This document shows positions 1 to 27,197 of a stretch of 27,197 nt of DNA, piece after piece (the stretch's first letter is position 1; every line of letters begins with the position of its first letter). The notes under the pieces are model-generated. The model had not been told where the DNA came from, ran no database searches, and saw nothing but the letters and a program-made list of their open reading frames with translations. Both the position numbers and the translations under genes were made by a program. This DNA comes from an uncultured Alphaproteobacteria bacterium (GTDB lineage: Bacteria; Pseudomonadota; Alphaproteobacteria; GCA-2731375). The stretch lies in NCBI GenBank assembly GCA_964007795.1, contig CAXGCE010000001.1, positions 1-27,197 on the forward strand, written 5' to 3'.

Positions 1-1587
1 ATGGTTATGGAGCCCACGGTCCAGGATACTATCTCTATTCTACGCGGCCTGAACGAAAAATACGAATTGCACCATGGGGTGCGTATTTCCGATGGTGCCT
101 TGGTCGCTGCCGCTAGCCTTTCGAATCGTTACATCACCGACCGTTTTTTGCCCGACAAGGCTATTGATCTGATGGACGAAGCGGCCAGCCGTATCCGCAT
201 GGAAATCGATTCCAAGCCAGAGGAAATTGACGAACTGGATCGGCGTATAATCCAAATGAAGATCGAGCGCGAAGCTCTAAAGAAAGAGTACGATGACGCC
301 ACCATCGCGCGGTTGGAAAAACTGGAAAGCGAATTAGCTGATCTGGAAAGCAGGTCCGCTGCCTTGACAGCGTCCTGGCGGAGCGAAAAGGAAAAATTGA
401 GCGAGACCCAAGACCTAAAAGAGCAACTAGAGCAAGCTCGACTGGAAGCGGAAATGGCGCGACGGCAGGGGGACCTAGGTCGCGCCTCTGAATTAGCCTA
501 TGGCGTTATTCCTGATTTGACAAAACGCATTGAAGAGGCGCAGGGCGTTTGCACCAATAACAGCGGCCATATGTTGCGCGAGATGGTGGGAGAAGAAGAT
601 ATTGCTGCCGTGGTAGCCCGTTGGACTGGCGTTCCTGTTGAAAACATGCTGGCAAGTGAGCGGGACAAGCTACTAGCTATGGAACGGCACCTAGGTGACC
701 GCGTCATCGGTCAGGCGGAGGCATTATCTGCCGTCTCGAATGCTGTCCGAAGAGCCCGGGCGGGTCTGCAGGACCCCTGCCGGCCCATCGGCACCTTCTT
801 ATTCCTCGGTCCTACTGGCGTGGGTAAGACGGAACTGTGTAAGGCCTTGGCGGAGTTCCTATTTGACGATGAAGCTGCCATGACCCGCATCGATATGTCG
901 GAATACATGGAGAAACATGCAGTGTCCCGTCTGATCGGCGCCCCACCGGGATATGTGGGTTATGACGAGGGTGGCACGTTGGCAGAAACTGTACGCCGGC
1001 GTCCCTATCAGGTGGTGCTCTTCGACGAGGTGGAGAAAGCACACCCAGACGTCTTCAACGTGCTCCTGCAGGTTTTGGATGACGGTCGTATGACCGATGG
1101 TCAGGGACGCACGGTTAATTTCACCAACACGATCATCGTCCTGACCTCCAACCTTGGCTCCGAACATCTGGCGGCTCTGGCTGATAGCGAGGATTCAGAG
1201 GCTGCGCGCGACGGCGTAATGGCCATGGTGCAGGCGCAATTCCGACCGGAGTTTTTGAACCGGTTGGACGAGATAATCCTATTCCATCGGTTAGCCCGCG
1301 AGCATATGGGTGCTATCGTAGATATCCAACTACGTCACTTAAAGGCTCTCTTGATGAACCGGCAATTGAATTTGTCCCTAGATGCCCGGGCGCGGGACTG
1401 GTTAGCTAAGGCCGGCTACGACCCGGTTTACGGTGCTCGTCCCCTTAAGCGAGTGATTCAGCGGCAGTTGCAGAATCCATTGGCAGAGCAGCTCTTAGAA
1501 AGCGCCTTAAGCGATGGTGAGACCATAAATGTTTCAGTTGCTGAGAACGGTTTGACCATCAACGACATGCTGGTAAAAGCGGCCTAA
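1..1587 (+). CDS. clpB: ATP-dependent chaperone ClpB, 5'-truncated by the window edge
   Basis: End of NBD1 ([22 protein letters not shown]), long coiled-coil M domain, NBD2 Walker [35 protein letters not shown], Walker [11 protein letters not shown], and C-terminal [10 protein letters not shown]. The frame is open from base 1. Confidence 0.98.
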
Positions 1588-1818
1588 TCACTGCACTTGC
1601 TGTTTAGGGGTTGGGACGCTGCCGTCAGCGCAGTCTTCTGTCGAAATAATTCGGGCATAAAGGGAATGTACCGCATTCGTAGCGGAGCCGCCGATTTCTG
1701 AGAATTGTTGCGTTTGGTTAGCTTTCTCGACAACGGGGTGGCGCCGATTTTCGAATAGGATGCCGCCCGCGATGATCATCGTGTTTTTCCCGTAGGCATC
1801 GCGGAATTACATTAGCGA

Positions 1819-3774
<1,956 letters not shown>

Positions 3775-3932
3775 ATTGGTCTCCCTGAAATGCCATGCAC
3801 GAGTTTAGTAGGCGGTCACGGTGCCGCAAACCAGTCATTAGGTGGATTTGATGCCGTTTGCAATGATTGCCCAACTGTGCGGACATCTGCTATGAGGCGG
3901 CAACAGAGTAACCGGACAAGGAATGAGACATC

Positions 3933-4694
3933 ATGCAAGTTGATGGGAATGTTGCAATAATTACGGGGGGAGCCTCTGGTCTAGGGGCCGGCGCTGCGCG
4001 TGAACTAGCGAAGGCCGGTGGGCAAATTGCAATTTGGGATATTCAGGAAGATAAGGGCCTGGAAATCGCGAAAGAAGTAGGTGGCGTCTTCTGCAATTGT
4101 GATGTGACTTCGGAGGAAAGCGTAATTGCAGCCATGGAAGAGACCAAGGAGGCCCTTGGGGTCGGCCGAATTCTAGTCAATTGCGCTGGTACGGGGATTG
4201 CAATCAAAACTTCGTCACGGGGCGAGGCGCATCCTTTGGACCAGTTCCAGCGCATCATCAATATAAACTTGATAGGCACGTTCAATTGCATCCGACTGGT
4301 CACCACCGCAATGATTGAGTTGGAGCCCATGGACCATGGCGAAAGGGGCGTCGTCATCAATACTGCTTCTGTTGCTGCTTATGACGGACAGATCGGGCAG
4401 GCGGCCTATTCTGCCTCCAAGGGCGGGATTGTAGGTATGACCTTGCCTGTCGCCCGGGATCTTGCCGACAAGGGCATTCGTGTTTGTACCATCGCGCCTG
4501 GCATCTTCGAAACACCTTTGCTCGGCACGTTACCCGACGACGTGCGGCAATCCCTGGCCAACGCCGTGCCCTTTCCGCAAAAGCTGGGACAGCCAAGCGA
4601 ATACGCACAATTAGCTCGTCAGATTGTCGAAAATGTTATGTTAAACGCCGAAACCATTCGTTTGGATGGTGCCATCCGTATGGCGCCTCGCTAG
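3933..4694 (+). CDS. SDR-family 3-hydroxyacyl-CoA dehydrogenase type II (HSD17B10-like)
   Basis: TGGASGLG Rossmann motif, VNCAG, ERGVVINTASVAAYDGQIGQAAYSASKGG (YxxxK) and C-terminal IRLDGAIRMAPR. AAGGA SD upstream. Confidence 0.93.
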   Translation: MQVDGNVAIITGGASGLGAGAARELAKAGGQIAIWDIQEDKGLEIAKEVGGVFCNCDVTSEESVIAAMEETKEALGVGRILVNCAGTGIAIKTSSRGEAHPLDQFQRIININLIGTFNCIRLVTTAMIELEPMDHGERGVVINTASVAAYDGQIGQAAYSASKGGIVGMTLPVARDLADKGIRVCTIAPGIFETPLLGTLPDDVRQSLANAVPFPQKLGQPSEYAQLARQIVENVMLNAETIRLDGAIRMAPR

Positions 4695-4934
4695 CATTTA
4701 TGTAAATTTCGCTACGCCATGGCAGTTCGTGCTGGATTTTGAAGAGGCCTGTAGAATAGGCCGGGCTACCTGTCTGAAAATTTACAAAGCACCTTGTATT
4801 AGTTCGAGGCTGCTATTGTTGTTCAGGCCTCAATGATCCTGAACCAGATATCTAAACGGCGTTGTCAAAACACCCCTGTGCGGCATGCGATAAATAGCAC
4901 AGGGTCTGTAGGACGAATTTTGGAAATAATGCCG

Positions 4935-5243
4935 CTAACGAACCTGCTTGAAGTTTTTTAGTGCGGCGTCGATAAATTCAGCAAATTTGACATCACGTTC
5001 GCTCAGGCCATCTACATCATGGCTGGTAAGGATAATTTCGATCCGGTTGTAGACATTCGACCACTCAGGATGATGATTCATCGCCTCGGCCTTCAAGGCG
5101 ATTTGGGTCATGAATGTAAAAGCGCTGTTAAAATCTTTGAAGGTAAAGGATCGCGCAATGGCGTCTCGGTCCGTTCGTAGTTGCCAATCGGGGAGGTTGT
5201 TCAGGGCCTCCTGGCGGCGTGGGCCTTCAAGGCGATCAGTCAT
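4935..5243 (-). CDS. phhB: 4a-hydroxytetrahydrobiopterin (pterin-4a-carbinolamine) dehydratase
   Basis: 102 aa with [10 protein letters not shown], the [12 protein letters not shown] signature and [13 protein letters not shown]. Confidence 0.95.
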
Positions 5244-5406
5244 GGTGATAATAAGGGCGGAAATTCACCACCATGTCGAGTTATGGGTGATCCATGGTGG
5301 CGGTCTGGCTCCATCTAAATTCCTTTCTATAGAGTTAGTGCAGATCAAAATCAGAAATTTGCATTGCCTTCCAATCTATACCAGTTCCGGGTGCCAGCTT
5401 CACGCC

Positions 5407-5952
5407 TCATGACACCTCGCGGTCCAACGGATATTCGGCTTCAATGGTGTAAATTGCTCCCTCACGAGCCAAATGAGACGAAACTAGGCAAATTCGGTCA
5501 ACTGTAAAGAGAGGTGATTTATATTCGCTGTACCGTGCTGCGTAACCTTCGGCTTCGATCAGCGGGGCACCGTTTAGGCGGGCGAGGGTCACGTGGGGAT
5601 GAAAACGTCTGTGTTCCGGCTCTAACCCAACGGCCTTAAGCCCATGCTGAATTTTTTTATGTAGTCTACGTAATTCGGTGTAGTCCCCGACACCCGCCCA
5701 TAGGATGCGTGGTAGTCCCCGTTCGTTAAAGAACCCCGTGCCGCGAAGAGATAGATTGAAACAAGGGTTGGCAATTTGATAAAGCACGTCGTCAATATCC
5801 CTGGCCATAGCGCCATCCACTTCGCCGATAAATCGCAATGTCAAATGCATGCGTTCGCTGTCCTGCCAGCGGGCGCCTTCCACGCCGCCGCACAAAGCCG
5901 TCAAGGTACCCTTAATTCGGTTAGGGATCGGAATAGCCACGAACAGGCGCAT
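5407..5952 (-). CDS. thpR: RNA 2',3'-cyclic phosphodiesterase (2H phosphoesterase, LigT/ThpR)
   Basis: MRLFVAI start, two HxT motifs (HLTLRFIG, FHPHVTLAR), GGAGG SD. Confidence 0.93.
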   Translation of the reverse strand: MRLFVAIPIPNRIKGTLTALCGGVEGARWQDSERMHLTLRFIGEVDGAMARDIDDVLYQIANPCFNLSLRGTGFFNERGLPRILWAGVGDYTELRRLHKKIQHGLKAVGLEPEHRRFHPHVTLARLNGAPLIEAEGYAARYSEYKSPLFTVDRICLVSSHLAREGAIYTIEAEYPLDREVS

Positions 5953-5967
5953 GCGTTAGGCCTCCAC

Positions 5968-6600
5968 TTAACGATCCAACAGGTTAATTACATAGGGTGT
6001 CAAGGCATCGACAATAACCCTGACGCCATTAGCATTGGGATGAATGCCATCGCTTTGGTTAAGATGCGATTTAGCCGCCACGCCGTCCAGGAAGAACGGA
6101 TATAATTTTGCGCCGTGTAACTTTGCTAAATCGGGATATATGCTATTGAAGGCTTGGCTATAGTTCGGTCCCCAGTTTGGGGGTGCCAGCATTCCGGCCA
6201 GCAAAACTGGAATTTTGCGTCTCTTTAACTCTACCAAAATGGCACCGAGATTTTTTCGGGTTACCCGTGGAGGGATCCCCAACAAGGCGTCATTGGCGCC
6301 CAGTTCGACAATTACCAAGTCGACGGCTTCGTTCAAGATCCAAGCCAGCCGCGCCCGTCCGCTCGATGTGGTATCGCCCGAAACGCTTCCGTTCTTAACT
6401 CTGACCGCTTTCCCGGACTGTTTCAATGCGGCTTGCAATTGGGCCACAAACCCATCAGCTCGCGGTAAGCCGTAACCCGCTGTCAGGCTATCTCCAAAGG
6501 TCAATACTACGGGATCCTTGGCCTGGGCAGGCCAGATAGCGATCAGGGTCAGCAAGAATGCGCTGGTCTTGACAAGCTGTTTCACGTAGCCATTTGCCAT
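5968..6600 (-). CDS. tesA: Arylesterase / acyl-CoA thioesterase I (SGNH hydrolase), secreted
   Basis: Blocks FGDSLTAGYG, GSVSGDTT, ELGANDAL and DGIHPN; signal-peptide-like N-terminus ending in AQA. Start placed at ATG 6600 rather than 6864 because the longer ORF overlaps ybbA antisense. Confidence 0.92.
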   Translation of the reverse strand: MANGYVKQLVKTSAFLLTLIAIWPAQAKDPVVLTFGDSLTAGYGLPRADGFVAQLQAALKQSGKAVRVKNGSVSGDTTSSGRARLAWILNEAVDLVIVELGANDALLGIPPRVTRKNLGAILVELKRRKIPVLLAGMLAPPNWGPNYSQAFNSIYPDLAKLHGAKLYPFFLDGVAAKSHLNQSDGIHPNANGVRVIVDALTPYVINLLDR

Positions 6601-6649
6601 AGATGCTTTGCGTTTGCAGGGAGAAAACGGCTTGAATTCTGGCGACATT

Positions 6650-7342
6650 ATGATCGACCTGGATGATGTGCACCTGACGCTGCCCAGCGAGGCGGGGCCG
6701 ATTGATATATTAAGGGGTGTTGGCTTGTCTGTCGCCCGGGGCGAGGCAATTGGTCTTGTTGGTCCTTCGGGTTCGGGGAAATCTACTCTGCTGGCGGTGA
6801 TGGCGGGCTTAGAGCGGCCCGGGCGCGGCCGCGTACGGGTAGCCGGACAATATCTCGAAGCCATGGGGGAAGATGATTTGGCCCGTTTCCGCAGGGACCA
6901 TGTGGGAATCGTCTTTCAGTCCTTTCATTTAATCCCCACCATGACGGCCCTGGAAAATGTGGCCTTGCCATTGGAATTTGCCGGTGTCAGTGACGCTTTC
7001 ACCGAGGCAGAGGCTGCATTGTCCCAGGTCGGATTGGATCACCGTTTCAGCCACTACCCATCCCAGCTATCTGGCGGGGAACAGCAAAGGGTGGCCCTCG
7101 CCCGGGCGGTGGTCCGTCGGCCCGGTTTACTGCTAGCGGACGAGCCCACTGGCAACCTTGACGGATCCACCGGCGCGGCGATTATTGAATTGATGTTTGA
7201 GCTGCATCAAATCACCAATAGCACATTAATTCTTATCACCCATGATTCCGCCTTGACCGAGCGTTGTGACCGTATCGTACATATGGGCGATGGTCGTTTA
7301 AAAGAGCCCGCTAAAATTATTGAAGCGGGAACTTCTGCTTAA
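6650..7342 (+). CDS. ybbA: ABC transporter ATP-binding protein, YbbA type
   Basis: Walker [34 protein letters not shown]. Divergent from tesA and upstream of a YbbP-like permease, the conserved tesA-ybbAP arrangement. Start at ATG 6650 is inferred. Confidence 0.88.
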
Positions 7343-7343
7343 G

Positions 7344-9863
7344 ATGCCCCGACGTCTCGCCTTCGCAGTTGCCCGACGGGAGTTACGCGGCGGAATTCGG
7401 GGATTTAGAATATTTTTACTTTGTGTAGTCCTAGGCGTGTCGGCAATTGCCGGGGTGGGCTCGCTCTCTGACGCCTTAGTAGACGGACTTCGTCGGGATG
7501 GGCGTAAACTGATCGGCGGAGATGTGGAGCTTCGCCTGTCTCTCCAACCAGCTAATACCGCGCAGATTACCCATCTGAAGGCTGCGGGGCAGGTCAGCCA
7601 AGTGATTGAAATGCGCTCCATGGCCCGCCGACCCGACGGTGCCCGGCGTGGCCTAGTGGAGTTGAAGGGTGTGGATGAGTTTTATCCCCTGCACGGCCGC
7701 ATGCGGTTGGAAGCAGACCTTGATTTGGTCCACGCCCTGAAAATAAGAGATGGTTTGCCCGGCGCAATTGCCGAGAAAGGGCTGTTACAAAGGCTAAAAC
7801 TGAAGGTCGGTGATCCTATCCGGGTGGGAGATGCCACCTATCGCATTGCTGCCGCCATTGTGCGGGAACCAGATCGCGGTGCCGATTCCTTTGTCCTGGG
7901 ACCGCGCCTGATGGTTGCCAAAACAAGCCTGCCTGCGACGAATTTGATCCGCGAAGGGTCTCAGGTTAATTACCGCTACCGCATTGCGCTTCCTCCCGGC
8001 AGCAATGTCCTAGCTTGGATCAGGGACTTGAAGACACGGTTTCCGGAAGCAGGTTGGCGAATCCGCGACACCCGCAACGGAGCTCCGGGCTTGCGCCGTT
8101 TCATAGATCGGATGCGCCTGTTCCTGACCCTGGTGGGGTTGACGGCCCTGTTGGTTGGAGGACTTGGCATCAGTAACGCGGTACGCAGTTTTCTGGAAGG
8201 AAAGACCGCTACCATTGCTACCTTGAAGTGCCTGGGTGCGCCGGCACGTCTAATATTTCAGGTCTATCTGCTGTTAGTCTTGGCCATCACATTTCTTGGT
8301 GTTGCCGTTGGGTTGATTATTGGCACGATCACACCAATAGCTTTGTCCGGATTGCTTGCCGGGCTACTACCGTTTGAAATTCACTTTAGCCTTCATTTTC
8401 TACCTATGCTGCTGGCGGCGGCTTTCGGATTTCTCACGGTACTGGCCTTTACGGTCTGGCCCCTGGCACGAGCTCAAGGGGTGCCCGCAGGTGCCCTGTT
8501 TAGGGATCTGGCCGCGCCTATGGCGTCTCGGCCGCCCTGGCGCTATATGGCCCTTGCTGCGCTGACGTTCGCCGTATTAGCAGCTCTGGTAATTTTTACG
8601 GCGGAGGAGCGGCCTTTTGCTGTTTGGTTTGTTTTTGGCGCTGGTGCCGCCATGGCTGCATTCCTGACCGCTGGCATGAGTATCGTTTATCTGGCTCGAC
8701 GCCTCCCCCGACCCCGCAACGCCGTATTGCGTCTGGCATTGACAAATCTATACCGGCCCGGTGCAGCCACTATTCCCGTCGTGCAATCCTTTGGCCTGGG
8801 ACTGTCGGTTCTAGTGGCGGTGATTAGTGTGGAAGGAAATATGAACCTGCAGGTCAATGAGCGTCTACCGAAACGGGCTCCGGCCTATTTTTTTATAAAT
8901 ATCCTGCCGGAACAGGCTGATAAATTTGAAACTCTGGCCCGAGGTATTGCAGGTGTTTACGAAATTGAGCGAGTGCCGTCCCTGCGCGGCCGCGTGGTTA
9001 AAATTAATGGTGTGGAGACATCCAAGGTGCATGTTGCGCCCGGGGCTGCCTGGGCCGTGCGTGGTGATCGAGGCCTGACCTACACCGGGCCACCTCCACC
9101 CGATGCAAATGTGGTGGCAGGCAAATGGTGGCCAGCGAATTACACCGGCCCACCACTCATTTCTCTCGATGCCAATATTGCTCAGGGAATTGGCGTTGGC
9201 ATTGGCGATACCCTGACCGTTAATGTACTGGGTCGAGAAATTCAGGGCCGCATCCACAATTTGCGACGTATTGATTGGTCAACCATGGGGATCAATTTTG
9301 TTATCGTGTTTTCTCCGGGCGCCTTGGAAGGTGCCCCACATACTTACATTGCCACCGCCAAGACTTCCGAGGCAGCGGAACTGCCTCTTCGGGCGGCGGT
9401 TACCGACGCCTTTCCTAATATCACAGCAATCCGCATTCGAGAGGCACTAGAAGCAGTGAACCAGATTTTGCGTAATATTGGCGCAGCTGTCCGAGCCGTC
9501 GCAGCCGTTACACTGGTTGCCGGGCTTCTTGTCCTCGTAGGGGCCATTGCCGCCAACCACCAGCGCCGGGTTTATGATGCGGTGATGCTCAAGGTATTAG
9601 GAGCAACCCGAAGCCGGGTTCTGGGAACGTATCTTCTCGAATACATTTTTTTGGGCTTAATTACTGCCATTTTGGCCGCGATCATTGGCACAGCAGCGGC
9701 CTGGAGCGTGGTAGTTAAGGTTATGGACATGCCCTGGTATTGGTTGCCCAGCGGGGCCGCTTTTAGCACTGTAATTTGCCTTTTTGTAACGATTGGCGTC
9801 GGCATGCTCGGTACATGGCTGGCCCTGAGCCGGAAGCCCGCACCGCTTTTGCGCAACGAATGA
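7344..9863 (+). CDS. ybbP: FtsX/MacB-like ABC permease, YbbP type
   Basis: ~840 aa with two repeated TM/periplasmic halves (RRELRGG, IATLKCLGA, MLKVLGATR, YFFINI, RGLT). ATG 7344 lies 1 nt after the ybbA stop; TTG 7320 is an alternative start. Confidence 0.88.
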   Translation: MPRRLAFAVARRELRGGIRGFRIFLLCVVLGVSAIAGVGSLSDALVDGLRRDGRKLIGGDVELRLSLQPANTAQITHLKAAGQVSQVIEMRSMARRPDGARRGLVELKGVDEFYPLHGRMRLEADLDLVHALKIRDGLPGAIAEKGLLQRLKLKVGDPIRVGDATYRIAAAIVREPDRGADSFVLGPRLMVAKTSLPATNLIREGSQVNYRYRIALPPGSNVLAWIRDLKTRFPEAGWRIRDTRNGAPGLRRFIDRMRLFLTLVGLTALLVGGLGISNAVRSFLEGKTATIATLKCLGAPARLIFQVYLLLVLAITFLGVAVGLIIGTITPIALSGLLAGLLPFEIHFSLHFLPMLLAAAFGFLTVLAFTVWPLARAQGVPAGALFRDLAAPMASRPPWRYMALAALTFAVLAALVIFTAEERPFAVWFVFGAGAAMAAFLTAGMSIVYLARRLPRPRNAVLRLALTNLYRPGAATIPVVQSFGLGLSVLVAVISVEGNMNLQVNERLPKRAPAYFFINILPEQADKFETLARGIAGVYEIERVPSLRGRVVKINGVETSKVHVAPGAAWAVRGDRGLTYTGPPPPDANVVAGKWWPANYTGPPLISLDANIAQGIGVGIGDTLTVNVLGREIQGRIHNLRRIDWSTMGINFVIVFSPGALEGAPHTYIATAKTSEAAELPLRAAVTDAFPNITAIRIREALEAVNQILRNIGAAVRAVAAVTLVAGLLVLVGAIAANHQRRVYDAVMLKVLGATRSRVLGTYLLEYIFLGLITAILAAIIGTAAAWSVVVKVMDMPWYWLPSGAAFSTVICLFVTIGVGMLGTWLALSRKPAPLLRNE

Positions 9864-9922
9864 CAGCTGAAATTCAGGTGCCTGGATTTCTGGTGAAAAA
9901 CTGCGCCCATTAGGGCATAAAC

Positions 9923-9951
9923 CTTGAAATCGAGCGGAAATTCGACAATAT
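9923..9951 (+). promoter_or_regulatory. Possible promoter of the BI-1/YccA gene (CTTGAA-N16-ACAATAT)
   Basis: CTTGAA at 9923-9928, 16-nt spacer, ACAATAT at 9945-9951. Resembles alphaproteobacterial RpoH/sigma70 promoter consensus; motif match only. Confidence 0.3.
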
Positions 9952-10006
9952 TAAAGTTAGATGAATTCGAAATTCGATACAGTCATTGCAACAAGGGGTT
10001 AGATCA

Positions 10007-10732
10007 ATGGCATTGGATCCAAGAAGTTCAGTATTTGCCCAAGGTAGGGCGGGCGCAGCTGATCAGGCGCAAATTGACGAAGGCCTTCGGGCATATATGC
10101 TGAAGGTTTATAACTACATGGGCTCGGCCCTGTTATTGAGCGGCATCGTGGCCTATGCGGTGGCCCATACGCCGGCACTGATGCAAGTGATTTTTGGCAC
10201 ACCGCTGATGTGGGTAGTCATGCTGGCGCCTTTGGGAATGGTATTTTTCCTTTCCGCCCGTATTGAAAAGATGAGTTTTACCACTGCCCAGACTACATTC
10301 TGGATTTTCGCGGCCTTGATGGGCGCATCCTTGGCCTCGATTTTCGTGATTTACACCCAAACATCCATCGTTCGGGTTTTCATGATTACGGCAGTAACTT
10401 TTGGCGCCATGAGCCTATGGGGTTATACCACCAAGAGGGATTTGTCGGGGATGGGCAGCTTCCTGATGATGGGACTGATTGGGATTATCGTCGCCTCGCT
10501 GGTGAACCTATTCATCCAGTCATCCATGATGCACTGGGTCATCTCCGTCATCGGCGTCTTAGTTTTCACTGGTTTGACAGCCTATGACACGCAGAAGATT
10601 AAAGAGATGTATCTGGTGTCCGACGGCCAGGTGGTCATGGGTAAAAAAGCTATTATGGGTGCCCTGAAACTATACCTGGATTTCATTAACCTGTTCATCA
10701 TGCTCTTACACTTGTTTGGCAACCGCGAATAG
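10007..10732 (+). CDS. Bax inhibitor-1 / YccA family membrane protein
   Basis: IDEGLRAYMLKVYNYM, seven hydrophobic segments, GYTTKRDLSGMG, LTAYDTQKIK and GALKLYLDFINLF. ATG 10007 with AAGGGG SD. Confidence 0.95.
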   Translation: MALDPRSSVFAQGRAGAADQAQIDEGLRAYMLKVYNYMGSALLLSGIVAYAVAHTPALMQVIFGTPLMWVVMLAPLGMVFFLSARIEKMSFTTAQTTFWIFAALMGASLASIFVIYTQTSIVRVFMITAVTFGAMSLWGYTTKRDLSGMGSFLMMGLIGIIVASLVNLFIQSSMMHWVISVIGVLVFTGLTAYDTQKIKEMYLVSDGQVVMGKKAIMGALKLYLDFINLFIMLLHLFGNRE

Positions 10733-10753
10733 AACAGAACGTTAAAAGTTAGG

Positions 10754-10788
10754 AAGCGCCCGGCCAGCGTGCCGGGCGTTTTCTTTTG
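10754..10788 (+). terminator. Rho-independent terminator after the BI-1/YccA gene
   Basis: Stem cgcccggc / gccgggcg (8 perfect bp plus G-U), 6-nt loop cagcgt, followed by ttttcttttg; about 20 nt after the stop codon. Confidence 0.85.
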
Positions 10789-10833
10789 TACTATGTTTCG
10801 TAATTGATTCGGATTTCTGCAGGAGGCTCCATC

Positions 10834-12321
10834 ATGCGCGTCGTCATGGCCATGATGAAACATGAAACCAACACCTTTTCGCCCGTGCCTACAACCTGGA
10901 CCCGGTTCGAGGAATGGAGCGCCTGTTTTGGAGAGGATGTGATCCGGGCCTATGAGCCCACTAATATGACCTTGTCCGCCTATATCAAATTGTGCCGTGA
11001 AGCCGGGGCCGAAATTATCTCGCCCATCGCGGCCGAGGCCATGCCGTCCGGACCAGTGGATGACGATGCCTACCACTTGATGTCCGATCACATTTTGGAG
11101 GCGGTGGCCAAAGGCTGTGACGCCATTATGCTGGATTTGCATGGCGCCATGGTGACGGAAAGCACCCAGGATGGTGAGGGCACCTTGCTCGAACAAGTAC
11201 GCCGAGCTGCCCCGAATACGCCAATCTGTGTAACCTGCGATCTGCACGCCAACCTCACGCAGACCATGGTGGATAACTGCGATGCTTTGATCGGATACAA
11301 GACCTATCCCCATACGGATATGTACGAGGTGGGCACCAGTGTGGGACAAATTCTGCTGGCCAAATTGCGTGGCAAGGCAAATCCGGTGATGTCGTGGGGG
11401 CGTGTCCCTGTATTAAGTCAAACTCTTCGTCAGGGTACTGTCGATGAACCGTTCAAAACTCTGATCCGCATAACGCGGGAAGTGGAAGCATCTGGCGAGG
11501 TCATGGCCGCGACGGTATTTGGCGGCTTCGCTCTGGCGGATATCCACGACGCTGGTATCTCGTGCATCACCATTGCCGATGGAAACCAGGCGGCAGCGGA
11601 CAATGTGGTAGAGCGCCTACGTTCAGAAATGTGGGAAAAGAGGGAGGAGCATCTTTACAATCACGAGCCGTTGGCCGATGCCGTTGCCCGAGCCAAGGCG
11701 ATCACAGATGGCCCCGTCATTTTGCTGGACCATTCGGATAACACGGGTTCGGGCGGTAATCAGGATGTAATGACAGTGATCGCCGAGGTGATCCGTCAGG
11801 GTTTGCAGGATGTAGCCGTGGGCGGCCTGTGGGATCCTGTCGCCGTGCAGCTGATGATGGAGGCTGGCATCGGCAGTACGGTGACCCTGGAGTTGGGCGG
11901 GAAGACTGACATGCCGTCAATCGATCGCGAAGGAGAGCCTCTGACTGTGACCGGCAAGGTCAAGGCGTTGACCGATGGGGAATGGATCGTGCGAGGGCCC
12001 ATGTATCATGGCCTGGTGGTGCGGATGGGTCACACGGCGGTGCTGGATACAGGCAGTATGCAAATTGTCATAGTCTCCCGTCATCATGAGCCGTGGGATC
12101 AGGGTGTCTTTCATTCGGTGGGGATAGAGCCGGCATACAAACGCTATATCTTGTTGAAATCCCGCATCCATTATCGAGCCGGCTTCGCGCCCATCGCCAA
12201 ACACACCATCACTTTGGATGGTGTCGGTGTCACAACATCGGACAACAGTCTATTGAAATACCGTAACGTGCGTCGTCCTATCTACCCCCTAGACAACATA
12301 AATGAGCCGGGACCGGGTTGA
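10834..12321 (+). CDS. MlrC / peptidase M81 family metallohydrolase
   Basis: HETNTFSP, LDLHGAM, DLHAN, YKTYPHTD, DHSDNTGSGG and LKSRIHYRAGF motifs. ATG 10834 with AGGAGG SD. Substrate unknown; family membership does not imply microcystin degradation. Confidence 0.9.
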   Translation: MRVVMAMMKHETNTFSPVPTTWTRFEEWSACFGEDVIRAYEPTNMTLSAYIKLCREAGAEIISPIAAEAMPSGPVDDDAYHLMSDHILEAVAKGCDAIMLDLHGAMVTESTQDGEGTLLEQVRRAAPNTPICVTCDLHANLTQTMVDNCDALIGYKTYPHTDMYEVGTSVGQILLAKLRGKANPVMSWGRVPVLSQTLRQGTVDEPFKTLIRITREVEASGEVMAATVFGGFALADIHDAGISCITIADGNQAAADNVVERLRSEMWEKREEHLYNHEPLADAVARAKAITDGPVILLDHSDNTGSGGNQDVMTVIAEVIRQGLQDVAVGGLWDPVAVQLMMEAGIGSTVTLELGGKTDMPSIDREGEPLTVTGKVKALTDGEWIVRGPMYHGLVVRMGHTAVLDTGSMQIVIVSRHHEPWDQGVFHSVGIEPAYKRYILLKSRIHYRAGFAPIAKHTITLDGVGVTTSDNSLLKYRNVRRPIYPLDNINEPGPG

Positions 12322-12555
12322 TCCATGATAATCCGGACGCGTCCAATTATTGTATCGTCTGCCGAGCGTAATTGTATCTGATCAGAGGACGCAACATGCG
12401 CATCAATTCTGGCCATTGCCCTAGTAAACGGCCCTGCTTCCAGTAGCATAAGGACACGGTAGTCACCGAAAAAAGCCTAGGCGATCCTCCTTGCGAGCCG
12501 CCCAAGCGTCTTTTAGGCGAATAGTTCCCAAGATCAGCTTTGGAGTAGTCCCAAA

Positions 12556-13617
12556 ATGAGAATTGAAACACTGCTACCATTAGGCAAGCTTGATCCAGGT
12601 CTGCGCGCACCGGAACAGCCGCTGGACATCGATACAGTCAGCGCGGAGGCCCGCCTTGTGGAGCAGCTCGGCTATGACCGTCTGGTAGTAGAGGAGACCA
12701 AGGATGATCCGTTTGTGATCATGGCCCTGGCGGCGGCGTCAACTGAGACCTTAGGTCTGGGAACCTCTGTTGCCATCGCCTTTCCGCGTAGTCCGGCGAT
12801 TATGGCTATGTCCGCCTGGACTTTGCAGAAGCAGTCTAAGGGTCGATTTTGTTTGGGCCTGGGCACCCAGGTGCGTGGCCACATTCGGCGCCGGTACGGT
12901 ATGGAGTGGTCTACGCCGGGACCCTGGATGCGGGACTATATTGGCGCCGTGCGGGCTATCTGGCAGTGCTGGCAGGACCGCACGCCCCTGGAATATCAAA
13001 GCAATCACTACAATCTGAACCTCATGGTTCCCCTGTTTGATCCAGGGCCCATCGCGCATCCGGATATTCCAATTGTCGTTGCTGCTGTAGGGCCGCGGAT
13101 GTGTGAGGTGGGCGGCGAGGTTGCCAATGGCATTCGTCCCCATCCCGTTTGCACGCCAAAGTATATCGACCAGGTTATGTTACCGGCAGTCAAAGCCGGC
13201 TTGGCAAGGGCGGGACGCTCCCTGGACGGTTTTGAAATCGCCATGAAACCATTGGTAGCGACGGCGCCTAACGAGGACATCTTGGCGCAACGGGTGCGAG
13301 ATGCCCGCGCCCGTATCGCCTTCTACTGTTCCACACCGGCCTATCGCCGCGCCTTCGAGATCCATGGTTTGGGCGATTTGGCGACCGAATTGGCGCAATT
13401 GTCAAAGGCTGGGCGTTGGAACGAGATGCCTGAACGTATTAGCGATGATATCCTGCACGAATATGTCGCGGTGGGTACATATGATCAGATCGGAGACATA
13501 CTGGTTGACCGTTTTGACGGCGTCGTCACCAGCATCGAATTTTCCATTGCTGCCAGAGACGAACATGTTCAGGCTACTTTGCAGGATCTGGTACAGAAAA
13601 TCCGACAAACTGGTTAG
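12556..13617 (+). CDS. Luciferase-like (LLM) oxidoreductase, resembling the putative F420-dependent MSMEG_2256-type family
   Basis: ETKDDPF, TSVAIAFPRSP, GRFCLGLGTQVRGHI, AAVGPRM, HPVCTPKY and IAFYCSTPAYR match my recollection of that LLM subfamily. TGGAG SD. Cofactor not provable from sequence. Confidence 0.8.
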   Translation: MRIETLLPLGKLDPGLRAPEQPLDIDTVSAEARLVEQLGYDRLVVEETKDDPFVIMALAAASTETLGLGTSVAIAFPRSPAIMAMSAWTLQKQSKGRFCLGLGTQVRGHIRRRYGMEWSTPGPWMRDYIGAVRAIWQCWQDRTPLEYQSNHYNLNLMVPLFDPGPIAHPDIPIVVAAVGPRMCEVGGEVANGIRPHPVCTPKYIDQVMLPAVKAGLARAGRSLDGFEIAMKPLVATAPNEDILAQRVRDARARIAFYCSTPAYRRAFEIHGLGDLATELAQLSKAGRWNEMPERISDDILHEYVAVGTYDQIGDILVDRFDGVVTSIEFSIAARDEHVQATLQDLVQKIRQTG

Positions 13618-13719
13618 GTCAAATTTGTGAATAGCCGGCGCTGGCGGTATCAATGCCGCGGCTGGCGCCCGTAACAATTGCTGTCTGGTCGACCAATTGG
13701 GGGCGATATGATTTGATTC

Positions 13720-14985
13720 TTAATCATCTCCTGCCGCCTGGCGCATTTTCTGTGCATCGAAAGTGGCGGCCTTGACAGCCGCCTTGACCACGGGCACTTC
13801 TTCTCGGGACATCGGTTGCATGTATTCCTTGCGGTTGAGGGCGGCTTCGATATAAGGCGCTAATTCCTTGGCTTTTTTGGCTTCTCTTTCCTCTACATCC
13901 CTGGTGAAGTCGGGCATAACTGTTTCGGCGAACAATTCTAGGGATTCACGAATGTTCTGATTGGTATTGCGGCCGGCCTGTTGCAAGAAGATAACTTGGT
14001 CGATGCCGACATCCTGAAAATCGCGCAAATGCCGTGCCATGTCATCGGGTGTGCCGATGCCGGCCCCGTCGTATTCTGCCCGAGACAAGGCAGCCTGAAT
14101 TAAACGATCGGACGCATCGCCACGTTTCTCTTTGAACTCGTCCCACATGTTTGAATATCCAGGCACGAAATCCTCGGCGACCAGTTTCTGCTGGGAATAG
14201 CGGAAGAACTCAAAATTGTCCTGGCCTCTGCGGATTGCCTCGGTCCTATCCTCGTGCATGGAGAATGCCGAGACCATTGCCAGGTTAGCATTAACCGACC
14301 AGCCGAGAGGCACGCACTCCTCGCTCTTGATGATATCGTAATAGATCTTGGACCAGGCTTTGGCTTCATCGGGATCAAGGAACGAGAAGGCCAGGGCGCC
14401 AATGCCGTTCTGGGCCGCTACTTTGATGGTATCGCGGTTTGTGCAGGCCATCCACAGGGGGGGATGGGGTTTTTGCAATGGTTTAGGCAGCACGTTGCGG
14501 CAGGGAAAGGAAAACCCCATGCCTTCGTAACCCGGATAAGGCGTCAGCACCATCATGTTGCAAATTTGTTCGGCAGCCTCCAGAGCCATGGCGCGCTTTG
14601 TCTTCGCCGGAATGCCAAAGGCGCCCAATTCCAGGCGAGTTGCCCCTTCGCCGATGCCAAATTCAACTCGGCCGTCAGAGAGTAAATCCAGTGTGGCTAA
14701 ACCTTCGGCGGTGCGGGCGGGGTGATTGTAATTCGGGATAACCTGACGAATGCCGTGGCCCAGGCGGATATTCTTGGTTAGTCCAGCCGCCGTGGCCAGG
14801 AAAACCTCCGGCGCCGAGGAATGAGAATACTCATCCAGGAAATGATGCTCCACCTCCCACGCATAATTGAATCCAAGCTGATCCGCGAGAACGATCTGGT
14901 CCAGTGCTTCCTTGAACAGGCGGTATTCGTCGCCCTCGTTCCAGGGGCGGGGTAGCTGCAGTTCATAAAACACACCAAAACGCAT
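13720..14985 (-). CDS. Luciferase-like (LLM) flavin-dependent oxidoreductase
   Basis: MRFGVFYELQLPRP, ADQLGFNYAWEVEHHFLDEYSHSSAPEVFLA, LDLLSDGRVEFGIG, PKPLQKPHPPLWMA. Start at ATG 14985 with GAGGAG SD; the track's 15069 start is over-extended. Confidence 0.9.
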   Translation of the reverse strand: MRFGVFYELQLPRPWNEGDEYRLFKEALDQIVLADQLGFNYAWEVEHHFLDEYSHSSAPEVFLATAAGLTKNIRLGHGIRQVIPNYNHPARTAEGLATLDLLSDGRVEFGIGEGATRLELGAFGIPAKTKRAMALEAAEQICNMMVLTPYPGYEGMGFSFPCRNVLPKPLQKPHPPLWMACTNRDTIKVAAQNGIGALAFSFLDPDEAKAWSKIYYDIIKSEECVPLGWSVNANLAMVSAFSMHEDRTEAIRRGQDNFEFFRYSQQKLVAEDFVPGYSNMWDEFKEKRGDASDRLIQAALSRAEYDGAGIGTPDDMARHLRDFQDVGIDQVIFLQQAGRNTNQNIRESLELFAETVMPDFTRDVEEREAKKAKELAPYIEAALNRKEYMQPMSREEVPVVKAAVKAATFDAQKMRQAAGDD

Positions 14986-15223
14986 GGCGTCGTACTCCTC
15001 CGTCCAATAGTAGAAGTGGCCTCCCGTGATGGCCAGCCCAGTTAAGATGCCCGAAACTATAGATACCACAAGAGATATTGGAAAGTTATGGGCGCAGTTC
15101 GCCCGGTGCTGCCCAGTTTACTGGGAACCAAAAAGATATGCAGTTATTAGCGGGAATTCTGAAGATGCGGCTAAACCAGATACTTCGCCGCTATTGTTGC
15201 TAGTATAAGCGTCATTGCCGGGT

Positions 15224-15952
15224 TTATGGAATTCCTACCATTTCGGTGCCGCTTTCAAATCGGAGAACTTCGCCGACCCAACGTTCCATGCCATCGGGTT
15301 GAATTAGGTCCTTGTACTTGGTCCAGCTAGAAACGTCGGGGAAATACAGTTCCGCCATGCCCGCATAGGGCTCAGCTGCCGGTTCCTGGCTGTGGCCGAC
15401 CACGTACCGAAAACCACCCACCGCTTCCATGGTTTTGCGCACGTTGGGGATATGAACATCCAGCCAGTGATTGAACAGTTCGCTGCTGTTTGAGCCATCT
15501 TTAAGGCAGACTAGAAACGTGACCTTGAAGAAGCCGCTGCGGGTGCAAGGGAAGGGTGGGTTCAGGGTTGGTGGATCGAGTGGAAGGTCCCCCTCCATCA
15601 CCACATATTCATGCGTCGCCCAAGGTATGTAGGGTTCCACTTTTTCTTGAAAAGTATCCTTGGGGGTCTCGCCGTGGGCAACCTTGGGGCGAGGTAACGG
15701 TTCCGGAAACCACAATTGCGCGACGCCGTCCCAAAGATGCGGATTGCCCGGCCGGGGATCAAACAATGTAGCGATATAGCGGGAGGCCTGTGGTCTGCCT
15801 GTTATTGCTTCGGCTGTATTCTGAGCGATTACGTCAGGCATGTGATTGGCGAACCAGTGGGCGATCAATTCTTCCCGCGTGGTGGTTTGACGGCGTTTAA
15901 TTAGGAACTGCATTTTTGCGCTCTTGCTTTTGGCAGGTCTTGATCCTGTCAT
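15224..15952 (-). CDS. EthD-domain protein with two tandem EthD-like repeats
   Basis: Repeat 1: FLIKRR..TREELIAHWFANHMP..WDGVAQLWF. Repeat 2: FLVCLK..ELFNHWLDVHIP..YAGMAELYF. GAGGTG SD. Confidence 0.75.
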   Translation of the reverse strand: MTGSRPAKSKSAKMQFLIKRRQTTTREELIAHWFANHMPDVIAQNTAEAITGRPQASRYIATLFDPRPGNPHLWDGVAQLWFPEPLPRPKVAHGETPKDTFQEKVEPYIPWATHEYVVMEGDLPLDPPTLNPPFPCTRSGFFKVTFLVCLKDGSNSSELFNHWLDVHIPNVRKTMEAVGGFRYVVGHSQEPAAEPYAGMAELYFPDVSSWTKYKDLIQPDGMERWVGEVLRFESGTEMVGIP

Positions 15953-15973
15953 GTCGTCACCTCTTTCTCGTTC

Positions 15974-16876
15974 TCAATAGCCTGAACGCCAAATGTCCTG
16001 GGCGGCTGTCTTGCCGTCGGCGATGGCATGGGCAATCTGACCGCCATGACCCGCGCGCACCGCTCCGGCGGCATACAGACTTGGTTGATCAGTTTTCATA
16101 TGTTCGTCCACCAACAACGCTCCACTTTCGTCACATGCTGCTGAAACAAGGCCAGTACGCGGGGCGAGACCGATAAAAGGGAATACCGCAGCCACCGCGA
16201 GGGTTTCGCTCTCGCCGCTTTCTATGTTCCGCAATTCAATTGCTTCTACGCCTTCGGCTCCCTTGATTTCCACGACCTCCGTTTGCCAACAAAAGTGCAT
16301 ATTATCCCGGTCCGCTGCCTGGCGTACAAAAGCAGGCCTGGCGCGCGGTTTAAGGCCGCGCAGGACCATGGTGACATTGGCGCATAAATTGGCCAAATGC
16401 AGGGCCTCTTGAAATGCGGCATCGCCGCCGCCGATCACGGCGACATCCTGTTCCTTGTACAGGCCGCCATCGCAAAATGCGCATTGTGAGACGCCTCTCC
16501 CGTTTAATTCCGTTTCACCCGGCACAGCCAACGTGCCTAATTCCGCTCCCGTCCCCAGGATGACATGGGCGGCGGTGATCTCACCCAGACGCCAATGATC
16601 TCCCTGCCGCGAGAGATCAGTAATCGCGACTGGGCAATAGTCTACGCCCGCTTCAAGGGCTTCGCCCAACATTGTGTTTATAAGATCCGCTCCAGAGACG
16701 CCGGTGGCGCCAGGGTGGCCGTGAATATCGCCTACGTTGATGATCAATCCGCCCAGTAGTCCTTCATCGATCAGAGCAGTTTTAAGGCCGCAGCGGGCGG
16801 CTTCTGTAGCTGCCGCCAATCCGGTAATCCCAGCCCCAATTACTGCCACTTCATAACTGTTACGTGGAATTGGCAT
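15974..16876 (-). CDS. Thioredoxin reductase-like FAD-dependent disulfide oxidoreductase (divergent TrxB family)
   Basis: VIGAGITG FAD motif, LGTGA, GRGVSQCAFCDG (CxxC at 16472-16483) and VIGGGDAAFQEA. The ATG directly abuts the upstream TAG. Confidence 0.88.
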   Translation of the reverse strand: MPIPRNSYEVAVIGAGITGLAAATEAARCGLKTALIDEGLLGGLIINVGDIHGHPGATGVSGADLINTMLGEALEAGVDYCPVAITDLSRQGDHWRLGEITAAHVILGTGAELGTLAVPGETELNGRGVSQCAFCDGGLYKEQDVAVIGGGDAAFQEALHLANLCANVTMVLRGLKPRARPAFVRQAADRDNMHFCWQTEVVEIKGAEGVEAIELRNIESGESETLAVAAVFPFIGLAPRTGLVSAACDESGALLVDEHMKTDQPSLYAAGAVRAGHGGQIAHAIADGKTAAQDIWRSGY

Positions 16877-18109
16877 CTAGATTCCTAAGGTTTGAATTTT
16901 TTTGGCGATCCGGCAGGGCGGAAAGCCCCAAGTGGGTAGGTAGGCACACTGGGGTATCGGGATGTCGCCGCCCGCGACAATGATGGTGATGTCGTCAGGG
17001 CTCTTTACGGCCGGCACCCGGTCATTGGCGACTCCCGCCTTGACCCAGGCCGGCCATTTGGTCTTTCCTGCCAAACGTGTGGGCAGCCAGGAATTTTCAA
17101 AATCTGCCGCTGTGCATCGGCCATGCTCATGTAAATAGGTTTTCACATCGGCCTTTGAAAGACCTTCGTCAGCTAAGACCTTGGCTATATGAGGCGCCAA
17201 GATCACCGTTACTTGCCCTCCATGCAGACGGGAAAAGGCGGAGGTGGCGGATGCCATGACCGTGGCGATATCGTCTAACCCGCCAGTAACGTTAATGACG
17301 CTTTCCGCCCGCTGTACGACCAGGACGCTATCATCGACAGTAAAGCCTAGTTCTTCGCGCAAACTCTCCCAGGGATTAAAGGCGTCATCCTCGGCTAGAC
17401 ACAGGCTATAGCGGCCCGGTTGTCCCAAGCCCGCGAAGGCGACCGCTGCTGGCCAACCACCGCCCAAATTATGCATGATCAACCGCACGGCCCGGCCGAT
17501 GGCTCCATTGGCTCGCCATCCCGGCCCAAGCGCACCAAATCGGCTGTTCATATGCAAGGTTTTGGCTAAGGGCCCCGACAGCATCAACAGCGGGGTGACA
17601 TTTTCATCGGTCGTTTGGACCCCGCGCAAATTGAAGGCTGGGTCTAACAGGGCTTCCGTTGCTACCATAACCACCGGCATGTGGATATCCTCACACCCCG
17701 CCATGACCGCATTGATGGCAACTTTTTCGATGGTTACTACGCCCTTCAACGGCTCTGCCTCACCGAGCACTTTGTTACGGGGCTGACCGCCGGCACGCAG
17801 CATCCCATCCACCCGGTTCGTCGTCGGGGGCACGATCGGTAGACCGTCGGTCCAGCCCCGCCGGTAGAACATCTCGTTCACCACCCCATCAGCATTTGGC
17901 CCACGTACCACTTCAATCCGTTGCCGGGGAAATGCTCCGACCTGGTTTAGACGGTCCAGGAGGCCTTGCTCTTCTGCCCGTGTCCGCAGGGTGTCATCAA
18001 TCCACTCGCCGGTGGATCGTTGGCCCGTTGGCAGCAACACCCACAAGGTCTCACCTTCACTCACACCGAGCGGCTCATCCGGCGTTGGCCAATTTATTCT
18101 GCCAGTCAT
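16877..18109 (-). CDS. Protein of unknown function, paralog of the large C-terminal domain of the upstream UGSC selenoprotein
   Basis: Shares GW(T/S)DGLPIVPP, AGC..MP, GP, GAL..G..AN..IGR and LAE motifs with 18075..19805. Start uncertain: ATG 18109, or GTG 18064 which has an SD-like GGATGAG; 18175 is unlikely. Confidence 0.85.
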   Translation of the reverse strand: MTGRINWPTPDEPLGVSEGETLWVLLPTGQRSTGEWIDDTLRTRAEEQGLLDRLNQVGAFPRQRIEVVRGPNADGVVNEMFYRRGWTDGLPIVPPTTNRVDGMLRAGGQPRNKVLGEAEPLKGVVTIEKVAINAVMAGCEDIHMPVVMVATEALLDPAFNLRGVQTTDENVTPLLMLSGPLAKTLHMNSRFGALGPGWRANGAIGRAVRLIMHNLGGGWPAAVAFAGLGQPGRYSLCLAEDDAFNPWESLREELGFTVDDSVLVVQRAESVINVTGGLDDIATVMASATSAFSRLHGGQVTVILAPHIAKVLADEGLSKADVKTYLHEHGRCTAADFENSWLPTRLAGKTKWPAWVKAGVANDRVPAVKSPDDITIIVAGGDIPIPQCAYLPTWGFPPCRIAKKIQTLGI

Positions 18110-19805
18110 TTGGCAGGCGGATTGCCCGCGCCGTTGGGAAACCGAGGATTCCGTTGTGAGAGAATACTTGGGCATTGGTACGGCCTGGATCGCCGCTCAC
18201 AGCAATCTGGATATCTTTAGAGTTACAGACGAGCGGTACCAGGCGATCGGGATCCTGGGATTCTCCATACAGTTCATTGGCTTTGCCCAATCGAGCCAGT
18301 TCGAACACGGAGCGTCCACCGGAATATAAATTAGTGAACTCGGTAATATACTGCTCGAACTTCCAGGCCGGAATGCGGGCATTTTGGAACAGCCATTGAC
18401 GCACATCGTCTTTTGACCAGCCAGCCTTAGCTATGGTTTCAGCCAATATTGGTGAGATTACTAGCAGGGGATTGTAGCTGCCATCAGCCATGCCTACGGT
18501 GAAGATCAACTGCCAGCCAGTCTGGCTGATCAGGGCATCTGCCAGATAGGGAAGCATTTCCTCCGGCGTCCGACCGAAAACCGAGGCAATGACATCCCCG
18601 CCCGTGAAACGCGAGATAGTGACCACATTGTCGCCCCGGCCATGGCCGAAGTCGGCCGCATGCGGCGGCCAGCCGATCCTGGCCAATGTGTCCTCGTTCT
18701 CAGCCAAAACGACCCGCCAGGTATTGCCGAATGTGCCCTTATCGGTCTGATGCAGGATAAAACCGGCAACATTGCGTAGGTACAACCGCCACCAACGGCC
18801 GATGGAGGTATTTGCCTGGAAGCCGTCGCGTAGCGCACCCTGTTCGTAGTTGAACTCCAGATCCTTGATGATGGGGCCATTAATGGTAATCAATGTTTCC
18901 GCGCCTGGCGTATTTCCAGAATGTTCTACGCCGTAACCTGGATCGGCCATAGCTTCAGCTAAACTAACCAATACGGGCATATACTGGGGTCGACAGCCCG
19001 CCAAAACACCGTTGACGGCCACATTCCAGATGGTGGCTTGACGGTTATCGGGGGGCAGTTGGCCGATGACGTGATCCGCAGGCAAGTCCGTGAACTCGAG
19101 AAAATTTTCCACTTTTTCCCGTGAAGGGGGCACAATGGGCAGGCCGTCTGACCACCCATTTTCATAGAAGAACCGATTGATTTCCTCAAATGTACCCTCC
19201 ATGACCATGTCCTGGGGTCCAGGTTCCGGGATCATCACAGCCGCTGGTGGGGCGGATGTAAGGTTATCGATCACATCTTTCAAAGTGACGGAAGTCAGAT
19301 TGTCCCGAAGTTCGTTGTCGGTTTGTGTATCCACGTGTCCCGGCACTTTGGCCATGGGCAGATTTGGAAGGCCTAGGCCGACGGCGGTGGTGGCCCCTTG
19401 GCCTAGGAAACCTTCACAGACGAGTGAGGAGGATGGAACTCCAGCGGCTTCGACGGCGGCTGATGCCCGCAACACGGCGGGGGTACAGCTGCCTCAACAG
19501 CCCATGCCGGATATAATGGCGTCAACCTTGTGTTCCGCCAGAGTATCCGGCAAATCGGCGATAATCTGGCCTTCTTCATGCCCGTGGGTGGAACCGAAGG
19601 TGCTATAGCCGACAAATTTCATGTCCGGATAGGCCGCTGATAATTCGGCTTGTAGAATAGGAAAAATTTCATCGCCCCGGAACAGATAGTCCCAAAGGAA
19701 GGCCACGGTCTTTCCTTCTAGGGTTTTCAGTCTTGGTGCCAAGGGCGCGATCTCAACAGTTTTTTCGCCGCGCGGCCAAAGCGCACCATACGTTTGCTCG
19801 CTCAT
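18075..19805 (-). CDS. Predicted selenoprotein, UGSC type, with in-frame TGA (19494-19496) read as Sec104; ~576 aa fusion with a large domain of unknown function
   Basis: Minus strand reads ATG GGC TGT TGA GGC AGC TGT ACC CCC = M-G-C-U-G-S-C-T-P, and both flanking ORFs are in one frame. A SECIS-like hairpin follows the TGA. ATG 19805 has a GGAGA SD, and there is no obvious SD before the track's GTG 19475. Confidence 0.85.
19455..19493 (-). promoter_or_regulatory. Candidate bacterial SECIS element
   Basis: Directly 3' of UGA: GGC A GCUG UACC CCCGC CGUGUU GCGGG CAU CAGC C GCC. Stems of 3+4+5 bp; the G/U-containing apical loop begins 17 nt after UGA. Folded by eye. Confidence 0.7.
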
Positions 19806-20060
19806 GCTCGTCTCCAAAATCTTTGAATTGTGGAAAGTTTAACGCATTTGTCGACTTGCGCCATAGAGCCAAATCCGATCGCCTAACTGCAGGAAGAATT
19901 TTTATCGCAGCTACGGTCAACCGATCGTAATCGCTTATCCCATCCATAGCCCTGTGCAGGACGGGTCAGTCCCCATAGCACCAGCAAATCCAGCTTCAAT
20001 TTGTGCAGGTCCTGCCACAGGTAAATAAATTCGCGGAGAATCTGACGGGCAATTTTTTGA

Positions 20061-21689
20061 TTAACTCGAAACGGCTCCGGTATCCGTTACGGCCAGATCA
20101 AAGGCCGCTGCCATGAGGGCCTTGGTGTAATCCGTCTGGGGCGACGTGAAAATCTGCTCCGCCTTCCCTTGCTCCATAACTTTGCCGTTGCGCAAAACAA
20201 TAACTTCGTCGGCCAGGGCACGTACGACTTTTAGATCATGAGAAATGAATAAATAGGCCAGGCGGTGACGTTGCTGCAAATCGCGCAATAGATTTACGAT
20301 TTGCGCCTGTACTGAAACGTCCAGGGCCGAGGTGGGTTCGTCAAGTACGACAAATCTCGGTTGCAATACCATGGCCCGGGCGATGGCGACGCGCTGGCGC
20401 TGGCCGCCGGAGAATTCATGGGGAAAACGGTCCATGGCCGAAGGGTCAAGTCCCACCTCCTTCAGAATGCGGGCGATCAAGGCGCGTCGTTCCTGATTAT
20501 CTCCACCTTCGCCATGAATAAGAAGCCCTTCCTCGATTATTTGCGCGATGGACATGCGCGGGCTGAGTGAAGAGAAAGGATCCTGGAAGACGATCTGCAT
20601 TTGCCGTCGCAGGGGCCTCAACGCCTTGCTGCTAAAAGTATCGATTCCCGTCCCTTGGAATTGGACCGCTCCTTCGCTGGATATCAAACGTAATAGGGCC
20701 AGGCCCAATGTGGTTTTGCCGGAACCGCTTTCGCCCACTACGCCGACTGTGTGCCCTTCGCGCACCTCCAACGAAACCTCGTCTACGGCGCGAATGTGAT
20801 CCACCGTGCGCCGGAATATTCCGCTCTTGATAGGGAACCAGACACGCAAATTTTTTGCCGTCAGCACGGTCTTGGCCTCATCGGGGCGCCCAGCCGGTTT
20901 TCTATCAGGTTCGGATCTCAGCAAATGCATCGTGTAGGGGTGTTGCGGATGGTGAAATAGATCGTCCGTGACTGCTTGTTCCACGATCTCGCCACCGGTC
21001 ATGACAACCACCCTATCAGCCATACGGCGGACGATGCCCAGGTTATGGGTGATCAAAATCATGCCCATGCCCAGTTTGGTCTGGAGTTCCTTTAGCAGGT
21101 CCAGGATTTGTGCCTGAATGGTGACGTCCAGGGCTGTGGTGGGCTCGTCCGCAATCAGTATGTCCGGTTCGTTGGCGAGGGCCATAGCAATCATGACGCG
21201 TTGCCGTTGCCCGCCTGATAGTTGATGCGGGTAGGATTTCAGGCGCTTTTCCGGTTCTTGAATGCCCACCAGATGAAGCAGCTCCAGTACGCGGCTTCGC
21301 GCTTGACCAGCAGTCATTTTCTTGTGCAAGGACAGTACTTCGCCAATCTGGGTTTCCACCACGTGCAGAGGGTTCAGGGCAGTCATGGGTTCCTGAAAAA
21401 TCATGGAAATATTGTTGCCGCGTGCATGGCGCATGGTTGCCTCGTTGGCGCCAATTAACTCCATACCCCGATACTCAATCGACCCGGACGGATGACTGGC
21501 CGTCGGGTAGGGCAATAATTGTAGGACGGACAAAGCGGTGACGGATTTGCCGGAACCGCTTTCTCCAACAATGGCCAGAGTTTCACCCGGACTTAGATCG
21601 AAGGAAACATTCTTGACCGCATGCGCTTGGTTGCCTTCGATGTGGAAATCCACGGACAGATCTCGAACTTTCAGAATTGGCTCGCTCAT
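20061..21689 (-). CDS. yejF: Peptide ABC transporter ATP-binding protein with two fused ATPase domains, YejF type
   Basis: Two GESGSGK Walker A motifs, two LSGGQRQR / FSGGQRQR signatures, DEPTTALD and [12 protein letters not shown] overlap with yejE. Confidence 0.92.
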
Positions 21690-22771
21690 GCGGTTTGTTC
21701 TGCTGCGACGGCTCCCGCCGCCGCACTCTTGCGTGGGTCAAAGGCGTCGCGAACTGCCTCGAAGATAAAGATTAGCAGCGTCAACATGGTCGACAGCATG
21801 ATAAAGGCGGTAATGCCTAACCAGGGCGCCTGTAAATTAGCCTTGCCCTGTTGCAGCATTTCGCCCAGGGAGGGCGAGCCGGGTGGCAGGCCAAAGCCCA
21901 GGAAGTCCAACGCCGTCAAGGTGGTGATGGAGCCGGATAGGATAAACGGCAGAAAGGTCAGTGATGCGACCGTGGCGTTGGGCAAGACGTGACGGTACAT
22001 GATCATGGCGTCCGACAGGCCGAGGGCACGGGCGGCACGGACATAGTCGAAATTCCGGGCACGCAGAAATTCTGCCCGCACCACGCCCACTAGGCTCATC
22101 CAGGAAAACACTAGCATTATGCCCAAAAGCCACCAGAAATTCGGTTCTACGAAGCTGGCCAGGATTATCAGCAAGTACAGGGTGGGTAGGCCTGACCAGA
22201 CCTCGATAAAGCGCTGAAACAACAGGTCGGTCCAGCCGCCGAAATAGCCCTGCACTGCCCCGGCCATGACCCCGATTATGGACGAAAATATGGTCAAGAT
22301 CAGGCCGAATAGCACGGATATACGAAAGCCATAAATTAGGCGTGCTACCACGTCCCGTCCCTGATCGTCCGTGCCTAGCCAATTGTTGGCCGATGGCGGC
22401 GCTGGCGCCGGGACTGGCAGGTCATAATTGATAGTTCTGTAACTGTATCGGATCAGCGGCCAAAGGGTCCAGCCATCGGCCTTGGCTATCAGCTCCATAA
22501 CAAAGGGGTCGCGATAATCCGCTTCGGTCTCGAACTCGCCACCGAAAGTTGTTTCGGGGTAGGCAACAAACACGGGTGTGTACATCTCGCCTTTGAAACC
22601 GATCAGCAATGGTTTGTCGTTGGCAATCAATTCCGCAAACAGGGCCAGGACCAACAGAAACAGGAAGATCCAAAGGGACCAATAGCCCCTTTTATTAGCC
22701 TGAAAATTCCGCAAACGGCGGCGGGTAAGGGGCGTAATGGGCCGGCCCAGAAATTTATCCCCCGCCACCAC
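21686..22771 (-). CDS. yejE: Peptide ABC transporter permease, YejE type
   Basis: ELIANDKPL, NWLGTDDQGRDVVARLIYGFRISVLFGL, VRAEFLRARNFDYVRAARALG, LDFLGFGLPPGSPSLGE. Confidence 0.93.
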   Translation of the reverse strand: MVAGDKFLGRPITPLTRRRLRNFQANKRGYWSLWIFLFLLVLALFAELIANDKPLLIGFKGEMYTPVFVAYPETTFGGEFETEADYRDPFVMELIAKADGWTLWPLIRYSYRTINYDLPVPAPAPPSANNWLGTDDQGRDVVARLIYGFRISVLFGLILTIFSSIIGVMAGAVQGYFGGWTDLLFQRFIEVWSGLPTLYLLIILASFVEPNFWWLLGIMLVFSWMSLVGVVRAEFLRARNFDYVRAARALGLSDAMIMYRHVLPNATVASLTFLPFILSGSITTLTALDFLGFGLPPGSPSLGEMLQQGKANLQAPWLGITAFIMLSTMLTLLIFIFEAVRDAFDPRKSAAAGAVAAEQTA

Positions 22772-23887
22772 CTATACCTCGCGGCTTTCAAAGTCGATGC
22801 GGGGATCGATGATCATGTACATCAAATCACCAATCAGGTTCAGAATTAGCCCCATAAGTGTGAAAACGTACAAGGTCCCAAGGACCACAGGATAATCCCG
22901 GTTCAGCGCTGCCTCGAATCCCAGCAAACCCAGGCCATCGAGCGAGAAAATCACCTCGATCAACAACGATCCGGTGAACAACACGCCGATAAAAGCTGAG
23001 GGAAAGCCTGCCACCACGATCAACATGGCGTTGCGGAAGACATGGCCGTACAGAACGCGACGTTCGCTCAAGCCCTTAGCCCGGGCAGTGACCACGTAGT
23101 GTTTGTTAATTTCGTCAAGAAAGGAATTCTTGGTCAGCATGGTCAAGGTGGCAAAACCGCCGATGGCCATGGCAGTAATGGGTAGCACCATATGCCAGAA
23201 ATAGTCGGCAATCTTGGCTGGCCAGCTCATATCGTCCCAGCCTTCCGAGGTGAGGCCGCGCAGGGGGAAGATATCCCAGAACGAACCTCCTGCGAACAGA
23301 ACAATCAGCAGGACGGCGAAAAGGAAGCCCGGTATGGCGTAGCCGACGATGATTGCGGTGGAGGACCAGATATCAAACCGGGTGCCGTCCCGAACCGCCT
23401 TGGCAATGCCCAAGGGGATGCAGATCAAATATGTAAGCAGGGTGGTCCAGATACCCAGTGAAATTGAGACGGGCATTTTTTCGATGACTAGGCTAATCAC
23501 TGCACGATCCCGAAAGAAGCTCTCGCCAAAATCAAATTGTAGGTAGTTCCAAATCAATAGGAAGAACCGTTCATGGGCAGGCTTGTCCAAACCGAATTGC
23601 TGTTCTAGATCCTTAATCAGCTCAGGATCCAGCCCCTGTGCACCGCGATATTTGGACGTTACGGCCGCGGCCGCGCCTTGAGTGGCGGCCTGCTGTTCTC
23701 GGCTAATTTCTGCCCCACCACTACCCGCGACGCGGCTAGTTGCTTCCACCGCCGTCCCAGTGAGTTGGGCGATCACCTGCTCCACCGGTCCGCCAGGTAG
23801 AAATTGCAAGACGATGAAATTCAACAACATGATGCCGAACAACGTTGGGATCATCAGCAGCAGGCGGCGGATGATATAGGCAATCAT
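22772..23887 (-). CDS. yejB: Peptide ABC transporter permease, YejB type
   Basis: [66 protein letters not shown]. Confidence 0.93.
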
Positions 23888-23890
23888 GGA

Positions 23891-25750
23891 TTATTCCCGG
23901 CCTAGGTCGGCGGCTTTTGCCGGGTTCCACCACCAAGTATCCAGGACGCCGCGGGCATATTTGGGCTTGATGGCCGGGCGGCCAAATAGATCCCAATAGG
24001 CGATGGTGTGTGATGCCTTGAACCATTGTGGTACCAGATTGTGGGTCCACATAATAACCCGGTCCAGGGCATGCGTGGCATGGCGCAATTCATCACGGCT
24101 TTTTGCGGCAATGATTTTTTCGATCAGATCGTCTACCGCCGGGCTTTTCAGGCCGGTGTAATTGCGTCCACCCTGCATGTCGGCTGTCTTGGAGCCCCAT
24201 GCGTTGCGTAGGGCCAGGCCCGGCGTCAGAGAGGATGAATTGCGGAAGGTAGTGATATCGAAATCAAAATTTTGGACGCGGCGTTGATATTGCGCTGGTT
24301 CCACGAGGCGGAAACGGGCTGTGATGCCCAATTTCTCAAGATTGCGCACATAAGGCATCACAATTCGCTCGAATAGCTTGCTGTACGATAGAAATTCAAT
24401 CTCGAACGGTTGGCCCTTTCTGTTTACCAGCTTGCCGTTCTTGATAGTCCAGCCCGCGGCTGTCAGTAAATTCCTGGCCATGCGTAGCTCTCGTCGGATA
24501 TTGCCAGAGCCGTTAGTTTTCGGGGCCCGGAACACGGGGCCATATACTTCCGCTGGCAAGTCCTTACGCCAAGGCTGTAGCAAGGCTAATTCCGGGCCTT
24601 GCGGCGTGCCGGTGGCTTCCATGTCGGAATTCTGAAAGATGCTGTAAGTGCGTTTGTACAAACCATAAAACAGGTTCTTGTTGGTCCATTCAAAATCAAA
24701 TACTAGGCCGATCGCCCGGCGTACCCGCCGGTCGGCAAATTTGGCTTTGCGAGTATTGATGAAAAAGGCCTGGAATCCGGAAGGATTATCATCGGGCATA
24801 ACTTCCTTGATCAACCGACCGTCTTTCACCGCCGGCACATTGTCGTATTTGGTTGCCCAGTTGCGGGAAGTAAAATCTTCCCGGAAATCCAGCTTGCCGG
24901 CAAACAAAGCCTGTAATCCGATATCCCGATCGCGGTAATAATCCCAGGTGATGCGGCGAAAATTGTAGCGTCCGCGATAGACCGCCAGACCCTTACCCCA
25001 ATGATTATCAGCAAGAACATAGGTGATGGAACGGCCCGGATCCACCTTGTCCACTCTGTAGGGGCCACTACCCAGGGGTGGGGTCATGGTGGTTTTCGTG
25101 AAATCGTGCTGCAGGTACCATGCCTTGGAGATAATAGGCATGCTAGCGGCCGTGGCTGGCAGGTCACGGGTCAGGACACCCTTGGCGAAATTGAAACGGA
25201 TTTTGCGATGGGTCAGCACCTTGGTCCCGGTGATATCCTTGAACAGAACGCGAAAAGCCGGATGACCCTGTTCCTTTAGTGTCTTGAATGAAAAGGCAAT
25301 ATCCTCTGCCGTTATCTCGCTGCCATCATGCCAGCGCGCCCGCGGCCGAATAGTAAAGGTGATCGACTGCCGGTTATCGGGAATTACAACACCACTGGCG
25401 ATAAGACCATAAAAGGAATCCTCTTCATCGCCGGATGCGGTCATCAGTGTCTCGAATGTCAGTAACCGGCCGTCCACCCCAAACGGGTTGCTGCCCGCGG
25501 CCCACCGCCCTTTGAGAATAAAAGGATTTAAACTATCGAAATTTCCATTGTACCAAAGACGCAAGTGCCCGCCTTTCGGAGCGTTGGGGTTGACATAGTC
25601 GAAATGCGAGAATTCAGGGCCATAATTCAGTTTGCCAAGGATGGAGAAGCCATGTTGTGGTTTGGAGGCGGCTTGTCCAAACCAGCCTAGAAAAAATAAC
25701 AAAAATAACGCGAGACGAATCATGGGCGGATGATAGCAGATCGATATCAC
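23891..25750 (-). CDS. yejA: Family-5 extracellular solute-binding protein, YejA type (copy adjacent to the permeases)
   Basis: HGFSILGKLNYGPEFSHFDYVNPNAPKGG, FDSLNPFILKG, ARWHDG, PPLGSGPY, FDFEWTNKNLFYG. Start is either GTG 25750 (GTGA overlap with the upstream stop) or ATG 25723, which precedes a signal peptide. Confidence 0.9.
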   Translation of the reverse strand: MISICYHPPMIRLALFLLFFLGWFGQAASKPQHGFSILGKLNYGPEFSHFDYVNPNAPKGGHLRLWYNGNFDSLNPFILKGRWAAGSNPFGVDGRLLTFETLMTASGDEEDSFYGLIASGVVIPDNRQSITFTIRPRARWHDGSEITAEDIAFSFKTLKEQGHPAFRVLFKDITGTKVLTHRKIRFNFAKGVLTRDLPATAASMPIISKAWYLQHDFTKTTMTPPLGSGPYRVDKVDPGRSITYVLADNHWGKGLAVYRGRYNFRRITWDYYRDRDIGLQALFAGKLDFREDFTSRNWATKYDNVPAVKDGRLIKEVMPDDNPSGFQAFFINTRKAKFADRRVRRAIGLVFDFEWTNKNLFYGLYKRTYSIFQNSDMEATGTPQGPELALLQPWRKDLPAEVYGPVFRAPKTNGSGNIRRELRMARNLLTAAGWTIKNGKLVNRKGQPFEIEFLSYSKLFERIVMPYVRNLEKLGITARFRLVEPAQYQRRVQNFDFDITTFRNSSSLTPGLALRNAWGSKTADMQGGRNYTGLKSPAVDDLIEKIIAAKSRDELRHATHALDRVIMWTHNLVPQWFKASHTIAYWDLFGRPAIKPKYARGVLDTWWWNPAKAADLGRE

Positions 25751-27197
25751 TTCCGCCCCTTCAGGGCCGCTTGAAGGGTCTCGTCCTTTGCTTCGTCGAC
25801 CCACCAAGTATCGGAGAATCCAAGCCCGTATTTAGGTTTGATAGCCGGACGTGAAAACCGGTTCCAATAGGCGATCCGGTAACTGTTGATGTGCCAATTG
25901 GGGATGACGAAATGGTTCCATAACAGCACGCGATCCAAGGCGCGAGAGGCAGCAACCAATTCCCCGCGGTTGCTGGCAAAAATAATATGGTCGATTAGTT
26001 TGTCAATTGCTGGGTCCTTAATGCCGATGTAGTTTCGGCTGCCGGGTCGGTCAGCGGCTGCGGATCCCCAAAAATCCCGCTGTTCATTTCCTGGTGAAAG
26101 GGATTGTCCCCAACTGCCCACGATGACATCGAAATCGAAATTCCGAATTCGGTTAATGTATTGCGAGGTGTCCACAACACGAACTTCGACCTTGATGCCC
26201 AGCCGTTCCATGGCCCGTTGGATGGGCGCAACAATTCGCGCGAAACCCTGGTTAACTAGTAGGAATTCCAGCGCCATGACTTCGCTGGTCTCGCTGTTGG
26301 TCAATTTACTGTCTTTCACAAACCAGCCCGCCGTTTCCAATAACCGCTTAGCTTGGCGCAGTTGGCGCCGCGATCTACCTGATCCATCTGTTTCGGGCAG
26401 CTTAAATTCCTTTGTGAACACTTCGGCAGGAATTTGGCCTCTCAATGGCTCCAGAAACTTCAATTCCGCCCCGGTGGGTATTTTGGTCGCTGCCAGTTCG
26501 GAATTCGAAAAATAACTTCGGGTTCGTGTGTATTGGCCAAAAAACAGGTTTTTGTTTGCCCATTCAAAATCAAATGTCAGGGCAAGGGCTTCACGAACTC
26601 GACGATTCTGAAACTTTGACTTGCGAACGTTGAAGGCGAAGGATTGCATGCCGGTGGGATTATTGTTCGCTAGGGTTTCCCTGATGACTTTACCTTTCGC
26701 AATGGCTGGAAAATTGTATTGGGTGGCCCAGATCTTGGCAGTATTTTCTTGGCGAAAATCGAAGGCGTTGGCCTTGAAGGCCTCAAGAGCCACGGTGGGG
26801 TCCCGATAATATTCAAAACGGATTGCGTCAAAGTTGTATCGGCCCTTGTTGACGCCAAGATTCCTGCCCCAGTAATCTGCTACCCGTTCGAAGGTGATGC
26901 TACGACCGGGATCGACCTTGCCAATTTTGTAGGGACCGCTGCCTAGGGGCGGCTCCAACGTAGTACGCTCAAAATCACGGCCTTGCCAGTGGTGTTTGGG
27001 TAATATCGGCAGCTGTCCGATAATCAGGGGCAGCTCGCGATTCTTCCGGCCCTTGAAAATAAATTTGACTTTGTGGGGGGATAAAACTTCGGCCTTTTCC
27101 ACGTTGGCGTAGTAAAATCGGTAAAACGGCGCGCCCTTGGATTTCAGGATATCTAGGCTGAAGGCGACATCGTCCGCCGTAACAGGCTTGCCGTCGT
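25747..27197 (-). CDS. yejA: Second YejA-type solute-binding protein, 5'-truncated by the window edge
   Basis: The frame stays open past the track's 27102 start to the window end (DGKPVTADDVAFSLDILKSKGAPFYRFYYANV). Contains EPPLGSGPY, FDFEWANKNLFFGQY, QSLSPGNEQRDFWGS and ALDRVLLW. Confidence 0.9.
   Translation of the reverse strand, partial: DGKPVTADDVAFSLDILKSKGAPFYRFYYANVEKAEVLSPHKVKFIFKGRKNRELPLIIGQLPILPKHHWQGRDFERTTLEPPLGSGPYKIGKVDPGRSITFERVADYWGRNLGVNKGRYNFDAIRFEYYRDPTVALEAFKANAFDFRQENTAKIWATQYNFPAIAKGKVIRETLANNNPTGMQSFAFNVRKSKFQNRRVREALALTFDFEWANKNLFFGQYTRTRSYFSNSELAATKIPTGAELKFLEPLRGQIPAEVFTKEFKLPETDGSGRSRRQLRQAKRLLETAGWFVKDSKLTNSETSEVMALEFLLVNQGFARIVAPIQRAMERLGIKVEVRVVDTSQYINRIRNFDFDVIVGSWGQSLSPGNEQRDFWGSAAADRPGSRNYIGIKDPAIDKLIDHIIFASNRGELVAASRALDRVLLWNHFVIPNWHINSYRIAYWNRFSRPAIKPKYGLGFSDTWWVDEAKDETLQAALKGRK

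Follow-up and report, generated by a model that had tools for sequence, protein, structure and literature searches.

A UGSC-family selenoprotein in a conserved three-gene cassette of a marine alphaproteobacterium, most likely part of a selenium-dependent reductase

The question raised by this locus is which of its closely packed genes make up one system, and what kind of reaction such a system could carry out. The window (the whole stretch of 27,197 nucleotides analysed, from an uncultured alphaproteobacterium) contains on the reverse strand a gene with an in-frame TGA, followed by a paralogue, a trxB-like gene, a gene for an EthD protein and one for a luciferase-like monooxygenase/oxidoreductase (LLM). 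The initial annotation postulated that all five belong to an uncharacterised selenocysteine (Sec)-dependent reductase system built around a selenoprotein like GrdB or PrdB. This interpretation turned out to be partly supported.

The selenoprotein and its Sec codon

The selenoprotein gene (18075..19805, reverse strand; stop codon 18075-18077) likely starts at the ATG at 19805, which gives a protein of 576 amino acids with Sec as residue 104. When TGA is read as Sec, the product of 18075-19817(-) contains ...VDAIISGMGC-U-GSCTPAVLRASAAVEAAGVPSSSLV..., which confirms the Sec region VDAIISGMGC-U- proposed earlier. The Sec codon (19494..19496, reverse strand) lies within C-U-G-S-C (residues 103-107) and is accompanied by a SECIS-like hairpin (19450..19497, reverse strand) with the stem CCCGC/GCGGG, the loop CGUGUU and its core at 19466-19481; the UGSC-family motif, with Sec encoded by an in-frame TGA and a SECIS downstream, is present. 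The TGA is found in 80 of 80 related loci, and in these loci the codons +5, +6, +7 and +9 after it (CCC GCC GTG .. CGG), which belong to the hairpin stem, show zero synonymous variation, while other degenerate codons vary by 0.6-2.2 bits. The hairpin folds with -27.2 kcal/mol, which is only z = -1.1 relative to shuffled sequences, and gave no match in Rfam. The strong support for the predicted hairpin is comparative, namely the four frozen stem codons, and does not come from the folding energy.

Automatic gene callers annotate the TGA as a true stop in hundreds of records, in which case the locus would code for a 107-aa peptide and a separate 466-aa protein. Of the more than 3,400 relatives of the selenoprotein, the majority carry a wrong length of 466-468 aa, because the callers stop at the TGA. 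We give this reading practically no probability: full-length homologues at 55-58% identity have Cys in place of Sec and continue straight through, a single Pfam domain spans the TGA, the codon and its frozen hairpin are kept in every locus, and the genome encodes both selA and selB and has the same in-frame TGA in all seven of its UGSC genes. By these comparisons Sec decoding is established and the gene codes for a real selenocysteine protein.

The N-terminal domain (19257..19781, reverse strand; residues 9-183) belongs to the Pfam family PF24696 (UGSC), which it matches with 99.7 bits over 172 profile positions at a cut-off of 25. The narrower NCBIfam equivalog NF041046 gives 48-52 bits, below its cut-off of 125, because the fused clade is divergent. 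UGSC-containing proteins and the "UGSC/Unknown_1" fusion have already been published (Zhang and Gladyshev, 2008; PMC2398784), and the gene studied here agrees with their description in the U-G-S-C motif, in the excess of Sec over Cys and in the fusion to a conserved unknown domain. The selenoprotein is therefore the fused form of a known, catalogued family, and the family itself is not new. The word "uncharacterised" in the initial annotation holds for the biochemistry, as the literature searched contains no biochemical characterisation of a UGSC system and a 2026 review still gives UGSC no assigned function, but it does not hold for the family, whose fusion was in print in 2008. The cassette of paralogue and TrxR-like gene is not described in the UGSC-mentioning passages found by our full-text searches.

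A thioredoxin-like fold has been guessed for UGSC (PMC2398784), whereas the structure predicted here gives the domain a flavodoxin-like beta-alpha fold and places Sec where strand 3 ends and helix 3 begins (AF2 secondary structure). A Foldseek search of the PDB with the model of the N-terminal domain gave the B12-binding domain of MetH, RpiB, CheY receivers and PBP type I, and a thioredoxin fold was absent from the top 50 matches. With a model of this kind rather than a thioredoxin fold, it should not be taken for granted that an enzyme of the TrxR type reduces the domain directly. The AF2 model of the full-length selenoprotein has a pLDDT of 90.3 and a pTM of 0.91, the latter suggesting that the UGSC domain and the partner domain behind it (domain A, residues ~195-576) are rigidly docked.

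Which neighbours belong to the system

The paralogue is a free partner domain (B; 16877..18106, reverse strand) and has 409 aa if it begins at ATG 18106, overlapping the selenoprotein gene by 32 nt, or 395 aa from GTG 18064, which leaves a gap of 10 nt. The paralogy suggested earlier is real: an alignment of 338 aa with residues 213-542 of the selenoprotein shows 31% identity (E 8e-35). The paralogue stop codon (16877-16879) abuts the start of the TrxR-like gene (15974..16876, reverse strand) with 0 nt between them, and 21 nt separate the stop of the latter (15974) from the start of the EthD gene at 15952. The tight spacing noted at all three junctions was confirmed. The distance of 238 nt from EthD to LLM is correct as well if LLM begins at ATG 14985, which has GGAGGAG 8 nt upstream, and not at the alternative longer start, GTG 15069.

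The paralogue lies directly downstream of the selenoprotein gene in 56 of 70 loci and is followed by a TrxR-like gene in 48 of 68. The cassette occurs in Alphaproteobacteria, Burkholderiales, Reyranella and further groups, at identities as low as 63%. In its favour, a contig from marine RNA libraries, which are of low depth and may contain DNA, bridges the junction of paralogue and TrxR-like gene. The loci sampled from Rickettsiales-like bacteria, Myxococcota, Acidimicrobiia and Methylomirabilota have no adjacent TrxR-like gene; the adjacency of this gene is a clade feature. An EthD gene was found downstream in 3 of 63 loci, all three from close relatives, and LLM in none of 51, so these two are local neighbours and not conserved parts of the system. 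The co-occurrence of all five genes that the initial annotation anticipated was therefore seen for the paralogue and the TrxB-like gene, in many lineages, but not for EthD and LLM. When all neighbouring ORFs were clustered de novo only the three cassette genes recurred, and by gene order the conserved core is three genes, not five.

For one functional system of five genes it could be argued that they lie on one strand with tight spacing up to EthD, that EthD recurs in the three close relatives, and that contigs from marine RNA libraries cover all five genes, at low depth and from libraries which may contain DNA. This proposal is largely refuted by the synteny, as the EthD and LLM counts come from loci with room for these genes and de novo clustering returned the cassette genes only. 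In addition, the 238-nt gap contains a promoter-like site (15084-15056), and LLM probably has its own promoter. We regard the five-gene system as very improbable.

The EthD protein (15224..15952, reverse strand) is a tandem, whose halves are 30% identical (E 3e-9) and whose C-terminal half matches PF07110 with 42.7 bits; LLM (13720..14985, reverse strand) matches PF00296 with 135.8 bits. Upstream of the cassette lies a peptide/nickel/opine-type ABC importer (20061..27102, reverse strand; Pfam and NCBIfam) with two family-5 binding proteins, two permeases and a fused ATPase. It is retained at this place only in relatives at least ~80% identical, and is local context outside the system.

The third cassette gene had been called TrxB. 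Its product, a low-Mr thioredoxin-reductase-like flavoprotein (TIGR01292; Pyr_redox_2), resembles TrxB and AhpF-type reductases in its full-length family match, in CxxCD[GA] and in the motifs for binding of FAD and NAD(P)H. Residues 132-137, CAFCDG, contain the redox-active CxxC (the CAFC disulfide), which all 51 of the cassette homologues examined retain. However, with its 234 bits the protein stays below the TIGR01292 cut-off of 343, and the canonical trxB of the genome, the C450 gene with 402 bits, is on another contig. Unlike TrxB, the cassette protein is a second copy beside the canonical one and is tied genetically to the UGSC cassette, not to a thioredoxin gene; the cassette contains none. 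From its sequence and gene order it is a dedicated flavoprotein and not the housekeeping enzyme.

Relationship of the Sec module to GrdB and PrdB

The proposed likeness to GrdB and PrdB was examined by profile comparison. With hhalign, the UGSC domain was aligned to the family of the genome's own PrdB-like selenoprotein with a probability of 59-77% and an E of 1.9e-5, Sec aligned with Sec, and the score of 41.1 can be compared to at most 17.7 in 21 shuffled or reversed controls. The Sec region of this PrdB-like protein, ...DIAILTPV-U-PVC-HQTVSLVARHLEENGIPTV, has the same pattern as that of UGSC, in agreement with the pattern first noticed. The selenoprotein B models compared were TIGR01917, TIGR01918, TIGR04483, NF040794 and NF040795 (GrdB, GrdF, GrdH and PrdB), and models of these four proteins are the sole non-self NCBIfam matches of the UGSC domains. 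A sister standalone UGSC protein of the genome matches the full-length models of GrdF (9.5e-6) and GrdB (4.3e-5). For the UGSC domain of the selenoprotein the only matches are GrdH, PrdB and GrdB, at 0.03-0.06. These last matches have 12-13 bits against cut-offs of 300-775, and all Grd/Prd scores (12-25 bits) are far under the family cut-offs (65-800), so that the protein falls outside these families as such. Both Sec104 and the Sec of the PrdB-like protein map to position ~149-152 of TIGR04483. PF07355 gave zero matches even at E 10, and its model stops 2-3 residues short of Sec.

GrdB, GrdF, GrdH, PrdB and UGSC all carry Sec in a U-x-x-C motif where a strand turns into a helix, with ...E..G[IV]P[ST] after it. 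From these alignments we conclude that UGSC has a Sec-bearing U-x-x-C module homologous to that of GrdB/PrdB, by a remote and local similarity confined to ~60-100 residues around Sec. Like the Grd/Prd systems, the UGSC system would rely on a disulfide-reducing electron donor. It differs from them in its large partner domain, which is unrelated, and in its host, an aerobic-type marine alphaproteobacterium represented by a MAG. A PrdA/GrdE pyruvoyl proprotein, GrdA or GrdC/D was not found. The pyruvoyl subunit (PF09338) gave no match in the window or in the 78%-complete genome, but this search is weak since the control genomes gave none either; with that limit, the result means that the analogy to GrdB/PrdB may end at the Sec module.

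The partner domain and the proposed reaction

The partner domain forms a family of 4,524 clusters at 50% identity in a representative library. The initial annotation suggested that the large domains replace GrdE/PrdA/GrdCD; in sequence they resemble neither these proteins nor any other family, and Pfam, NCBIfam and PDB sequences gave no match. The AF2 model of the paralogue has a pLDDT of 91.5. The domain occurs alone, fused to UGSC, or fused to the ferredoxin:thioredoxin reductase catalytic chain/FeThRed_B (P0293, P0343), and tandem A-B fusions of ~710-740 aa exist. The fusions to UGSC and to the ferredoxin:thioredoxin reductase chain tie it independently to modules that reduce disulfides, which speaks for the reductive reading preferred below. 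The five UGSC genes of the genome with enough assembled surroundings all adjoin a partner-domain gene or are fused to one. There are only one or two conserved Cys, and that of ...NAVMAGC is near-invariant across the family and kept in 60 of 60 paralogues. As the domain has no recognisable relative, its chemistry is a guess.

One such guess is that the partner domains are non-redox enzymes, a hydro-lyase or amidohydrolase, and that UGSC and the flavoprotein act as a redox switch or repair system for an oxidation-sensitive site. It derives from Foldseek, where the sole matches below E 0.05 were class I fumarate hydratases (E 6.9e-4, probability 0.84) and barbiturase-type hydrolases, but the TM-scores are 0.16-0.25 with an rmsd of 12-17 Å, comparison with the Fumerase alignment gives a probability of 0.06%, and the three cluster-binding Cys of those enzymes are not conserved here. 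We find it improbable, and identity with class I fumarate hydratase or Fumerase (PF05681) was rejected, the best Foldseek match having a TM of 0.24. The candidate folds for such an enzyme would be, distantly, class I fumarate hydratase or the Toblerone-fold hydrolases.

We prefer a reductive selenoenzyme, and think it rather probable that the conserved cassette of the UGSC-partner A fusion, the free paralogue B and the dedicated TrxR-type flavoprotein encodes one. Its function is most likely that of an NAD(P)H-driven selenium-dependent reductase. As in the low-Mr TrxR family, electrons would pass from NAD(P)H via FAD to the CAFC dithiol of the flavoprotein, and this dithiol would re-reduce a Sec104-Cys107 selenenylsulfide on the flavodoxin-like UGSC domain. 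The selenolate could then attack the substrate, which the orphan domains A and B would together hold close to their invariant ...AGC Cys. In this step a bond would be broken or reduced and the protein returned to its Se-S form, by analogy with selenoprotein B in D-proline and glycine reductase. It is a more tentative proposal, for which the odds are a little under even, that the three proteins make up a hitherto uncharacterised type of selenoenzyme driven by NAD(P)H, whose Sec module of the GrdB/PrdB type acts on a substrate that an orphan-fold heterodimer binds (~4,500 clusters, no Pfam). If true, a selenoprotein that ranks among the most abundant in aquatic habitats would catalyse a new kind of reductive bond cleavage in aerobic marine bacteria. 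The conserved cassette supplies the abundant UGSC family, an orphan for 20 years, with a defined and testable set of partners.

Sec might instead never meet the substrate, if the partner domains catalyse via the thiol of the ...AGC Cys and UGSC is a built-in redox carrier or thioredoxin substitute. Thioredoxin likewise never touches the substrate in the methionine sulfoxide or arsenate reductase systems. The near-invariance of the ...NAVMAGC Cys, seen in every paralogue, would fit such a division of labour; the carrier looks exchangeable, as the partner domain is found alone or with another disulfide-reducing module (FeThRed_B), and many family members have Cys instead of Sec. We consider it unlikely, though less so than the non-redox alternative, because the Sec module is related to that of GrdB/PrdB, in which the substrate is presumed to be the target of Sec. 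The GOS data also speak against it: they contain 255 Sec forms of UGSC and 21 Cys forms (PMC2398784), an excess which suggests that the step at Sec is chemically demanding.

The selenoprotein gene and its TGA codon

The fusion gene (19805-18075, minus strand) contains one internal TGA and codes for a protein of 576 amino acids, in which a UGSC domain with selenocysteine (Sec) at position 104 is followed by an orphan partner domain, called A. The N-terminal 183 residues match the UGSC family of Pfam (PF24696) with 99.7 bits, and the Sec context ...VDAIISGMGC-U-GSCTPAV... is as given in the initial annotation. The fusion protein is not undescribed, because both the family and the fusion are known: UGSC-containing proteins are reported among the most numerous selenoproteins of the Global Ocean Sampling data, where the family ranks fifth in number, and a "UGSC/Unknown_1" fusion has been presented together with the remark that most domains fused in this way have no clear function (PMC2398784). 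In the roughly twenty years since the family was discovered no function has been assigned to it, and a 2026 review still places it among the uncharacterised selenoproteins (PMC13188914). The new side is the cassette, consisting of the fusion gene, a gene for a stand-alone copy of the partner domain (the paralogue, domain B) and a TrxB-like gene, and its link to GrdB and PrdB; it is a putative variant among Sec-dependent reductase systems.

The in-frame TGA is confidently predicted to be decoded as Sec, on five grounds. One Pfam domain extends across the codon, and full-length homologues of 54-58% identity have Cys at this position and read straight through. When the best 80 related loci from species-representative genomes are compared, TGA is found at the same codon in all 80, and codons +5, +6, +7 and +9 (P, A, V, R) are CCC, GCC, GTG and CGG in every locus; the remaining degenerate codons near the TGA vary by 0.6-2.2 bits. 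The four frozen codons make up a CCCGC/GCGGG stem with the loop CGUG[U/C]U. The single-sequence fold of this hairpin has a z-score of only -1.1 and the window gave no Rfam match when scanned for a SECIS or riboswitch, so the case for a SECIS depends on the comparative data. The host genome, a 2.78-Mb MAG with marine Rhodospirillaceae and Alphaproteobacteria MAGs as its nearest records, has selA and selB adjoining each other and carries seven UGSC-family genes (contigs C8, C23, C231, C4, C1, C237 and C440), all with the same in-frame TGA. A tRNA-Sec above threshold was not found in this 78% complete assembly.

Cys103, immediately before the Sec (19494-19499), and Cys131 (19413-19415) are present in 80 of 80 Sec-form loci; most Cys-form homologues have Ala in place of Cys103 and Ser or Ala in place of Cys131. 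These two extra cysteines thus appear to travel together with the Sec.

Probable relationship of the UGSC domain to selenoprotein B

To our knowledge GrdB and PrdB are the only well-studied Sec-dependent bond-cleaving reductases. The host genome has a second kind of selenoprotein on contig C47 (locus L093, 1456-2328), a PrdB-like protein of 290 amino acids with an in-frame TGA within ...ILTPV-U-PVC-HQT.... With 110.9 bits on TIGR04483 it stays under that model's cut-off of 300. Its family counts over 2,800 relatives, and in most of these the gene is mis-called at the TGA. A sequence search of the PDB with this protein gave no GrdB or PrdB structure.

The Pfam model GRDB (PF07355) does not match the UGSC domain, which is little informative, since the model stops short of the Sec. 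As judged on the PrdB-like protein it ends 2-3 residues too early, probably due to having been built on truncated gene calls, and similarity near the active-site Sec therefore escapes it. For this reason the comparison was made with hhalign and with the full-length models of NCBIfam. Aligning the UGSC-domain alignment to that of the PrdB-like family gave a probability of 59% with small alignments and 77% with larger ones (E 1.9e-5, score 41.1); Sec falls on Sec, the E..G[IV]P[ST] strands align too, and 1 reversed and 20 column-shuffled controls scored at most 17.7. In NCBIfam the UGSC domains match, besides their own family, only the full-length models of selenoprotein B, apart from a weak match to NapF (E 0.019) by the standalone UGSC copy. 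The domain in the window matches these models with E 0.03-0.06, and the standalone UGSC protein of the host genome with 9.5e-6 (GrdF), 4.3e-5 (GrdB) and 1.5e-4 (TIGR01918). Reciprocally, the PrdB-like protein matches UGSC weakly, and in the reported coordinates the Sec of both lies at about 149-152 of the PrdB model.

The signal from hhalign, its controls and the NCBIfam models is consistent and weak to moderate, and from it we consider it quite probable that the UGSC Sec module is remotely related to the C-terminal portion of selenoprotein B, which bears the Sec; UGSC itself lies outside the selenoprotein B family.

The AF2 model of the whole fusion protein (pLDDT 90.3, pTM 0.91) shows the UGSC domain as a beta-alpha fold of five strands, in which Sec104 lies between strand 3 and helix 3. 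A Foldseek search with this domain gave flavodoxin-like and Rossmann-like matches and no thioredoxin fold among them; the modelled fold thus seems to disagree with the thioredoxin-like fold guessed in 2008. The ESM Atlas gave nothing usable for the domain.

Partner domain, flavoprotein and cassette

The paralogue (18106 or 18064 to 16877, minus strand) is 31% identical to residues ~195-576 of the selenoprotein. An exhaustive profile search collected 4,524 clusters at 50% identity for the partner-domain family, in which the domain occurs alone (about 350 amino acids), with a UGSC domain, as a tandem pair (about 710-740 amino acids) or fused to a ferredoxin:thioredoxin reductase catalytic chain. 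The last kind is seen in the family members P0293 and P0343, with PF02943 (ferredoxin:thioredoxin reductase catalytic beta chain) at the C-terminus of the partner domain; P0293 has an N-terminal UGSC domain as well. The host genome has seven partner-domain copies, and 5 of its 7 UGSC genes are fused to or adjoin a partner gene, a second fusion, on C23, having a partner of the paralogue-like subtype. The other two are C237, on a 2-kb contig, and C440, a weak match at a contig end.

The (nearly) invariant residues of the partner domain include DGLP..PT, NAVMAGC, N200, R205 and E239 (paralogue numbering). No match to the partner domain was found in Pfam, NCBIfam or PDB sequences, and in the ESM Atlas only unnamed clusters. 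The paralogue model is confident (pLDDT 91.5), and Foldseek matches of the partner model were class I fumarate hydratase, barbiturase, CyuA and PurM-like proteins with TM at most 0.25. The best of these, class I fumarate hydratase (TM 0.24), was rejected, as hhalign against a Fumerase alignment built from 12 genomes gave a probability of 0.06%. Because the family is very large and has no relative in the three collections, any activity assigned to it would annotate thousands of genes.

The TrxB-like gene (16876-15974, minus strand) codes for a flavoprotein which matches TrxB end to end with 234 bits, against an equivalog cut-off of 343. It retains CAFCDG, the CxxC is found in 51 of 51 cassette homologues, and a canonical trxB (402 bits) is located on another contig of the host genome. 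The low score, the kept CxxC and the separate trxB together argue that the flavoprotein is a dedicated disulfide reductase. Among the native Cys-form homologues, P0043 likewise has a TrxR-like gene as neighbour.

The mechanism we propose is an electron relay in which electrons would pass from NAD(P)H to FAD, to CAFC and on to Sec104/Cys107, and would feed a reduction at, or together with, the A/B pair of orphan domains. The main rival explanation has UGSC as a mere carrier for a catalytic cysteine of the partner itself. The cassette ties the UGSC Sec module to GrdB/PrdB and provides a full set of components that can be tested: the redox module with its Sec, two subunits that are candidates for catalysis, and an electron donor of its own. 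It is carried by at least one cultured strain, Rhodospirillaceae bacterium SYSU D60007 (locus L072), which makes genetics and biochemistry feasible.

Cassette membership and neighbouring genes

The initial annotation had joined five genes into one GrdB/PrdB-like system, adding to the cassette a tandem-EthD gene (15952-15224) and a luciferase-like oxidoreductase (LLM) gene (14985-13720, 238 nt beyond EthD), both on the minus strand. All the gene spacings it quoted are correct. Synteny was scored in the 80 loci over at most 10 kb on each side, counting those with enough downstream sequence. The paralogue follows the fusion on the same strand in 56 of 70 loci and the TrxB-like gene in 48 of 68, while EthD does so in 3 of 63 and the LLM of the window in none of 51. 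Of the initial proposal, the resemblance of the Sec module to GrdB/PrdB and the association with the paralogue and the TrxB-like gene are supported; the five-gene version is not supported.

The cassette is kept down to 63% fusion-protein identity in Alphaproteobacteria, Burkholderiales, Reyranella and Rhodospirillales; loci from Rickettsiales-like bacteria, Myxococcota, Acidimicrobiia and Methylomirabilota are without the flavoprotein. The flavoprotein is characteristic of this orthologous clade; elsewhere different reductant modules occur, among them the fusions to ferredoxin:thioredoxin reductase. When all ORFs in the neighbourhood were clustered de novo at 81 loci, in search of substrate clues, no non-cassette family turned up in more than 12 loci. 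A fusion subclade (L052, L053, L056, L057, L059 and L060) has neither paralogue nor flavoprotein; judged by N-terminal sequences alone, its neighbours look like a divergently transcribed TauD-like gene and hydantoinase A/B-like and CoA-transferase-like genes.

Four marine RNA libraries, from three studies, contain short contigs that match every one of the five genes with 95-100% identity, and one contig (16752-16954) spans the paralogue/flavoprotein junction; as evidence of expression they are weak because depth is low and DNA carry-over possible.

An ABC importer of the peptide/nickel/opine type (27102-20061, minus strand) with two family-5 binding proteins, two permeases and a fused ATPase ends 255 nt before the fusion gene. 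On the plus strand an MlrC-like M81 peptidase gene and, after it, an F420-dependent LLM oxidoreductase gene (10804-13617) are convergent toward the cassette strand. The peptidase has 221.8 bits on the microcystinase MlrC model, far below its cut-off, and the oxidoreductase 373 bits on TIGR03617, above cut-off. The importer and the peptidase are found near the cassette in close relatives only.

The EthD protein is built of two duplicated EthD-like halves, 30% identical (E 3e-9), of which Pfam picks up the second only. The two solute-binding protein genes lie in tandem (23891-27102, minus strand), preceding the permeases; the first ORF apparently overlaps the second by ~60 nt, so the true start of the second protein is probably later than listed.

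Follow-up and report, generated by a model that had tools for sequence, protein, structure and literature searches.

The window, which is the whole 27,197-nucleotide stretch of DNA that was analysed, carries on its minus strand a complete selenoprotein gene (18075..19805) of 576 codons plus a TGA stop. The gene runs from an ATG at 19805 to the stop at 18075-18077, and a second TGA lies in frame at 19494-19496, within the motif G-C-U-G-S-C. A 107-aa open reading frame (ORF) with a TTG start (19494..19817, minus strand) has the C-terminus ISGMGC and ends at this TGA. When translation is carried past it, the same frame continues as GSCTPAVLRAS for 472 codons, up to the stop at 18075-18077. The initial annotation had described both the short ORF and its open continuation, and its description is correct for the minus strand. 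It had also proposed a product of 576 residues with selenocysteine (Sec) at position 104, which fits a start at ATG 19805. This start was assigned because of the N-termini of homologs and because of a GGAG ribosome-binding site, read from the sequence, that is located 6 nt upstream (19812..19815, minus strand). Matches obtained with tblastn cover residues 1-580 in 50 or more loci, and an AF2 model of the whole chain gave a pLDDT of 95.8 and a pTM of 0.94.

A TGA at the site of codon 104 was found to be retained in 53 related loci with 56-98% protein identity, including loci from isolate genomes, among them cultured Novosphingobium. All of these read U-G-S-C, and all 18 full-length database homologs carry Cys at the same site in the form C-G-[SA]-C, so that the alternation of Cys and TGA expected at residue 104 is indeed present. 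One locus has Tyr at this site, and the residue is therefore not strictly essential across the family. Cys107, the C of U-G-S-C (19485..19487, minus strand), forms an invariant alignment column and is likely to act as the resolving thiol. The residue preceding this site is Cys in the present gene and Asp in the stand-alone paralogs, whereas most Cys forms, and also locus L068, have Ala there; the vicinal Cys of the CUGSC motif that had been pointed out at first is thus present here, but is not a feature of the family. Since the locus comes from a MAG, an in-frame stop could reflect a nonsense mutation, or an error of sequencing or assembly, leaving a pseudogene, and the failure to find selC in this genome could be taken in the same way. 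Fifty-three loci that were assembled independently, isolates included, have the TGA in this position, which in effect refutes this explanation, and the 472 downstream codons are both open and conserved, in a chain whose full-length model is of the high pLDDT given above. We consider that there is practically no chance of a pseudogene. The apparent stop is almost certainly a selenocysteine codon.

The 39 nt that follow the UGA (19455..19493, minus strand) were computed to fold into a hairpin of 3+4+5 bp with an MFE of -21.9 kcal/mol and a CGUGUU loop that starts 17 nt after the UGA, which is the fold that had been described initially. The stability of this hairpin was unexceptional when compared with dinucleotide shuffles (z-score -0.38), and as 67 of 200 shuffles folded as well, stability alone is no evidence; a synonymous-site test was used in its place. 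What does go beyond chance is the lack of any variation at synonymous sites of the apical 16 nt (19466..19481) among all 54 Sec-type sequences, which share the hairpin codons CCC GCC GTG YTG CGG. Codons +5, +6, +7 and +9 had zero codon entropy in these 54 sequences, a state reached by only 6 of 295 conserved columns, and the hairpin codons vary freely in all five non-Sec (Cys and Tyr) homologs examined. This apical element, which begins 12 nt after the UGA, consists of a 5-bp stem (CCCGC/GCGGG) and the loop CGUGYU. Its stem is paired in 100% of the Sec forms, and the lower 3+4-bp helix pairs in 67.7% of cells. As a SECIS-like structure, the proposed hairpin was accordingly upheld in its apical 5 bp and loop, but not in its lower 3+4-bp stems, which are specific to the clade of this gene. 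No covariation was detected in the lower stems, or in the apical stem, where it is absent because the stem never varies. Rfam returned nothing for 19300-19600 at E<=10, and the hairpin therefore corresponds to none of the catalogued SECIS models. The synonymous-site pattern argues for selection at the RNA level on the apical part of the proposed hairpin. It is well supported that the decoding signal is this small mRNA hairpin 12 nt downstream of the UGA, with its 5-bp GC stem and CGUGYU loop.

The genome was also searched for the genes needed to decode such a codon. selA (583 bits) and selB (437 bits) were found adjoining each other on C2. selD (381 bits) was found as well, with its own in-frame TGA for Sec in the motif GGG-U-GCK. 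The gene for tRNA-Sec (UCA), selC, was not found in this MAG using Infernal and ARAGORN; the MAG is 77.6% complete, and approximately 16 tRNAs were recovered from it. The best candidate reached 39 bits where the cut-off is 47, and the candidates were rejected as tRNA-Ser, tRNA-Cys and tRNA-Arg. Among 12 genomes of the same genus, 11 had a tRNA-Sec match of 66-73 bits, and ARAGORN called a tRNA-SeC in one of them. The initial annotation had named four sel genes, of which all except selC were recovered. This genome contains seven UGSC matches (this gene and six others) and four PrdB-like genes, in each of which xxC follows an in-frame TGA. A hairpin at a similar spacing is likewise seen in the six UGSC paralogs whose downstream sequence is long enough. 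The residue inserted at a UGA cannot be told from sequence alone, and it may be asked whether a standard amino acid (Trp, Cys or Gly) is inserted here, through a changed code or near-cognate suppression. However, TGA ends 6 of the window's 18 genes as an ordinary stop, this gene among them, and is therefore not generally reassigned. At this site the homologs carry Cys, which is the sulphur analogue of Sec, the genome encodes SelA, SelB and a Sec-type SelD, and the conserved hairpin fits SelB-type recoding, all of which leave insertion of a standard residue very improbable. Decoding of UGA codon 104 as Sec by SelA, SelB, SelD and tRNA-Sec is, on this genomic evidence, well supported.

The N-terminal part of the protein is a UGSC domain (PF24696; 19257..19781, minus strand) that spans the TGA. 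It was matched with 99.7 bits (cut-off 25, E 2.7e-28) over profile positions 3-171 of 172, and a whole-genome scan with PF24696 also recovered this gene. The UGSC family was described by Zhang and Gladyshev in 2007/2008 (PMC1976440, PMC2398784), who in the same work reported a 'UGSC/Unknown_1' fusion to an unnamed domain (PMC1976440, PMC2398784) and listed UGSC among the selenoprotein families that are most abundant in aquatic metagenomes (PMC2398784). The profile match confirms the suggestion that the gene belongs to an already described UGSC-motif selenoprotein family (PMC2398784). Since the family, the motif and the fusion were published in 2007-2008, the finding is correct but ordinary. 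NCBI has already given close relatives of the fused type the name 'UGSC family (seleno)protein'. Against NCBIfam NF041046 the gene scored 47.9 bits, with an equivalog cut-off of 125; that model describes the stand-alone form of 147 aa, and the fused subtype is the more divergent of the two. A thioredoxin-like fold was suggested for UGSC in the 2008 paper (PMC2398784), whereas the AF2 models obtained here predict a flavodoxin-like domain. A thioredoxin fold around the UxxC was rejected, as the models give five beta-alpha units instead. When the UGSC domain alone was compared with the PDB using Foldseek, the top 50 matches were CheY-like, flavodoxin, FtsZ, P-loop GTPase, MccF, LpxB and similar alpha/beta folds; all were weak (E >= 1e-3), and no thioredoxin-family description was present among these 50. 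Foldseek with the full model gave low-TM matches only (class I fumarate hydratase, TM 0.17), which were rejected as a relationship, and a PDB sequence search with the full protein returned nothing at E<=10.

Gene callers do split this gene, as had been predicted, into the 107-aa ORF and a 466-aa product that starts at a GTG (19473..19475, minus strand; from the ORF list). Most database entries are of this truncated form, and the majority of the entries of 460-470 aa begin (M/V)LRASA. It could be argued that the cell follows the same division, producing an N-terminal peptide of 103-107 aa and a separate 466-aa protein from GTG 19475, as this is exactly the gene callers' split and the 466-468-aa form accounts for most database entries. 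Such a division would cut the UGSC domain mid-way, because the profile match to positions 3-171 runs across the TGA, and the Cys forms are single chains. In addition, the GTG lies inside the SECIS hairpin loop, no Shine-Dalgarno-like sequence can be read before it, and only the TGA forms show fixed synonymous sites downstream of the UGA. Two separate products are, on balance, very unlikely. If the TGA encodes selenocysteine, the two ORFs are therefore one protein, and the best overall explanation of the locus is a single gene, from 19805 to 18075 on the minus strand, that encodes a 576-residue selenoprotein; we put the probability of this at roughly 0.93. A correct annotation of the locus would show a single CDS and mark a Sec exception at 19494-19496. 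Truncation at the GTG in the SECIS loop affects about nine in ten of the database clusters closest to this gene, a systematic error that could be corrected.

The C-terminal partner domain of approximately 390 aa (18078..19250, minus strand) is probably the 'Unknown_1' domain of Zhang and Gladyshev 2008. Neither this domain nor its downstream paralog matched any family in Pfam or NCBIfam. Relatives of the domain make up 4088 clusters at 50% identity (E<=0.001), and no solved structural relative was found by PDB sequence search or by Foldseek with the full model. A nearly invariant residue of the domain, Cys271 in the motif N-x-V-M-A-G-C (18993..18995, minus strand), is found in 90% or more of 77 sequences and is kept by the downstream paralog. 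This paralog is a second, unfused copy of the partner domain (16877..18109, minus strand; 31% identical, BLASTP E 5e-36), whose ORF may start at 18175. Abutting its stop codon is a gene for a thioredoxin-reductase-like (TrxR-like) flavoprotein with a CAFC motif (15974..16876, minus strand; Pfam Pyr_redox_2), and in 35 loci the unfused copy is located between the fusion and the reductase gene. The TrxR-like protein scored 234 bits with TIGR01292, under the cut-off of 343; a canonical trxB is located elsewhere in the genome, and the gene described here is a second TrxR paralog.

Of 58 loci, 50 have a TrxR-like CxxC gene within the flank, and three different arrangements occur among them. All four Cys-form loci among the 58 have this neighbour, which also occurs in a fifth Cys-form context. 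In this genome the partner domain adjoins UGSC or is fused to it in all five cases that could be assessed. Elsewhere it is encoded beside stand-alone UGSC genes, and it is also found fused to redox domains of the AhpC/TlpA type. An upstream ABC transporter was considered as part of the unit and left out, because its linkage is restricted to some marine relatives, where other DNA lies in between.

It is well supported that the protein consists of a UGSC domain, with the U-G-S-C selenol/thiol pair, fused to the partner domain. The U104 selenolate may serve as a catalytic nucleophile or reductant that acts together with the partner domain and its nearly invariant Cys271. It would then be oxidised to a Se-S bond with C107, and the neighbouring dedicated TrxR-like flavoprotein would re-reduce this bond at the expense of NAD(P)H. 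This scheme, to which gene neighbourhood and analogy point, has in our view about even odds of being right. The fixed pairing with the partner domain, the private TrxR-like reductase and the occurrence of the gene in cultured Novosphingobium make the function of UGSC testable.

In the E. coli fdhF-type bacterial SECIS, a stem-loop is located directly 3' of the UGA within the coding region. Its apical stem-loop measures 16-17 nt, begins approximately 11-12 nt past the UGA and contains G and U among its loop bases. The hairpin of this gene is alike in placement, in spacing and in the G and U of its loop, but its sequence differs and no bulged U is evident in its 5-bp stem. With the UGSC family as previously described, the gene shares the U-G-S-C motif, the alternation of Sec and Cys with Sec forms predominating, and the aquatic bacterial setting.

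The UGSC domain was also compared with selenoprotein B of the glycine/sarcosine/betaine reductases and of D-proline reductase (GrdB/PrdB, PF07355); in PrdB, Sec attacks the substrate carbon (PMC11229817). Both have a local pattern in which a hydrophobic strand leads to U-x-x-C at the start of a helix, followed by a G-[IV]-P-[ST] strand. Using hhalign, the PrdB-like proteins of this genome aligned Sec on Sec over 111 columns, with a PrdB profile made of only four sequences. The probability of the match was 78.5% (E 1.7e-5), or 61.5% with Sec masked, and reversed and shuffled controls gave at most 2%. Among the nearest 100 named Atlas clusters, with UGSC clusters left out, 78 were PF07355, at low scores of about 0.53. 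The PF07355 HMM did not match this gene even at E<=10, and a whole-genome scan matched four other genes and not this one. The resemblance of the UGSC N-terminal domain to GrdB/PrdB is a weak one. A thioredoxin-reductase gene is also part of grd clusters, an arrangement that the TrxR-like gene near this fusion calls to mind. Pfam scans of all the neighbouring genes revealed no pyruvoyl proprotein partner (GrdE/PrdA). The partner here is instead an unrelated, uncatalogued domain, and the hosts are aerobic aquatic bacteria rather than anaerobes that ferment amino acids. It is possible, at somewhat less than even odds, that UGSC, the partner domain in its fused and free copies and the TrxR-like flavoprotein together form an NAD(P)H-driven selenium enzyme of aerobic aquatic bacteria, whose Sec module would be related distantly, and in miniaturised form, to protein B of the glycine and proline reductases.

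The gene lies on the minus strand, where the list of open reading frames and their translation include one of 107 aa that starts with TTG (19494..19817) and whose last residues, ISGMGC, run into a TGA (19494-19496). Beyond it the same frame continues with GSCTPAVLRAS and is open for another 472 codons, to a TGA stop codon at 18075-18077. Relatives have a conserved WPRG motif a few residues after the N-terminus, and a GGAG stands 6 nt upstream of ATG 19805. Based on these N-termini and the GGAG, a length of 576 codons was assigned to the gene, which makes the TGA codon 104, in exact agreement with the initial annotation, whose description of the ORF layout, the in-frame TGA and the hairpin fold was also correct. 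Just upstream of the start is a weak match to a sigma-70-type promoter (TCGACA, 16 nt, CACAAT; 19827-19854, minus strand); since such sites were rarer in the scan than in shuffled sequence, this match is a pointer only.

The Pfam model PF24696 (UGSC family) matched across the TGA (profile positions 3-171 of 172, E 2.7e-28), so that each ORF encodes half of a single domain. In a homolog scan with each species represented by one genome, 60 related loci were found, 53 of which (56-98% protein identity, Novosphingobium isolate genomes among them) carry TGA at the same position, then GSCTP, with approximately 470 open codons downstream in every case. Conservation of the same TGA across loci excludes both a nonsense mutation and a sequencing error. 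Reassignment of the genetic code is excluded as well, because TGA is in normal use as a stop and terminates six of the 18 genes in the window, including the fusion gene itself. Database entries of 460-470 aa mostly start with (M/V)LRASA and are truncated calls from a GTG seven codons past the UGA. That the locus yields two separate products, an N-terminal peptide and a downstream protein starting at this GTG, is very improbable, as the UGSC domain would be split and the second start codon lies inside the hairpin loop with no ribosome-binding site. Cysteine occupies the Sec position in all 18 database homologs annotated as full length. The proposal of a single selenoprotein was right, given the TGA kept in 53 loci, the PF24696 match across it and the 18 cysteine homologs; the loci and the homologs together show the Cys/TGA alternation at residue 104 that had been put forward as a check. 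One fused-type homolog that is 52% identical (L071:4001-5692, from a MAG of Alphaproteobacteria bacterium BC3.45) has a TAC codon where the others encode Sec or Cys, giving Tyr in G-C-Y-G-A-C; the hairpin is absent there, and no TrxR-like gene was found within its 4-kb flanks. Zhang and Gladyshev named UGSC in 2007 as a selenoprotein whose function was unknown (PMC1976440), its function was still given as uncharacterised in 2022 and 2026 reviews, and NCBI already gives the family name to relatives of the fused type; the family was described almost two decades ago, and the fusion gene is an ordinary member of it.

Folding of the 39 nt that follow the UGA gives the 3+4+5-bp hairpin and its CGUGUU loop at -21.9 kcal/mol, an energy ordinary for a sequence this GC-rich (z = -0.38; 67 of 200 shuffles fold as well). 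In a codon alignment of 54 Sec-type genes, normalised codon entropy averaged 0.63 over the 295 columns in which the amino acid is conserved, and only six of these columns were fully codon-invariant. Counted from the UGA, codons +5, +6, +7 and +9 (CCC GCC GTG. CGG) make up four of these six, and codon +8 is only ever TTG or CTG. The apical hairpin (19466-19481, minus strand) is 16 nt long, with a 5-bp stem CCCGC/GCGGG and a CGUGYU loop, and starts 12 nt past the UGA; the RNAalifold consensus retained no other structure than this stem and, further downstream, a trivial pairing of 2 bp. Non-Sec homologs served as a control for codon fixation, and in all five examined (loci L090, L091, L092, L093 and L071) the P-A-V-x-R codons varied and the hairpin was lost. 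The lower 3+4-bp stems were paired in only 67.7% of cells with no covariation, and so are limited to the gene's own clade. The hairpin described initially therefore folds as stated and is codon-fixed in its apical stem and loop, while its lower stems are a clade-specific feature. No Rfam family matched the hairpin region. The comparison of Sec with non-Sec homologs provides a new, clean case-control demonstration of a minimal SECIS.

The source genome is a MAG of 607 contigs with 77.6% completeness. The search for sel genes that had been suggested recovered selA and selB, adjoining on contig C2 (583 and 437 bits, both over cut-offs), and selD (C325:169-1095), which has its own in-frame TGA as a Sec codon in the classical GGG-U-GCK site. 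It did not recover selC (tRNA-Sec), an absence that says little because the whole MAG yielded only about 16 tRNA genes. Of 12 genomes from the same genus, 11 had a tRNA-Sec match of 66-73 bits, and ARAGORN reported tRNA-SeC(tca) in the same-genus genome G009 (locus L095) as well as in two others of the class. A second SelD-like match (C26:3105-4022) lies inside a 783-aa open frame and may be of the Ndh-SelD fusion type mentioned in PMC2398784. Seven PF24696 matches were present in the genome, each with one in-frame TGA then G-[SA]-C, and a hairpin starts approximately 12-15 nt past the UGA in all six with enough downstream sequence. Further UGSC-family genes are located at C8:14251-14748, C237:11-478, C231:5-445, C440:2366-2656, C23:1465-1962 (a second fusion with the partner domain, about 545 codons long) and C4:6094-6579 (stand-alone, followed by two partner-domain genes). 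Four PrdB/GrdB-like (PF07355) genes (C507:1014-1490, C47:1711-2463, C100:6261-6785 and C603:1162-1539) end at a TGA located in U-P-[VL]-C with more than 100 open codons beyond, and are probably further selenoproteins truncated by gene callers. This organism clearly decodes UGA as Sec.

The partner domain (residues ~190-576 of the fusion protein) matched no Pfam or NCBIfam model and is very common (4088 clusters at 50% identity, E<=0.001), with a conserved core that includes W-x-D-G-L-P-x-x-P-P-T and N-x-V-M-A-G-C, the latter containing Cys271. It is probably the domain labelled 'Unknown_1' in the UGSC fusion that Zhang and Gladyshev described in 2008 (PMC2398784). The next gene is an unfused paralog (16877-18109 or -18175), 31% identical and retaining the Cys271 equivalent, which overlaps the fusion gene by 35 nt if ATG 18109 is the start and by 101 nt if it is ATG 18175; in several relatives the overlap is only about 4 nt. 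A partner-domain gene is adjacent or fused in all five UGSC genes of this genome with enough flank, and among neighbours in the Atlas protein cluster collection the domain is also fused to AhpC/TlpA-type redox domains. A Chloroflexi MAG carries a distant fusion (L074:4001-5623, 29% identity) with the motif S-A-D-U-G-G-C, and at L077, around 5296, UGSC (G-D-U-G-S-C) is encoded by a gene of its own that follows a partner-domain gene. Since the first is fused and the second split, the two arrangements interconvert.

AlphaFold2 modelled the whole chain with a pLDDT of 95.8 and pTM of 0.94, predicting a UGSC domain of five beta-alpha units with Sec104 at a helix N-terminus, between strand 96-102 and helix 107-120. 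Foldseek found no convincing relative of the whole protein in the PDB; the best match, class I fumarate hydratase, was rejected (E 2e-4 but TM 0.17). The UGSC domain modelled alone (pLDDT 85) matched generic flavodoxin-like folds (CheY receivers, the flavorubredoxin flavodoxin domain, ArsH, MccF), all at E>=1e-3, with no thioredoxin fold among the top 50. A thioredoxin-like fold was suggested for UGSC in 2008 (PMC2398784); it is not supported by these matches, and the predicted five beta-alpha units are new evidence against it.

Directly after the paralog lies a gene for a TrxR-like flavoprotein (300 aa, redox motif CAFC) that scored 234 bits on TIGR01292, under the cut-off of 343, while the canonical trxB (402 bits) is on another contig. 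The TrxR-like gene was present in the examined flank of 50 of 58 fusion-gene loci (35 downstream, 13 upstream, 2 divergent), and at least two of the remaining eight are cut by contig ends; these counts for the linkage are new. It was also found in all four Cys-form loci among the 58 and in a fifth Cys-form context outside them, the other neighbours differing between these contexts. EthD, luciferase-like and upstream peptide-type ABC transporter genes are conserved only in close marine relatives; the luciferase-like oxidoreductase (12556-13617, plus strand) exceeded the cut-off of the F420-dependent family TIGR03617 (373 bits versus 278). Related loci suggest that the host is a Rhodospirillaceae-like alphaproteobacterium.

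The PF07355 HMM did not match the fusion gene. Over 111 columns, a profile of 16 UGSC domains aligned with the genome's four PrdB-like proteins, translated through the TGA, with Sec matched to Sec, at a probability of 78.5% (E 1.7e-5), or 61.5% with Sec masked; reversed and column-shuffled controls reached no more than 2%. Once UGSC clusters were set aside, PF07355 accounted for 78 of the 100 nearest named Atlas clusters, at low scores of about 0.53. At the sequence level, a remote relationship to GrdB/PrdB, rather than family membership, is plausible. The GrdB/PrdB-type system has a GrdE/PrdA-type pyruvoyl partner, whereas none is among the fusion gene's neighbours. By the mechanism we propose, the U104/C107 pair would alternate between the selenol/thiol and selenenylsulfide states as the partner domain acts on a substrate, and the private TrxR-like enzyme would use NAD(P)H to recycle the pair. 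This scheme is compared with PrdB, in which Sec attacks a substrate carbon and the enzyme is regenerated by an electron-transfer protein dedicated to it (PMC11229817).
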